Assembly: GCA_043823825.1 (NCBI GenBank)
Contig: JBDRTU010000026.1
Location: 43-64,042, forward strand
Direction of reading: 5' to 3'
DNA length: 64,000 nucleotides
Source of the DNA: Patescibacteria group bacterium
GTDB taxonomy: Bacteria; Patescibacteriota; Patescibacteriia; Veblenbacterales; UBA10138
How positions within the stretch are numbered: position 1 is the stretch's first letter; every line of letters starts with the position of its first letter. Of this stretch, positions 1-64,000 are shown in pieces. The translations under genes and the position numbers were made by a program. The notes beneath the pieces were generated by a model. The model was not told the DNA's origin and did no database searches. It worked only from the letters and a program-made list of their open reading frames with translations.

Positions 1-122
1 ATAGTATCGTAGATTTTAAGCTTATCCAAATTTGTCCAAGGACCGTCCTTGGATTGGTCTTTGCGGTTTTCGCCTCGCAGAACGAGGCGACAATTTCAAG
101 TTTTTCTTTGGCGGCAAATTCA

Positions 123-623
123 TTATGAAATTTTTTTCAAGAGCAGAGGGGACAAAAGCGGTTTTAACTTTAGCTTTTCTGCTTTCGTTAAATATTTAAA
201 ACCTTTAATATGACCAAAACAATTTTTCGAACCACAGATACATTTAAAATCACTGCCCCATCTTTTCATATCCCATTCTGTGGTGAGATAGTTAAAAGTT
301 ATTTCCTCATTTTTCGAAATATCTTTTATCGCAATAAACCATCTTTTAACTATATCCAGTTTTGTATTAGGAGAGCAACTATGATTGATAAAATCCTCTG
401 GAACAAGATATTTCGTATCAATAAATTTCTTGTCGGTCATCTGCACCGCTTCAGGCGTAGAATCAGCGGCATTAACCAGATTTCCTTTCAAATAAATTAT
501 TTTTTCTCCTTTCTTGAATTTTTTATTTGCAAAGAGCGAAAGTCCCTTGCCCCACGCATAAACAACTTTCAGGTTTTTGGGAATTTTCAGGTCAAAAAGG
601 CGATTATGTTGTTTGATAAGCAT
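123..623 (-). CDS. SET-domain protein (putative protein-lysine methyltransferase)
   Basis: 166-aa ORF with the SET core motifs NHSCSPN and EITFNY, followed by a Cys-rich post-SET-like segment CICGSKNC. Confidence 0.6.
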   Translation of the reverse strand: MLIKQHNRLFDLKIPKNLKVVYAWGKGLSLFANKKFKKGEKIIYLKGNLVNAADSTPEAVQMTDKKFIDTKYLVPEDFINHSCSPNTKLDIVKRWFIAIKDISKNEEITFNYLTTEWDMKRWGSDFKCICGSKNCFGHIKGFKYLTKAEKLKLKPLLSPLLLKKIS

Positions 624-922
624 AGCGTTATAAAATTCGCAAGAGCAAGAATTAAAAAATTTTCTTCCCCCAAAATTAAAATATGGTTCGAGCCGATGTT
701 TTTCTACGGGTTCTTTTGCGGTTTTGAGCGGTGCGGCTTCGCCGCCTTTCCGAATTTTCGCGGGGGGAATTCCTCGCCGCCGCAGGCGGCGAAATGCGTT
801 CGGACTAATTCAAGAATACTGCTCCACGTAAAACTAGTTATGTCGCCACGCAGCGCCGCCATTTTTTCGCCGACATAGCTTCCATCCAAAGCAGAGTAGG
901 CCTGCCTGTCAGTCGCTCACGC

Positions 923-951
923 GCCGACCTATCTCAATTGTTAGAGCAACG
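923..951 (+). repeat. Degenerate copy of the tRNA 5' half (acceptor plus D-arm) lying inside a GC-rich segment
   Basis: gccgacctatctcaattgttagagcaacg is about 85% identical to the first 29 nt of the intact tRNA at 971, then diverges. The local GC content is far above the window background. Confidence 0.4.
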
Positions 952-970
952 GTATCGCCCGCCTGCCTTA

Positions 971-1043
971 GCCACCTTAGCTCAATTGGTAGAGCAACGC
1001 ATTCGTAACGCGTAGGTTCCCGGTTCGATCCCGGGAGGTGGCT
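971..1043 (+). tRNA. tRNA-Thr (anticodon CGU)
   Basis: Manual fold gives a 7-bp acceptor stem GCCACCT/AGGTGGC, D-stem GCTC/GAGC, anticodon loop TTCGTAA with CGT at positions 34-36, T-arm CCCGG-TTCGATC-CCGGG. CCA is not encoded. Confidence 0.85.
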
Positions 1044-1102
1044 GTGGCAGGTAGGTAAACCACAGGTCAGTCTAATATCTGTCGAGCCCTTTGCCTCAGA
1101 TT

Positions 1103-2200
1103 TTAAATATGTAAAAACACAAATACTTTACTTTGCTTGCGCTCCTGCTCTAACCACTGATCAAAGTTGAAAATTTCAAATAGAATATGACTAGCTGCTA
1201 CCTGATTATTATATTGCTCGGCTGACGGTACCTCTTCACGCTTAATAAGGTGCCAACCAAAACTAGTTCTCACAGGCTCGCTCACCTCGCCTACTTCTAA
1301 CTGTTCTAGGCTGTCTTCAAATTCTGGTACCATGGTACCCCAACTAAAAACTCCCAAATAGCCCCCGGCCGAGGCGTTACTTATGTCTTGAGAATATTTA
1401 CTAGCTGCTTCGGCAAAAGAAAGTTCACCCTTAGTAATTTCAGTTAAAGCTTGCTTAGCTTTTTCCCGCGTTGTGGTATTGGCTGATTCATTTTGAGTAA
1501 ACCAATTAGTTACTTGCTGGCGAAGTAAATAAGGCACAATTATCTTTTGCTGAAATTGATTTATATCCAAATTATAATTTTCACGTAAAAAAGATGATAA
1601 CTCTTCTTTAGAACCAAATTCCTGAATTAATGAATTAACTTCAGCTGTTATAACCTCATTGCTAATCATTACCTGATTACGCTTGGTAAAATTTTTTACA
1701 ATCTCTTTATGAATCATTTGTTCTAACACTAATCTTTCTACCGAAGGACGATCAAATACACTCTCGGCATTATTTTCCTGTTGTTCCTTAAGATAAAACA
1801 ATTTTAAGGTTTCTACATCGGTGGTAAAATCTTTTATGGAAAGTAATCTACCGTCAACATAAGCAACTGGCCAAGGAAAAATATTTACCAAACTGGGATT
1901 TTTAAGATCTAATCTAAAACGATAAAAAGAAAAAACAAACGACAAAAACATTAGTATTAACACTAATACTAATAGTAATATCTTTTGTCCTAAAAATCTC
2001 CCAGGCGTCTTTGCTGCTGGTACTATTGATTTAGGTACAGGCTTAACTGGTGTTTCGGTTGCAGATGATTTAGGATCTTCCCAAATAAACCTTTTAACAT
2101 TTTTAGCTTTAAAAAGGTTATTAAATTTATATTTACCAATTTCCTCTAAAATAGTGGCGCGCAATTCTGGTTTGTCTTTTTTTTGTTTATCGGCTTTCAT
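1103..2200 (-). CDS. Membrane-anchored PrsA/SurA-like foldase with a parvulin-type PPIase domain
   Basis: N-terminal TM helix, a SurA-N-like region, then parvulin motifs GGYLGVFSWGTMVPEFE and FGWHLIK, with ASHILF located C-terminal to them. Confidence 0.6.
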   Translation of the reverse strand: MKADKQKKDKPELRATILEEIGKYKFNNLFKAKNVKRFIWEDPKSSATETPVKPVPKSIVPAAKTPGRFLGQKILLLVLVLILMFLSFVFSFYRFRLDLKNPSLVNIFPWPVAYVDGRLLSIKDFTTDVETLKLFYLKEQQENNAESVFDRPSVERLVLEQMIHKEIVKNFTKRNQVMISNEVITAEVNSLIQEFGSKEELSSFLRENYNLDINQFQQKIIVPYLLRQQVTNWFTQNESANTTTREKAKQALTEITKGELSFAEAASKYSQDISNASAGGYLGVFSWGTMVPEFEDSLEQLEVGEVSEPVRTSFGWHLIKREEVPSAEQYNNQVAASHILFEIFNFDQWLEQERKQSKVFVFLHI

Positions 2201-2217
2201 AGCTAACTATAAATTTT

Positions 2218-2607
2218 TTATAATTTAAAAAAGTGATTCCACCATTTTTGCCAGTTATTGGCCTGATAACCAGCCCCTCCTGATGTTTGCTCGCCTAAAA
2301 CACTGCTCTCGCCGTTTTGTGGGATAATCACAACTTGCTCTCCTGGTTTTTGTAAATTCAAACGCAAACGAGCCTCTCGTTCCCTAAATTCATTAGTTTG
2401 GAAATAAGAGATTAAATTACTTAACTCTTTATTCTTTTGCTCAAAACTATTAATTTTGGCTTGCAAACTATTTATCTCCTGCGTTAACTCAACTTTGCGC
2501 ATTTGATTTTTAACTATAGCCACTACAATAATAATCATGGCGACTATGGCTATAATTTGAAACAATCTGGACGTGATGATAGTCCAAAAACGGGCTTGGG
2601 AATGCAT
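2218..2607 (-). CDS. FtsB/DivIC-family septum formation initiator
   Basis: Single TM helix, coiled coil, and the motif REARLRLNLQKPGEQVV that resembles the FtsB ARERLG.VKPGE signature. Confidence 0.5.
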   Translation of the reverse strand: MHSQARFWTIITSRLFQIIAIVAMIIIVVAIVKNQMRKVELTQEINSLQAKINSFEQKNKELSNLISYFQTNEFREREARLRLNLQKPGEQVVIIPQNGESSVLGEQTSGGAGYQANNWQKWWNHFFKL

Positions 2608-2786
2608 AATGCTCTTAGTATAACATGTTTTTTAATAATTACATTTACCACATACCTGTGAGGGAGCAGTGGTTTACTTTAATAAATAAGGAATCTATAG
2701 TATACTTACCATGGCTATGCGAAGTAAAACACGACGAATAATTTGGATTATCTTCTCAATCATTATAGTATTAAGCCTAATACTTT

Positions 2787-4601
2787 TTACTGTAGCGCCT
2801 TAGTTCGGCTACTAGTGGGACGACTTAGTAAACTAAGATAAGCTTCGGTTGGTATTTGCACACTTCCTTGGGCACGCATTCGTTTCTTGCCCTTTTTTTG
2901 TTTTTCCAATAATTTGCGTTTACGCGTAACATCACCACCATAAAGTTTCGCTGTTACATCTTTTCTCATTGCCGATAATCGTTCAGCCGCAATTATCTTT
3001 CCGCCTAAAGCCGCCTGAATTTTCACTTCAAACATTTGACGCGGTATAATCTCCTTTAACTTAGTAACAATGCTACGCGCTTTGTGGTAAGCCTCACTGG
3101 TATATACAATAGTAGCTAATGATTCAACAATTTCTTCTGCCACTAAGATATCTAGCCGTTTAATCTGGCAGGGCCGGTATTCTAAAAAATCGTAATTAAG
3201 CGAGGCATAACCCTGACTAACGCTTTTTAAACGATCATAAAAATCAAAAAGAATTGAAGACAATGGTATTTGATAATGCAAAATTGCTCTTTCTGGCACG
3301 CCGCCAGGACCCAATAAATAATCAGTTGCTTTCCACTCAGCATGAGATTCTTGAGCTAGTGTCATTACTTTACCCAAATATTGATTAGGAGCCACAATAT
3401 CTAAGAGCATAATTGGTTCAGTTACTTGGCTGATAGTTGATTCATTTGGTAATTCTAATGCGCTTTTTATTATTTTCTCTACGCCACTTGATGTCTGTAC
3501 ACGATAAGCTACTGAGGGCGAGGTAATTACCAATTCTAATTCATATTCCCTCTCTAACCGCTCTTTAGTAATTTCCAAATGTAAAAGACCTAAAAAACCC
3601 ACACGAAAACCAAAACCTAAAGCTGGTGAATGCTCTGGTTCAAACGACAAACTAGCATCATTTAATTTTAATTTGTCTAAGCCCTCTCTTAACTCGGTAG
3701 CCTCATCGCCTTCCCTGGGATAAAACCCGGCAAAAACCATAGGTTTAACTTGTTGATAACCAGAAAGTGGCATATCTTGTTCGCTGGACACAAAGGTGTC
3801 ACCCACCCGAACCTTATTAATATTTTTTAAACCAGTTATCAGATAGCCAATTTGCCCAGCCACTAGAGTTGATTGGGGCTTTAATTGCGGCTGATAAATA
3901 CCGACCTCTAATACTTCTCCATTAATCTTTCCGCCCGGCAGCCAATAGCGGTCTCCTTTTTTTATTTCACCAGCTACTAATCTTATAGATGCAACTACTC
4001 CGCGCCATTCATCGTAACGCGAATCAAAAATTAAGGCCTGTAATTTATTACTGCTTGGTTTAGGCGCAGGAATGTCGCGCACCAAACGATTAAGCAACTC
4101 CGGCACAATTTTTCCGCTTTTTGCCGAAATTGAAAGAATCTCCTTATCTGATATTTTTAATAATGATGCTAATTCCTGCTTAGTTGCTTCAATATTAGCA
4201 TTAGGTAAATCAATTTTATTAATCACTGGAATAATCACTAAATTCTGACTTTGCGCTAAGTGCAAATTGGCGACTGTTTGAGCCTGAATACCCTGGGAAG
4301 CGTCTACTAGTAAAATAACGCCTTCAACGCAGGCCAATGAACGCGATACCTCATAGGAAAAATCTACATGACCAGGAGTATCAATTAAATTTAATAAATA
4401 ACCATTGTAACTCATAGTTACAGGCGCCAGTTTAATAGTAATACCCCGCTCCCGCTCTAACTCCATTTGGTCTAGTACTTGCTCCCTCATTGCACGCTGG
4501 GGAACAGTCTTAGTTAACTCTAATAAACGATCGGCTAAAGTTGACTTACCATGATCAATATGCGCAATAATGCAGAAGTTACGAATTTTTGATAGTTCCA
4601 T
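2787..4601 (-). CDS. lepA: Elongation factor 4 (LepA)
   Basis: G-domain motifs AHIDHGKST and DTPGHVDF, with LepA-specific C-terminal region. Confidence 0.95.
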   Translation of the reverse strand: MELSKIRNFCIIAHIDHGKSTLADRLLELTKTVPQRAMREQVLDQMELERERGITIKLAPVTMSYNGYLLNLIDTPGHVDFSYEVSRSLACVEGVILLVDASQGIQAQTVANLHLAQSQNLVIIPVINKIDLPNANIEATKQELASLLKISDKEILSISAKSGKIVPELLNRLVRDIPAPKPSSNKLQALIFDSRYDEWRGVVASIRLVAGEIKKGDRYWLPGGKINGEVLEVGIYQPQLKPQSTLVAGQIGYLITGLKNINKVRVGDTFVSSEQDMPLSGYQQVKPMVFAGFYPREGDEATELREGLDKLKLNDASLSFEPEHSPALGFGFRVGFLGLLHLEITKERLEREYELELVITSPSVAYRVQTSSGVEKIIKSALELPNESTISQVTEPIMLLDIVAPNQYLGKVMTLAQESHAEWKATDYLLGPGGVPERAILHYQIPLSSILFDFYDRLKSVSQGYASLNYDFLEYRPCQIKRLDILVAEEIVESLATIVYTSEAYHKARSIVTKLKEIIPRQMFEVKIQAALGGKIIAAERLSAMRKDVTAKLYGGDVTRKRKLLEKQKKGKKRMRAQGSVQIPTEAYLSLLSRPTSSRTKALQ

Positions 4602-4695
4602 AAATTAACTTGATAATTCATGTCTCGCCCCGTAGTATCCCGCAATAGCGGGTCTACTACTGGGGTAATTAATATGCACGATGATGCAAAAATTT

Positions 4696-6297
4696 CTAAT
4701 TTTGGCTAAATCCATATTGTTTAATTTTAGCCCAGGCCAGATGAAGCCACTGGTTAACAAAAACGACTTCTGGCAACTTTAATACCCAAGCAAACAACCA
4801 ATAGGTTAGCACGCCTAGCATACCAGCTCCTACCCCTTGAATAAAAATGCCTAAGAAAGTGTACATATCAACTAATGGCGCTATTACTTGTAAAGCTCCA
4901 TAAGTGATCAAACCTGCTGGTACTGCCGCTAACAATATTCTCATACTGGCCTGAATAACACTTTTGGACTGTAGACTTCCTAAACGCTCTCCCAAAATAA
5001 AAATCAGAACTGAGAAATTAATAATACCAGCGACCACATAAGCTAGAGCTAGACCTAACAAACCAAAAGGTTTAATTAAAATTATTGAAAGAATAATATT
5101 TATTACTAAAGCGACGCTACTGACAATTACTGGCGTCCTGGTGTCTTGAAGTGCATAAAAAGCACGAGCAATTAGAGGAAGTAAACTTTCAGCAATTAAA
5201 GATAAAGCTAAAAATCCAAGCACTTGAGCTGTCATAAAAGTATCGTGCCAGTCAAAAGCGCCTGCCCCCAACACTACCCGAACAATCTGCGCTCGCAATA
5301 TTAAAAATAAAATACTTAAAGGAATAACAAAAAATAATACCCGGCGAATACTATCACTTAGATGACTGACTAATTCGCTGGGTTTGTTATTAGCCCAAGC
5401 TTCACTAAATAAAGGAAAAGCAGCAATGGCCAGCGACACACCAAAAACATTAATGGGAAAACTTTGTAAATTTAAGGCTAGGGTAAACGACGCCAAACTA
5501 CCAGCCACCAAAGTAGAGGCAAAAATAGTTAGCACAATTTGATTAAAAGAATGAACGGCCAACCCAAAAGTGCGGGGCAAAATTAGTTTAACTATTTTTT
5601 TTACTGACTGATGAAAAATATTAAATTTTAAATGCCAGCGCCAACCTAGTTTTAAAACAGTTGGTAACTGTATAAGCATGTGCATGATACTTCCTAGAAA
5701 AACACCAAAACCCAGTCCCACAGCACCAGCTGAAGGAACGATTAGAATTATCCCCAAAATAATTCCCAAATTGTACATCACTGGAGCTAAGCTATAAAAC
5801 AGGAATCTTCTAAATGATTGTAAAATTCCGCTGAGCACATTACTAGCGCCGAAAAACACTATTGCCAACATCATGATGCGGCTCAGTTTAATAGTAAGCT
5901 CAAGCTTGTCACCACTAAAACCAGGGGCAATCATCGGCACTAAGCTAGAAGCAAAAATTATTCCCAGTACTGCTAAAATCAAAAGTAACACCACTAAGGC
6001 ATTAAATACTGTAGTAGCCACTTTCCAGGCTTCTTCTAAACTTTTTTTGTTTTTCAATTCAATAAAAACAGGAATAAAAGCTGAAGCTAAACCCCCTAAT
6101 ACTAAAATATTAAAAATAAAATCTGGAATCTTGAAGGCGGCAAAATAGGCATCTAGAGTATCCCCTGCCCCAAAAGTAGTAGCTAATAAACGATCACGAA
6201 CTAAACCTAATACACGTGAGCCAATAGCAAAAATAGCGATGACTAAAGCACCGCTAGTTACCTTTGCACTTAAACTAAAGTTTTTCTCGTCAGACAT
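4696..6297 (-). CDS. murJ: MurJ/MviN-family lipid II (or polysaccharide) flippase
   Basis: N-terminal MviN signature GSRVLGLVRDRLLATTFGAGDTLDAYFAAFKIPDF and about 14 TM helices. It is adjacent to a polysaccharide cluster, so a Wzx-like role cannot be excluded. Confidence 0.85.
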   Translation of the reverse strand: MSDEKNFSLSAKVTSGALVIAIFAIGSRVLGLVRDRLLATTFGAGDTLDAYFAAFKIPDFIFNILVLGGLASAFIPVFIELKNKKSLEEAWKVATTVFNALVVLLLILAVLGIIFASSLVPMIAPGFSGDKLELTIKLSRIMMLAIVFFGASNVLSGILQSFRRFLFYSLAPVMYNLGIILGIILIVPSAGAVGLGFGVFLGSIMHMLIQLPTVLKLGWRWHLKFNIFHQSVKKIVKLILPRTFGLAVHSFNQIVLTIFASTLVAGSLASFTLALNLQSFPINVFGVSLAIAAFPLFSEAWANNKPSELVSHLSDSIRRVLFFVIPLSILFLILRAQIVRVVLGAGAFDWHDTFMTAQVLGFLALSLIAESLLPLIARAFYALQDTRTPVIVSSVALVINIILSIILIKPFGLLGLALAYVVAGIINFSVLIFILGERLGSLQSKSVIQASMRILLAAVPAGLITYGALQVIAPLVDMYTFLGIFIQGVGAGMLGVLTYWLFAWVLKLPEVVFVNQWLHLAWAKIKQYGFSQN

Positions 6298-6764
6298 ACA
6301 ATAAAGTTATTATACTTTTTTTTCTAAGATTTGTCAGCACCAGATGGTACTGTTTGTTGATATTGTAATCTAAAAAAACAGCAGGCTACTGTCAAGCGGA
6401 TTAACTCGTCGAAATAAGTTCATTTCCTGTTTGTTCACTTAAGGTGAACTTGAGAAGAGAGTTATTACTCACTCATTGTCGAGCGAGCCCCTATTTGCTA
6501 GGGAAAAACTTTAATCAACTTATTATTTGAGTAATCGCTTGGCCAGTAGCCTGCTGCTGACTTTGCCTTTTTAAGGAAGTGGTTGGAGGTTGAGAAAGGC
6601 TTGAATTGACCTACAGTAAAGTGGTGTCCAAGCAAGAGAAGTGTACAATTTACACGAAAGGTGCAAACCGTAGCCTCTTCACAAACATTCCCCAAGTATC
6701 CTCCACCCAACTCCTTAAAAAAAAGAAAGTCCACCCTTCAGACTAAGGTAAAACAGTGATTTTG

Positions 6765-9290
6765 TCAAGGTCTACTAGGCCGTTCTAATATTAAACCGTA
6801 AAACTGATCCTGTTGCCAATCACTAAACAAACTTAAACCAACAGGCGTCAATTTTAACTCGGCTGAGGCTTCTTGCCAACGCAAACGCCAACCCTCTGGT
6901 AATTCAAAAGTACTAGTAAAATCTATAGGCTTAGTGCCAGACTGTCTTTGAAACAATACATCGTACTGCCGCAAATCTTGCCATTTAGCTATAGTAGCTA
7001 ACCCAAAGGGTAATTCATATATTATTGATACAGTCTTAGTTTCGCCTGGTTCTAGCACTAACCAGTTAGTAAAAACTGTCTTATTAAATTCTTCGCTAAT
7101 CTCGGTACCCGAGCTTTTGTCGACAGCAATCAGTTTGTGGCTTTTCTTAAAATCATCATCGGGCACTGTTTGGCTTGGCGATGAACGAAACTGCTCTTCT
7201 GGTATGTGACTAAATCCCTCTGCTTGGATTAGCTTACTTCCCAATGGTACATAAAATTTTAGCCAACTAACATTTCGTCGACGATAAAAAATATCATCAG
7301 GATCACCTTGGTGACTGCGTGTAAAATCAACCCGTACTTGCAGATCACCGTTATCAAATAGCTTAACCAGATGCTGTGCCCGTTCATTAATTACCAAATC
7401 TGTTTTACCGCCTCCTATGTTTGCTCTAACAATAGCCAGATAGTCAGCAATAGTGGACTTAATTTCTCCACCCCAACCCGCTTCTATAATCCTCTGCTGA
7501 ATATTTGGGTCATTAAAGTAAAGTTGAATGCTTTTTTGCATCAAGCCTTGATTAATTAAAGTTAGCGCTGTGATCTGATCTGTTGGTTTAAGGTTGATAA
7601 TTCTCTCTAATAATATTGGAGCTAAATCTGCAATAAATTGTTTAGGGCGATTAGTCACACGATCAAACTCTAAATCCACCGCTTCCTGAGTTTCTCTAAT
7701 AAAGTTTTCAGCAGTAATGTGTTTATTATAAGCTGGCAGATCAATCGGCCCAACTAATTTTAATAAGTTAATTATCACATCAGGGTTAATGGCGATCACG
7801 CCGTCAACTGTTGGTCCACCACTCTCTGTAACAAACCATGCAACTTTTTGCGCAGAAGTAGGAAAATCAAAAAACCAATTAGCATCTTGAAGTTGCCATA
7901 AAGGATTCACTAATTTAAGAGGTTGTGGTGGTTCTAATAAAACTGCCAGTTGTCCTTGAAAATCATAAGGACCACCACCAGGGATATCAATTTTATTAAT
8001 TTTACCATTGGTCGTCTCAATAAACGCCAGGCTTCCTAAAAATCCCCCGGCTGGCCTTAATTCTGAATAATTTTGAAACAACAAAAGATAATTTTTATTG
8101 CCACTAGTAGGAATAATTTGGCTAACAATATTTGGTAGCGACAACACCTGCGTTAATCCCCCTTCTAATTTTTGCAAACTGCTGGCTAAACTAACCACTT
8201 CAACATCTACTCCCTGTGGTAACTCTAGCTCACTAACTGATTTTAATAAATTTAACGCTTGTCTAATTTTGGGCTGAATTTCAGCTATTCCGCGCTGAAG
8301 TATTAATATTTTTATATTTAAATCCATCTCCAGAATATTTTCCACGGGACTCGAATCTAATTCGGACATGGTTCTACTAATAATAGAGCCGCTTTCGGCT
8401 AATTCCTTACCAGCCTGTAGTAATTGTTGTGCAGCTACTAGTTGTTGTGATCGACCAGGTAAACGAGTTAATAGTGCCGCTAGACCGGCATTAATATTTC
8501 CTAAAGCTTCTTGGGCATTAATAACTAAGTTAGTTACTTCCTTAAAATCATCTTCAGCTTGATCAAATTCACCTTCAATTAATTTGGAGCTGGCCTGACT
8601 AAATTGATTAAGAGCGGCTGAAGCAAATGTTAATAGTTGAGATTTCCTAAAAGAAAAATCTTGTTGCCAAGTAATCCATTTTAAAGGCAGAATCAATAAA
8701 ATGGCGATTAGTAAAAAAATCACCATTTGCCGCAGACGCGGAACTGTAAAAAAAACGCCAAGTGGCTCTGATTCCCTAAACCACTGCCAAGGCTTAAATA
8801 GTCTACTAATAACTCTATAATTCAACTCAAAATAATAAACTAAATCCTCGGCTATACTTTTACCAATACCCTTCAAACGAACATAAAGAAAATAATAAAA
8901 AAGCGCAACTGCTCTAAAAATCAGATAAATAAAAAAGTATACCAGCTCTAATAAAAAAAGTGCGGTGAGTTCTTGTAATAGAGGGAAACGTAACTCCAAC
9001 CGCCTCCAAGGCACAATGATATAATTCTTTCCTGGTTTTAAGAAATTTATTGCCCAACTCTCACGCTGTTCGAATTTTGATACAGTTTCATTAGTAGGTG
9101 TAGTCTGTTTTAATGGTACCAGGCCCGGCCTTAAATTAAGAACATGTTTGGATAAATCAGGAGTAAATGCCTGCTGACGCCCGAATTTGCCGCCGCGCTG
9201 ATATTTTAAACTCCACCAATTCACATTACTTGATAAAGAGGATTTGTTGGGATTATTATTCTTACCCTTCTTAATAGAAGAAATTGTCAT
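6765..9290 (-). CDS. Large membrane-anchored extracytoplasmic protein, DUF4012-like
   Basis: N-terminal TM segments, then a long exported domain containing NYLLLFQNYSELRPAGGFLGS, reminiscent of the DUF4012 signature. It heads a glycosyltransferase cluster. Confidence 0.45.
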   Translation of the reverse strand: MTISSIKKGKNNNPNKSSLSSNVNWWSLKYQRGGKFGRQQAFTPDLSKHVLNLRPGLVPLKQTTPTNETVSKFEQRESWAINFLKPGKNYIIVPWRRLELRFPLLQELTALFLLELVYFFIYLIFRAVALFYYFLYVRLKGIGKSIAEDLVYYFELNYRVISRLFKPWQWFRESEPLGVFFTVPRLRQMVIFLLIAILLILPLKWITWQQDFSFRKSQLLTFASAALNQFSQASSKLIEGEFDQAEDDFKEVTNLVINAQEALGNINAGLAALLTRLPGRSQQLVAAQQLLQAGKELAESGSIISRTMSELDSSPVENILEMDLNIKILILQRGIAEIQPKIRQALNLLKSVSELELPQGVDVEVVSLASSLQKLEGGLTQVLSLPNIVSQIIPTSGNKNYLLLFQNYSELRPAGGFLGSLAFIETTNGKINKIDIPGGGPYDFQGQLAVLLEPPQPLKLVNPLWQLQDANWFFDFPTSAQKVAWFVTESGGPTVDGVIAINPDVIINLLKLVGPIDLPAYNKHITAENFIRETQEAVDLEFDRVTNRPKQFIADLAPILLERIINLKPTDQITALTLINQGLMQKSIQLYFNDPNIQQRIIEAGWGGEIKSTIADYLAIVRANIGGGKTDLVINERAQHLVKLFDNGDLQVRVDFTRSHQGDPDDIFYRRRNVSWLKFYVPLGSKLIQAEGFSHIPEEQFRSSPSQTVPDDDFKKSHKLIAVDKSSGTEISEEFNKTVFTNWLVLEPGETKTVSIIYELPFGLATIAKWQDLRQYDVLFQRQSGTKPIDFTSTFELPEGWRLRWQEASAELKLTPVGLSLFSDWQQDQFYGLILERPSRP

Positions 9291-9309
9291 ACAACTATAT
9301 TATACGATG

Positions 9310-10425
9310 TTACCCTATTTGACTCAAGGCAGATTCGTAGCAATTCAAGGTTTGCCGGGCTACCTGCTGCCAACTGTAACGACTTAATACGCGAGGAATT
9401 TCTTTTAAAAAACTAAAATCAGTTTTTTCCCCTGCTAATACTGTTTTTAGCACATTAAATAATGAATCTGACGAATTATAATTAAAATAAGCCACTGCTG
9501 AATCCAATATCTCACGATGGATGTTGATATCACTCGCCACCACCGGCAAATTAAAAGACAGTGCTTCTACTGCTCCTAAATTAAATCCTTCGGCTAAGGA
9601 TGGGGTGATATAAACTTTGGCTTGCCTAAATAAAGTAGTTAAGGTAAGGTCGTCAGCCTCGCCCCAGAAAACCACCTGTTTATTTTTATTTTGATTTATT
9701 AACTGCTGCTCTAACCTTTGGTAAAAATAATCACGACGGCCGACTAAAATTAATTTAAGATTTGGATAATCCCGAAGCAGTTGTTGATGAGCGTCAATCA
9801 ACAATTCTAAATTTTTATGAGGATAAGCAGCACCTACATTTAATAAATAAGGTTGGGCCACTAATCTGTTGCCAGGCGACTGACCATCCATATGTCCGTC
9901 TATTGTCGGAGCTTCATAAATCACCTCTATCTTATTTTTTACTTCTGGATAATAAGAGGCTAAATCATTGGCTGTAGTTTGGCTGACAGTGATGATTTTT
10001 TGAGCGCCCGCAACAGCTCTTTTAAAAGTTAAATAAGAAAGTGCTAGTTTAAATTTATAAATCGGAAGTGGTAAGGTAGTGGCTCGCTCACTTGGAAAAT
10101 GGTGCAAGATTAAATCGTGAATTGTTACGACATAGGGCCGGCGATATCTTAAGGGCACATTCCAATGTGGAAAGTGTACAAGATCAAGGTTGGCTTGCCG
10201 AAATAGTCGAGGTAGCCTTAGCTGCTCATTAATTGAATATACTCGCGGACGAGCGTTAATTATTCGCCAATTATTTGGCAAGTCGTCAATAATCTTTGGA
10301 TCTCCAAATAATGAATAACAATTTTTAGTATCAAGTCGTTGCAGCTCTTTAATTAAATTAAAGGTATACCGCCCAATGCCTCGATGATGAGTACCATAAA
10401 GTCTAGCGTCAATGCCGATTTTCAT
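9310..10425 (-). CDS. Glycosyltransferase family 1 (GT4-type)
   Basis: C-terminal EGFNLGAVEALSFNLPVVASDI motif typical of GT1/GT4 enzymes. Confidence 0.8.
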   Translation of the reverse strand: MKIGIDARLYGTHHRGIGRYTFNLIKELQRLDTKNCYSLFGDPKIIDDLPNNWRIINARPRVYSINEQLRLPRLFRQANLDLVHFPHWNVPLRYRRPYVVTIHDLILHHFPSERATTLPLPIYKFKLALSYLTFKRAVAGAQKIITVSQTTANDLASYYPEVKNKIEVIYEAPTIDGHMDGQSPGNRLVAQPYLLNVGAAYPHKNLELLIDAHQQLLRDYPNLKLILVGRRDYFYQRLEQQLINQNKNKQVVFWGEADDLTLTTLFRQAKVYITPSLAEGFNLGAVEALSFNLPVVASDINIHREILDSAVAYFNYNSSDSLFNVLKTVLAGEKTDFSFLKEIPRVLSRYSWQQVARQTLNCYESALSQIG

Positions 10426-11573
10426 ATAGCTTTAAATAAATCATTTAGTTGTTGGGCTGAAGTTTGCCAAGAAAATTTGAGGGCCTGTGTTTTTCCGGAT
10501 TTTCTCAAACTGTCTTTTAACTTCTGGTTAAACAATATTAAGTTTATACCATTCTGCCATTCTGACACTACCCAAGGATCTAAGAGTAAGGCCGCCTCCC
10601 CTACCACCTCAGGTAACGAACTTGTGTTTGAGACCAAACAAGGAGTGCCGCTGGCTATGGCTTCTAAAACAGGGAAACCAAATCCTTCGTAAAACGACGG
10701 ATAAAGAAATAATGAAGCTTTTTGATAAAGCGCAGGCTGTAATTCCCTAGGCACATAACCAATAAAATGTACACGATTTTTGCTTTTCATCTGCTGCCAA
10801 TATTTTAGAGTATGACCGAAACTCCAGCCAAAAGCTCCAGCGATCACTAAGTCGTATCGAAAGCTGTTATTTTGATTAATCAGCTCTTGATAAGCTTTAA
10901 GCAATAATAAATGATTTTTTCGCGGCTCAACTGTGCCAACTGACAACAAATATTTTTCCGGTAAATCGTACTGCTGGTTTATCGCATGAATATGGTGCTC
11001 ACTGGCTTGTTTAAAAAAAATCGGATCAACAGCCGGATGAATTACTTTAATACGACCCTCAAGCTGTGGCTTGAGCTCCAGAATATCATTTTTGGTATGT
11101 TCTGACACAGCGACCACTGCGTCAAAATCTTTGACAGTCTGCAGCATTTTTTTCATGGAAGATAAATACCACCACCTTTTTTTAGCAGAAAAAAATTGAG
11201 GGAAATGAATAAAAGACAAATCGTGAATGGTTAAAACTTTCTTAACTACCTTGGATAACTGAAAAAAATGCAGGTTGGGCAACCAGAATAAATCTACAGA
11301 TGAACTGCGACTACTTATTATTTGATCTAGCTTCGGCCAATAACCAAGACGCAGACCCAAATCTTGTAGTTTATTAGGGTAGTGAGTAGCCACTAAATGA
11401 CCCCACTGTTGCAACTCTTTGGGTAAATTATTCCTTTGCCAACCGTTGGCATAGAAAAATAAAGTCGGAGGTTGAGGTAGATTAACTAACTCCTCGATTA
11501 AATGCCAAGTATTTTCTGCTACTCCAGTCCAATACTTATCTTGTAAACACCTAACATCTATCGCCACCTTCAT
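10422..11573 (-). CDS. Glycosyltransferase family 1
   Basis: SFYEGFGFPVLEAIASGTPCLVS motif. The 4-nt overlap with its neighbours indicates an operon. Confidence 0.8.
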   Translation of the reverse strand: MKVAIDVRCLQDKYWTGVAENTWHLIEELVNLPQPPTLFFYANGWQRNNLPKELQQWGHLVATHYPNKLQDLGLRLGYWPKLDQIISSRSSSVDLFWLPNLHFFQLSKVVKKVLTIHDLSFIHFPQFFSAKKRWWYLSSMKKMLQTVKDFDAVVAVSEHTKNDILELKPQLEGRIKVIHPAVDPIFFKQASEHHIHAINQQYDLPEKYLLSVGTVEPRKNHLLLLKAYQELINQNNSFRYDLVIAGAFGWSFGHTLKYWQQMKSKNRVHFIGYVPRELQPALYQKASLFLYPSFYEGFGFPVLEAIASGTPCLVSNTSSLPEVVGEAALLLDPWVVSEWQNGINLILFNQKLKDSLRKSGKTQALKFSWQTSAQQLNDLFKAI

Positions 11574-12670
11574 CTTTTTTGTACTTTAACTACAAACTCG
11601 TTTAATCTTTCCTTAAACACCGTGCTGTCAAACTTTTCGGCTACTCGTCTTAATTTCACAGGATCATATTTTTTTTGATCAAAACGAACTACAGCATCGG
11701 CTAATGCCTCCCAACTCTGCTCATTAAAAAATACTCCCGTGGAGCCCGGTTGAATAATCTCTAAAGCACCACCTTTACCATAGGCGATAACTGGTCGACC
11801 CGAAGATAATGCTTCCACTGCGGTAATACCAAAATCCTCCTCTTGCGGGAAAATTAACGCTTTACAGCGCGATAAATAATAAACTTTTTCCGATTCTGTG
11901 GCTTGGCCAAGAAATTCAATATTGTCACGAGCAATTTTTTTTAGATCATTATATTGCTCTCCAACCCCAATTATTTTTAATGGAATACCCAGCTTGTTAA
12001 ATGCCTTCACAGCTAAATCAACGCGCTTGTAAGGGCGCAAGCGGGAGATCACTAAAAAATAATCTTCAATTTTATCACTAATAGTAAACTGCTTAACATC
12101 TACTGGAGGGTAAATTACTGTGGCAGGACGCCGATAATAGCGTTTTATCCTGTGGGCCACAAACTGGGAATTAGCAATAAAATGATCCACTCGTTGAGCC
12201 GCTAACTGATCCCACACTCTTAGTTTGGTCAACACCATGGGTAAGAGCTTTTTTATTAAACGCGGCTGTTCTAACTCTTCTTTATATTGATGAGTATCAC
12301 TCCATAAATAGCGAGTAGGGCTATGGCAATAACAAAGATGGATAGACTCTGGCTTTAACACTAAACCTTTAATTAAAGCTGAACAGGAGCTAATCACTAA
12401 ACCATATTCAGACAAATCTAAATCCTCAACTGCTGCTGGCATCAACCCTAAATACCACTTAAACAACTTGGGTGAACCAGGAAGTTTTTGAATAAAAGAA
12501 GTTCTAATATCCCAACAGTCAAACATCTTACCAACAGTGTCTTGATTAAAAATTAAAGTAAAAACCGGCGCTTCGGGATAAATAATGTGAAACTCGGCTA
12601 ACACTTTTTCTGCACCGCCAAACTGATTTAGGTGATCATGAGCTAGGGCTACTTTTGAATTAGACGGCAT
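11570..12670 (-). CDS. Glycosyltransferase family 1
   Basis: EEDFGITAVEALSSGRPVIAYGKGGALEII motif. Confidence 0.8.
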   Translation of the reverse strand: MPSNSKVALAHDHLNQFGGAEKVLAEFHIIYPEAPVFTLIFNQDTVGKMFDCWDIRTSFIQKLPGSPKLFKWYLGLMPAAVEDLDLSEYGLVISSCSALIKGLVLKPESIHLCYCHSPTRYLWSDTHQYKEELEQPRLIKKLLPMVLTKLRVWDQLAAQRVDHFIANSQFVAHRIKRYYRRPATVIYPPVDVKQFTISDKIEDYFLVISRLRPYKRVDLAVKAFNKLGIPLKIIGVGEQYNDLKKIARDNIEFLGQATESEKVYYLSRCKALIFPQEEDFGITAVEALSSGRPVIAYGKGGALEIIQPGSTGVFFNEQSWEALADAVVRFDQKKYDPVKLRRVAEKFDSTVFKERLNEFVVKVQKR

Positions 12671-14036
12671 ATTTCTTTTGTAAGACTATAATTACTGTCT
12701 TAATTAAAATTAACAAATCGTGCCCCAGAGACCAATTCTCAATATAAAAACTGTCTAACTTTACTTCATCTTCAAAAGACAAACTAGAACGGCCGGAAAT
12801 TTGCGCCAAACCGGTAATTCCGGGCTTTATATTTAGCAACCGATGATGATGTTGTTGATAACGCGCTACCTCCTGCGGCTCATGCGGACGCGGGCCTACC
12901 AAACTCATATTACCTTTTAGAACATCCCATAATTGTGCAAGCTCATCTAAACTCCATGTTCTTAAAAAACGTCCAAAAGGAGTTATTCGTGGATCGTTCT
13001 GTAATTTAAAGAGCGGACCATCAGTTCGTTCATTTAAAGACATAAGTTTTTCTTTCATTTGATGAGCACCTACTACCATTGAACGAAACTTATGTAAAGT
13101 AAAAGGCCTGCCTCTCTCACCTACCCTTTCTAACTGTACTATTACTGGAGAGCCATAGCCAAAATAAATTACTAAAATCACAACTAACAACAAAGGCGAC
13201 AAAGCAATCATTAAAATAATAGATAAAATAATATCAAATAACCGCTTAACAATTTTCCCCCAGCCGTCTAATGGTGTTCTTTTAATTTCCAATACTGGTA
13301 CACCAGCATAAGTATGCATTACCACATTGTGCAATTGGGCGTTAAATATATCAGCCACATATTTAAACCCAAGATGGTTATTTAAACAATATTCCCAAAT
13401 ATCTACCCGCTCGGTAGGTGATAAATTAGTATCGGATACTATTATTTCATCTAATGTTTTTAAATCATCCTGACTAAGCTCGGGGCTGAATCTGTCTCGA
13501 TTATTTATCACCCGATAACCTAAGGAAGGCGAACTGCGAAATAATTCAACTAACGCCTTGGTATTTTGATCAGCACCTATTACTAACACATTAGATAAAG
13601 CCCAACCTTTGCGGTAGAAAATATTTCTCAATAATTTTAACAAACCGCGCCCTAAACTCACAAATATTACAGCAAATACCCAAAAGGCCAAAACAATAAA
13701 CCTAGATGAAAATAAAGCTTGATTAAAAAAGAATGCAATAATAATGAGCGCTAAACCCGTAGAACAAGCTAAAAAGACTCGGCGAATTTCTTCGTAAAAT
13801 TTTAATCTGGTAGAAATCTGATAAAGACCAGCCAGAGAAAAAAACACAATCCAGACTAAAGAAGCTATTAGAACCAGAGGTAAATATTCATTAAGGGGAA
13901 GATAAAAAAGGATTGGGCGAATATCAGTAACAAAAGTTTCAAAACGCAAAAAATAAGCCAGCAGCCCCGCCAATACTAGTGCAATATAATCAAGAGGAAG
14001 CGCTAGAACAGCTAAGATCAACTGTGACTTCTTCAT
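12660..14036 (-). CDS. Polyprenyl-phosphate glycosyl-1-phosphate transferase (WbaP/CpsE-like priming sugar transferase)
   Basis: Multiple N-terminal TM helices plus the C-terminal bacterial sugar transferase motifs RPFTLHKFRSM and LKGNMSLVGPRP. Confidence 0.85.
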   Translation of the reverse strand: MKKSQLILAVLALPLDYIALVLAGLLAYFLRFETFVTDIRPILFYLPLNEYLPLVLIASLVWIVFFSLAGLYQISTRLKFYEEIRRVFLACSTGLALIIIAFFFNQALFSSRFIVLAFWVFAVIFVSLGRGLLKLLRNIFYRKGWALSNVLVIGADQNTKALVELFRSSPSLGYRVINNRDRFSPELSQDDLKTLDEIIVSDTNLSPTERVDIWEYCLNNHLGFKYVADIFNAQLHNVVMHTYAGVPVLEIKRTPLDGWGKIVKRLFDIILSIILMIALSPLLLVVILVIYFGYGSPVIVQLERVGERGRPFTLHKFRSMVVGAHQMKEKLMSLNERTDGPLFKLQNDPRITPFGRFLRTWSLDELAQLWDVLKGNMSLVGPRPHEPQEVARYQQHHHRLLNIKPGITGLAQISGRSSLSFEDEVKLDSFYIENWSLGHDLLILIKTVIIVLQKKYAV

Positions 14037-14115
14037 AAGTTACATTATACCATTTATGGTCATTATTTCTAATCAATTAACCTTAGTCTGATTTGTAATT
14101 TTGAGTACAAAAAAA

Positions 14116-14565
14116 GCTAAGTAGACCAATAAGCCGAATTCTGTCTGACCCCGCCGTGTGGCGGGGGAAGCGATTATCTATCTGGGCCGCCTCTCACGAG
14201 GCGAGCTCTAGCTACCAACCCGTCCGTCTCGCCAATTTCTTGGCGGACGAGACCTACTTGGTATTGCACCGGGTAGAGTTTGCCTAGCCCCCGACGTCAC
14301 CGTCGGGGCTGGTGGGCTCTTACATTTTACGCTGAAGCGTTTTATTCCGCCCGTGGCGGACCCACCGTTTCACCTCTTACCTCGCTCTGCCAGATGGCTG
14401 AGCGGGCGAGTCTATTTTCTGTTGCACTTGTCCTACGACCCACTTACGCGGATCAGCGGCTGCTGTTAGCAGTTACCCTCCGCCTATGCGGCGGACACAT
14501 GGTGTTCGGACTTTCCTCCCCCATCTAATAATTAGATGAGAGCAATCGCATAAGTCTACTTAGCT
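14116..14565 (-). ncRNA. rnpB: RNase P RNA (bacterial type A)
   Basis: The reverse complement contains GGGAGGAAAGTCCGAACAC (P4 5' strand) and ACAGAATTCGGCTTAT (P4 3' strand, matching ACAGAACCCGGCTTAT), plus GGTAAGAGGTGAAACGGTGGG and GTGCAACAGAAA. The P1 stem is agctaagtagac/gtctacttagct at the two ends. This GC-rich island overlaps a spurious 82-aa plus-strand ORF in the track. Confidence 0.8.
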
Positions 14566-14744
14566 ATGACATTATACAACACTGAATAATTTTGTCAACG
14601 TTAAAAATCAACTAATAACTATGGGTATTATTCGCGTGAATAATACCTAAGTGCGTAAAACAGCTACTCATTTGTCTTTATACCTATACTAGTACAGTAG
14701 TATAGCTGACAAAAAAGCCTGATTAAGATTATATTAATCTATTA

Positions 14745-15146
14745 TTACTGATCTAAAACTTGGTTCAATAGAATATCAGCTCTTTTGTTCTGCCCACGCA
14801 AAACATGGTGATAGCTAATCTTTTTAAAACTCTGGCTTAAATTCCAAACCTTCACAAACAAACTGGCTAGAGCTTTATCCTTAACTTTATATTCCCTGTT
14901 CAGCTGTCGCGCGACTAGCTCGCTGTCTAAATAACACTTTACTTCTTCGGCGCCTAATTTCTTCACCTCTTCTAAACCAGTAATTAAGGCTAGATACTCT
15001 GCCTCGTTGTTGGTTTTTTCACCTAAATATCTGCCTTGCTCTTTTATAACTTTGCCAGTTTGATCTTCAATCACATAACCAATGGCTGCTGGCCCAGGAT
15101 TCCCCCGCGACCCACCATCAGTTCTTAAAATTACTGATTTACTCAT
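14745..15146 (-). CDS. rnhA: Ribonuclease HI-like protein
   Basis: RNase H fold motifs DGGSRGNPGP and TNNEAEYLAL with a C-terminal Asp. It overlaps recJ by 8 nt. Confidence 0.75.
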   Translation of the reverse strand: MSKSVILRTDGGSRGNPGPAAIGYVIEDQTGKVIKEQGRYLGEKTNNEAEYLALITGLEEVKKLGAEEVKCYLDSELVARQLNREYKVKDKALASLFVKVWNLSQSFKKISYHHVLRGQNKRADILLNQVLDQ

Positions 15147-16890
15147 GATGTTTAAAATCCATAATTTTTAATTGCAACTCGCGATTGCCGTTCCACTCAT
15201 TAACGCCTACCTCAAAAGCCACATCTATTTTATCTCCCACTTTTAAATCTACTCCTTTTTGCAAAGCATTAAAAGTAATAAACTTTTTTTCTACTTCCCC
15301 TTGTCTGAGTTGCAAACGCCAGTGCTGTCCCTCGCTTCCAACTGGATTAATAGCTACTACTTCTAAATCAAATAAAGCAAATAGAGGTATAGGGTTAGTT
15401 TGCCCTGTTGGTTCTAATTTTTGTACAGCTTCGTAAACGAGCCAATCTGTCTTTGCTAATTCTAGTTCAGCATCTAATTCAAGTACTGGTGTTAAGTCTT
15501 TATCCTTCAGATGCTGTCTCGCTACCTTATTAAAAGCTTTAATAAACTTTTCATAATTTGCCTTTGTCATTTTATAACCAGCTGCTTGTTTATGCCCACC
15601 ATATTTAATTAAATGCTGATCGGTTTCTTTTAACACCTGCATTAAATCTAACGCCGGAATACTCCTGGCAGAACCAACAATATTATCCCCCTCGGCACAC
15701 ATTACGAGCGCTGGTCGATTATATTTCTGTACTAATTTACCTGCCACCAAACCAACTACTCCTAATGGCCATTCGGGCATAAAAGTAAACACTGCGTAAT
15801 CACTGCGTTTTAATTTACCAACTTGCTCTAAGGCCTGTTGTAACATTTCTTCAGACACGCGCTGACGTTCAGTATTAGTAAGGTTTAAGGAGCGCGCTAA
15901 TTCTTCAGCCTCACAAGAATCCTCTGACATTAGTAGTTGATATCCAGCATTGGCATGATCCATGCGTCCCGCTGCATTAATACGAGGTGCTATTTGCCAA
16001 CCTATAGTATTAGTAGTAATTAACTCTGGATTAACACCTGCCACTTCTATTAATTTTTGCAAACCTAACCGTCTGTTTTTTTGCAATACCACCAAGCCGT
16101 ACTTAACTAGTGTTCTAGCTTCACCAAGTAATGGCACCATATCAGCCACTAATGAAATTGCAACCAAATCCAGCAACCATTTTTCCCAAACCTCTTTTTC
16201 TTTTTCGCCTAATTCACAGTCCCCACCACTTAACAATCCCTGCACTAATTTATAAGCAGTAGCGCCACCGGAAAGGTTTTTGCCCGGATAATTTTCGCGA
16301 GGTAAACTTGGGTGAATAATCGCCACTGCTGGCGGCAAAGTTTCTTTAGCTTGGTGATGATCGGTTATTATGGTATCTATACCCAAACTAGCAGCTAGAG
16401 TGATCTCCTCCACATTAGCAACACCACAGTCGCAGGTGATTATTAGCTTAACTTGCTTATCAGCTAAATATCGAACAGCTGCTTGGTTAATGCCATACCC
16501 CTCGCGTTCGCGATGGGGTAAATAAACCTGCACTTCTGCACCTAATTTTCTCAAACTGCTAACCAAAATTACTGCGCCGGTAACACCATCGGCATCATAA
16601 TCGGCATAAACACATATCAATTCATTCATCTTAATGGCACGATAAATTCTATCAACCGCCATGGCCATATCCTTAAACAAATAAGGATCGTGCACATCTT
16701 CACCCCAATCAGGATTTAAAAACTCGTCAATAGCTTCCTGTTGCATTAAGCTCCGATTGACTAGCAGTTGTAATAAAACCAGCTCGATTTCTGAAAATTG
16801 AGCTTTGATCTGATTAGTAATCGGTTCAGCTATTTTCCATTTTTTTAGAATCATTAATATTATTTTACTGGAAATTGACATTTTTAACAA
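15139..16890 (-). CDS. recJ: Single-stranded-DNA-specific exonuclease RecJ
   Basis: DHH-family motifs (YADYDADGVTG, TDHH) followed by a DHHA1 region. Confidence 0.9.
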   Translation of the reverse strand: MLKMSISSKIILMILKKWKIAEPITNQIKAQFSEIELVLLQLLVNRSLMQQEAIDEFLNPDWGEDVHDPYLFKDMAMAVDRIYRAIKMNELICVYADYDADGVTGAVILVSSLRKLGAEVQVYLPHREREGYGINQAAVRYLADKQVKLIITCDCGVANVEEITLAASLGIDTIITDHHQAKETLPPAVAIIHPSLPRENYPGKNLSGGATAYKLVQGLLSGGDCELGEKEKEVWEKWLLDLVAISLVADMVPLLGEARTLVKYGLVVLQKNRRLGLQKLIEVAGVNPELITTNTIGWQIAPRINAAGRMDHANAGYQLLMSEDSCEAEELARSLNLTNTERQRVSEEMLQQALEQVGKLKRSDYAVFTFMPEWPLGVVGLVAGKLVQKYNRPALVMCAEGDNIVGSARSIPALDLMQVLKETDQHLIKYGGHKQAAGYKMTKANYEKFIKAFNKVARQHLKDKDLTPVLELDAELELAKTDWLVYEAVQKLEPTGQTNPIPLFALFDLEVVAINPVGSEGQHWRLQLRQGEVEKKFITFNALQKGVDLKVGDKIDVAFEVGVNEWNGNRELQLKIMDFKHHE

Positions 16891-16956
16891 GAAACATTAC
16901 TCTTATCTTAAAGTAAATAAAAAAACAAATACATAAATTAACTTCCTGGAGAAACA

Positions 16957-17310
16957 ATGCAACTTTTAGATGTGGTGAATTTGTGGGTAATACCCTTAAT
17001 TATTTTAACATTTGCCTTTTCTTGGCTAATACAAAGTGGGAGTAAAGTGCTCTCTAGATTCTTTTTCTCACTTTCCACAACAATCGTGGGCCTTGTATTT
17101 TATGTACTTTTTGAAAAGGGTTTAGTTGAAATTATTAGCATATGCCATTTAAATTTATCAGCCGAAATATTATGGCTAATAAATTTAATGATAATAATTA
17201 TGGCGTGTGGGCTGTCTTTTCTTTTATTATCCATGACAATAAACTTACCAGCCCCGCCAACCTTAAAAGACAAGCTTGGATATCTAGACTCCTTAAAAAA
17301 TAAGCAATAG
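16957..17310 (+). CDS. Hypothetical small membrane protein
   Basis: 117-aa ORF with three predicted TM helices in an AT-rich region. No recognisable family. Confidence 0.4.
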   Translation: MQLLDVVNLWVIPLIILTFAFSWLIQSGSKVLSRFFFSLSTTIVGLVFYVLFEKGLVEIISICHLNLSAEILWLINLMIIIMACGLSFLLLSMTINLPAPPTLKDKLGYLDSLKNKQ

Positions 17311-17419
17311 CTTTTTAAAGGGTGTAATAAAATTACACCCTTTATATTTAATTAAAGGCTGTACAAAATTATATAAATAGGATACATTGATCTGAAACAT
17401 AAAAATAAGGATATAAAAA

Positions 17420-17665
17420 ATGAACATACACATAGCATACATATTCGCGGCTATTACCATGGCTACATTCGCGCTTGTATTATTATATACGCGCCAGCGT
17501 TGGTACTTAATTTTACCAGCGACACTAATAAATGCGGCTATTGGAGCGCAACAAAATGAACACATTATTATTAGAATATTAATTGCGCTATTAGTTTTGT
17601 TTTGCTCTAGCCTGATAATGATGATGAAAACTAATTTTTTTTATAAAAAAACAAAAGAGAGCTGA
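17420..17665 (+). CDS. Hypothetical small membrane protein
   Basis: 81 aa with two TM helices. Chosen over the overlapping minus-strand ORF because the terminator hairpin lies immediately 3' of it. Confidence 0.35.
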   Translation: MNIHIAYIFAAITMATFALVLLYTRQRWYLILPATLINAAIGAQQNEHIIIRILIALLVLFCSSLIMMMKTNFFYKKTKES

Positions 17666-17695
17666 TATGATTCATAAATACCATCAGCTCTTTTT
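17657..17695. terminator. Bidirectional rho-independent terminator
   Basis: Stem gagagctgat ... atcagctc, followed by TTTTT and preceded by an A-tract. It lies between convergent genes. Confidence 0.6.
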
Positions 17696-17696
17696 A

Positions 17697-18401
17697 TTAA
17701 CTCAATTTTCTTATTAATTCACCAATATAAATATTACCTATCGAATGATCAACTAAAGACTTATCGTTTAATTTCGGGGATTGATTCCAGTATGGTTCTT
17801 TATCTTCTTTACAAAATAAACTATGTTTTTTAAAATTTTCCAACACTTCTTTTTGATCAGTTAATTTTTTTTGAATCTGCCTAAATCTTTCAATCATCTT
17901 TATGGTAAAATCTATTTTTGGATCCAATTCTTTAAATTCTTTATTATTACGCGCATTGAAAAATCCATCTCTAGAAGCAAGTGAATTTAATGAAGTCAAT
18001 AATTTACCAAGATAAAATTTACTAGATTGAGGTTCAATATATTTCAAATATTTTTCCTCTAATTGCTCATCCGGATCATTTTCTGATCCATTAAAACTAC
18101 CATAAAATTCTTCTATATTATTACTAGCTTGCGTCCAGGCCGGATCTCTTTGCTCTATGCCTTTTTCCACCTCTTCTTTTCCGTCACGACTTAACTCTGA
18201 AAATACTTCTGTTCCAGATTTCATCGCCTTGAAATAATCCTCTGTAACTGTTGCTGGTTTATTTTCTTGATCAGTCTCATTCATTAGTCCCTCCTTAATT
18301 TCATCTTGAGAAAATTTACATTGTTCACAATTATCAGGAAAATTAGCATGATTACATAAATCTGAAGATTGATCCATTTTGCTTTTTTCTTCATCTGGCA
18401 T
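17697..18401 (-). CDS. Hypothetical acidic protein with an N-terminal Cys cluster
   Basis: 234 aa, highly acidic, containing CNHANFPDNCEQCKF. No family recognised. Confidence 0.45.
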   Translation of the reverse strand: MPDEEKSKMDQSSDLCNHANFPDNCEQCKFSQDEIKEGLMNETDQENKPATVTEDYFKAMKSGTEVFSELSRDGKEEVEKGIEQRDPAWTQASNNIEEFYGSFNGSENDPDEQLEEKYLKYIEPQSSKFYLGKLLTSLNSLASRDGFFNARNNKEFKELDPKIDFTIKMIERFRQIQKKLTDQKEVLENFKKHSLFCKEDKEPYWNQSPKLNDKSLVDHSIGNIYIGELIRKLS

Positions 18402-18474
18402 AAATATAAATAATCAATAATTAAAAAATAACTAAATTATACTACTTAAACCACTGTCGTTAATAAACATAATA

Positions 18475-19398
18475 TCAAATATAAACTCTAGAATTAAATT
18501 TATGATTCTGCGTGCCGTACTTTTCAACTGCTCGTGAAGCTATAGCAGCTGCTTGACGACTAGATCTTGTCAGCGGCCATCCGCGTAACAAACCATCAAC
18601 TAAACCAGCGCGATAAGCATCACCCGCGCCAGTTGGATCCACCACTTTTTTCGCTTTAACAGCGGGAATCCGAATCCTTTTGCCTTGATACCATATTTCC
18701 GAACCTTTTGAGCCCAAAGTACGTATTAATATTTTGCATTTATTGATTAAAGATTTTTCCGATAACCCTAATTTCTTGGCAGTTAAACTAATTTCATAAT
18801 CATTCCCAATAAAAACATGAGAACCAGTTACTCCTAAGGCAAGATCGGTAGAAGATAAAATAGGAATTTGTTGCGCTGGATCATAAATATAAGGAGTTCT
18901 AGTTCTTTTACACAACTTTACCAGTCTTTTCATATCACTTACATTACCTGGTGCGATAATCATCATAGATTTATTAAAAACCTTAACAGGAAAAGTTCTG
19001 TAAGGTATTTGCATGGCACCAAAATAAAAGCCAGTTATCTGATTATCATCTTTATCAGTAATAATATAGGCTGATGCTGTGGTAGTATTCCTAACAAGAT
19101 TCAAATACAGAGTATTCACTCCCCTACTCTGTAACCATTTTTTGTATTTAGAAAAATCATTACCAACCGAAGAAAGAATAATGGGCTTATATTTTAACAA
19201 ACAAAGGTTGTAACTAATATTGCCGGCTGTTCCTCCGAAACTTTCTTTTAAAGTGGGCACTGCAAACGACACGTTAATATTATGCAGCTTGTTGGCGATA
19301 AAATTATCTTTAAATCGGCCAGGAAAATCCATCACCCGGTCATAAGCCAACGAGCCGTAGACTACAATCTTATTTAAATTAGGAAATTTCATACTCAA
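18475..19398 (-). CDS. PfkB-family carbohydrate/nucleoside kinase
   Basis: C-terminal PfkB signature DPTGAGDAYRAGLVDGLL. Confidence 0.75.
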   Translation of the reverse strand: MSMKFPNLNKIVVYGSLAYDRVMDFPGRFKDNFIANKLHNINVSFAVPTLKESFGGTAGNISYNLCLLKYKPIILSSVGNDFSKYKKWLQSRGVNTLYLNLVRNTTTASAYIITDKDDNQITGFYFGAMQIPYRTFPVKVFNKSMMIIAPGNVSDMKRLVKLCKRTRTPYIYDPAQQIPILSSTDLALGVTGSHVFIGNDYEISLTAKKLGLSEKSLINKCKILIRTLGSKGSEIWYQGKRIRIPAVKAKKVVDPTGAGDAYRAGLVDGLLRGWPLTRSSRQAAAIASRAVEKYGTQNHKFNSRVYI

Positions 19399-20564
19399 CG
19401 TACTATCTGTCTTGCAATAGCTAATTCCTCGTTTGTAGGAATAATGAGCTCAGGAATATCTTTAAGTTTAGGCAGACCCCTTATAATTAGTGTGCGAATA
19501 GTTTCATTGCGTTCACCAATATTACCAGTAAACACAATAGCATCTACTCTTCCTAAAATCGCGGCATAAGCGCCAATATACTTTTGCACTCTATAAATAT
19601 ACATTTTAAGCGCCAACCTTGCTCCCTCCTTTGCTTCTGCTGAAATTTTGCCCTGTGTCTTATATCCTAAAATTTCATATCCAGCTCGCACCATTAACTC
19701 CCGCATATCCTTAACTCCCGCAACTCCTAACCAGCCTGCTGAGTCATTAAGTAGCGCTCTGACGGCAACCGGCTTCATTTTCAGTTTATCTATTAAATGC
19801 AATACTAATCCAGGATCAAGATCGCCGCTTTGAGTAGCGCCCATTAATCCCTCTAGTGGTGTAAAGCCTGCTGAAGTATCAATTACCCTGCCGTACCTAA
19901 GAGCGGTAATGCTTGATCTTCCACCTAAGTAACAGGTAATTAAATTTAGCTTTGTTAAATCTTTATTCAAATTATTGGCTGTTTTTTCCGCAACATACTG
20001 ATGGGAAATACCATGCAAGCCAAAACGCTGCAATTTTTTTTTCTTTTGTATATCAATGGGTAGGGCGTAATATTTTGAGTAGTCTGGTAAATCACAATAC
20101 CAGGTAGTATCAAAAACCGCCCAATGATCAGCTTTGTTTAAAAATTTTAGACCGGCCTGAATCGTTATTATTTCCACTGTCCGGTGGGACAATGCCCCTA
20201 CTGTATTTTTAGTTAATACCGACAAATTTTTTAAGTTTAATTTAACTGGTTTGTCAAAATCAGTACTACCAAAAGCCACCCGGTGACCAACTTTTTTGAT
20301 CTGCTTTAATGGAAGTCCATGCCAAGCAATCAGCTTTAAAACATATGCCAGGGCCTGTTGATGACCACTTATTTTACTTTTAGCAACCACCAATTTACCT
20401 AATAAACGCCCCTCAGTAAAAGAATTAGACAAACCAATGCGCTCTACAGCCCCGCGTCCAATTTCTTCTAAATCAGGAGCAGTATAAAGCGCCCAGTTCA
20501 AAGAATCACCGCTGGTATTTAGTACCAAAAGATATGATGATTTGCTAGATAACTTAACCACCAT
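19395..20564 (-). CDS. ackA: Acetate kinase
   Basis: Acetate/propionate kinase motifs HRVAFGS, DTSAGFTPLEGLMGATQSGDLDPG and DAIVFTGNIGERN. Confidence 0.85.
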   Translation of the reverse strand: MVVKLSSKSSYLLVLNTSGDSLNWALYTAPDLEEIGRGAVERIGLSNSFTEGRLLGKLVVAKSKISGHQQALAYVLKLIAWHGLPLKQIKKVGHRVAFGSTDFDKPVKLNLKNLSVLTKNTVGALSHRTVEIITIQAGLKFLNKADHWAVFDTTWYCDLPDYSKYYALPIDIQKKKKLQRFGLHGISHQYVAEKTANNLNKDLTKLNLITCYLGGRSSITALRYGRVIDTSAGFTPLEGLMGATQSGDLDPGLVLHLIDKLKMKPVAVRALLNDSAGWLGVAGVKDMRELMVRAGYEILGYKTQGKISAEAKEGARLALKMYIYRVQKYIGAYAAILGRVDAIVFTGNIGERNETIRTLIIRGLPKLKDIPELIIPTNEELAIARQIVR

Positions 20565-20580
20565 AATTCAAGCTTAAAAA

Positions 20581-21567
20581 TTATTTATGGTGCTGAAGAA
20601 GAAACTTTTTGATTTCTCCTCGGCGTAATAAACCTCGCTGAGCCCCCATTTTCAGAATCACTGAATTACTATTACTCATACCCCACCGCATGGCTTCAAT
20701 TAACTTTCCTCTTGAGTGTATAAAACCAGCCAACCACCCTGAACCAAAAGCATCACCAGCACCAATGGTATTAACCGCTTTTAATTTGTATGACGGATAA
20801 TAAATAAAACTTTTACCATCAAAACAATAAGCCCCTTTGGCTCCACAGGTGATAAGCACTATTTCTGGGCCTAAGCTCCACAAAGTTTTAAGTATCTGAG
20901 CTTCGTTTTTTGCTTTTTTACCTAAGTCGCGAACGAGCTTTGTCGCCTCTTCTTTATTTAAGTCCAATACCGTAAGATACTTTAGCAAAGGCTTAAGCGC
21001 TTTAGCAGAAGCTAGTTGTCGGCTTCCAGGATTCCAAAAAATCTTCTTGCCCGCACGACTGCTGGCAGTAAAAAATTTCCTTAACATAGCTGGCCAATTT
21101 AGTGTTGTGATGGCAGTTAAATAAAACCAATTATAAGTCCCACTGGCTAATTTAGTTTTAAGCTGAAGTCCAGAACTAGCACCTCGATCAACAAAAGCTA
21201 TATGCTCACGTGCAGCCCCTGATGTCACTATTAAAGACATAGCTGAATGACGCTCGCGGTCAAAAGTAATACTTTTAACATCTACCCTTTCTGCTTTAAG
21301 GTGGTTGATGATTTCCCTGCCGCGCCAATCTCGTCCCAAATGAGTATAAACACTTGCGCTAATACCCAAACGGTTAAGGCCAACAGAAACATTAGAAGCG
21401 CCTCCGCCGAAAGTATAAATAGTGTCCGAAGCATCTATTTTAGCACCATAGCTAAAAGCCAGCATTGACTTAGTCTTTTGGCCGCTTTTCCCTTTGATCA
21501 GTTTTGCTTGATCAGTGGTCAAAAGTGCATCCCAAGTAGCACTGCCAATAACACAAACTTTACTCAT
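20581..21567 (-). CDS. PfkB-family sugar kinase (ribokinase/fructokinase-like)
   Basis: Signature NTIGAGDAFGSGWLAGF, plus an N-terminal GG motif. Confidence 0.75.
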   Translation of the reverse strand: MSKVCVIGSATWDALLTTDQAKLIKGKSGQKTKSMLAFSYGAKIDASDTIYTFGGGASNVSVGLNRLGISASVYTHLGRDWRGREIINHLKAERVDVKSITFDRERHSAMSLIVTSGAAREHIAFVDRGASSGLQLKTKLASGTYNWFYLTAITTLNWPAMLRKFFTASSRAGKKIFWNPGSRQLASAKALKPLLKYLTVLDLNKEEATKLVRDLGKKAKNEAQILKTLWSLGPEIVLITCGAKGAYCFDGKSFIYYPSYKLKAVNTIGAGDAFGSGWLAGFIHSRGKLIEAMRWGMSNSNSVILKMGAQRGLLRRGEIKKFLLQHHK

Positions 21568-21647
21568 AACAAGCTAAGTATAACATGATTTTTACTATCA
21601 ACCAATAAATATGGATCAAAAAGTCCTAGCAGTATATAATAATAAAT

Positions 21648-21992
21648 ATGAGGATCTACTTTGCCCGCCTAACGGGAATTATTCTAACCGCTGCTGGTTT
21701 CTTTGGCTTTTTTATTATCCAAATCAAGTATCTAATACAACTAGATTTATGGCAAAGTCTGGTTTATTTAGTTTTAGGAGTATTTGGCCTATATTACGGC
21801 TTCTTTAGTTCAAATCAAAAATATCTCAAAAGTTATCTTAATACTACTACTGCAGTAATGATGATCTTCCTGTTAATTGGGCTCACCTTTCCAAACTTAC
21901 TAGACCTGTTTCATTTAGAGGAAGAAGAGCACCTATTCCATGCTATACTTTTTCTTTATGGCGTAATTACTAATGGAGTGACAAAAACCTAA
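21648..21992 (+). CDS. Hypothetical membrane protein
   Basis: 114 aa with three TM helices. No family recognised. Confidence 0.4.
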   Translation: MRIYFARLTGIILTAAGFFGFFIIQIKYLIQLDLWQSLVYLVLGVFGLYYGFFSSNQKYLKSYLNTTTAVMMIFLLIGLTFPNLLDLFHLEEEEHLFHAILFLYGVITNGVTKT

Positions 21993-21993
21993 A

Positions 21994-22359
21994 CTACTTT
22001 TCTATGTTTAAAGCTTGCTGTAAACATTCTAAAGACAATAAGGCACACTTTAGTCTATTGGGGCCAACCTCTATATTAAGGAACATAAGCATTTTCTGCT
22101 TATCCCATTTTTTTAATTCCTCAACAGATTTTTCAATTACTTGTTCAAGTAAAATAGAGGCTCCAGCTTGAGACAAAACACATCCCTCGCCCACAAAACC
22201 AGCCTCAACAACTTTACCTTTTTCTACCACCAGTTCAATTTCTAAACCATCCCCACACAAGGGATTAACGTGCTCTGATCTTGCAGTAGGGTTTTTTAAT
22301 TTCCCTTGCTGACGTGGATGTTTGTAATGATCTAATATATTAGCTTGGTATAAATCCAT
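21994..22359 (-). CDS. sufU: Fe-S cluster scaffold SufU/IscU-like
   Basis: NPLCGD and GEGCVLSQAGAS motifs plus a C-terminal Cys. It is the last gene of the suf operon. Confidence 0.8.
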   Translation of the reverse strand: MDLYQANILDHYKHPRQQGKLKNPTARSEHVNPLCGDGLEIELVVEKGKVVEAGFVGEGCVLSQAGASILLEQVIEKSVEELKKWDKQKMLMFLNIEVGPNRLKCALLSLECLQQALNIEK

Positions 22360-22395
22360 GATGTAATATCAAAATGTAAAAATCAAAAATTAAAA

Positions 22396-23616
22396 TTAGG
22401 CTAACATTTTTTTTGCTTTTTCTAACGCCTCTACTAACCTATCAATATCCTCAGCGGTATTATAAATACTACAACTGGCACGGGTAGTGGCCACCAAGCC
22501 AAATTTTTTGTGCAAAGGCGCGTTGCAGTGATGCCCAACGCGCACTGCTACACCAGACTCATTTAAAATTCCTGCTACGTCATGGGCATGAACTTTTTCT
22601 AAAGTAAAAGAAAATAACGAACCGCGACTAGAAATTTCGCTGGGGCCGAATAATTTTAATCCCTTAACTATCTTCAGTTTAGCCAAACCGTATTCAGTGA
22701 GCGATCGCTCATGTTCAATAATATTAGACCAACCCAACTTGTAAATAAATTTTACAGCCTCACCTAAGCCAATCACCTCGGAAATAGGCGGAGTGCCAGC
22801 TTCAAATTTTGCTGGCAACTCAGCCCAAGTAGCGCGATCATACCAAACATCTTCGATCATGTGCCCACCAGTTAAAAAAGGCGGAATTTTTTTCAAAATA
22901 TCCTTTTTACCATAAAGCACACCAACCCCACTGGGGCCAAATATTTTATGGCCAGAAAAAGCTAAAAATTCACAATCCAACTCCTTAACATTAATTGGAT
23001 AATGCGCTGCTGCTTGCGCAGCATCAATTAAGACCCAAGCCCCGAGTTTATGTGCTATATGAATAATCAATTTTATATCGTTCACTGTACCTAACGCATT
23101 AGACATTGCTGTTACGGCAACAATTTTAGTTTTACTATTTATCAACTCGTCTAATTTACTTATATCTAATCTAAAATCATGGCCAACCGGTATTAGCCTT
23201 AACTTTGCTCCAGCGCGTGCTGCTGCTTGCTGCCAAGGAATTAAGTTAGCATGATGCTCCATTTCTGTAACCAAAATTTCATCGCCAGGCTTTAGCATAC
23301 TAGATACTGAATAAGCTACCAGGTTTATAGATTCAGTAGTGTTTTTGGTAAAAATTATTTCTGTAGGTTCTTGTGCGCCTATAAATTTTGCTATCTCTAT
23401 GCGAGCCTCTTCATACTGCCTGGTTGCCTCCTCTGCCAAATCGTAAATTCCCCTATGTATATTGGCATAGGTGGTTTTATACACTGCGTCCATCGCATCT
23501 AAAACCGACTGCGGTTTTTGCGCTGAAGCAGCACTATCTAAAAACGCCCAAGACTTCCCTGCTTTCGTTTGAGAAAAAATTGGGAATTGCTTTTTAATTG
23601 AATTTGGATCCAACAT
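22396..23616 (-). CDS. sufS: Cysteine desulfurase SufS
   Basis: Class V aminotransferase; N-terminal motif YLDSAAS...VLDAM, and PLP-lysine context SGHKIFGPSG. Confidence 0.9.
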   Translation of the reverse strand: MLDPNSIKKQFPIFSQTKAGKSWAFLDSAASAQKPQSVLDAMDAVYKTTYANIHRGIYDLAEEATRQYEEARIEIAKFIGAQEPTEIIFTKNTTESINLVAYSVSSMLKPGDEILVTEMEHHANLIPWQQAAARAGAKLRLIPVGHDFRLDISKLDELINSKTKIVAVTAMSNALGTVNDIKLIIHIAHKLGAWVLIDAAQAAAHYPINVKELDCEFLAFSGHKIFGPSGVGVLYGKKDILKKIPPFLTGGHMIEDVWYDRATWAELPAKFEAGTPPISEVIGLGEAVKFIYKLGWSNIIEHERSLTEYGLAKLKIVKGLKLFGPSEISSRGSLFSFTLEKVHAHDVAGILNESGVAVRVGHHCNAPLHKKFGLVATTRASCSIYNTAEDIDRLVEALEKAKKMLA

Positions 23617-23646
23617 AATTGCTACTAGTCTACACTAAATTAACTA

Positions 23647-24396
23647 TCAAATCAAGTCCCCCTGCAGTTTAGGGTCTACCCCAACTAGTGCCGGTTTTAA
23701 AAAGGCTTTAAGTAATAATAATAAGGCTTGCTCCTCCCAAATTCCCCGCGAGCGTAAATAAAAAAATTCTTCAGGAGAAAGTTGACCAATAGTAACGCCG
23801 TGCGAGGCTTTAACATTATTAGTTAAAATTTCCATACGAGGATCGGAGGTTGCCTTACTCTTCTCCCCAACTAGCACGGCTTTATCAGAAAGATAAGTGT
23901 CTGTACCGTGCGCCTCCCTTCCTACTTTTAGGGTACACGCAAAAGCTCCAGTTGCTTCTTGTTGTAAAATGCGACGCGAAATAATACGGCCAACCGTATT
24001 AACTGCCTGGTGATTTATTAAACACTCAACTTTGCCGTGTCCATTATTTTGATCCACTAGCGCTAGTTGCAAATGGCAGTCAGACCTCTCGCCAATTAAA
24101 TCAACATTAAATTTAATAGTATAATTTTTCTGCTGCCTGCCAAGTAAAGTTATAGTTAAACGCGCATTCTTTTCCACCCGACAATTTATTTTGGAACTTG
24201 GGCAAACACCATGCAAAATTAGATGAACTCCCGCGCCAGCTTGAAGTTGTAATTCCAACTTCTGTAGCCCTGTCTGCTTGGGCACCAGAATTTCGGCCAC
24301 TGAATTCTTTTCCACTAACAAATTGCGGCTCTGATTCCCCGGCGCCAACTGGACCACTGTTCGCCCACTAATCTTTCCCAACCTTTCCATGTTCAT
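23647..24396 (-). CDS. sufD: Fe-S assembly protein SufD (short form)
   Basis: C-terminal SufB/D signature SHGVTIGQLSPEEFFYLRSRGI. Confidence 0.75.
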   Translation of the reverse strand: MNMERLGKISGRTVVQLAPGNQSRNLLVEKNSVAEILVPKQTGLQKLELQLQAGAGVHLILHGVCPSSKINCRVEKNARLTITLLGRQQKNYTIKFNVDLIGERSDCHLQLALVDQNNGHGKVECLINHQAVNTVGRIISRRILQQEATGAFACTLKVGREAHGTDTYLSDKAVLVGEKSKATSDPRMEILTNNVKASHGVTIGQLSPEEFFYLRSRGIWEEQALLLLLKAFLKPALVGVDPKLQGDLI

Positions 24397-24457
24397 AATA
24401 TTAACTAGTTCTTATTTGTTAATTTAGTTAAATAGTTAAATAGCAACAAACACCAAA

Positions 24458-25870
24458 TTAGCCAACTGATCCTTCCATCTCTAACTGAATTAAACGATTT
24501 AGCTCAAGTGCGTATTCCATAGGCAATTCTTTAGCGATTGGCTCAATAAAACCAGAAACAATCAAGGAAGTAGCTTCTAATTCTGATAAACCACGCGAGC
24601 GCAAATAAAATAATTGTTCATCCCCTACTTTTGAAACTGTGGCCTCGTGCTCAATTTTTGCATCTCGAGTTTTAATGTCATTAGTGGGATAAGTATCAGA
24701 TCGTGATTCTGCGTCCATAAGCAAAGCATCGCATCTTACTTTAGCTTGAGAATTTTTTGCTTGTGGCGCTACGTGCAATAAACCGCGATAACTAGTGCGT
24801 CCTCCCCCACGGGCTATTGATTTAGAAACAATATTGGAGCTGGTATTAGGGGCTAAATGTATAGCCTTTGCGCCAGAATCTTGATGCTGGCGTTGCCCGG
24901 CATAAGATAGACTTAAAATATCAGCCTTGGAGCCAGCGCCCTTCATAAATACTGATGGATACTTCATAGTGACCTTACTACCAAAATTACCATCTACCCA
25001 TTCCACTATGGCTCCCTCTTCAGCAACTACTCGTTTGGTAACCAGATTATAAACATCGTTAGACCAATTCTGTATAGTAGTGTAGCGTACGCGAGAATAT
25101 GGTTTGGCGATAATCTCCACTACAGCGCAGTGAAGTGAATCAACAGAATAAACCGGTGCTGTGCATCCCTCAACATAATTCACATAACTCCCTTCTTCAG
25201 CCACAATTAAAGTCCTTTCAAACTGACCCATATTTTGGGCATTGAGCCTAAAGTATGCTTGTAAAGGAACCGTTACCTGCACCCCGGCTGGCACATAAAC
25301 AAAACTGCCGCCCGACCACGCTGCCGTGTTAAGCGCCGCAAACTTATTGTCGTTTAAAGGAATTACGGTGCCAAAATATTTTTTTACAATCTCTGGATGC
25401 TCTCGTAATCCTGAATCCATATCCATAAATATTACGCCTTGTTTTTTCCACTCTTCTTTTAGATTGTGATAAACAGCTTCGGAATCGTACTGCGCCCCCA
25501 CACCTGATAAAAATTTAGCCTCGGCCTGGCGAATACCTAGTTTTTCAAATGTTTTTTTAATGGTGTCAGGCACTTTGTCCCAAGACGCTGCTTGCCTTTC
25601 TGACGACTTTAAATAATAAGTAATTGCTTGATAATTAATTTGCGATATGCGAGCGCCCCAAGTTGGCACCTGTCGCTTATCAAACGCTTGCAATGCTTTA
25701 AGCCGCAGCTCTCTCATCCAAGCAGATTCCCCCTTAATTGATGATATTTCCTCAACTACTTTTTTGGAAAGGCCTGGTGGAATAGAATAAACCGGCTTGA
25801 TATCATCATAAAAACCAAACCGATAAGAATTCCCTGATTTCAGCTGTGTATCTTGTAATAATTTTGCCAT
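24458..25870 (-). CDS. sufB: Fe-S assembly protein SufB
   Basis: Full-length SufB with the C-terminal motif EHEATVSKVGDEQLFYLRSRGL. Confidence 0.95.
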   Translation of the reverse strand: MAKLLQDTQLKSGNSYRFGFYDDIKPVYSIPPGLSKKVVEEISSIKGESAWMRELRLKALQAFDKRQVPTWGARISQINYQAITYYLKSSERQAASWDKVPDTIKKTFEKLGIRQAEAKFLSGVGAQYDSEAVYHNLKEEWKKQGVIFMDMDSGLREHPEIVKKYFGTVIPLNDNKFAALNTAAWSGGSFVYVPAGVQVTVPLQAYFRLNAQNMGQFERTLIVAEEGSYVNYVEGCTAPVYSVDSLHCAVVEIIAKPYSRVRYTTIQNWSNDVYNLVTKRVVAEEGAIVEWVDGNFGSKVTMKYPSVFMKGAGSKADILSLSYAGQRQHQDSGAKAIHLAPNTSSNIVSKSIARGGGRTSYRGLLHVAPQAKNSQAKVRCDALLMDAESRSDTYPTNDIKTRDAKIEHEATVSKVGDEQLFYLRSRGLSELEATSLIVSGFIEPIAKELPMEYALELNRLIQLEMEGSVG

Positions 25871-25873
25871 CTT

Positions 25874-25890
25874 CTTATTCGCGCGAATTA
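25874..25890. repeat. Palindrome ttattcgcgcgaattag in the sufC-sufB intergenic spacer
   Basis: Core 12-bp perfect palindrome ATTCGCGCGAAT, identical to the copy at 63686-63697. Confidence 0.55.
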
Positions 25891-25918
25891 GAAAGTAGTT
25901 CTATAGTTAAATTAAGGG

Positions 25919-26668
25919 CTACGCGACTAATTGCTTATAACCTGTCCGTTCAACGAGATCAACTAGTTCCTCCCCTGCTGACTTAACTATTTTCCCGTTT
26001 ACTAAAACATGAACGTGAGTCGGCTTTAGATAATACAACAACCGCTGGTAATGTGTTATTACTAATACACTAGTCTTCGGACCCACAAACTCTTTGACTG
26101 TCTTAGCCACTAATTTTAAAGCATCAATGTCTAAGCCAGAGTCAGTTTCGTCTAAAATTGCTACTTTCGGCTTTAGGATTAGGAGTTGTAAAATTTCTAA
26201 GCGCTTCTTTTCTCCACCAGAAAAACTATCATTAACACTACGGCTGAAAAAATCTGGATTGAGTTTTAGACGTTTCCCTGCTTGGTTGAGTAGTATTTCA
26301 ACATCGGATGCGGATAACGGTTTTAGTTTTTCTGCAGTACGCCTAGCGTTTAAAGTACTTAATAAAAAATCTCTGACACTTAAACCCGGAATCGCCACTG
26401 GATACTGAAATGCCAAAAACAAACCTCGCTGCGCCCGCTCCTCTGCCTTAAGCACTAACACATCCCTCCCCGCTAATAAAGCCTGCCCACCTGCAATTTC
26501 ATAGTTCGGATGTCCAGCTAAAGCCGCGGCTAAAGTAGATTTACCGCTGCCATTTGGCCCCATCAGCGCATGCACTTCTCCAGCACCTATTGATAAAGAT
26601 AGGTCGCGGATTATAACCTTGCCTTCAACTTTTATTTGCAAATTTTTTATCTCTAATAAATTTGACAT
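25919..26668 (-). CDS. sufC: Fe-S assembly ATPase SufC
   Basis: ABC ATPase with Walker A GPNGSGKST, the signature LSGGEKKR and Walker B ILDETDSGLD. Confidence 0.95.
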   Translation of the reverse strand: MSNLLEIKNLQIKVEGKVIIRDLSLSIGAGEVHALMGPNGSGKSTLAAALAGHPNYEIAGGQALLAGRDVLVLKAEERAQRGLFLAFQYPVAIPGLSVRDFLLSTLNARRTAEKLKPLSASDVEILLNQAGKRLKLNPDFFSRSVNDSFSGGEKKRLEILQLLILKPKVAILDETDSGLDIDALKLVAKTVKEFVGPKTSVLVITHYQRLLYYLKPTHVHVLVNGKIVKSAGEELVDLVERTGYKQLVA

Positions 26669-26676
26669 TGGGCAAT

Positions 26677-27282
26677 TTATTTTAACCTACTAGCCACCTC
26701 ATCCCAGTTAACAACATTCCACCAAGCCTTAATATAATCAGGTCTCTTATTCTGATATTTTAAATAATAAGCGTGTTCCCAAACATCTAGTACTAAGAGT
26801 GGGGTTAAACCCTGCGTAATAGGGCTATCTTGATTAGGTGTAGTGATAACGCTAAGTTTCTTTGAACTATCGCTAACGACCCAGACCCAGCCACTACCAA
26901 AAAGTTTAGTAGCTGCGTCGGTAAAATTATCACGCAACTTTTTAAACTCTCCAAAATTTTTATTTAGCATATCTGCTAGCTCGCCGCTTGGCTCCACTCC
27001 TCCACCAGCCGGCGGATTCATACTAGTCCAAAAGAGTGAATGATTATAATGACCACCGCCATTATTTATTACGGCGCCTCGCACTGCTTCAGGAACTTGA
27101 GCTAAATTACCCAACAGCTCTTCTAGAGACTTGTCTTTAAGTTCTGGTACTTTCTCAAGAGCTTCATTTAATTTATTAACATAAGTTTGATGGTGTTTAG
27201 AATGGTGAATTTCCATAGTTCCTTTATCAATAAACGGCTCTAAAGCATCATAACTGTATAGTAGTTTTGGTAAAGAAAACAT
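26677..27282 (-). CDS. sodA: Fe/Mn superoxide dismutase
   Basis: [25 protein letters not shown] and the C-terminal DVWEHAYY motif. Confidence 0.9.
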
Positions 27283-27292
27283 AATTTTTAAA

Positions 27293-27715
27293 TTAAGGAT
27301 TAGTAGTTAGATTAGATTTTTTATAAAGATCAGCTAAGCTGTAACTGTCCAAGATAGAATAAATTTTATGATGAATAGCGCACCATCCTTGTTTCATTAA
27401 ACATAATTTTTCACGAATACAATTTGCCCGGTCACTAGTGCACTTAGTGGGCGCTAAATCGCCTTCCAAAATTGTTAGCACTTCGACTAATTTAATTTGG
27501 TAGGCTGGACGAGCTAAAATGTAACCACCACCAGCACCCTCTTTACTAACGATAATATTTGCCCGCTTTAAAGTGGCGGCCAGCCGTTCAATGTATTTAA
27601 GCGGCAATTTTTTTTGACGCGATATTTCCTTAAGTGAAATTAATCGTTTTGGCCGCTGGACCAGGGCTTCTAAGAAACTAAGTCCATAATCGCCTTTTGT
27701 TGATAATCCAAACAT
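27293..27715 (-). CDS. Rrf2-family transcriptional regulator (IscR/SufR-like)
   Basis: N-terminal wHTH motif [13 protein letters not shown] and three Cys in [14 protein letters not shown], typical of Fe-S-binding Rrf2 proteins. It is the first gene of the sod-suf operon. Confidence 0.85.
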
Positions 27716-27725
27716 ATAAATAAAT

Positions 27726-27777
27726 TACTCCTACCCTCTAAGTAGGAGTATAAACAACATCAAAAATCGTGTCAAGT
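27726..27777 (-). promoter_or_regulatory. Sigma70-like promoter with an overlapping operator palindrome for the Rrf2-sodA-suf operon
   Basis: On the minus strand, TTGACA (27775-27770), a 17-nt spacer and TATACT (27752-27747). The perfect inverted repeat tactcctac-N7-gtaggagta (27726-27750) overlaps the -10 box and the predicted TSS. An AGGAG lies 12 nt before the ATG. Confidence 0.55.
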
Positions 27778-27959
27778 TCTAAAAGTATACTCCAATTCCA
27801 AGTATCGGAGTTTGCTGTTCTTTCTGACACACCGTTATGCTCATCTCGCACGCCGTAGCGCCTTGAGTTTTCTGGGGGAGAATCACCTACTAGCATCTGA
27901 TCTGATTCGCTAATGCTAAGTATTGGGGCCTGGCACAAAGGCGTGTCAAGTAACCGCTG

Positions 27960-28658
27960 TTATTTTTTCTTTTTCTGATGTTTTCTTTGTTTAGCTATTT
28001 GTAGTAAAAAAGTAACTGCAACAAAAACGATGGCCGACACTAAACCAATTAATACCATACTACCTGATTTATTAACCTTTATAGTAGATGCTGTTTTAGT
28101 TGTTGCTAAATCATCTAGTTTGGGCGTGCTGCTAAGTAATTGATTGTCTTCAGTAAGGGTGATGTCTTCCACTAAATCTAGAATCGTAAAGGTGGCGGCC
28201 TCTAAGGCACCAATCAAATTGGTTTCATGACTATTAGTTGCCTTAACATAACCCTCACTCACTTGCACTATCGCCTTCCCTAAAGAGATGGTTTTAAAAG
28301 TAATACTAACTAGACTAGTCTCGTCACCAACATACCCTCCCTCTTTGATTATTCCTACAAAAGTAACTTTACCTTTACTATTGGCAAATGTTGGTTCCAC
28401 AGGCCAATCAGAAATAATACTGTCACTAGTTTCTAATTTAGTTACTCTCAACTTGCTTTTATCAAAACTAATAGTAGAGCCAACTTCATTCACTAAATAC
28501 TCACCAGTCGCTAATTTAACTTCCACAGTTATTAAACTACCCTTAGTATAAAGACCGCTGGTGGGCAATAAAAAAATGGTACTAGCAGACGAAGCTGGTA
28601 GCACCCAAATCAGATTAACTAATATTCCTAAAGCAAGTATTTTACAGCTACTCCACAT
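27960..28658 (-). CDS. Hypothetical cell-surface protein (signal peptide, C-terminal TM anchor, poly-Lys tail)
   Basis: N-terminal signal peptide, Ser/Thr-rich beta-type domain, and a C-terminal hydrophobic helix followed by KQRKHQKKKK. Confidence 0.5.
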   Translation of the reverse strand: MWSSCKILALGILVNLIWVLPASSASTIFLLPTSGLYTKGSLITVEVKLATGEYLVNEVGSTISFDKSKLRVTKLETSDSIISDWPVEPTFANSKGKVTFVGIIKEGGYVGDETSLVSITFKTISLGKAIVQVSEGYVKATNSHETNLIGALEAATFTILDLVEDITLTEDNQLLSSTPKLDDLATTKTASTIKVNKSGSMVLIGLVSAIVFVAVTFLLQIAKQRKHQKKKK

Positions 28659-28692
28659 GTTTATTTTACTTAAGGAAATTATGAAAAGATTT

Positions 28693-29589
28693 TTAATGTC
28701 GGTCTGTAAGCTTGTACCATTCTACTAACAAAGGAGAAGCAATAAAAATAGATGAATAAGTACCTATAGCAATACCCACAATTAAAGCTAAAGCAAAATA
28801 GTGAATGGTTGAACCGCCATAAAAAAATAAAGCTGCCAACACCAGTAAAGTTGTTAAAGAAGTATTAATTGAGCGAGTTAAAGTATCGTTGATGCTTTTG
28901 TTAACAACTTGATCAAAACTACCAATTATTCCTCTAAATAAATTTTCGCGAGTTCTGTCAAACACCACGATAGTATCATGCACCGAAAAACCTAACACAG
29001 TTAGTATTGCCGAAACAAATAAACTATCAACTTCAACATTTAGATAATGCCCCAATACAGAAAAAATTCCAACTGTAATTAAAACATCATGCGCTAAAGC
29101 GGCAATAGCTGATAAACCATACTTCCACGATGCAACTGGTTTCGCCACTTTACGAAAGGCCCAAGCAATATACAAAATAATGAAAATCAAAGCAAAACCA
29201 ATTACCCACAAGGCGCGTTTGCCTAATTCGGCGCCTAAGGTTGGGCCAATAGACTCAAAGCGTTTACTTTGAATATCACCATGGTTTTCTCTGAGTAAGC
29301 TCAAAATACTTTGATGCTCATCTTCGGAAACATCGCGAAAACGAAATATCACGTCCTGCTCCCCAGTTGGCTGAATTACTACTCCACCCAGGTTAAAAGG
29401 TTCTAAGGTTTGATGTAATTGATCGTTAGTTGGTCGCTCGTTAATAAAAGCAACCTCTAGTAAAGATCCACCAGTAAAATCAATGCCAAGATTTAGACCC
29501 CAAAAAGATAAACTGACAACGCTGGCAACAATCAGTAGTGTTGAAAAAATATAGCCTATTTTACGATTAGCAATAAAATTTATTTTCAT
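28693..29589 (-). CDS. secF: Protein translocase subunit SecF
   Basis: SecF motifs LGIDFTGGSLLEV and a six-TM core. Overlaps secD by 4 nt. Confidence 0.9.
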   Translation of the reverse strand: MKINFIANRKIGYIFSTLLIVASVVSLSFWGLNLGIDFTGGSLLEVAFINERPTNDQLHQTLEPFNLGGVVIQPTGEQDVIFRFRDVSEDEHQSILSLLRENHGDIQSKRFESIGPTLGAELGKRALWVIGFALIFIILYIAWAFRKVAKPVASWKYGLSAIAALAHDVLITVGIFSVLGHYLNVEVDSLFVSAILTVLGFSVHDTIVVFDRTRENLFRGIIGSFDQVVNKSINDTLTRSINTSLTTLLVLAALFFYGGSTIHYFALALIVGIAIGTYSSIFIASPLLVEWYKLTDRH

Positions 29590-31370
29590 AGTTGCCTTGT
29601 TATATTTTTTTTACTCACACCAAACAAGAAAATCGCGCGTGAAAATTTGTTGCCAGCTACTAAACGTAAAAAAGTTCTAGTAACCGTAATGGCCGAAAAC
29701 ATGCTAATTAAAATACCAATAGATAAGGTAATAGCAAAACCCTTAATCAGAGAGGTTCCAAACCAAATTAAAATTATCGCGGTAATCAAGCTGGAAATGT
29801 TTGAATCACGAATAGAGGTCCAGGCTCGCTTAAAACCCTCTTCAATCGCTTGAGTTAAAGGCTTGCCCATGCGTAATTCCTCTTTTAATCGCTCAAAAAT
29901 AAGAATATTGGCGTCTACAGCCATTCCTACTGATAAGATAAATCCAGCAATACCAGCCAAAGTTAGGGTTACCGACCATAGTTTAAAAATAGCAAAGGTA
30001 ATCAAAGCATAGATAACTAAAGCAACTATTGATAATAAACCAGGCAGCCGGTAATAAAACAACATAAAGAGTGCAACTACAATCAAACCAACAATACCAG
30101 CGAATAAACTTTTTTCTACTGAGACCTTACCTAAAGTCGCATCTACAGTTTGTTGATTAATTAAATGTATTGGTACTGGAAGTGCCCCAGCGTTTAAACG
30201 CTGTGCCAGCTCTTTAGCCTCGACTAAGGTAAATTCACCAGTAATCACTGCTTGCCCGCCAGTAATTTCTTGTTGAACAGTAGGGACACTAATCGGCACA
30301 CCATCTAAGAAAATAGCAACCGGCTTACCGACATTACGACCAGTAATCTCAGCAAATAAATCAGATCCCTCATCATTAAAAGTTAACTGCACTTCAGGAA
30401 TTCCAGTATTGGGATCAAACTGCACTTGGGACCGTTTTAATTGTTTACCAGAAAGACCTGTGCTAATCCATGGATCAACTTGATCAAAAGCAGTACCTCT
30501 TACTAAAATATGGCTAGCCCTGAGCTCTAATACATTTTGCCCGTTTTCTTCAACCTGCCGTTCCCCTGTTTTCTTAATAATATGATAACCAAATTGAGTT
30601 TCTGATAACTCTTTACTTACTTCATCTACTGCTAGCGCTTTCACTGCTTGTTCAAATTCAGGCACCATTACACCCTCTCGAAACCAATCAAGATCACCGC
30701 CTAACGGGGCAGAACCATCTTCGGAAAATTCTTTTGCTAGAGCAGCAAAATCGGCACCCACCACCAAAGCTTTTTGCAATATCTCCTCGGCTAGCTCTTT
30801 AACATTTATTTTTTCTGCCTCATTATCTTGCAATAACTTCCCTTCGTCAGACTCTTTAAATTCTAAAATCGGCGTTTCGCCAATTAGTTGTATGGCCTGA
30901 TTAACATCTTTAATACCAGCGAGCTCCACAATTACACGCCAATTATCGCCCGACTTATTTGTTTGCACAACTGGTTCTGATACACCAAAAAAATTAATAC
31001 GCCGCTCCACCACATCTTTAACACCTTCTACCGCAGCAGCTTCTTCACCAGCCTGAATCTCACTAAGATCGGCTTGGTACACTAGGTGACTACCACCTTG
31101 TAAATCTAAGCCTAATTGCACCTGCCATTTATTCCAAAATGAAGTTCCGGGAATCCAAGCTGGTGCTTTAGGAAAATCCACCAAACCTGTAAAAATAGTA
31201 ATCACCAAAATAACAAACACTAGCCACCATGATTTTTTTCGTGGCGTCATCTTGCCAAACAATACCTTACCTAACCAGAGAAAAGGTTTGCCTAGCCAAA
31301 CTAAAAAACTGGAACCCGAGTCAGTCTCTAACGGGCGATTATTCCTTAAGTTGTCATTACTAGAATTCAT
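29586..31370 (-). CDS. secD: Protein translocase subunit SecD with an inserted parvulin-type PPIase domain
   Basis: SecD P1-base motif LGLDLQGGSHLVY, P1-head motif PVAIFLDGVPISVPTVQQEITGGQAVITG, and TM core GMAVDANILIFERLKEELRMGK. Between base and head lies GADFAALAKEFSEDGSAPLGGDLDWFREGVMVPEFEQAV...FGYHIIKK...LRASHILV, a parvulin domain. Confidence 0.9.
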   Translation of the reverse strand: MNSSNDNLRNNRPLETDSGSSFLVWLGKPFLWLGKVLFGKMTPRKKSWWLVFVILVITIFTGLVDFPKAPAWIPGTSFWNKWQVQLGLDLQGGSHLVYQADLSEIQAGEEAAAVEGVKDVVERRINFFGVSEPVVQTNKSGDNWRVIVELAGIKDVNQAIQLIGETPILEFKESDEGKLLQDNEAEKINVKELAEEILQKALVVGADFAALAKEFSEDGSAPLGGDLDWFREGVMVPEFEQAVKALAVDEVSKELSETQFGYHIIKKTGERQVEENGQNVLELRASHILVRGTAFDQVDPWISTGLSGKQLKRSQVQFDPNTGIPEVQLTFNDEGSDLFAEITGRNVGKPVAIFLDGVPISVPTVQQEITGGQAVITGEFTLVEAKELAQRLNAGALPVPIHLINQQTVDATLGKVSVEKSLFAGIVGLIVVALFMLFYYRLPGLLSIVALVIYALITFAIFKLWSVTLTLAGIAGFILSVGMAVDANILIFERLKEELRMGKPLTQAIEEGFKRAWTSIRDSNISSLITAIILIWFGTSLIKGFAITLSIGILISMFSAITVTRTFLRLVAGNKFSRAIFLFGVSKKNITRQL

Positions 31371-31477
31371 GTTTCAGAAAAAACCAAGGTTAAAACCGAG
31401 GTAACGTTATCACGGTAACATATAAATAACTACCTGACAAGCTGTAATTTAGATAGCATTATTTATTTTTTTTGTTA

Positions 31478-33244
31478 TTAAGCGATAAAACCTCCGGCTT
31501 GTAATTGCCACAGAGTATGGTACACACCGCCGGATTTTTTAAGTAATTCTTGATGAGTGCCTGTTTCTTGAATCTCTCCGTGGCGCATCACAATAATTCT
31601 ATCCATTTTCATTATAGTGGAAAGCCGGTGTGCAATTACCAAGGTAGTTTTACCCTTCATTAAATTGACTAAGGCATCTTGAATAATTCCCTCGGTGTGA
31701 GAATCAAGACTACTGGTGGCTTCGTCCAAAACTAGAATCGGAGCATTTTTTAGAATAGCTCGAGCAATGGCAACTCGTTGCCGTTCTCCACCCGATAACT
31801 TAACTCCTCTTTCACCCACATAAGTTTGATAACCATTAGGTAGTCGATCAATAAATTCGTCACAGTGTGCTAGTTTGGCAGCCGCTATTACTTCCTGATT
31901 AGTGGCGCTTGTCTTGCCATATCTAATATTTTCCATCAGTGTGCGGTGAAAAAGAACTGGATCCTGTGGTACTAAACTTACTTGTCGACGTAAAGAATTT
32001 TGAGTTACTTCTGTTATATTCTGATTATCAATATAAATAGCGCCGTCGGGTACATCGTAAAATCTAAACATCAACGAAACTAAAGTTGATTTACCGGCCC
32101 CCGATGGCCCAACTAACCCTACCTTTTCACCTGCTAACACTTTTAAATTAAAATTCTTAATTACCTCTAATTCTTTAGTATAGGTAAAATTAATATTTTT
32201 AAATTCTACCTCTCCTTTAATTACCTGTAATTTAGTTGCGCCATGCACATCTTTCACTTGGTGAGGTGTATTTAATATTTCCACCATTTCCTCGGCATCA
32301 GCCAAGTGTCGATAAATACGGCGGATCACGCGTCCAAAATCCCACAAACGCATAAAAACCTGAATAATGTAACTCTGAATTAAAACAAAGCCACCAATAG
32401 TTAATAAGCCGCGCTGCCAAAGCGAAATTGCAGCATAAAAAATTGCGAATTCTAAGATAGCCATAAAGGCGCCCTGAATCGTCTCAATATTAGAATCATA
32501 ATCCCAACTCTTCTTCGTTAATCTATATTGCTCCGCAGTCAATTCACCAAAACCCGCTTGCTCCACTGCTAAACCCGTAAACACTTTAACGTTGGCGCTA
32601 TTAGTGATGGTATCTGCCAAATAAGCAGTCACTCTGCTATCTTGAGTAGCGGCTGCCTCATTTAATCTTAACAAACGTAAAGTCAAAAAATAATTGATAG
32701 TCAAATAAAGCAAGGTCCAGGCCAGTAAAATAAAGCCCAGGGTAGGATACAACCAAAACAACACCAACGTCACCGACAGCACCCTAATGGCTGTCGGCAT
32801 TAAATTCCAATAAAGCGAATCGGCTATATCCTCAAATCCTCGCACTAATCTACCAATTTTTCTAACTAAAGCGCCCACAAAACGATTGGTAAAGAAACCA
32901 AACGAATGATTATGTAAATATTCAAAACTGGTATTATTTAGATCGGCAATGACTTTGGGTTGAAAATAGTTGTTAGTGTAAGTAGCGATTCGATAAAATA
33001 ACCATTCAATAGCATTTAATAACAAAATAAACCAAATTATTCCTTTTAATTGCACAACTACCTCGGCTATATTTGAAGCTTGCGAAAACACTAACTCATC
33101 AATAAATTTTTTATAATAAAAAGGAACTATAATCGGCACCACCGACGCTAAAGCAATTGATATTAAGATTATCCAAAAAAACAGCTGATAACGACGGACA
33201 TGCTGCCAAAAAACTACATAAGTTTGTTTAGTGATTTTTTTCAT
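31478..33244 (-). CDS. ABC exporter, fused permease/ATPase (MsbA-like)
   Basis: Six-TM N-domain; Walker A GPSGAGKST, signature LSGGERQRVAIARA and Walker B LVLDEATSSLD. Confidence 0.9.
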   Translation of the reverse strand: MKKITKQTYVVFWQHVRRYQLFFWIILISIALASVVPIIVPFYYKKFIDELVFSQASNIAEVVVQLKGIIWFILLLNAIEWLFYRIATYTNNYFQPKVIADLNNTSFEYLHNHSFGFFTNRFVGALVRKIGRLVRGFEDIADSLYWNLMPTAIRVLSVTLVLFWLYPTLGFILLAWTLLYLTINYFLTLRLLRLNEAAATQDSRVTAYLADTITNSANVKVFTGLAVEQAGFGELTAEQYRLTKKSWDYDSNIETIQGAFMAILEFAIFYAAISLWQRGLLTIGGFVLIQSYIIQVFMRLWDFGRVIRRIYRHLADAEEMVEILNTPHQVKDVHGATKLQVIKGEVEFKNINFTYTKELEVIKNFNLKVLAGEKVGLVGPSGAGKSTLVSLMFRFYDVPDGAIYIDNQNITEVTQNSLRRQVSLVPQDPVLFHRTLMENIRYGKTSATNQEVIAAAKLAHCDEFIDRLPNGYQTYVGERGVKLSGGERQRVAIARAILKNAPILVLDEATSSLDSHTEGIIQDALVNLMKGKTTLVIAHRLSTIMKMDRIIVMRHGEIQETGTHQELLKKSGGVYHTLWQLQAGGFIA

Positions 33245-33332
33245 TAAATAAAAAAATTAAAGCTGAGCGAATTAAAATAGTATCATAATATTCGCCAACT
33301 GACAAGAATAACCCTCTACTACTTACCAACAT

Positions 33333-33839
33333 CTACTTACTAGCAGCTAATTTAGCTGCCTGACGTTTACGGTAATCCCAAATATACCAAATAATATAAA
33401 CAACACCCAACACTGCATAATTACTAAGCAAGAATGAAGAGTGTCCCCAGGCATAACCATCAACAGTATAATTGGAAAACGGCCATAACCAAGGGGTGGG
33501 GAAAAAGTCAGCTTCGTGAAGCGGTACATCAATAGCAATATGTAAAAACGCTGCTGCTAAAGGCCACCATGGTTTGCGACGGATCAACCAAACAATTACA
33601 AAAATAGCTAACCAGGTAAACAAGCTATGCCAAATGTTGTAGAGGGTTAAAATATAGGCCGGAACTACCAAAGCCTGGGGCGACCCAAAGCTCCCACTAT
33701 TAAAAAGGTTTAAAACAAATAAAATGCCAAAGGAAAAAATATCCGGCGCTACTCCAAAAAAGACTGCCATCCAGCGCGCTTCAGATTTAGCTTTTGCGTA
33801 CACTACCGCGACCCACAAGCCGTGGGAAAAAATATCCAT
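33333..33839 (-). CDS. Hypothetical membrane protein, possibly a DUF457/YdjM-like membrane-bound metal-dependent hydrolase
   Basis: 168 aa with four TM helices and conserved His positions (FSHGLW, DVPLHE, WGHS). Weak family recall. Confidence 0.35.
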   Translation of the reverse strand: MDIFSHGLWVAVVYAKAKSEARWMAVFFGVAPDIFSFGILFVLNLFNSGSFGSPQALVVPAYILTLYNIWHSLFTWLAIFVIVWLIRRKPWWPLAAAFLHIAIDVPLHEADFFPTPWLWPFSNYTVDGYAWGHSSFLLSNYAVLGVVYIIWYIWDYRKRQAAKLAASK

Positions 33840-33863
33840 CTTAAAAAATAATAATAAAACTCT

Positions 33864-34667
33864 TTAACCAAATAAATCTATTAAAATAAAAATAATGTCC
33901 ACAACAAATAGAAAAACGATCGCTGCTTCTAATACATTAGCTATACGATTTTGTAATTGATCAATAATGAACTTACTGGAGTTTGAGATAATTTCCAGTT
34001 TTCTGCTGATAATTTGTGAACGGCGTTGAATGGCATATTGAGAAGAAAGGTGCTGATATAGCTGCTGCATTTCTTCTCCCCGTTCCCACACAACCTCAGG
34101 ATCATCTAATAAAGATAAATTATAAGCCAATTCATGTTGAATTGCATTAGCTAAGCCAACTTGTTTTATTAACTCTCGCCGACTAACAATAAAACGGCCT
34201 TCTCGCGACAAGGTATCAACTGATTCTTCCAGTTTTTCTAAATTGCGGTCTATTAGATCTTCATAATATTCCAATGCAACTGAACGAGAAAGTATTATGG
34301 CTACCAACTTAACAATGTCTAAAAAAAATTTATTTACTGATAGCTCGTTTGTAGATACTCTGCTTTTGCGATCGCCTATGTTTAAAGTGAAATTATCAGA
34401 AAAAACTCGGCGGTTGGCGCGGATAGAAAATTGTTTTAATCGAGCCAGCCATTGCTTTTCTTCATTTAACGCAAAATTGAAAAAAACCACTGAGCCATAA
34501 TCAAATACCACCAAATACTTAGTTGCTGCTAATTCTACAATAATTGGATCATGATCCCGAAGTTTTCCCAAGTCCTTTACTTTTGTCTGTAATTTTGACA
34601 AATCAAAGCTAGTAGCTATATCATAAGCTGATACTGAAATAGTTTTATTTTTTCTGATTGGAGTCAT
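33864..34667 (-). CDS. DUF155/RMD1-family protein with a C-terminal TM helix
   Basis: 267 aa with a soluble domain followed by a single C-terminal TM helix (AIVFLFVVDIIFILIDLF). The architecture and length match the YagE/RMD1 family. Confidence 0.45.
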   Translation of the reverse strand: MTPIRKNKTISVSAYDIATSFDLSKLQTKVKDLGKLRDHDPIIVELAATKYLVVFDYGSVVFFNFALNEEKQWLARLKQFSIRANRRVFSDNFTLNIGDRKSRVSTNELSVNKFFLDIVKLVAIILSRSVALEYYEDLIDRNLEKLEESVDTLSREGRFIVSRRELIKQVGLANAIQHELAYNLSLLDDPEVVWERGEEMQQLYQHLSSQYAIQRRSQIISRKLEIISNSSKFIIDQLQNRIANVLEAAIVFLFVVDIIFILIDLFG

Positions 34668-34867
34668 AAGTTAAAGGAGATTACTTTATGTCTGATCAAC
34701 TGTCCTGCCTATAAATTCATTAATAAATTTGCTTAAATTTTAACATTTTTTAACGCACATAGCAAGCGTGATGATAGTAATTTGACAAATAAATAATCAT
34801 GCAATAAAGTGTATGTAATAAACAATGAACTGAATTAAAAAAACACACAAATAAAAGGAGAAGTGTA

Positions 34868-35482
34868 ATGAAAACTGTAATTTTAACAATATTGATAATC
34901 ATCTCGCTCACCCAATTTGCTGCGGCACAGTCTCAACTATTATTACCTAATTTTATTGAACATCAGGTGATTGATATTCATCTTTTAAAATCAATTTACC
35001 ATGATCTAGGAAACTATAAAGCGGAAATATCAACAGGCATAATCTGCTGGGGCACTGGAATCTATTATAGATCTAACTCAACAGATCAAGAAATTTATTG
35101 GACATTGGATGTTGTTGAAGGTAAAATAAATTTTGTTTTTAATTATCAACTAGAAATGGCTGATGCTAAATATTTCGCTACTGTCAAAAAAAGTCCCTGG
35201 CAACTCAGAGTCGAGAACGGAGAAACTACTATTCATTTTGAAGTTAATGAAGTGTTAACAAAAAAAGGGACAATTGGAGACTTTAAAAAAATCTTCGAAA
35301 AATCATTCAAAGAATTATCAACTCTAAGATTTCTAAAAAATCTTAAACTCAAATCATTTTTTGATGAGGAAAAACCAAAACATGATCTACATCTTAAAAA
35401 AACCCGCTGGTTTCAAAAAGCGGGTTTATTTATTTTAATAAATTCTAGGAACGTTGATGATAATCTTGCTTGTTGTTTTTGA
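34868..35482 (+). CDS. Hypothetical secreted protein
   Basis: Clear signal peptide MKTVILTILIIISLTQFAAAQS. A terminator-like hairpin is encoded within the last 80 nt. Confidence 0.5.
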   Translation: MKTVILTILIIISLTQFAAAQSQLLLPNFIEHQVIDIHLLKSIYHDLGNYKAEISTGIICWGTGIYYRSNSTDQEIYWTLDVVEGKINFVFNYQLEMADAKYFATVKKSPWQLRVENGETTIHFEVNEVLTKKGTIGDFKKIFEKSFKELSTLRFLKNLKLKSFFDEEKPKHDLHLKKTRWFQKAGLFILINSRNVDDNLACCF

Positions 35483-35647
35483 TAAATTAGTTGAATTCCA
35501 CAGATTTAATATTCTTATCTTTTTATTAATTATTTACCATGGCAATGTTTATCCCAGTAGTATAAGCTTCGCTTCACTACGGGACTACGCTAGATTTATT
35601 TCATTAAATAACAGTTGTGGCATATTGAACTCTAATGATTAAAATAA

Positions 35648-38368
35648 TTACCTACCGTGACACCGCTTGTATTTTTTCCCACTGCCGCAAGGGCAGGGAT
35701 CGTTGCGGCCGACTTTTTTTCCTGCCGCGTCTTTTACCTTAGCCTGCTGTACTGGAGCTGTAGATGAGGTGGAGCCAAACATTGTACTGCCAGTTGAACT
35801 GGTTTTAGCCGGCCCAAGCTCTTGCATTGGCCTTACCGGAGCTTCGGTAACGCCGGCGGCTCGTTGCGTCAACTCTGTTTTAAAAATTGAATAAACTACG
35901 GAGTTTCGTATAGTAGCCAGAAGATCAGTGTACATTTTATAACTTTCACGCTTATATTCTACTAATGGCTCGCGCTGACCATAACCACGAAGTCCTATAC
36001 CAGCTCGTAAATGATCAATTGTAGTTAAATGCTTAACCCAATAAGAATCAATTGACCTAAGCAAAATAGTCCGTTCCACATTGCGCATAATATCTCGGGG
36101 CTCTTTCTGCTCTAATTTTTCTGCCTGCTTGATTAAATTTTCCTCGTGCTGATTATAAGCTATGACTGCTAACTTATAAAGATAGCCAACCAGCTTGCTG
36201 CGCGCTTTGGCATCAGCAGAAGCGTCACCAGCTTCCTCTTCTATATCTTTTAATTTTTTTCTAACATCTGATGGCACATGGAAAACTGTATTTACAACTT
36301 CATATATTTCTTGCAAATTCCATTTACTCTCATCATCCAAGGCGGTGTGAAATGATACTACTGAAGCAATTTCATCATGAATCAACTCTAATACTTCTTG
36401 TTTTAATGCAGTTGGCTCATTCTTGGCCTGGTTTAATATATTCTGGCGTCGAGTGTAGATTGCTTCGCGTTGTTTGTTTAATACATCATCATATTCAACT
36501 AAGTGTTTTCTAATATCAAAGTTGTTACCCTCTACCTTTTTTTGCGCCGTGGCAATAGACTTAGACACGATCGCATTTTCAATTGGCATATCGTCGGGTA
36601 AACCTAACCGCTCCATCATCATCTTTACTTTCTCACCACCGAAGATCCTCATTAAGTCATCTTCTAGGCTCACAAAAAATTGTGAAGAGCCAGTGTCTCC
36701 TTGGCGTCCAGATCTTCCGCGTAATTGATTATCAATACGCCGTGATTCATGCCGCTCAGTACCAATCACATGTAAACCACCTGCTTCTTTGACAAATTTA
36801 GCTTGGTTTTCGTCAACCGGAGTACCTCCCAAAATAATATCAACACCGCGGCCCGCCATATTAGTAGCAATGGTAACTGCTCCACGGCGACCAGCTTGGG
36901 CAATAATCGCTGCTTCGCGCGCGTGGTTTTTAGCATTCAATACTTCGTGCGGAATTCCTTCGCGAGTTAAGAGCTCGTCTAGAATTTCATTTTTAGCAAT
37001 TGAAATTGTGCCAACTAACACTGGTTGGCCTGCTTCGTGTTTGGCTCTAATTGCTTTTACTGCGGCGGCATACTTAGCTGATTCAGTTTTGTAAATACTA
37101 TCGGTGGCATCTTTCCTAATCATTGGTTTGTTCGTAGGAACTACCACCACTTCTAAGTTATAAATCTTGGAAAATTCTTCGGCTTCGGTAGCAGCCGTAC
37201 CAGTCATACCGGAAAGTTTTTGATACATTCTAAAATAGTTTTGAAACGTAACTGTTGCCATGGTCATACTTTCTCGCTGTATCTGCACATTTTCCTTTGC
37301 TTCAATTGCCTGATGCAACCCTTCGGAATAACGGCGACCAGGCATTAAGCGGCCTGTAAACTCATCTACAATTATCACTTCGCCGTCGCGTACTACATAA
37401 TCTTTATCCCTTTTAAACAAAGCTTTGGCCTTCAAGCCAGCTTCTAACAAATGCACTATTTCTACCTCGGCACCGGTATATAAATTATCTACCCCCAACC
37501 ATTTTTCCGCTTTGGCTATGCCCTCGTTAGAAAAGGTGGCGGCGCGCATTTTTTCATCTACATTATAATCAGTATTTTCTTGCAAGGTCGCAATAAAACG
37601 CGCTACATCGTAATACTTATCTACTGCTTCTTCAGCTGGCGCGGAAATAATTAACGGCGTTCGAGCTTCGTCAATTAAAATTGAATCTACCTCATCAACA
37701 ATAGTGTAATATAATTCACGCTGCACCATCTGTTCTTTTTGCCAAACCATATTATCGCGCAAATAATCAAAACCAAATTCATTATTGGTGCCATAAGTGA
37801 TGTCAGCTCCGTAAGCTTCACGGCGCGCCACTTCGCGTAAATTATTGTAAGTTTCATCCTCATGTTTAGTTCCTGATTCGTAAACAAAAGCGCGTTCATG
37901 ATTAATACAACCCGCTACCAAGCCTAAAGCATTATAAATTTGTCCCATCCAAATAGCATCACGCCGGGATAAATAATCGTTAACCGTAACCACATGAACA
38001 CCCTTACCTGCTAAAGCATTTAAATACACTGCCAAAGTCGATGTTAGAGTTTTACCTTCACCAGTCCTCATTTCCGCAATTTGGCCGCGGTGCAGTACAA
38101 TACCTCCAATTAATTGCACATCAAAATGCCGCTGGCCTAAAGTGCGCTTGGACGCTTCCCGGACACATGCAAAAGCCTCGGGTAATAAATCATCTAAAGA
38201 CTCACCCCGAGCGATACGATGTTTGAATTCTTGAGTTTTGCCTTTTAACTGATCCGGCGAAAGTTTTTCTAATTCTGCTTCTAAGGCATTGATTTTTTCG
38301 ACGGTTGGCTGCAGAGACTTAACTACCCGCGCATTAGGATCACCAAATAGTTTAGTTAAAAATGACAT
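35648..38368 (-). CDS. secA: Protein translocase ATPase SecA
   Basis: Full-length SecA (906 aa) with DEAD-like motor motifs and the C-terminal zinc finger [14 protein letters not shown]. Confidence 0.95.
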
Positions 38369-38489
38369 AAGTTATAGAGTACGATTTACTGTACTACTTT
38401 TTTCAGTATTTGACAAGATAATCAAGTTAGATTAATGTGAATTAAATAAAATTGAAAATTAGAATCAATAAAAATAAAAGGAGTTAATA

Positions 38490-39023
38490 ATGAACTTTAT
38501 CATAGTAACTTTAAATAAAGGGAGTATTCAACTATTAAAAAAACCTCAAGACAAACACCACATCCAAATAGTACAAAGCTGTGAAAAAGCTATTGAAATT
38601 CTGGACCGAATTGTCAAAAAAAATAAAGCAGATGACCCTGGAATAAGAGATTATATATTACTTACTGAATATTCAATTCCCCACGACCAAGGACAACTAC
38701 CTGATCCTTACAATAGTATTACTCTAGCAATGTCTGCTGCACATCGGCATATCGGTAATGTAATAATTGGTTTAGAGAAACCCAGTCTCCCTTATATAAA
38801 TCTAAAAATAGAACACTTAGATAAAACATCTAATAAAAAGGGAGAAAGTTGGTATGTTACCAAGCAAATTATCAAGACAAATGATAGTGAACTGGAAACT
38901 AATATATATTATGTACAACTACCAACTACCACAAAAGGTGTTGATGAAATATTACTTAAACCTGTGGCATACGACTGGCCGGCCATTATCGCATTGCTAG
39001 AGAAAAAACTAAAAATAGGTTGA
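38490..39023 (+). CDS. Hypothetical protein
   Basis: 177-aa ORF opposite in orientation to flanking secA and speB. No family recognised. Confidence 0.45.
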   Translation: MNFIIVTLNKGSIQLLKKPQDKHHIQIVQSCEKAIEILDRIVKKNKADDPGIRDYILLTEYSIPHDQGQLPDPYNSITLAMSAAHRHIGNVIIGLEKPSLPYINLKIEHLDKTSNKKGESWYVTKQIIKTNDSELETNIYYVQLPTTTKGVDEILLKPVAYDWPAIIALLEKKLKIG

Positions 39024-39027
39024 AAAT

Positions 39028-39243
39028 ATGAAATCTGTTAAGATTGAATTAACTATACCAAGCGATCTAGATGGATTAAAAGCTTGTAAAATAATATGCA
39101 AAATTGTCAACAGAAAAATATGTATTGAAGAAAGAGCTGGTTCAAAATTAATCGTGACATCTGTGAAAAGTGTTAAAACAATTCTTAAAAGTAATCGTGT
39201 GCTAGACAGACTAACGCAACATAATATAAAGCCGCGCCCTTAG
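39028..39243 (+). CDS. Hypothetical small protein
   Basis: 71 aa, 4 nt downstream of the previous ORF, followed by a terminator hairpin. Confidence 0.4.
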   Translation: MKSVKIELTIPSDLDGLKACKIICKIVNRKICIEERAGSKLIVTSVKSVKTILKSNRVLDRLTQHNIKPRP

Positions 39244-39265
39244 TATGATCGCGGCTTATTTATTT
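39229..39265 (+). terminator. Rho-independent terminator
   Basis: Stem aagccgcg ... cgcggctt followed by atttattt. Confidence 0.6.
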
Positions 39266-39276
39266 CATTACTAGCA

Positions 39277-40143
39277 TTAGCCAAAAAAAGAATAACCAAT
39301 GATCTTGTACCCCAACTTTGCTGCTAAAAAATCACCAGCGGGCTGGCCAGGAATTGGTGCCAGTTCCACAATATCAGCGCCTACTATTTTTTTCTGCTTA
39401 CCAACAGAGCGTAATAAATCAATAACTTGATACCAAGTCAATCCGCCTGGTTCTGGAGTGCCAGTTCCAGGCACAATACTAGGATCAAAAGCATCAACAT
39501 CAACAGTTACATACACTTGATCACTTAAACACTTGAGTACTTTAGCAACTGATATGTTTGGTGCTTCAAAAATACGATTGATTAGCCCTGTTTTTTTAAT
39601 AAACTTAACTTCTTCTTCGCACATAGAGCGAATACCAACTGCCACGGCAGGAACCCTTAAATCATAAACTCGCCTCATAGAACAGGCGTGGCTATATTTT
39701 GAACCTTGATATTCATCGCGCAAATCAGTATGTGCATCAATTTGCAATACTGATAATTTTTTATATTTTACTTTCAGCGCCGCAACCACTCCGGGAGTGA
39801 TTGAATGTTCACCACCTAAAACTAACGGCCATTTTTTGTTTTTTAATATTTTACCAACCGCTTGCTCAAGATTATTAATTACCTGCTCTGGTTTTGACGC
39901 GCCGAGTTTTAACTCAGGTAAAGTATAAAAACCAAGCGTGGAAATATCCCGCTCTAACTCTAAATCCCACAATTCCATATTACGAGAGGCATCAATTATG
40001 GCATTGGGTCCCTTATTAGTTCCGCCACCATAAGTAGTGGTAGCCTCATATGGAATTGGCAAAACAGCGACCCGCGCTTTTTTACGGTTCACTTTATCCA
40101 AACCGCCAAAATTAAATGGCTCAATGTAAAATTTCGGCTTCAT
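39277..40143 (-). CDS. speB: Agmatinase (arginase family)
   Basis: Metal-binding motifs of the ureohydrolase family: GGEHSIT, DAHTDL and VDVDAFDP. Confidence 0.85.
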   Translation of the reverse strand: MKPKFYIEPFNFGGLDKVNRKKARVAVLPIPYEATTTYGGGTNKGPNAIIDASRNMELWDLELERDISTLGFYTLPELKLGASKPEQVINNLEQAVGKILKNKKWPLVLGGEHSITPGVVAALKVKYKKLSVLQIDAHTDLRDEYQGSKYSHACSMRRVYDLRVPAVAVGIRSMCEEEVKFIKKTGLINRIFEAPNISVAKVLKCLSDQVYVTVDVDAFDPSIVPGTGTPEPGGLTWYQVIDLLRSVGKQKKIVGADIVELAPIPGQPAGDFLAAKLGYKIIGYSFFG

Positions 40144-40150
40144 ATTCTAT

Positions 40151-40699
40151 TTATTCACCAGAAACAAACACGGCCGCGGCCAACACTGTAGTCCACAAAC
40201 CATCCTTATTACCAATGGCTGATTGAGTGGTATTGGTGGTTCTAATAATTTTTCCGCTGGCTTTATAAAATTGTTCTCTCTCATCCCAGGCAGCGTTAGG
40301 GTCAAATTCTAACCCCAAGGTAGTTGCTAACATGCTGGCTGCTAAATCCTCGGCATAGTCTCCTGCTTTCTCCTCGGTTTCACCAAATGATTTATGTTCA
40401 GATAAATAGCCATACTGATTAGCATCGGCAGGTAGTGCTAACCCTACCGAGGCTGCCATTAAACGGTTTGGTTCATTTGATCTGTTTTGGTACATCACAC
40501 AAAATACTATCTGGCCAGGATTAAGCATAGTTAACCCTTGAGTGCGATTTACAATCTTACAGCCTGGTGGATAAATTGACGAAACCCCAACCAAGTTGAA
40601 TTTTTCTATACCGGCGTCTCGAAGCGCCATCTCAAATGAGCCAAGCTCTTCCTTGTGCCGACCCACTCCTTTAGTAAAAAAAACGTACTTTGGTACCAT
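40151..40699 (-). CDS. pdaD: Pyruvoyl-dependent arginine decarboxylase
   Basis: N-terminal [31 protein letters not shown]...VSSIYPP matches the PdaD family, including the self-cleavage Ser-Ser site. Confidence 0.85.
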
Positions 40700-40912
40700 T
40701 TTTGTTTATCGATTAATGATTAATCAGTTTCACTGTTTCCTTCTGTGGAAAAGTTTAACTATTTCTAATTTTAAGTAATATACAGCGAGTTGTAAACGGT
40801 TTTTCCAGCTTGTCAAGTCTTTATTTGACGCCACATTTCTTAAATGGTAAAGTGATAAACTCAAATAAGAACAAATAAATATACTTGTAAACCAAATTAA
40901 CAGGAGTAAAAA

Positions 40913-41929
40913 ATGAACTCTAACAAGACAGACGGTTTTATTCTTTTTTCCGGTAGCGCTAACCGCCCGTTGGCTGAAAAAATGCAACAGTATCTTAATC
41001 GACCTGATGGTCGGTTGGTCAGCCGTCCACTAGGTGATGTGGCGCTTGAACGTTTCCAGGACGGAGAGATCTGGGTGAAATATAACGAAAATCTGCGCGG
41101 TAAGGTTATCGGTATTGTGCAACCAACTGTGGCTCCGGCTGAAAATCTACTGGAGTTACTTATAATGATTGACACTGCCCAACGCGCTTCAGCTGCTAAA
41201 GTTATCGCCATAATTCCCTACTTTGGATATGCACGGCAAGACCGAAAGAACACCAACCGTGAAGCGTTAACTGCTAAGTTAATTGCCAACCTAATCACCA
41301 AGGCGGGAGCTGATCGGGTTATCACGATGGACTTGCATTCAGCGCAAATTCAGGGATTCTTTGATATCCCATTGGATCACATCTACGCTTCAAAAAATCT
41401 GGTTCCCTACTGGACTAACAAGAAAATTCCTAATTTGGCAATACAATCTACTGATTTAGGTGATGCACCAATGGCTCGAGCATGGAGACGACGATTACCT
41501 CAAGACACAGGGTTAATTCTCTTTGATAAGGAAAGAGACCAACATGACAATGTCAGAATTGTTGGTATGTTAACTGAGCCAGAGAGTTTTAAGTTTGATG
41601 GCGCAAATATTCTGGCTGTAGATGACATTATTGACACGTCAAATACTTTTTTAGCAGAAGTAAATAAACTAGACGAACTGCGTGTTAATGATATATACGG
41701 TTCATTTAATCATGCTGTATTCGCTGGTTCAAACTACGAAGCAGTGTATGAAAGAATCACCAACTCATCTGTTAAAGAAATCACAGTAACCGACAGCTTA
41801 GTATTAAAAGGAAAACCGCCTGATAAGATAAAGGTGATTTCAGTCGCAGATCTTTTAGCCGAAGCTACAGAAAGGGCATTTCTAAACTTGTCCATCTCAA
41901 CACTATATCAAGAAAAAATTTCTCGCTGA
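40913..41929 (+). CDS. prs: Ribose-phosphate pyrophosphokinase
   Basis: N-terminal Prs motifs (LFSGSANRPLAEK, RFQDGEIWVKYNENLRGK) and the PRPP-binding loop DDIIDTSNT. Confidence 0.9.
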   Translation: MNSNKTDGFILFSGSANRPLAEKMQQYLNRPDGRLVSRPLGDVALERFQDGEIWVKYNENLRGKVIGIVQPTVAPAENLLELLIMIDTAQRASAAKVIAIIPYFGYARQDRKNTNREALTAKLIANLITKAGADRVITMDLHSAQIQGFFDIPLDHIYASKNLVPYWTNKKIPNLAIQSTDLGDAPMARAWRRRLPQDTGLILFDKERDQHDNVRIVGMLTEPESFKFDGANILAVDDIIDTSNTFLAEVNKLDELRVNDIYGSFNHAVFAGSNYEAVYERITNSSVKEITVTDSLVLKGKPPDKIKVISVADLLAEATERAFLNLSISTLYQEKISR

Positions 41930-41946
41930 ATAAGTGGAAAGCTAAA

Positions 41947-41983
41947 CAAGGGCGGACACGAATTATCCGCCCTTATTTTTAAT
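41947..41983 (+). terminator. Rho-independent terminator
   Basis: Stem aagggcgga ... tccgccctt followed by TTTTTAAT. Confidence 0.65.
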
Positions 41984-42110
41984 AATATAACATACTTGTC
42001 ACATCATTTAGTATGATAGTCCCTACTATCAAACTATATGATAGAGATTCATTTTAAACAACCCATTAATCACCTTATCTCACTCCATCTCACCCCACCA
42101 ACTATTAATA

Positions 42111-43091
42111 TTAAAACCCAATATATTGCACTTCTTCGCGTAACTCGATACCAAACTTATCGCGGACTTGTTGTTTAATATAAGAAATAAGCATTACTAC
42201 TTCTTCAGCGGTGCCACCACCCATATTCACAATGTAATTAGCATGATCGTCTGACACCTGCACCTTGCCCATCTTTTTGCCCTTCAACTCTGCCTGATCA
42301 ATTAGCCAACTAGCCGGCAATTGTCCCTTGGCTAAAAACTCATCTAATTTTGGCCGATCATCAAGCTTTTGCTTAATCTCTTTAGTTTGTTTTCTGCTCG
42401 TAACTTCAACATTAGTAAAAATACATCCTGAAGATGGATAATGATAAGGCTGACCCTTACGCTGCGCCACATATTTTTTAATCAAGGCTCGGCTAGTTTC
42501 TTTGTCGCCAGCTACCAGTTCTAAAGTTACGTCTAAAATTACATCTTTAGTTTGTTTAAAAATAGAATTGCGATAGCTAAACTGACATTGCTGACGATTC
42601 AGTTTAATAATTTTATCACGCGCTAAAGCTGTTACTTCACAAACCCAATCACCAATACAACCTTTGGTAATTTGCGGAAGTCCCGCATTGCCATAAACCG
42701 CTCCTCCCACTGTTGAAGGCACCGCCACCATCGGCTCCATTCCCCAAAGACCAGCTTCCACAGTTTTAGTTACTAAAAAACCAAGATTAACTCCTGCCTC
42801 GGCCCAAACTGTAGTGCCAGTTATTTTCCATTGCATGTTTTTTGCTATCACCACCAAACCCGAAAAACCTTGATCAGAAACTAAAACATTACAGCCATTG
42901 CCTAAAATCTGCAAAGGAAGATTTAGTTCGTGAGCTACCTGAACCGCTTTAGCTAACTCATCACTTGTTTTGGCTTCTAACAAATATTTAGCTGGACCGC
43001 CAATTTTAAAATTAGTATAAGCCGCCATCGGCTCACTAAGCTTAAGACTTGAACCTAGATTTTTTTCCAATTCATTAGAAACCTTTGCCAT
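42111..43091 (-). CDS. murB: UDP-N-acetylenolpyruvoylglucosamine reductase
   Basis: FAD-binding N-terminal motif YTNFKIGGPAKY and the MurB C-terminal domain. Start placed at the internal ATG (MAKVSN...); the track's upstream extension does not look MurB-like. Confidence 0.85.
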   Translation of the reverse strand: MAKVSNELEKNLGSSLKLSEPMAAYTNFKIGGPAKYLLEAKTSDELAKAVQVAHELNLPLQILGNGCNVLVSDQGFSGLVVIAKNMQWKITGTTVWAEAGVNLGFLVTKTVEAGLWGMEPMVAVPSTVGGAVYGNAGLPQITKGCIGDWVCEVTALARDKIIKLNRQQCQFSYRNSIFKQTKDVILDVTLELVAGDKETSRALIKKYVAQRKGQPYHYPSSGCIFTNVEVTSRKQTKEIKQKLDDRPKLDEFLAKGQLPASWLIDQAELKGKKMGKVQVSDDHANYIVNMGGGTAEEVVMLISYIKQQVRDKFGIELREEVQYIGF

Positions 43092-43299
43092 ATAGTTATT
43101 TAAGACTATTTTTAGACTACGGTAAACGTGTAGAACAAGCAAACGCCATAGATTAATGTTTTATGCCTATTTTGGCCAGAAACTGTAACTTTCAGGTATT
43201 TTTCTTAGCTAAAATTAGCCAAAAAATAACTTTTTTTGTTCCATAATGCTTGACAAAATTAACCCCTTAACCTATACTGAAATGTTAAATTGAATAATT

Positions 43300-43870
43300 T
43301 AAAAATTAAAAAGAGCCCCCGCGGTGCTTGCGGGTAAAGTAAACATAAGGTGTTTACCCAGGTATCAGATTTTTCCTGACAAGCACAACCGATTGCAGTC
43401 GAATCCCGCAAGAGATACAAATAAGGTAGTCACTCTGGATTAGGAGTGGCTGACTATCGCAGTAGAATAAGCGGTAAAACAAGTATCAACGGGACAAGTA
43501 AGCAGAAACGGATGTTATGGACGGATGACTGATATCTAGGTAAACACCTTTTTAAATAAAAATGTGTCATTAACTCTCCTACATCCCGATTAAAATCGGG
43601 ACTACGGAAGGCGCGACGAGCTACTAAGCAAATTATCTAGTAATCAGATACAACTTAATCTAAATAAAAACTGTAAAGTTGACAAAATTTCTTTCCCACC
43701 AACATGGAGGAGAGAGTTAGTCCGCCGACTAGGCGGATAAAGATGGTGGACTTGGTAAGTTTGGTGCGAACTAAACTAACCATGGGAAACCATTTCACCC
43801 TGGATACGTCTCCCTTCGGGAGATATAAATCCAAGGTACTTCCTCCAGATTAGTGTGAAAGAATAAATAT
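43300..43870. other. Long GC-enriched intergenic segment with multiple stable hairpins, a candidate unannotated structured RNA
   Basis: About 570 nt with no convincing ORF and GC content well above the background. Contains a UUCG-tetraloop hairpin (tctccc-ttcg-gggaga), tccgcc-gacta-ggcgga, cccgat-taaaa-atcggg, and long-range complementarity cttgcggg ... cccgcaag. Confidence 0.3.
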
Positions 43871-43883
43871 AAGGAGTAAAAAG

Positions 43884-44339
43884 ATGAAAGGTTTAGTTGT
43901 TATATTGCTAGCACTAGTGGGGCTAAGCTGCTCCACATTTGATATGTTACCGAAAATCTTGGTGACATACACAATGGATAATCGCGACACTGCTTATGCA
44001 GATTTCGCAATTGAGTCTGTTGAAGCAACACGCACCTACACGGTTTATCCTGGATACCCTGTCCAGGATCAACAGGAGTTAGTTAGTAATGTCAGTAATT
44101 ATAATTACCGTCACAGCGACCGCGTTCAGCTAAATATACGTGTTCGCACGCATGATTTGCGTACTTTTTCTACGCAAGCATGGTTCTATCATCTAAAAGT
44201 AAATGACATTGTTTTCGATGGTAGGAGAATTATTGTGAGGGCGCCTCGCTGGTACAAAGAAGTGGCCCAATACGATACGCTCGCCATATCTTATGGCGAC
44301 TTAATAAAAACTCCCCCTAACAACAAGGGGGATTACTGA
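43884..44339 (+). CDS. Hypothetical lipoprotein
   Basis: Lipoprotein signal LALVGLSC. The gene is compositionally GC-richer than its neighbours. Confidence 0.5.
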   Translation: MKGLVVILLALVGLSCSTFDMLPKILVTYTMDNRDTAYADFAIESVEATRTYTVYPGYPVQDQQELVSNVSNYNYRHSDRVQLNIRVRTHDLRTFSTQAWFYHLKVNDIVFDGRRIIVRAPRWYKEVAQYDTLAISYGDLIKTPPNNKGDY

Positions 44340-44567
44340 CTTTCAAAAAATAAGGAGTAATTATGCCCTTCTATTGAATACACACAGTGTAGGAGGTCAC
44401 CTGCAAGCCCTCCTAAAGCAAGCGGGTAGCGCCTTGGCAACCGGCGTTATAATAAAATTTGGGCTGGGAGAGACTATCAACACTCTCCCTAATTTTTTTA
44501 AGCTCGCAATCAGTTTGTGATTTTAAAAAAGTTTAACAATCTCTCCAAAATAAATAGGAAAAATAAA

Positions 44568-44708
44568 ATGTTATTAAATATAATTGACCAAAGCCGTTTG
44601 AGTATGGGAAAACAAATTCTTATACTGCTGATTATTGCACTACTGGCATTAGTAATTGTGTGGTTGACTGGTGCGGACTATATAATACCAGATTCTCCAC
44701 GACCGTAA
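44568..44708 (+). CDS. Hypothetical small single-TM protein
   Basis: 47 aa from the internal ATG, which has an AGGAAA RBS-like sequence upstream. One TM helix and a terminator immediately 3'. Confidence 0.35.
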   Translation: MLLNIIDQSRLSMGKQILILLIIALLALVIVWLTGADYIIPDSPRP

Positions 44709-44712
44709 AAAG

Positions 44713-44751
44713 CAGCCGATCACGAGCAATCATTGATCGGCTTTTTCTTTT
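44713..44751 (+). terminator. Rho-independent terminator
   Basis: Stem agccgatca ... tgatcggct followed by TTTTTCTTTTT. Confidence 0.65.
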
Positions 44752-44828
44752 TAAATAACGCACTTTGCGCACTACTTTCTCCAATCCCACAGAATATTCT
44801 GGACACAGTATTCCACTAGAAATCAAGA

Positions 44829-44864
44829 TTAGGGATTATTGTCCGATCGGACAAAAATCCCTAA
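44829..44864. repeat. 36-nt near-perfect palindrome (nested 9-bp and 8-bp arms)
   Basis: ttagggatt-a-ttgtccga|tcggacaa-aa-aatccctaa, located downstream of murC between two other terminators. Confidence 0.6.
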
Positions 44865-44936
44865 TATTATTTTATCTTATACCGCTACTGCGACTGTTAT
44901 CTAACACTGCGGCCTTAGTCTAGAAATGAAATAAGA

Positions 44937-46340
44937 TTAATTATTATCCTGCACTAAACCTAATCTGTTAATCAACTCCTCTCCTACTTTCCAAACATCG
45001 CCAGCGCCCATAGTGATCACTAAGTCGCTGCGGCCTAAGTTTGACGATAGATAATCAGTTGCTTCTTTAATGGTTGGTTTATGGATTACATTTGAGTGGT
45101 GCTTTTTAATCTCCTCCACTAATTTGATAGAGTTTATTTCACCTTTGGTTTCTCGTGCTGAACTGTAAATATCTAGCACTACGACCTCGTCCGCTTCAGT
45201 AAAGCTGATGCCAAAATCGTCTAATAATGCTTTAGTGCGTGAAAAAGTATGGGGATGAAACACTACTCTGATATTTTTATAAGGGTAAAAATTACGAGCT
45301 GCTTTTAAAGTAGCGATAATCTCAGCTGGATGGTGCGCATAATCATCAATGATCAAGGCATTATTAGTTAAACGACCTTTTAATTCAAACCTGCGAGCAG
45401 TTCCCTCAAAATCAGCTAATGCCTTGCGAACTACTTCTAACTCTACTCCCAAGCAGCGACTAGTAGCTAACACTGCCAAGGCATTAGCCACATTATGGCT
45501 ACCTACCAACTTTAACCAAAAATCACCTAAAAATTCTCCTCCCGCGCTAGCGGAAAAATGCCAACGCCCCTCATCCAACCACATTCGTTCTAAACGCCAA
45601 TAACCTTGGGTTAGGCCATAGCTAATAATCTGTTCAGACGACAACCCGGCGGCGATTATTGCTTTACGTACTTGTTCACTGTCATAATTTGCCACAACAA
45701 GACCATCAGCCGGTATTTTTTTAAGAAACTCCACAAAGGTTTGGTAATAACTCTCAGCTGTCGCAAAAAAATCAGGATGATCCCAATCAATGCTTGTTAA
45801 AACAACTGCCCAAGGATTAAAGTAAGAAAATTTATTTTGATATTCATCTGCTTCAAAAACCAACAATTCGCCTGCTCCCACTAAAGCATTACCATTAAAC
45901 TGGGGCACGGCTGACCCTACAACAGCGCTCGGTGACAAACCAGCAGTTTGTAACACATAAGCCAGCATAGCGGTAATAGTGGTTTTGCCATGGCTACCAG
46001 CTATGGCAATGGCTTTAAACTCTTTAATTAATTCGCCTAATGCTTCGGCATAGGTTATTAAGGTTATACCCTTTTCTTTTGCTGATTTAATTTCAGGATT
46101 ATCTAAACTATAGGCTGTTGAATAAATTACCAAATCAATATCGTTCCTTAGTTGACTGGCTTTAAAACCTTCATAATATTCCAGACCGGCCTGCTTTAAA
46201 ACTTGATCAGTAAAAAACTTTTCTGAAGTATCAGAGCCGGAAATCTGCTTGCCTTGCTGTTTTAAAATCTGGGCCAAAGCAGTCATCCCCACTCCTTTGA
46301 TACCAATAAAATATACTTTCTTAGCTTGTGCTAAATTCAT
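44937..46340 (-). CDS. murC: UDP-N-acetylmuramate--L-alanine ligase
   Basis: N-terminal motif FIGIKGVGMTALAQIL and the Mur ligase central P-loop GSHGKTT. Confidence 0.95.
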   Translation of the reverse strand: MNLAQAKKVYFIGIKGVGMTALAQILKQQGKQISGSDTSEKFFTDQVLKQAGLEYYEGFKASQLRNDIDLVIYSTAYSLDNPEIKSAKEKGITLITYAEALGELIKEFKAIAIAGSHGKTTITAMLAYVLQTAGLSPSAVVGSAVPQFNGNALVGAGELLVFEADEYQNKFSYFNPWAVVLTSIDWDHPDFFATAESYYQTFVEFLKKIPADGLVVANYDSEQVRKAIIAAGLSSEQIISYGLTQGYWRLERMWLDEGRWHFSASAGGEFLGDFWLKLVGSHNVANALAVLATSRCLGVELEVVRKALADFEGTARRFELKGRLTNNALIIDDYAHHPAEIIATLKAARNFYPYKNIRVVFHPHTFSRTKALLDDFGISFTEADEVVVLDIYSSARETKGEINSIKLVEEIKKHHSNVIHKPTIKEATDYLSSNLGRSDLVITMGAGDVWKVGEELINRLGLVQDNN

Positions 46341-47407
46341 ACTTTTTTTATCTCTTGAATAATAATATTAGCTAAAGCTTTGCTCGCTCCACTAGGAAAC
46401 AATTTATGCAAGTTGTCTGCCAACTTTAATTGCCGCTCTTGATCTTCTAGTAAATCTTTTAATTGGTTAACTAAGTAATCGGGATTTAGGTCAGACTGAG
46501 CCATTACTAAAGCGGCTTGGTGTTTAGACAAATAAGCAGCATTTTGCTCTTGGTGGCTCTTGGGAATGGGCACAATCACTGAAGGTTTTGATAAATAAGC
46601 CAGTTCTGAAATAAACCCCATACCAGCACGTGAAACAATTAAATCAACCGCTTGCATTAAAGCGGGCAATTCAGTGGTTACTAAATCCTTAACTACCAAA
46701 CCAGCACTTGGTTCAACCTTAACGTTCTTATTTTTACCAGTAATTAAAATTATTTGGCAAAAGGCTAACAGTGACGGCCAAGATTCTGCTACTAATTTAT
46801 TAATAAAGTCCGCGCCAGTGCCCCCACCCACCACTAAAATAGTGGCACGTTTTGGGTTTAACCCTAAGTCACTCAAAACTTGGTCTTGCTTAAATTGTTG
46901 TTGATATATTGAGCGGATTGGATTACCAATAAAACTAACTTTATTTTTAGGAAAATCTTTCACTGACTCCTCTGACGCAACAGTAATTTTATTAGCACAC
47001 CAACTTAACAAACGATTTGATAAACTATGCTCAATATCTTGTTGATGAATTACCAAGGGGATGCGCCATAACCAAGCTGCCCAACCAACTGGAACACTAA
47101 CAAAACCACCGGCTGCTACCACCCCCTGAACTTTTAACCGTTTTAACCAATATAACGACAAAATAAAACCAGCTAAGATACGAAAAAGATCAATTATGTT
47201 TTGCCAACTAAAATAACGCCGCCATTTACCAGAGGGAATTGCTTTAAACTGAATTCCTGCTTGCTCTACTAACAAACGCTCAGGGCCCTCGGTAGTGCCT
47301 AACCAAACAAATTTAAAACTGCGGTATTGATGAGTTAATTCATCAACTACAGCTAAAAGTGGCGTAACTGAACCTAAGGTCCCTCCACCGGTTAGTAAAA
47401 TATTCAT
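46337..47407 (-). CDS. murG: Undecaprenyldiphospho-muramoylpentapeptide beta-N-acetylglucosaminyltransferase
   Basis: N-terminal motif ILLTGGGTLGSVTPLLAV and GT28 C-terminal domain. 4-nt overlaps with both neighbours. Confidence 0.9.
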   Translation of the reverse strand: MNILLTGGGTLGSVTPLLAVVDELTHQYRSFKFVWLGTTEGPERLLVEQAGIQFKAIPSGKWRRYFSWQNIIDLFRILAGFILSLYWLKRLKVQGVVAAGGFVSVPVGWAAWLWRIPLVIHQQDIEHSLSNRLLSWCANKITVASEESVKDFPKNKVSFIGNPIRSIYQQQFKQDQVLSDLGLNPKRATILVVGGGTGADFINKLVAESWPSLLAFCQIILITGKNKNVKVEPSAGLVVKDLVTTELPALMQAVDLIVSRAGMGFISELAYLSKPSVIVPIPKSHQEQNAAYLSKHQAALVMAQSDLNPDYLVNQLKDLLEDQERQLKLADNLHKLFPSGASKALANIIIQEIKKV

Positions 47408-48528
47408 CGCCTTGTCTCCACTGCTCGAGCTTGTCTCGAGATATTAACCATTATTCCTAAGCCTCCCAAGGCCATTGCTAAAGCGGTTCCGCCATGTGAA
47501 ATAAAAGGTAATGGTATGCCAGTTAATGGTAATAAATTCAGCATCGCCGCTATATTAACAAAAAATTGCAATCCTAGCCAGACCATGATACTTAAACCAA
47601 GTAATCTACCCAAAGTATCTGGAGCTCGGACAGCAATTTTAATACCGCGCCAAATCAAAGCAGCAAACAGAACAATCAAGATACTGGTAAGTAAAAAACC
47701 AAGTTCTTCGGCAATAACAGCAAAAATAGAATCGCCAGTGACCTCGGGCAAGTATTGATATTTTTGACGAGAGTGCCCTAAACCTAACCCCCAAAAACCA
47801 CCAGAACCAACTGCTAATAACGCTTGATTAATGTGGTAACCAATGCCCTGAGAATCATATTCTGGATTTAAAAAAACTGTTAATCTGTTCAAACGATAAG
47901 GCGCAATTTTAACTAACAAATACATTAATCCGCTACCTGCCAAAATAAATCCAATAATCGTACTCCAACGAGCGCCTGCTAAAAAGTAGATAATAACAGC
48001 GCTAACAGCAATTACTATCATGGTTCCCATATCAGGTTGTAACATCAGAAGCACCATAACAATAGATAGCAAAATAATAAAAGGCATAATGCCGCCCTTC
48101 CAAGTTCTAATCTCATCAAAACCTTTTTGCTCAAACCAATAAACTAAATATATTAGAAAAGTTAGTTTGGTAATTTCTGACGGTTGGAAGCTAAAAAGCT
48201 TTAAATCTAACCAGCGGCTAGCTCCCCCATAGCCAACACCTAATTGAGGAATTAATACGGCCACCAATGCCAACAAAGTAACTAGTAAAGCTGGTACTGA
48301 CCATTTAACTAAACGATGATAATCAAATCTACTTAAAACAAAAAAAATCATCAACCCTGGCAGCAAACCGTAAATTAATTGCCGATGCACATAATAATAG
48401 CTGGAGCCGAATTTTTGAAAAGAAACCACCGAAGAAGCTGACGAAAGCAATAATATTCCCAAACCAACAATCAAAATAGCCAAACCAATAAACAGATAGT
48501 CAATTTTTTGTTGCCCGGAACGAAGCAT
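47404..48528 (-). CDS. ftsW: SEDS-family peptidoglycan glycosyltransferase FtsW/RodA
   Basis: Ten-TM SEDS protein positioned between murD and murG, as in dcw clusters. Confidence 0.85.
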   Translation of the reverse strand: MLRSGQQKIDYLFIGLAILIVGLGILLLSSASSVVSFQKFGSSYYYVHRQLIYGLLPGLMIFFVLSRFDYHRLVKWSVPALLVTLLALVAVLIPQLGVGYGGASRWLDLKLFSFQPSEITKLTFLIYLVYWFEQKGFDEIRTWKGGIMPFIILLSIVMVLLMLQPDMGTMIVIAVSAVIIYFLAGARWSTIIGFILAGSGLMYLLVKIAPYRLNRLTVFLNPEYDSQGIGYHINQALLAVGSGGFWGLGLGHSRQKYQYLPEVTGDSIFAVIAEELGFLLTSILIVLFAALIWRGIKIAVRAPDTLGRLLGLSIMVWLGLQFFVNIAAMLNLLPLTGIPLPFISHGGTALAMALGGLGIMVNISRQARAVETRR

Positions 48529-48533
48529 AAAAT

Positions 48534-49904
48534 TTATTTTAGGGCACGAACCACCTTAACAAATTGTTCACCGCGATCCCATTCATTAATGAAAAGTCCA
48601 AAGCTTGAAGCGGCTGGTGACAGTAAGACTATACCATCCTGTAGTGTTAATTGATCAGCCTTTTTGACCGCTTGTAACATCGAGCAAACTTGCCAAACTT
48701 GATAACTAGTGGGCAAACTGGCTAATAATTTATCTGTGGCAGTACCAGGTAATAAAATCAGGTGTTGAACTCGCTGTTTTATTAACTGTGCTAACTTTCT
48801 GTAGGATAATTTTTTATCATTGCCACCAGCAATCAAAGTCACAACTTTACCGCGGAACGCTTCAAGAGCTGCTACACAAGCATCGGGTATAGTGGCAGTA
48901 GTGTCATTAAAATACTTTACACCTTTCACAGTTTTAACTAATTGCAAGCGAGAATGCAAACCAGTAAAACTTTTAATTGCCTGCCTAATTTTTGATGCTG
49001 CCAAACCGACAGCATAGGCTACCGTGGCAGCTGCTAGGGCGTTGACTAAATTATGCTGGCCCTGTAACTGAATATCTTTTATTTTAAATAATTCCACCAC
49101 TCTCTTTCCCTGACGAAACCAAGCGCTGCCCTGTTTCAAATAACCACCAATCTTAACTGGGTGCTTGGTACTAAACCAAATTAATTTACTGACTGTTTGT
49201 GGCCCAAGCTTGCGTGTTAATTTATTATCATAATTCAGTACTACAATATCCCGCGGTTTTTGCCAATAGAAAATATTAGCCTTAGCTTTGGTATATTGAA
49301 TTAGCGACTGATAACGATCAAGATGGTCAGATAAAATATTAGTTACCAGCGCCACTTGGGGACTCAAACACCAACGGGCCAAACCCTCTAGTTGCCAGGA
49401 AGAAAGCTCTAAAATTACTTTAGTGCTAGGTTTTATTTTTGGCAACACTTCCATCATAACCTGATCGCGAATATTGCCTGCTACTACTGTTTGAGGATTT
49501 ACTAATTTAAACATTACTCCTAACCAAGAGGCAATAGTAGATTTCCCCTTACTACCTGTTACGCCAATAATTGGAGCGGGAGATAGCTTAAAAAAGAGAC
49601 TTGCTTCGTTCTCGATCGGTATTTTCTTTTTCAACGCCAATTTTATAAGAGGAGAATTATTTGGAACGGCTGGATTTTGCACCAACAAATCCTGCCCTTT
49701 AAGTAACGAGGGTGGATTTTTTCCTAAGACATAACTAACCCTATAACCTCGAAGCTTACGAAGACTAATTCTTAATTGTTGGCTGGTTTTTAGATCAGTA
49801 ACAGTAACTTTGGCACCTGCACGAACTAACCACTTAACTGTAGCTACTCCACCGCCTTGCAGGCCTAAACCAACCATTAAAACCTTTTTGCCCTTAAATT
49901 TCAT
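48534..49904 (-). CDS. murD: UDP-N-acetylmuramoylalanine--D-glutamate ligase
   Basis: N-terminal Rossmann motif VLMVGLGLQGGGVATVKWL and Mur ligase P-loop GSKGKST. Confidence 0.9.
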   Translation of the reverse strand: MKFKGKKVLMVGLGLQGGGVATVKWLVRAGAKVTVTDLKTSQQLRISLRKLRGYRVSYVLGKNPPSLLKGQDLLVQNPAVPNNSPLIKLALKKKIPIENEASLFFKLSPAPIIGVTGSKGKSTIASWLGVMFKLVNPQTVVAGNIRDQVMMEVLPKIKPSTKVILELSSWQLEGLARWCLSPQVALVTNILSDHLDRYQSLIQYTKAKANIFYWQKPRDIVVLNYDNKLTRKLGPQTVSKLIWFSTKHPVKIGGYLKQGSAWFRQGKRVVELFKIKDIQLQGQHNLVNALAAATVAYAVGLAASKIRQAIKSFTGLHSRLQLVKTVKGVKYFNDTTATIPDACVAALEAFRGKVVTLIAGGNDKKLSYRKLAQLIKQRVQHLILLPGTATDKLLASLPTSYQVWQVCSMLQAVKKADQLTLQDGIVLLSPAASSFGLFINEWDRGEQFVKVVRALK

Positions 49905-49909
49905 ATTAT

Positions 49910-50950
49910 TTAAATAACCCGTTCAACTAAGAACAAAATTACGCCAATTACCGACATCACCGCTGCAATTACCCAAAAACGCATAACAATTTTAGGTTCG
50001 GGCCAACCAATCGCTTCTAAATGATGGTGTAAGGGGGTAGAGAGAAAAACTTTTTTACCCCTTATTTTCCTGGACAAAACCTGAATAATCACTGACAAAG
50101 CTTCTAAAACAAATAGCAAACCAATAACTGGCAACAACCAAACGGCATTCGTCAGCATGGCTACCACTCCTAAAGTAACTCCTAGCGACATCGCACCAGT
50201 ATCGCCCATAAAAAAACGAGCTGGATTAATATTAAACCAAAGGAACGCTAATAAAGCGCCGGCGATAACGCCACAAAAAGCAGCTAGATCAACTTTACCT
50301 AAACTAAAAGCAATAGCGCCATATGCGGCAAAAGCAGCTAGTAGTGTACCACCCGCTAAACCATCTAAACCGTCTATCTCATTTACGGAAAAAGAAGTAG
50401 CTACAATGATAAAAATAAAAAGCGGTACATACCACCAACCAATATCAATATTGCCGACCAATGGTAAATACAAACTAGTCCAATCCAACTTATAGTAAAA
50501 CCACCAGGCGCCTACTACCGCTATCAAAGTATAAATAATCAGCTTGTAACGCATCCGTATGCCTCCGCCTTTCGGCCCAATTCCTTTAACATTGAACCAA
50601 TCATCAATTAAGCCAACAATAGCTGAGGCAACTAAAGCACCAAGAGGGAGTAGTGTTTCACTCCGGCTAAAAAAATTAAGCATGGATGGCAGAAAACCTA
50701 ATTCAGTTAAATAAAAAAATAGTAAAGCCAATACTAAAGTGGTTAACCACACTAAAATACCACCCATAGTTGGTGTGCCTTGCTTGGATTGGTGTAAACG
50801 CGACATTATAGGCGCAGAACCCTCATCACGAATCTTTTTACCCAAATGGTATTTATAAAGCCAATGCGTTAATAAAGGCGTTGCTATAAAAGCCACCACA
50901 AACGAGGTAGTAGTTAAGACTAGTATTTTTACCACTGATATAATATCCAT
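49910..50950 (-). CDS. mraY: Phospho-N-acetylmuramoyl-pentapeptide transferase
   Basis: Ten-TM MraY with the conserved DD and NxxNxxDGxDGL motifs (NEIDGLDGLAGG). Confidence 0.95.
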   Translation of the reverse strand: MDIISVVKILVLTTTSFVVAFIATPLLTHWLYKYHLGKKIRDEGSAPIMSRLHQSKQGTPTMGGILVWLTTLVLALLFFYLTELGFLPSMLNFFSRSETLLPLGALVASAIVGLIDDWFNVKGIGPKGGGIRMRYKLIIYTLIAVVGAWWFYYKLDWTSLYLPLVGNIDIGWWYVPLFIFIIVATSFSVNEIDGLDGLAGGTLLAAFAAYGAIAFSLGKVDLAAFCGVIAGALLAFLWFNINPARFFMGDTGAMSLGVTLGVVAMLTNAVWLLPVIGLLFVLEALSVIIQVLSRKIRGKKVFLSTPLHHHLEAIGWPEPKIVMRFWVIAAVMSVIGVILFLVERVI

Positions 50951-50973
50951 AAATTATTTTATCAAACCAATCA

Positions 50974-51351
50974 CTAGCTATTAAAAACAACTAATAAAAA
51001 AATTAACCAAGCTAAAGCTAAATTAGCCATTACGGCCAACCAAAGAAAAGTAAAGCGCATAGTTATACTATATCTACCAACCAGGTAACCCAAAATAATA
51101 TTTACTATAAGTATAAGTAACCCCGTCAATGGAGGCAAGAAAATATAATACCAGGGGGCAACCCAATTAGCTCCCACATAAATTGAATACCTAATTGTTA
51201 AAAAATTATCACCCAACTCTAATTGCCAGTAAGGCAACCACCAACTTACTAGGTTAAGAATAAGACTTACCACTATCAGTGCTAAGGTATTGGGCGAACG
51301 ACAAAATGATCGCCATGCAAAACTAGTAGATGCTCCTAAAGTTGTAATCAT
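50974..51351 (-). CDS. Hypothetical small membrane protein
   Basis: 125 aa with three or four TM helices, located between mraY and the divergent pil operon. Confidence 0.4.
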   Translation of the reverse strand: MITTLGASTSFAWRSFCRSPNTLALIVVSLILNLVSWWLPYWQLELGDNFLTIRYSIYVGANWVAPWYYIFLPPLTGLLILIVNIILGYLVGRYSITMRFTFLWLAVMANLALAWLIFLLVVFNS

Positions 51352-51434
51352 ACTGCCCTTTGATTTTAATCTGTCAAGCGCTCAATGGCAAACTTTAAGG
51401 AAAGATAAGTAACTTCTATCAATGTATCAGATTA

Positions 51435-51498
51435 TTGAGCCAAGCTTAAAGCAGTGTTATACTAAACTTGACAGCCAACCAAGATTTACCATTAAAAT
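51435..51498 (+). promoter_or_regulatory. Tandem sigma70-like promoters upstream of pilB
   Basis: TTGAGC-17 nt-TATACT (51435-51463), followed by TTGACA (51468-51473) with a downstream TAAAAT-like -10 box. Both lie upstream of the ATG at 51552, which argues against the track's TTG start at 51468. Confidence 0.45.
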
Positions 51499-51551
51499 AT
51501 ACTACCCGAACACTGCCAGATACTAAAATTTTAAACCAAAGCGGACCAGAT

Positions 51552-53279
51552 ATGATCAAACAAGACAAAATCATTAAAGCGCTGGTAGTAAGTAACACTA
51601 TCAAGCCAGACCAACTTAAAAAAATCCAAATGCAGGCTAAAACAAAAAAGCTATCGTTGGAAGAGTATTTGGTTAATCAAAAAATAATTAGCGAGAGTAA
51701 ATTGTATGAGCTGGTTGCCAAAGAGCTAGGTCTGCCTTTTGTTGATCTTAAAAACACAGTAATTCGCAAAGATATATTACTAACTATTCCCGAGCCAATT
51801 GCTCAAACCCATAACATTATTGCTTTTAATAAAGATAAAGAAAGTATAAAAGTTGCGACCCTTGACCCAGAGGATCTACAAACTTTTGAGTTTATTGAAA
51901 AAAAATTCGGTACTAAAATTATAATTCATCTCACAACGCCTTCTGCTATTAAAGACGTTATTAAACAATACCATAAAAGTCTACAAGCGGAATTTGAAGC
52001 CTTAACTAAAGAAGAGATAGCTAAAGAAGAATCAACAGGCGAAAAGCTGCAACGATTAGCTGAAGACATTCCTGTTGTCAGAATGGTTGATACTTTGCTT
52101 GAATATGCAATTTTTGAACGAGCTTCTGATATTCATATTGAACCAACTGACACTGATGTAATCGTGCGTTATCGGATTGATGGCCTACTACGCGACGTTA
52201 TGACTTTACCCAAGAACGTCCAGTCTGGCTTGGTAGCCCGTATAAAAATATTATCCAGCCTTAAGTTAGATGAACACCGCTTACCGCAAGACGGGCGCTT
52301 TAAAATCAAAACCAAAGATTATGAAGTCTCTTTTCGTGTTTCTATTATTCCTGTGTTCAATGGTGAAAAAATTGTTATGCGCTTACTGCAGGAGTCAGGG
52401 CAGATTTTAACTTTGGAGCAATTAGGTTTGGATGAGCAACCTCTGCAAGTGGTAAAACGAAATATTGATAAACCTCACGGCATGATCCTAGTTACTGGGC
52501 CCACTGGGTCTGGTAAAACTACTACTCTTTATTCAATAATGCATATTCTTAATAAGCCAGAGGTTAATATTTCCACTATTGAGGACCCTATTGAATACCG
52601 TATGCCTCGCATTAATCAAAGTCAAGTTAACCCCCGTATTGGTTTTACTTTTGCCAACGGGCTTCGTTCGCTCTTAAGACAGGACCCTGATATTATTATG
52701 GTTGGCGAAATTCGTGATACAGAAACCGCTGAAATCGCCATTCATTCTGCCATGACCGGCCATTTAGTACTATCAACTTTACACACTAATGATGCAGTTG
52801 GTACTTTACCAAGATTATCACAAATGGGTATCCCCTCTTTCTTAATATCTTCCACCGTCAATGTTGTAGTCGCTCAACGATTAATGCGCAAACTTTGTCA
52901 GGAGTGTAAAGTATCTTACCATCTATCAAAAAGTAATGTTAACGAATTATCGCAGAAAATAGACATTGATTCAATCAACAAAAGTCTATCTTCTTTAAAG
53001 GTGCTTAAAGGTAACGAAAAACTGGAGCAGCTATCTTTTTATCACTCGCAAGGCTGCAAACAATGCAATAATCAAGGTTATAAAGGTCGGGTGGGAATTT
53101 ATGAAGTATTGGAAGTAACGCCAGCCATAGCCGAGTTAATTCTAAGTAATAGTGCCGTAGAAAAACTGCAGAGCAAAGCGATTGAGCAAGGCATGATACC
53201 ATTGCTGATTGACGGTTTTTATAAAGCTATTAAAGGACTAACTAGTATAGAAGAAATACTACGAGTAACCAAAGAGTAA
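51552..53279 (+). CDS. pilB: Type IV pilus assembly ATPase PilB (GspE family)
   Basis: GspE N-domain, Walker A GPTGSGKTT, Asp and His boxes, and a C-terminal tetra-Cys motif (CQECK ... CKQCNNQGYKGR). Start moved to the internal ATG. Confidence 0.9.
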   Translation: MIKQDKIIKALVVSNTIKPDQLKKIQMQAKTKKLSLEEYLVNQKIISESKLYELVAKELGLPFVDLKNTVIRKDILLTIPEPIAQTHNIIAFNKDKESIKVATLDPEDLQTFEFIEKKFGTKIIIHLTTPSAIKDVIKQYHKSLQAEFEALTKEEIAKEESTGEKLQRLAEDIPVVRMVDTLLEYAIFERASDIHIEPTDTDVIVRYRIDGLLRDVMTLPKNVQSGLVARIKILSSLKLDEHRLPQDGRFKIKTKDYEVSFRVSIIPVFNGEKIVMRLLQESGQILTLEQLGLDEQPLQVVKRNIDKPHGMILVTGPTGSGKTTTLYSIMHILNKPEVNISTIEDPIEYRMPRINQSQVNPRIGFTFANGLRSLLRQDPDIIMVGEIRDTETAEIAIHSAMTGHLVLSTLHTNDAVGTLPRLSQMGIPSFLISSTVNVVVAQRLMRKLCQECKVSYHLSKSNVNELSQKIDIDSINKSLSSLKVLKGNEKLEQLSFYHSQGCKQCNNQGYKGRVGIYEVLEVTPAIAELILSNSAVEKLQSKAIEQGMIPLLIDGFYKAIKGLTSIEEILRVTKE

Positions 53280-53286
53280 TCATCTT

Positions 53287-54501
53287 ATGAAATTTTCCTA
53301 CAGCGCAAGAACTAAGACTGGAGAAATTAAACAAGGAGAAGTAGACCTTGCTTCCGAGTCTCAACTAGCTGACTACTTGCGTAATCGGGATTTACTATTA
53401 ACTAAAGCTACAGCGCAAACTGAGGAGGCTAAACATAAAACTTTGAAAGCTATTTTAAATTGGCAGCGGATTAGAGCGATTGATAAGATTTTCTTTACTC
53501 AAAACCTACACGTAATGCTTAAGGCTGGTTTAACTGTTACAGCTTCTCTTAAAACCTTAGCAGAGCAAACTTCCAACAAACGCTTTAAAAATATTCTTGA
53601 AGAAATAAGGCTTAATGTGGAAAAAGGTCTTACTTTATCCGACGCCTTAAGCTCATATCCGAAAGTTTTTTCTGAGCTCTTTATTAATATGGTACGCGCG
53701 GGCGAAAAAAGTGGTAAACTAGAAGAAGTACTTGTGCAAATTACCAACCAGCTCCGTAAAAGTCATAGTTTGATTAGTAAAGTGCGTGGCGCCTTAACCT
53801 ATCCCACTATTGTCATTATTGCTATGGTAGGAATCGGCATCACTATGATTGTCTTTGTCATCCCTCAAATCACTGCGATTTTTAAAGAGGTTGATGCTGC
53901 CCTACCATTGCCTACGCGTGTATTAATCAAAACCAGTGAAATTGTAGTAACTCAAGGACTTTGGTTAATTTTAGCAGCGATTCTCTTGATTGTCGGGTTC
54001 ATTTACGCGATTCACACTGTTCGAGGTAAAAAAGTTTGGCACACCCTACTACTTAAACTTCCCTTAGTTAATAATATCTTTAAACAAATCAATCTTGCAA
54101 AATTTTCACGAACCTTTTCCTCGCTTTTAAAAACAGATATACCAATTGTTCAAACCTTTCAAATTACTGCCACCACCCTAGGTAATGTTCGCTACCGCCA
54201 ACTGGTGCTAGAGGCTGCTAATCAAGTAAAAAGCGGTACTGCTGTGTCCCAGGCCATTGGAACTAATCACCAACTCTTTCCTCCTTTAGTTATCCAAATG
54301 GTTTCAGTGGGCGAAGAAACCGGTACTTTAGACTCGGTGCTAGACGAATTAGCAAACTTCTACGAGGAGGAAGTTGACCGCATAATGAATAACCTTTCCA
54401 CTATTATTGAGCCGGTCCTAATGTTAATTCTTGGTACCGCTGTTGGTTTCTTCGCTGTTTCAATTATTTTGCCAATGTACAGCCTAACTGAACAAATATA
54501 A
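53287..54501 (+). CDS. pilC: Type IV pilus platform protein PilC (GspF family)
   Basis: Two GspF repeats with three TM helices in the typical arrangement. Confidence 0.9.
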   Translation: MKFSYSARTKTGEIKQGEVDLASESQLADYLRNRDLLLTKATAQTEEAKHKTLKAILNWQRIRAIDKIFFTQNLHVMLKAGLTVTASLKTLAEQTSNKRFKNILEEIRLNVEKGLTLSDALSSYPKVFSELFINMVRAGEKSGKLEEVLVQITNQLRKSHSLISKVRGALTYPTIVIIAMVGIGITMIVFVIPQITAIFKEVDAALPLPTRVLIKTSEIVVTQGLWLILAAILLIVGFIYAIHTVRGKKVWHTLLLKLPLVNNIFKQINLAKFSRTFSSLLKTDIPIVQTFQITATTLGNVRYRQLVLEAANQVKSGTAVSQAIGTNHQLFPPLVIQMVSVGEETGTLDSVLDELANFYEEEVDRIMNNLSTIIEPVLMLILGTAVGFFAVSIILPMYSLTEQI

Positions 54502-54504
54502 TTT

Positions 54505-55572
54505 ATGTTGTTTAATTCCCAACTCAATATTATTGGCCTTGATATTAGTGAGCGATCATTGAAAGCTTTCCAGTTTAGTAAGGGTTTCCAGGGCCGTTGT
54601 AAATTACAAGCGGCTAGTGATGTGGAGCTTGTAAGTGGAATTATTAAAGATGGACAAATTGTAGAACCTGAAAATATGGTACAGGCAATAAAACAATTAT
54701 TAGCATACCCCAAAAAAGGGAACTTCATCGGTCATCATGTTGTTGCCTGTTTACCGGAAACCAAAACCTTTATTAAAATGATTGATATCCCACCAATGTC
54801 TCGCGAAGAAATTGCCGAAGCGATAAAATGGGAAGCTGAACATCATATACCTATACCGATCGCAGAAACATATTGGGATTGGGAGTTGGTAAAAAAAAGA
54901 GCTGACGAAAAACGTTTACCAATCTTATTAGGAGTAGCGCCAAAAGAACTAGTTGATAATTATACCCAAGTACTTAATGATGCAAATCTGGTAACAGTGG
55001 CTTTAGAAATAGAGGCTATGTCACTAGTTCGCTCCTTGATAAATAATGCTAACGAGCAAAGAAATGAAGCAACGATGATTATAGATCTAGGTTATAGCAG
55101 AACTAGTTTATGTGTTTACGATCGTGACACCATCCAGTTTACCGTTAACGTACCAATCTCAGGTAGCAAAATGACTCAAGAAATATCTAAAACTTTAAGC
55201 TTAACTGAAGTAGAGGCAGAAAAGGCTAAAATAATTTGCGGTTTTGATCCTAAAAAATGCCGTGGCGCTATGCAACAAATACTCAACCGCGAAATTGATC
55301 ATTTGATTAAGAGAATTAAGGAAACATTTAGTTTTTACCATGAACACTTTCCTCAAAGTGACCCAATAAAAAAAATTACCCTTTGTGGGGGAGGCGCCAA
55401 CTTTAAATTGATTGATTCTTACTTAGCTCAAGCTTTAGATATGAAAGTGGTACGTGGCAATCCTTGGTGTAATATCTTGGGCCTCGCTCCGCCTTTTAGT
55501 TCATCTATTATGCTGTCTTATACTACTGCCATTGGCCTAGCTTTAAGGCCGGTAGCGATTACTTATGCTTAA
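54505..55572 (+). CDS. pilM: Type IV pilus assembly protein PilM (actin-like)
   Basis: N-terminal motif IGLDISERSLKA and an actin-like ATPase fold. Immediately follows pilC. Confidence 0.85.
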   Translation: MLFNSQLNIIGLDISERSLKAFQFSKGFQGRCKLQAASDVELVSGIIKDGQIVEPENMVQAIKQLLAYPKKGNFIGHHVVACLPETKTFIKMIDIPPMSREEIAEAIKWEAEHHIPIPIAETYWDWELVKKRADEKRLPILLGVAPKELVDNYTQVLNDANLVTVALEIEAMSLVRSLINNANEQRNEATMIIDLGYSRTSLCVYDRDTIQFTVNVPISGSKMTQEISKTLSLTEVEAEKAKIICGFDPKKCRGAMQQILNREIDHLIKRIKETFSFYHEHFPQSDPIKKITLCGGGANFKLIDSYLAQALDMKVVRGNPWCNILGLAPPFSSSIMLSYTTAIGLALRPVAITYA

Positions 55573-56101
55573 ATTAAATCTAATCAGTCCTGAACAAAAA
55601 AAATACCTGCGTATGGAGCTTATTTATCTATCGCTACGGGCTGTAATTTGGTTAGTTTTAATCTTTACTCTAGTTATGGCGGCTACCTTTTTATCAGCTC
55701 GTATCATGTTAGAGGAAAATAATGCTACTTTGATTACCGAATCTACTTTGGTTACTCAACGAAATTTAAGTATTGACCGAGAGGTAGCAACTATTAATTC
55801 TTCTTTAAAAGAGATTGCCTCTATCCAAAAAGATTTTGTTAAGTGGTCGGCATTTTTAGTCAACTTTACCGCTATTATCCCTCCAAACGTTACCATTAAT
55901 TCATTAGCTCTCGAAAAGGGAGCTCAGTCTTTAACTTTGCAGGGCACGGCCGCCACCAGAGACGAATTTCTCTTACTGAAAAATAACTTAGAGCAACTCC
56001 CTTATTTAAGTGAGGTTAATAGTCCAATTACTAATTTGCTTCTTAAACAAAATTTAGATTTTCAATTTACTGCCAAAATTAATTTTGATCTTCTACCCTA
56101 G
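55565..56101 (+). CDS. pilN: PilN-like type IV pilus assembly protein
   Basis: Short cytoplasmic N-terminus, one TM helix and a periplasmic domain. Overlaps pilM by 8 nt. Confidence 0.65.
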   Translation: MLKLNLISPEQKKYLRMELIYLSLRAVIWLVLIFTLVMAATFLSARIMLEENNATLITESTLVTQRNLSIDREVATINSSLKEIASIQKDFVKWSAFLVNFTAIIPPNVTINSLALEKGAQSLTLQGTAATRDEFLLLKNNLEQLPYLSEVNSPITNLLLKQNLDFQFTAKINFDLLP

Positions 56102-56675
56102 GATTAATATGCTTTCTCACACCAGCAAACCTCAGCATAAAATAACAGCTAGTTTGGTAACCACTCTAGTAATAGTTATTGCTTTAGTTGCTTTTATCAT
56201 TTGGCCCAGCTTTACCCGAATCAAAGAGTTGCGCGGCAATATTATGGATCAGCGCGTTGAATTAGAAAGAATTTATCTACAAGGACAAAGTTTAAAAAAA
56301 ACTGTTGAGCAGTATCAAGAAATTAAATCAACTATTTCTCTGCTTAATAGTGTCTATATTAAAGAGGGGAAAGAACTAGCATTAATCGAATCCTTAGAAC
56401 AATTAGCTGAACAACAATCTATTGATCAAGATATCAAACTGGCCACTATTGATCCTAATAAAAATCAGGGTAAGCTTCTACCATTACAATTAACAATCAC
56501 TGGCAATTTTAATGATTTAATAACTTATCTGGCTGGCTTAGAAAGTCTGAGTTATTACTTAAATATTACCACTCTAAGAATCTCGGCTGGATCTTCTTTA
56601 GGTACCCAATTTAATAACACTAACAATACTTCCATCACCGCTTTACTAGTGGCTAATTCTTATTACGAACCATGA
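56085..56675 (+). CDS. pilO: PilO-like type IV pilus assembly protein
   Basis: TM helix followed by a coiled coil (LRGNIMDQRVELERIYLQGQSLKK) and an alpha/beta domain, at the usual operon position. Confidence 0.55.
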   Translation: MIFYPRINMLSHTSKPQHKITASLVTTLVIVIALVAFIIWPSFTRIKELRGNIMDQRVELERIYLQGQSLKKTVEQYQEIKSTISLLNSVYIKEGKELALIESLEQLAEQQSIDQDIKLATIDPNKNQGKLLPLQLTITGNFNDLITYLAGLESLSYYLNITTLRISAGSSLGTQFNNTNNTSITALLVANSYYEP

Positions 56676-57004
56676 TGTTTAAATTTTTCGCTACCATTAA
56701 AAAAATCCCTCCAACACTACTTTATAAACTGGTGCCAATAGTTATTATTCTAGCTATCCTTGTTGCATTAGGCTGGTCTGTTATTTTTTTATACTTAAAC
56801 TTTTACCAAACGCTTACCCAAGCTGAAGAGGTTTCAATATTGCGTAGCCAAGTATCTTTAAGGACAATAAATCTGAAACTTTATGATCAAGTTTTCTCTG
56901 CATTAGCGCATAAAAAGGAATTTGATGCTGAAAAACTAAAAAATCTTAACAACCCTTTTGCTCGTAAAAGCACTCGGGCCTCAACGCCACTAACAGATCA
57001 TTAA
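56672..57004 (+). CDS. Hypothetical single-TM protein, last gene of the pil operon (PilP-position)
   Basis: 110 aa with one TM helix. Overlaps pilO by 4 nt. Confidence 0.4.
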   Translation: MMFKFFATIKKIPPTLLYKLVPIVIILAILVALGWSVIFLYLNFYQTLTQAEEVSILRSQVSLRTINLKLYDQVFSALAHKKEFDAEKLKNLNNPFARKSTRASTPLTDH

Positions 57005-57038
57005 GAGAGATGAATCATTAATCTAAACTATAATTTTA

Positions 57039-57073
57039 AAAACAAACCAATTTTTAAAGGTTTGTTTTTTTTA
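57039..57073. terminator. Bidirectional rho-independent terminator
   Basis: Stem aaaacaaacc ... ggtttgtttt flanked by A- and T-tracts, between the convergent pil operon and nfu. Confidence 0.65.
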
Positions 57074-57088
57074 ATAATTAACATTTAT

Positions 57089-57328
57089 TTAAACCGGCTC
57101 AACTTGTTTTACTTGCGGCAGTTCTTTTTTTAATGCCTCTTCCAAACCATATTTTAAAGTTATTTGAGAAATACTGCAGGTGGCACAAGCGCCCTGTAAA
57201 CTAACTTTTACCACGCCAGTCTTTGTATCCCAGTTAACAAATGTAATATGACCGCCGTGCCCAGCTATATAAGGCTCGGACTGCGCCAATACTGATTTAA
57301 TTTTATTAACAATCGCTTGCTTAGTCAT
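57089..57328 (-). CDS. Nfu/NifU-C-terminal-domain Fe-S cluster carrier
   Basis: 79 aa with the CxxC motif in GACATCSISQITL, typical of Nfu-type proteins. Confidence 0.75.
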   Translation of the reverse strand: MTKQAIVNKIKSVLAQSEPYIAGHGGHITFVNWDTKTGVVKVSLQGACATCSISQITLKYGLEEALKKELPQVKQVEPV

Positions 57329-57380
57329 AATATAATAATATCACATGGCTATCCACTACTTACAACTTAGATTAAATACC

Positions 57381-57971
57381 TTATTCACTATACGGAATAC
57401 TCCCCCGATCCCCTAGCTTAAAAACAATATCATCGCAATCATAGGCATTAATCCCAACTTTATTAGGCCCAAAAGAAATAATGGCTACAATAGCCTTTTC
57501 TTCTGTTTTTCCCGGACAACCATGAAAGCGGTAATAATCAGGATCAAACAAATAAGGCATGCCCCATGGATCTTTAGTAAATGATAAATAAGGCCCATTC
57601 CAGGCTGCGACATCACTATTGGTCCAAGTACATTCCCCGCCCGACCTACCGTCGCCGTCGTCTGTTTCAGGCCTAGGTGCCTGGGCACTAACCAGTCCTG
57701 ACTGCCTTTCATTAATACTTACTTCAGGATCAAATACTTCACCTGGCAAACAACCATTAGGCCATTTGCCAGTGTCGTTTTCTAATAAATAAATGGCAGT
57801 AGAAATCTGCTTCATATCAGCTCGAGTTAGTATTTCATAAACCCGACTACGCACTTCTTGCAAACCCCCCATTTGAATAGTTGCTAAAATTGCGATGATT
57901 CCCAGCACTACCAGCAGTTCCACTATTGAAAAACCCTTAATCTGGGTTACTTTATTATGCTTACCTAGCAT
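57381..57971 (-). CDS. Type IV pilin (prepilin with class III signal peptide)
   Basis: Leader MLGKHNKVTQIKG, then FSIVELLVVLGIIAILA (the G|F(S/T)xxE prepilin cleavage/methylation motif) and a Cys-containing C-terminal domain. Start placed at the internal ATG. Confidence 0.75.
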   Translation of the reverse strand: MLGKHNKVTQIKGFSIVELLVVLGIIAILATIQMGGLQEVRSRVYEILTRADMKQISTAIYLLENDTGKWPNGCLPGEVFDPEVSINERQSGLVSAQAPRPETDDGDGRSGGECTWTNSDVAAWNGPYLSFTKDPWGMPYLFDPDYYRFHGCPGKTEEKAIVAIISFGPNKVGINAYDCDDIVFKLGDRGSIPYSE

Positions 57972-58058
57972 AACTCTATTGTAACTCAATTTGATGTTAA
58001 AAAAAATCATGACTGCTAGCAGACAAATCAAGAATAATGTTATAATTCACTTAAGTCT

Positions 58059-59354
58059 ATGGAAAATCTTCAGCGCTGGTCCAAATACTACCTAAAGATA
58101 AGTTATCTCTTTATAATATTGGCGGTTTTGATTTTTGGTATTGCGGCTGGTTTTAGCTATGGTTTAAAAATTCAATCACCTCCCGGTAGCGATCCTCATC
58201 AAACTTTCTTACTGGAAATCTATGATCAGGTTAAGGCAAACTATTGGGGCGATTTAACAGACGAGCAACTGACCAATTCCTTTAGATTAGCTGCTGAGAA
58301 ATTAACCGGTAAAAAACAAACCTTAAAAACCCCTAATCGCCGTGGGTTGCAAAGCATGCTTGAGGATATTATTGCTCCCCTGCCGCCTGATCAGAAAAAA
58401 GAAATTGCCATTAACATCGGCGACATCGTCTTGGCTAATTTAACACCCTTTGGCCGCAGCCGCTTATACACTTCAAAAAAAGAACAGGCCTTACAAGATA
58501 CTATTAGCAATGTGGATCAGAATACTGATTTATATCAGGTGTTGGGTGTTTCAACTTCGGCTGATCAAAATGAGATAACCCGGGCGTATGAGGAAAAAAA
58601 GTCAGAATACGCCGCTAATGACTCGTCCGAAGCCAAAGAAAAGATGGCTACCCTCTCTCGCGCTTATGAGGCTTTGGGTAATGAATTTTCCAAACAACGT
58701 TATGATCAAGTAAAAGCAGAGCCAACCGTGGTGTCTCGCCTGCTAACGCCCGATATTATATATTTACAAATTAAAAAAATTGCTCCGGCAACGCCAGCTG
58801 AATTCAAAAAATGGGCTGATGATTTAAATAATAAACCGCCGCCAACCTCCCTAATTATTGATTTACGAAATAATCTGGGTGGAGACCTAGATACCCTGCC
58901 GATATTCACTGGCTTTTGGCTGGGCCAAAACCAATACGCTTTTGAATTGTTTAAACAAGGCGAAGCTAAACCCATCAAAACTACTACTGCATCGCTCCCT
59001 GCTTTATTGGATTTCAAAAAAAATGTAGTTTTAATTAACAATGAAACAAAATCTTCAGCCGAGGTGTTGGCAGCCATGCTAAAAAAATATAATCTGGCAG
59101 TAATAGTGGGAGACAAAACTAAAGGTTGGGGCACGGTAGAAAGCTTTTATCAGCTTAAAACCCAATTTAATCAAGATGAAACTTACAGCATATTAATGGT
59201 GCATAGCGTTACTCTCCGAGATGATGGTCAGCCAATTGAAAGCCGCGGTGTAGAGCCAGACATTAAAATAACCGACACTAACTGGGAGAAAAAACTGCTA
59301 GAATATTACAACTACCAACCATTAATAGACGCTGTAAAGCAAGTAATAAATTAA
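58059..59354 (+). CDS. Membrane-anchored protein with a degenerate J-domain fused to an S41 (C-terminal processing) peptidase-like domain
   Basis: N-terminal TM helix. DLYQVLGV ... AYEALGNEFSKQRYD aligns to a DnaJ J-domain but lacks the HPD motif. The C-terminal half carries S41 motifs LIIDLRNNLGGDL, SSAEVLA and GDKTKGWG. No PDZ domain is evident. Confidence 0.6.
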   Translation: MENLQRWSKYYLKISYLFIILAVLIFGIAAGFSYGLKIQSPPGSDPHQTFLLEIYDQVKANYWGDLTDEQLTNSFRLAAEKLTGKKQTLKTPNRRGLQSMLEDIIAPLPPDQKKEIAINIGDIVLANLTPFGRSRLYTSKKEQALQDTISNVDQNTDLYQVLGVSTSADQNEITRAYEEKKSEYAANDSSEAKEKMATLSRAYEALGNEFSKQRYDQVKAEPTVVSRLLTPDIIYLQIKKIAPATPAEFKKWADDLNNKPPPTSLIIDLRNNLGGDLDTLPIFTGFWLGQNQYAFELFKQGEAKPIKTTTASLPALLDFKKNVVLINNETKSSAEVLAAMLKKYNLAVIVGDKTKGWGTVESFYQLKTQFNQDETYSILMVHSVTLRDDGQPIESRGVEPDIKITDTNWEKKLLEYYNYQPLIDAVKQVIN

Positions 59355-59502
59355 CCAGCGTACGCTCATTAGCCCTTTCTTTATATTATATAAAGGGTCA
59401 TTTGTTTTGCTCGGATTGACAAATTACCCTATTTAAGATAAAAGTAAAGTAATTAAAAAAACAAAAAAAGCACTTTTACATCAATTTATAAGAGGTGATT
59501 TT

Positions 59503-60672
59503 ATGTCAACCAACACGATTCATGTAGGTATTACCGGCATTGGCCATGAAGTTGGCGAGATTATTGTTACCAACGACGACGTAACTAAAATAGTTGAAAA
59601 CGCTATCTGCTCCAAAAAAGAACGAGTGCTGGGTACTAGAGAATTAACCAAAGAGGAGAAAGGTAAATATTTATGCGACCCTGAGTGGTTAGTGAATCAC
59701 GAATTTTTCGGCAGAGTGCACACGGCTCACACAACCGTCGATCTGGGCGTGGCAGCAGCCAAAAAAGCCATTGAGATGTCGGGCTGTCGCAAACAAAATA
59801 TTCAGGCTTTGCTTTTTGGCACAGTGTCACCAAATAGAAACTATTCACCAACCTGCGCACAGTTGGCTACTGGTGAGCTCGGTTTGCAAGTCAGAAATGA
59901 GCTGGGGTTAAAAAACTTCCTTCCTAGCGATATGCAAAATACTTGTACTACTATTGGCTCGGTTATTACTTTAGGTTGGTGCCTGATTAAGGCAGGATTT
60001 GTTAAACACCTGCTGGTGATCGGCGCTGACAAAATGAGTATAACTGTTGATCCAGCCGACCGTAACTTCTATCCCCTGATGGGAGATGCCGGAACAGCCA
60101 TTATTATGGAAGCAGTAACAGAAAGCAGTGATTCATTCCCCTGGCAGGAAAAATCTTTCTTTAGCGTTGTAGAACCCTCTGGTGTCAATAATATCATTGC
60201 AAAGGCTGGAGGATCAGCCATGCCCTTGACACCAGAAATGATTATTGGGTCGCCGGAAAATCCTTTAGCCCTTAGACCTGACAAATTATGGCAAGACGGT
60301 AAAAAAGTTCACGGGCACATGATTAGATTTTTGTCCGATCCTACAGTGCCGCCGCGTCAAACTGTTTTTGGTGCCGCTCTTCACCAGGTCGGCTTAACTC
60401 TTCAGAAAATTGACGCCATTTACCCTCATCAGGCTAGTGTAAGAATGAACAAAGAGGCGCTCATTAATCTCAAACAAAAGGGATTTAAAGGCAGAATGTC
60501 AGATAATGGCAAAAGATATGGCAATACCACCTCTGCCGCGGTGCTCTTAGGCGCCTCCCTAGACTCTGAACAAGGTATATTACAAACCGGCCAAACTATT
60601 GCCTTGGCGCCTTTTGGTGCCGGTTACACTGCTTGTATTATATTTGTCAACTGGACCGCCAATATTCCATAA
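59503..60672 (+). CDS. FabH-like (KAS III family) condensing enzyme
   Basis: Thiolase-fold protein with the FabH-type triad context: Cys in NTCTTIGS, His in YPHQASVRMN and Asn in YGNTTSAAV. Confidence 0.7.
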   Translation: MSTNTIHVGITGIGHEVGEIIVTNDDVTKIVENAICSKKERVLGTRELTKEEKGKYLCDPEWLVNHEFFGRVHTAHTTVDLGVAAAKKAIEMSGCRKQNIQALLFGTVSPNRNYSPTCAQLATGELGLQVRNELGLKNFLPSDMQNTCTTIGSVITLGWCLIKAGFVKHLLVIGADKMSITVDPADRNFYPLMGDAGTAIIMEAVTESSDSFPWQEKSFFSVVEPSGVNNIIAKAGGSAMPLTPEMIIGSPENPLALRPDKLWQDGKKVHGHMIRFLSDPTVPPRQTVFGAALHQVGLTLQKIDAIYPHQASVRMNKEALINLKQKGFKGRMSDNGKRYGNTTSAAVLLGASLDSEQGILQTGQTIALAPFGAGYTACIIFVNWTANIP

Positions 60673-60807
60673 GGTAAATAACCTTACCTCAAACTAAAAC
60701 CAAGCCCTAGCTCGCTTTACTCAGCCTGGGCTTTTTTATTTGATGTAATTATAAACACAAATCCGAACCTATTTTGAACAGAACTGATATCTCTCCTCTG
60801 TTAATTT

Positions 60808-62064
60808 TTAGATCGTTGGATTAACAACTCTGCCCAAAAATAGGATATTTCCCGTGTCTTTTTCTTGAATTATAAATATAAATGGATGGTCTGCCCTAAA
60901 GACATTTCTCGGCATAGCACTTCTTACCATCCCCACAGCAGTTGCAGCAGCTGCCTCTGTTCCTTTCTCATCAACTTTAATATATGCTTGATGAATTACA
61001 AAATCAATCCAAATTTTTTCTGCTGTAGTCATTCCAGAAAAATCAGCATTTGCTGAAAAAGCTGTTGGCATTCCTAACGCACCCAAAGTTTCATTCATGA
61101 AATATTTAGTATCAAAATCAAATTTAGGAAGTGATATTGAATCCAATTTGGTTTCTTTCATCTGAGACTTGTATTCATTAAGTTTTTCTGCTGTGAGATT
61201 AGACCCTATTGTATCAAGATTATTAGTTGGTAATAATACCAGCATTGAAATTTCATCACCTTTGTATGGTAATTCCAAAATTTGTAAATCTTCTGTATCG
61301 GAATAGTTAAACCTCGCCTTATCTGGATTCATATTCATCATGGCGGTTTTTACAATATTATCAGGAGTTATCTTAAAATCTCCTTCGCGAGTATCAGCCT
61401 TATCAAATTCCCATTCCCAAATCCCTTTAAAATAAATTGCATTAGTTAAAACAAGTCTTGTCATCGCATTAAGAAATCCTGCAGGAATTAAATCTTTAAT
61501 CTTATTATTTGTTTGTTCTCCTATGAAGCTATTGATAGTCTGCCTTGATTTTTCAGTTTCTTTAACATAATCCAAATTTGCTGCTTTTCCACCATAATAT
61601 TTTTCAACCCTGCTTGTATAACCTTCGAGGAAAGGATAATCTTGTTGAACCCATAAAGCATTCCCGGTTCTAAATTCGTAATCCTTAGCTCCCTTGTTAA
61701 TTTTATTATAAATTGCAGCAAAATTTGATCTTAAAATATCACTTTCTGGGAAATGATAAACTGATTTCATTTCATCCGCTGTTTGTCCTTTTGCACCTTC
61801 ATAAGTCATTGCTAGAGCAGCAGAAATGCTATATGGAGAATAAAAAACATTTCCATTTTCAGACTTATTTAGTTCGGAATATAAATCAAAAGCAAATTTG
61901 TTATTTGCATTAGCTACGTCTTGTATTCCTTGCTGTGTCGAACCAGTATCATTTGCTGGAGGGGGTTGATTCGGCTGATATGGGAAAAGAAACAATACTG
62001 CTGCAGTTGCTACGCCTGCGAACAGAATAATCATCAACGAAATTAATAAAAATTTTTTGGTCAT
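60808..62064 (-). CDS. Serpin-family serine protease inhibitor with an N-terminal membrane anchor or signal
   Basis: N-terminal hydrophobic helix. Serpin core motifs NVFYSPYSISAALAMTYEGAKG, and the C-terminal FRADHPFIFIIQEKDTGNILFLGRVVNP, which includes the reactive-centre-loop hinge and s5B signature. Confidence 0.85.
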   Translation of the reverse strand: MTKKFLLISLMIILFAGVATAAVLFLFPYQPNQPPPANDTGSTQQGIQDVANANNKFAFDLYSELNKSENGNVFYSPYSISAALAMTYEGAKGQTADEMKSVYHFPESDILRSNFAAIYNKINKGAKDYEFRTGNALWVQQDYPFLEGYTSRVEKYYGGKAANLDYVKETEKSRQTINSFIGEQTNNKIKDLIPAGFLNAMTRLVLTNAIYFKGIWEWEFDKADTREGDFKITPDNIVKTAMMNMNPDKARFNYSDTEDLQILELPYKGDEISMLVLLPTNNLDTIGSNLTAEKLNEYKSQMKETKLDSISLPKFDFDTKYFMNETLGALGMPTAFSANADFSGMTTAEKIWIDFVIHQAYIKVDEKGTEAAAATAVGMVRSAMPRNVFRADHPFIFIIQEKDTGNILFLGRVVNPTI

Positions 62065-62297
62065 ATTTTTTGTTCTTAATAAATTAGTTAATTTTTTTAT
62101 ACTAACTTACTTATAGTCTACCACCCAGATACTTTTTGCAAAACTATCTCATTCAACTAATCAACGCTAACCTCAAAAACTTATGCGATTTTCTCTTTTT
62201 CCTGATATTCTTTTGATAATTCTTGATTATTATATTGTTCAGGATTTTCAAGCATAATATTAAAATTAAATTAGTAAAATTTAAATATCATCATTCT

Positions 62298-62315
62298 CTC
62301 ATTCGCTCGAATGAG
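62298..62315. repeat. Palindrome ctcattcg-ct-cgaatgag immediately downstream of the arsR-like gene
   Basis: Perfect 8-bp arms. The reverse-complement variant occurs at 62617-62632, and related palindromes at 25874 and 63684. Confidence 0.6.
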
Positions 62316-62322
62316 GTCTAAA

Positions 62323-62589
62323 TCAAATATAACTGATAACAGATTTAGATACTCGCGACAGCTCCGAAGATAAGGAATAAAATACTAGTTTACTTTTTTG
62401 CTCTGATTCTAAAATATCAGCACCTTTTAAGACAGTAAGATGTTTAGAGGTGGCTTTAAATGATAGTTTGATGGCGTCAGCTATATCACCTACTGGTGCT
62501 GGCTGATGAGATTTTAGATATTTGATAATAGCCAGACGGCGTTTATTAGCTAAAGCTTTTAGATTTCTTTCTAACTCCTTCATAAACAT
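62323..62589 (-). CDS. ArsR/SmtB-family transcriptional regulator
   Basis: 88 aa with a wHTH motif: LKALANKRRLAIIKYL ... VGDIADAIKLSFKATSKHLTVLKGADIL. Confidence 0.75.
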   Translation of the reverse strand: MFMKELERNLKALANKRRLAIIKYLKSHQPAPVGDIADAIKLSFKATSKHLTVLKGADILESEQKSKLVFYSLSSELSRVSKSVISYI

Positions 62590-62616
62590 ATTATAGCACC
62601 ATTATTATCATTCAAA

Positions 62617-62632
62617 CATTCGAGCGAATGAG
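62617..62632. promoter_or_regulatory. Palindromic candidate operator cattcg-ag-cgaatg upstream of the arsR-like gene
   Basis: Located 28 nt upstream of the arsR start codon. It is an inverted copy of the palindrome at 62298-62315. Confidence 0.4.
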
Positions 62633-62759
62633 GGCAAGATAAGGGGGAGGTGGGAGTATGGAGTATGATGGGGAAAGATGATCTGCTGCAAAGATGATTT
62701 TTTTGTTTAGGCAGCCAAAATTACTGAATTTATTAAGTAATAAATTCATGAATTAATTT

Positions 62760-62798
62760 ATGCCTGCCCGCCTTGGGCGGGAATTAATTACTGAATTT
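62760..62798. repeat. 39-nt direct repeat, copy A
   Basis: atgcctgcccgccttgggcgggaattaattactgaattt. The last 19 nt are identical to copy B at 63733-63771. It overlaps the 3' end of a minus-strand ORF. Confidence 0.55.
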
Positions 62799-62809
62799 CC
62801 TTGATAATT

Positions 62810-63045
62810 TCATTTTAGCGCAAAACCACCCAGCAACACTAGGTAGCTGGTGGAAATGAAGCTCCATAGCCTTATGGCCATGGTATCCTTCATTTCTTCG
62901 GCGGAATCCGCCGTAGCACCCTCCTTTACTTTTCGAGCTACGGAGGATCCACCCCGCATTCATCCACGGGCTTACGTCCGTGGTCTTCATGCGAAGGCGG
63001 ATAAAAAAGACCCGCCAGAGGTCCTTGGGACATAGCGGGTTAGGT
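62810..63045. other. GC-rich, hairpin-dense segment that is a candidate structured RNA. The overlapping short ORFs on both strands are probably artefacts.
   Basis: Consecutive stems: ccagc/gctgg, gaaatgaag/cttcatttc (9 bp), cggcgg-att-ccgccg and ccacgg-N8-ccgtgg. The two overlapping ORFs (68 and 61 aa) have RNA-like odd composition. Confidence 0.3.
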
Positions 63046-63533
63046 TAACGAGGGGGATTTAGCGTGTTGGCTATTGGCTTTTCGAGATTTACCTCGAAGG
63101 CTTCTGCAAGAGCTAACAAGTCTCTTCCCCACGGATTAGTCTTCCTGGGTGGATAAAGATGAGGAGACAACCCAGGACGATAAATCTGTTTACTCTGAGC
63201 CACTAATTCGGCTTCTATCTCTCTGCGTTGCCTTATAATTTCCTCTATAATAAACTTAATGGCTTCCCTCTGAAAGAGGTCGCAATTCTTGGCCAGTTGT
63301 TTGTATATAGTCAGACAATCTTCAAATGAAGAAGAGTTATCAATCGGTGCTTTATCTCCATAATCAAAACCAGTCGCATAGGGAATAAGATAATTAGTAA
63401 CCGACGTAAGGTGATCTAGAAACTCTCCCATGGGACCCATGCCGCCTAACGGTGGACAGGGAATTCTACGTAGAGCATATACAGTCATGGCTATGGCCTT
63501 ATCTATGTATAAAGATAAAAAATTCATCCTCAC
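63045..63533 (-). CDS. Hypothetical protein
   Basis: 162-aa ORF with no recognised family. It lies between the two 39-nt direct repeats. Confidence 0.4.
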   Translation of the reverse strand: MRMNFLSLYIDKAIAMTVYALRRIPCPPLGGMGPMGEFLDHLTSVTNYLIPYATGFDYGDKAPIDNSSSFEDCLTIYKQLAKNCDLFQREAIKFIIEEIIRQRREIEAELVAQSKQIYRPGLSPHLYPPRKTNPWGRDLLALAEAFEVNLEKPIANTLNPPR

Positions 63534-63683
63534 TCCTTTTATTAGTTGTCAAGGTAATTATTTTATTTTCATTTCATCTTAGATTAAAAAAGATATATTT
63601 GTCAATACTTATAAATAAAAACTCGCTCCTCTAGCCAAATTCGCCAGCGGAGTTATTTTATTTTTTAATCTTCAACTATTCTC

Positions 63684-63700
63684 CTATTCGCGCGAATTAG
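63684..63700. repeat. Palindrome ctattcgcgcgaattag upstream of ORF 63045..63533
   Basis: Same 17-nt sequence as at 25874-25890. Confidence 0.55.
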
Positions 63701-63732
63701 AGCCGGGTTAGTTATGCATAATACTTAGAATT

Positions 63733-63771
63733 GATGCCCGTCCGTCTCTGGAGGGAATTAATTACTGAATT
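63733..63771. repeat. 39-nt direct repeat, copy B
   Basis: atgcccgtccgtctctggagggaattaattactgaattt. It overlaps the 3' end of ORF 63762..63992. Confidence 0.55.
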
Positions 63772-63992
63772 TTTTCATTAACTGCTTTGATATACCTACA
63801 ATAATCACAATCCTCCCTTGACTTAGGCAACACCTCTGCCTCCAAACACTTTATGGCATCTCTTATAGCCCCCTCCACCCAACTATCATCCCCTTTATAA
63901 GGAATTATCTTAATATCAAACTCTAGCTTGCCATCAAAGGCCTCCTTATCAGTTTTGCCATTACAATACACAAAATAACCGATCTTGGACAC
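63762..63992 (-). CDS. Hypothetical small Cys-containing protein (may be truncated by the window edge)
   Basis: 76 aa with CDYC and other Cys. The start lies 8 nt from the window end. Confidence 0.3.
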   Translation of the reverse strand: MSKIGYFVYCNGKTDKEAFDGKLEFDIKIIPYKGDDSWVEGAIRDAIKCLEAEVLPKSREDCDYCRYIKAVNEKIQ

Positions 63993-64000
63993 TTTAAAGC

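Follow-up and report, generated by a model that had tools for sequence, protein, structure and literature searches.

The window, that is, the whole stretch of 64,000 nt that was analysed, derives from a Patescibacteria MAG. The region at its right-hand end is a mosaic of several unrelated parts rather than one cassette, and it is mostly ordinary. It comprises the 3' part of a nuclease gene, a conserved 28-nt motif, an uncharacterised gene (orf160) with its terminator, a GC-rich structured segment and the gene of an ArsR-family regulator, all on the minus strand, together with a pair of direct repeats that bracket the orf160 unit.

The PD-(D/E)XK nuclease gene ("gene X") is present with its 3' part (63762–64000, stop codon at 63762–63764) and runs off the window. 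We extended its ORF past the window end to a length of ~251 aa; the contig itself ends about 200 nt further on (64203). Homologs of gene X carry PF12705 and are 60–88% identical. Copy A of the direct repeat (63729–63772) comprises, on the minus strand, the last three codons and the stop codon of this gene, followed by a weak hairpin. Copy B (62755–62798) is part of a composite hairpin of ~65 nt with a perfect 6-bp GC tip (fold z-score of about −3.5 on both strands). The two copies are 84% identical over 44 nt and share an identical 20-nt core, GGGAATTAATTACTGAATTT, whose flanks are only ~70% identical (BLAST E-value of 2e-7 for the pair within the window). No third copy was found in the 64 kb, and the repeat is unique to this locus. 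An AT-rich inverted repeat with 17-nt arms (62719–62754) contains two more copies of the 13-mer AATT(AC/CA)TGAATTT: AATTACTGAATTT recurs at 62719 and, inverted, at 62742–62754.

The repeats named in the original prediction are therefore real, with an extent of 44 nt and a core of 20 nt rather than 39 and 19 nt, and the recurrence of the ttactgaattt motif near 62721 corresponds to the 13-mer at 62719. The repeats do not, however, lie at the 3' ends of small ORFs as had been claimed, since copy A ends the ~251-aa nuclease gene and the 68-aa ORF at copy B is spurious, reading through the non-coding element described below. A GC-rich hairpin had been assigned to each repeat. This holds for copy B, but the hairpin of copy A is weak and its region folds no better than shuffled sequence.

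The ORF of 162 aa and unknown family between the repeats proved to be a real gene, orf160 (63045–63527), with its true start most likely at the ATG at 63527, which gives a protein of 160 aa. Some 50 distant homologs of equal length could be aligned with it, and a helical-bundle fold is predicted (AF2 model, pLDDT 84.8). No relative of orf160 was found in Pfam, NCBIfam, PHROG or the PDB; the only NCBIfam/PHROGs match within the family is CobF, far below threshold, in a single homolog (P0126). A promoter-like site, TTGACA-18-TAAGAT, lies upstream (63576–63605, minus strand; 10 of 12 positions, a match to the consensus only). Downstream, a predicted terminator hairpin (63010–63040, minus strand) is followed by a U-tract (63001–63009) that is interrupted by the GC-rich element; the same hairpin and T-run follow the orf160 homologs in four other loci (L082–L085). 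An independent, monocistronic gene with its own promoter is the best explanation for orf160. Elsewhere its homologs are found in varied genomic places, among housekeeping genes, and are GC-richer than their surroundings. None of the 22 loci with such homologs has the element or flanking repeats, and the element-bearing contigs are without orf160; the two are not linked elsewhere.

The motif ATTCGNNCGAAT occurs four times in the window (0.02 expected), and these palindromes look like putative operator sites as judged from sequence. A further palindrome copy had been noted within the block and is ATTCGCGCGAAT at 63686–63697. It is contained in a conserved 28-nt motif on the minus strand, CTCTAATTCGCGCGAATAGGAGAATAGT (63675–63702), a probable operator, of which a related copy is found at 25873–25892. 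In another locus (L105) the same 28 nt, with one mismatch, begin at the stop codon that closes the homolog of gene X, which suggests that the adjacency of nuclease gene and motif is ancestral. The ArsR-family gene (62323–62589, minus strand; 88-aa product; Pfam HTH_20 and HTH_5) is flanked by the palindromes ATTCGCTCGAAT (62301) and ATTCGAGCGAAT (62618), the whole unit spanning residues 62301–62629.

Between copy B and orf160 lies the GC-rich, hairpin-dense stretch that the original prediction had rightly singled out. Its GC content is 0.52–0.55, compared to ~0.38 for the whole window, and it folds with a z-score of about −5.5 on either strand. A scan of 62800–63060 with the Rfam covariance models, as had been proposed, gave no match at E-values up to 1. 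The sole Rfam match in the 4 kb searched was ncr952, adjoining the segment and sub-threshold (26.6 bits against a gathering score of 100). Searches for tRNA and tmRNA gave nothing on the segment, and its ORFs have no match in Pfam. K-turn and loop-E readings of the internal loops, made by eye, do not fit the consensus. RNase P was located elsewhere in the window (14114–14562).

Using the six-frame translation of the segment as bait, we found spurious ORFs elsewhere and, in their contigs, the same DNA (85–86% identity over ~155 nt). This search yielded nine further copies, ~86% identical, in eight unrelated metagenome contigs, and hence ten copies in all. They are 145–229 nt long (rounded, a range of ~145–230 nt). 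The boundaries are sharp: conservation begins exactly between TTTAT and CCGCC and stops exactly after TTCAT. The flanks of the ten copies are unrelated to one another, with an EamA transporter, a HEAT-repeat protein, ATP synthase b and inositol monophosphatase among the neighbours. The copies have no common promoter or terminator; co-oriented, convergent and divergent arrangements with neighbouring genes were all observed, and one contig of only 938 nt carries two copies. In L107 the thioesterase domain encoded beside the copy breaks off at the element. Excising the element precisely does not restore the thioesterase, and for this reason we do not count the truncation as evidence.

Indels of 1 and 2 nt, together with insertions that are tens of bases long, disrupt the reading frame among the copies, and two stems show compensated substitutions. 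The segment is therefore not protein-coding. The overlapping ORFs are translated non-coding sequence, as had been supposed, and the stretch did not turn out to be a conserved protein-coding gene with homologs. The middle loop varies from 17 to ~100 nt; a parent IS would carry its cargo at this position.

A covariance model of the family matches the window at 62856–63000 on the minus strand (161.9 bits), which is the top strand of the element. The match defines a unit of 145 nt, present once in the 64-kb window; 916 kb of other loci, mostly from Patescibacteria, contained no copy. Neither blastn of plasmid and phage collections nor five pattern scans of IMG/VR revealed the element; ten loci matching the last IMG/VR pattern are chance matches according to the covariance model. 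A full-length parent element with tnpA or tnpB was not found in the phage, plasmid and IMG/VR collections. Among the window ORFs tested there was no ORF with an HUH...Y motif, no TnpB-like match and no transposase.

Both ends of the element have the same architecture. Directly 5' of the left end lies TTTAT (63001–63005), a transposon-adjacent motif (TAM) that would provide the left cleavage and target site; TTAT is present in all ten copies and TTTAT in nine, with CTTAT in the tenth. The last five bases of the element are TTCAT (62856–62860), a transposon-encoded motif (TEM) and putative right cleavage site, which is invariant in all ten copies. The left subterminal hairpin, CCACGGAC-GTAA-GCCCGTGG (62964–62983), is preceded by the putative guide AAGA (62984–62987) and followed by AT. 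The right one, CCATGGCC-ATAA-GGCTATGG (62864–62883), is preceded by GATA (62884–62887) and followed by AG and, at the end, TTCAT. All these features are on the minus strand. Each hairpin has a perfect stem of 8 bp capped by a GNRA-like GTAA loop, and both follow the consensus CCAYGGNC-GTAA-GNCCRTGG in direct orientation on the same strand in all ten copies; the distance from hairpin foot to boundary is 16–17 nt on the left and 8–9 nt on the right throughout. The end patterns of the family are TTTATCCGCCTTCGCRGAAGACCAYGG for the left end and GGGTGCTTCGGCGGATT...GAAGGATACC...GGCTTCAT for the right end. Compensatory changes are confined to these two hairpins (two of eight pairs on the left and four of eight on the right, 6 pairs and 14 cells in total), and the covariation score was reached in none of 500 shuffles.

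In IS608, base C-4 of the cleavage site pairs with guide base 2, C-3 with guide base 1 and C-1 with guide base 4, whereas A-2 remains free (PMC5934647; PMC3201880). Applied to the combinations of TTAT with AAGA and of TCAT with GATA, the three pairs predicted by this rule hold at both ends in nine of the ten copies, and five of six hold in the tenth. In copy L111 a guide mutation breaks the pairing code. The ends CCGCCTTCGC... and ...GGCTTCAT are not complementary, i.e. there are no terminal inverted repeats. Nor is there a target duplication, the right flanks being unrelated to TTTAT and to one another. The top strand of the element is the G-rich strand, which bears 44 of the 57 ORFs. Presuming this strand to be the lagging-strand template, we counted the orientation in favour of an IS200/IS605 reading (PMC5027513).

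Taken together, we consider the GC-rich segment to be, with a probability of roughly 80%, a PATE-like, non-autonomous element of the IS200/IS605 family, consisting of fused left and right ends without genes. Its sequence architecture establishes that it belongs to this family, and its non-coding nature and interspersed distribution are likewise established. On every point of the definition (PMC3119063) it agrees with a PATE: it lacks terminal inverted repeats, has near-terminal palindromes, caused no target duplication and is too short for a transposase. Its mobility, with a transposase acting in trans, we infer. Mobility in the host genome is putative, since no Y1 transposase or TnpB is among the window ORFs tested. 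The claim of a mobile or cassette-type insertion is thus supported as far as a mobile element is concerned, but what is mobile is the 145-nt element inside the block that the repeats enclose and not this 1-kb block itself.

The closest parallels are the PATEs of Haloquadratum walsbyi (PMC3119063) and the PATE-like elements of Geobacillus stearothermophilus (PMC10055086). These are likewise short and gene-less, carry near-terminal palindromes of the IS605 type, are devoid of terminal inverted repeats and target duplications, and are read as IS ends fused after loss of the core. The present element differs in belonging to another sequence family with uncultured bacteria as hosts, here a Patescibacteria MAG. 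Its length of 145 nt is near the lower limit of their size range, and the 64-kb window holds one copy.

With IS608 of Helicobacter pylori (PMC3201880, PMC5934647) the element shares subterminal hairpins on one strand, a left cleavage site outside the element and a right one formed by its last bases. Four-base guides 5' of each hairpin foot, which pair by an identical rule of positions, are common to both. The bases 3' of the feet, AT on the left and AG on the right, are those that form triplets in IS608 (PMC3201880). The foot distances of 16–17 and 8–9 nt are of the same order as the 19 and 10 nt of IS608 (PMC3201880). The differences concern the cleavage sites (TTAT/TCAT, pentamers TTTAT/TTCAT, instead of TTAC/TCAA), the guides (AAGA/GATA instead of AAAG/GAAT) and the hairpins, which are perfect here and lack the extrahelical T of IS608. 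Moreover, tnpA and tnpB are absent. ISGst2 of G. stearothermophilus, for which gene-less PATE-like relatives have been described, has the TAM TTTAT and the TEM TTCAC (PMC10055086). A comparison by these two motifs shows an identical TAM and a TEM that differs from TTCAT in the last base; unlike our element, ISGst2 encodes TnpB and an omega RNA.

Based on this architecture we propose the following mechanism. The element would move as single-stranded DNA, by analogy with IS608 and the ISGst elements. A Y1 (HUH) transposase TnpA supplied from elsewhere would bind the two subterminal hairpins on the top strand and cut after TTTAT on the left and after TTCAT on the right. Recognition of each cleavage site would depend on its pairing with the tetranucleotide immediately 5' of the hairpin foot (AAGA at the left end, GATA at the right). 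The excised single-strand circle would then re-insert 3' of another TTTAT without target duplication. At the present locus the element probably inserted at the TTTAT within the U-tract that belongs to the intrinsic terminator of orf160. When the element is removed in silico, GGCGGGTCTTTTTTAT is joined directly to TTCC, which gives a normal terminator tail like those after the orf160 homologs in L082 and L084. Just outside the conserved element, a second predicted terminator-like structure, CCACCAGC...GCTGGGTGG followed by UUUU (62820–62852, minus strand), is not conserved in the other copies.

The ends of the element, after TTTAT and after TTCAT, bear no relation to the 44-nt repeats, and these need an explanation of their own. 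They are not part of the element and would represent the nuclease gene's 3' end and downstream hairpin in two copies. Bracketing the orf160 unit, they may go back to an old insertion of this unit downstream of the nuclease gene, either site-specific or driven by homology, or to a local duplication; we infer a recombination scar or a duplicated gene end as their origin. Following the nuclease gene through 80 loci from GTDB and through the two metagenome contigs that come closest, we observed no orf160, element, ArsR gene or serpin. No related genome with the present locus, and none with an empty site, came to light.

A more specific version, compatible with the PATE-like element, takes the 0.97-kb block as a small integrated cassette with crossover by a site-specific recombinase in the 20-nt core at the nuclease 3' end, copy A being attL and copy B attR. 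We regard this as possible, but not as the probable course of events. The perfect core between flanks of only ~70% identity has the usual appearance of att sites, and the repeat is unique to the locus. As in elements targeting the 3' ends of genes, an identical core with diverged arms is combined with one copy lying over a gene end with the frame intact, here keeping a nuclease C-terminus of normal length. Copy B has the complete, stable hairpin, and joining the cores would provide the nuclease gene with this stronger hairpin. The different genomic places of the orf160 homologs and their GC content above that of the surroundings also fit. In contrast to such integrated elements, however, the bracketed DNA is shorter than 1 kb, and neither the block nor the 11 kb known on one side of it contains an integrase or recombinase. 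Moreover, the orf160 homologs elsewhere lack flanking repeats, and the 28-nt palindrome motif, which would be inside the cassette, directly follows the nuclease gene in L105. A Xer/dif-like site and a second pair of IS200/IS605 ends were also considered for the repeats by eye; the core sites and the guide/cleavage rule do not fit.

For the GC-rich segment itself, the main alternative is that it encodes a structured small RNA of a new kind, acting in trans or as a 3'-UTR element, with the GNRA-capped hairpins as RNA structure rather than transposase sites; it would be new because no Rfam family matches. The strong fold (z-score of about −5.5), the compensated stem changes, the GNRA-like GUAA loops and the strongly conserved unpaired stretches are in line with such a gene, as are several G-U pairs possible on the minus strand only. 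In the window the segment is also placed between two terminator-like hairpins on the transcribed strand. Yet the copies have no common promoter or terminator and no consistent orientation to neighbouring genes, two of them share a 938-nt contig, and 916 kb of related loci lack the segment. Furthermore, the boundaries coincide with a TAM/TEM pair and with the IS608 guide/cleavage code at both ends, which an RNA gene leaves unexplained. We therefore consider this alternative unlikely, and the novel small-RNA locus of the original prediction, understood as a free-standing gene, did not hold up.

A different proposal accepts the element but has it expressed and working as RNA, either as a minimal omega-RNA-like scaffold for TnpB or IscB in trans with the 3' flank as guide, or as a 3'-UTR module. 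Separately, the 0.97-kb block would be a recombinase-independent mini-cassette moving the orf160 family between Patescibacteria genomes. An RNA role is conceivable because the element is conserved over its whole length across unrelated contigs and lies on the transcribed strand, but we give the proposal little credence.

A type I toxin mRNA that encodes a small hydrophobic peptide (MKDTMAIRLWSFISTSYLVLLGGFALK) and has its ribosome binding site sequestered is a highly improbable identity for the segment: a minus-strand ORF of 27–49 aa with a hydrophobic tail exists and GGAGG pairs with an upstream CCUCC, but the GGAGG is 27 nt from the AUG, the tail is encoded by the non-conserved flanking hairpin, and in the other nine copies the frame enters unrelated flanks without a conserved or hydrophobic peptide, so that non-conservation of the ORF refutes this reading. 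Hardly any weight can be given to the repeats as integron attC sites with the genes between them as cassettes; each repeat follows a co-oriented ORF on the minus strand and copy B forms a long imperfect palindrome, but copy A forms none and only copy B folds well, both copies lack RYYYAAC as well as GTTRRRY, orf160 comes with a promoter-like site and a terminator of its own, and no integrase is nearby.

With the GC-rich segment read as a PATE-like element, the locus illustrates that a GC-rich structured island in an AT-rich genome of the candidate phyla radiation can be something other than a new RNA gene, in this case most likely the two ends of a single-strand DNA transposon fused together. 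Public databases contain at least 11 hypothetical proteins that are translations of the element. It provides a clean natural example of the IS200/IS605 guide/cleavage code, with TTTAT matched by AAGA and TTCAT by GATA. The family alignment and the covariance model could serve for the annotation of such elements, could help to trace the parent IS with its TnpA or TnpB, and could prevent spurious ORF calls.

The contig carrying the window, from a Patescibacteria metagenome-assembled genome, is 64,203 nt long, so that the window covers nearly all of it; a near-identical Logan contig (L001) adds 241 nt. Read along the minus strand, the region opens with the 3' end of gene X, which encodes a PD-(D/E)XK nuclease and stops at 63762. 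Next come the first copy of a direct repeat (copy A, 63772–63729), a 28-nt motif with the palindrome ATTCGCGCGAAT (63686–63697), a promoter-like site and a gene for 160 amino acids (orf160, 63527–63045). Downstream of orf160 lie a hairpin with a U-run (63040–63001), a GC-rich segment (63000–62856), a second hairpin with UUUU and the second repeat (copy B, 62798–62755). An AT-rich inverted repeat, an ArsR-family regulator gene with two related palindromes on its flanks and a serpin gene complete the arrangement. The original prediction had treated the region as a single cassette and thereby merged independent parts under one label.

The GC-rich segment has a GC content of 0.52–0.55, compared with 0.38 for the window, and folds much more strongly than shuffled controls (z ~ -5.5). 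The Infernal search against Rfam proposed for this stretch matched no family at E-values up to 1, and ARAGORN found nothing in it. After synteny searches had given no relatives of the segment, we translated 62770–63010 in all six frames and concatenated the stop-free stretches into one query. In the protein database this bait retrieved 11 "hypothetical proteins", among which the peptides EASTGLRPWYPSFLRRNPPKHPP... and MKPPRAYARGILHFFGGIRRSTLL... recurred. Eight contigs fetched for these proteins were 85–86% identical to the window at the DNA level across ~155 nt. Altogether there are ten copies, with unrelated flanks and neighbour genes that differ from copy to copy; the GC content of the host contigs is 0.45–0.58. 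A scan with R1, the covariance model of the element, found a single copy in the window (161.9 bits); a further 916 kb of loci, most of them from Patescibacteria, gave none. One 938-nt contig (L110) contains two copies, at 187–427 and 647–848, both in one orientation and with central loops enlarged where parts of the element (GCCTTCGCAG..., GCTTCGGCGGA...) are duplicated internally.

Since the copies differ by 1- and 2-nt indels and by a central loop of 17 to ~100 nt, the segment is non-coding, as had been suspected. Its boundaries are conserved, with an exact start (CCGCCTTCGC, directly after TTTAT) and an exact end (GGCTTCAT). They enclose a pair of similar hairpins in direct orientation, each with an 8-bp stem and a GTAA loop, the left one 16–17 nt from the left boundary and the right one 8–9 nt from the right boundary. 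All six base pairs with compensatory double changes fall in these end hairpins, whose covariation score lies above all 500 shuffles and all slid controls. Terminal inverted repeats and a target duplication are absent. PATEs are defined as gene-less derivatives of IS605-type transposons (PMC3119063). Judged by its sequence architecture, the element fits this definition, and the earlier suspicion of mobile DNA is thus borne out in the form of a 145-nt PATE-like element. On the same grounds we assign it to an IS200/IS605-type PATE family that had not been annotated before, within a known class. The variable central loop, closed by CCCTCC/GGAGGG, would then mark the place of the parent IS genes.

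For IS608, two published sources place the left cleavage site, TTAC, 19 nt to the left of the left hairpin and outside the element, and the right site, TCAA, within 10 nt to the right of the right hairpin as the last bases of the element; both are read by guide tetranucleotides, AAAG and GAAT, located 5' of the hairpin feet (PMC3201880, PMC5934647). According to the same sources, site base -4 pairs with guide base 2 and site base -3 with guide base 1, base -2 (A) is unpaired, and two bases 3' of the hairpin feet, AT on the left and AG on the right, make base triplets (PMC5934647, PMC3201880). From the two site/guide pairs published there we infer that base -1 pairs with guide base 4. The guides of our element are AAGA and GATA. 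Under the IS608 rule these call for the sites TT.T and TC.T, and the sequence shows TTAT and TCAT, both with A at -2. AT (left) and AG (right) follow the hairpin feet on their 3' side, as in IS608. The rule holds at both ends in nine of the ten copies, and the tenth has one guide mutation. The pentamers TTTAT and TTCAT are also close to the transposon-adjacent (TTTAT) and transposon-encoded (TTCAC) motifs of ISGst2, of which PATE-like relatives have been reported (PMC10055086).

In the window, the TTTAT preceding the element (63005–63001) belongs to the U-tract of the orf160 terminator. Without the element the locus reads GGCGGGTCTTTTTTAT joined to TTCC, and this restored tail resembles the intact terminator tails of orf160 homologs (CTTTTATTTTTCG in L082, TCTTTTCTTTTTC in L084). 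Members of the IS200/IS605 family prefer to have their top strand on the lagging-strand template (PMC5027513). The plus-strand GC skew is negative across the whole window, and the minus strand carries 44 of the 57 large ORFs; the top strand of the element accordingly lies on the presumed lagging-strand template, which supports the assignment weakly. The window ORFs that were tested included neither a Y1 transposase motif nor a TnpB-like gene. It is a non-autonomous copy and may be unable to move here.

An additional role as RNA is possible for the element, given its GNRA-like loops, G-U pairs that are valid on the minus strand only and conserved single-stranded stretches. A free-standing small-RNA gene, as the original prediction had considered, is unlikely: the copies have no common promoter or terminator, their orientation relative to neighbours varies, and such a gene would give no reason for the boundary motifs or the guide code. 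A type I toxin is refuted, the small ORF being unconserved outside the element.

The hypothetical gene, predicted at 162 aa, is real. A word-indexed search with the orf160 protein returned only itself. HMMER, run in full against 1.84 billion representatives, detected ~50 homologs that equal it in length, are 30–46% identical and have common blocks, among them NIDRAIVMTQYDLRGF and WGK.VLALAEAF. ATG 63527 is the start codon supported by the family alignment and by a Shine-Dalgarno sequence (AAAGGAG); the NCBI record ABIJ81_01690 lists 147 aa, starting 13 codons downstream. The AlphaFold model is a confident five-helix bundle (pLDDT 84.8). In 22 metagenome loci (L082–L103) the homologs lie solitary, in differing genomic places, amid housekeeping genes (ribosomal proteins, RuvC, tRNA synthetases and a tRNA gene), each with its own promoter-like sequence; the GC-rich segment and the flanking repeats are absent from all 22. 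One homolog directly follows a tRNA gene (L099) and another directly precedes one (L087). Genes of the family are often GC-richer than their contig (0.55 vs 0.43 in L086, 0.56 vs 0.41 in L087). In the closest homologs the terminator is conserved in sequence, with the hairpin GACCCGCCAUGUCC...GGACCUCUGGCGGG and a U-run after it. Because of its homolog family, solitary loci, promoter-like sequence and terminator, orf160 is a real, independent gene, with an undescribed function. There are hints that the gene itself may move between genomes.

The predicted direct repeats also exist, as 44-nt copies with 84% identity and a perfect 20-nt core. There are no further copies in the window; the 13-mer AATT(AC/CA)TGAATTT has four mismatch-free occurrences there, all in the flagged region. 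Since the repeats are absent from the other nine element copies, they are not part of the element. Copy B forms the 5' arm and tip of a ~65-nt composite hairpin (z ~ -3.5), and copy A forms a weak hairpin that folds no better than shuffled sequence. Gene X takes its final three codons and its stop from copy A, and its C-terminus is of the length usual for the family. An alignment by eye matches the part of copy B upstream of the core to the 3' end of gene X with one 9-nt in-frame gap, which suggests that copy B may be left over from the 3' end of a gene of this type. The pair probably arose by local duplication or has another origin. A recombination scar is less likely: the perfect core with diverged arms could be the residue of site-specific integration into a gene 3' end, but no recombinase is nearby, and a gene X homolog (L105, 82% identical) has the 28-nt palindrome motif directly after its stop codon, so that the motif beside gene X appears ancestral. 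The repeat sequences do not fit an integron attC, a dif-like site or a second IS200/IS605 end pair.

The nuclease itself (63762–64000 and beyond; L001 1–480), Cas4/RecB-like, is unusually conserved, with 60–88% identity to thousands of proteins from Patescibacteria and from contigs labelled as other phyla, and without conserved synteny. On the plus strand, 62646–62788 gave a sub-threshold Rfam match to the Bacillus sRNA ncr952 (26.6 bits vs a gathering score of 100, E 0.0045) ending within the copy-B hairpin. This stretch also carries GGGGGAGGTG (~62643), which strongly resembles a Shine-Dalgarno sequence and precedes an ORF of 7 codons; both are probably due to chance.

The window has four copies of the palindrome ATTCGNNCGAAT followed by GAAT(A/G) (62301–62312, 62618–62629, 63686–63697 and 25877–25888), where 0.02 would be expected. 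The ArsR-family gene lies between two of them, one of which is just upstream of the promoter-like TTGAAT...TATAAT of this gene; a third lies upstream of orf160 and the fourth between sufC and sufB. In L105 (~1430–1460) the nuclease homolog is followed, from its stop codon on, by the same 28-nt version and then by a GIY-YIG-like ORF. From this placement, the palindromes are probably an operator for a helix-turn-helix regulator, conceivably the adjacent ArsR protein. A cluster of overlapping near-palindromes, AATTCCTGAATTAATGAATTA, at 1616–1637 is related to the AATTCATGAATT palindrome at 62743–62754. Elsewhere, 14114–14562 (minus strand) encodes a class A bacterial RNase P RNA (198 bits), whose length of 449 nt exceeds the 367 positions of the model and suggests insertions.

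At least 11 database "hypothetical proteins" of 164–474 aa (P0171–P0181) are whole or partial translations of the element in two frames, some of them fused to real genes, namely a 4HBT thioesterase (P0172) and a pilin-like protein (P0178). In one of the contigs with the element (L107, 1583–2009) a 4HBT thioesterase ORF covers only positions 4–85 of the 122 in the Pfam profile, the match stopping where the right end of the element starts; taking the element out precisely leaves the missing part unrestored. The element family accounts for a set of spurious database proteins and offers a clean natural example of the guide/cleavage-site code.
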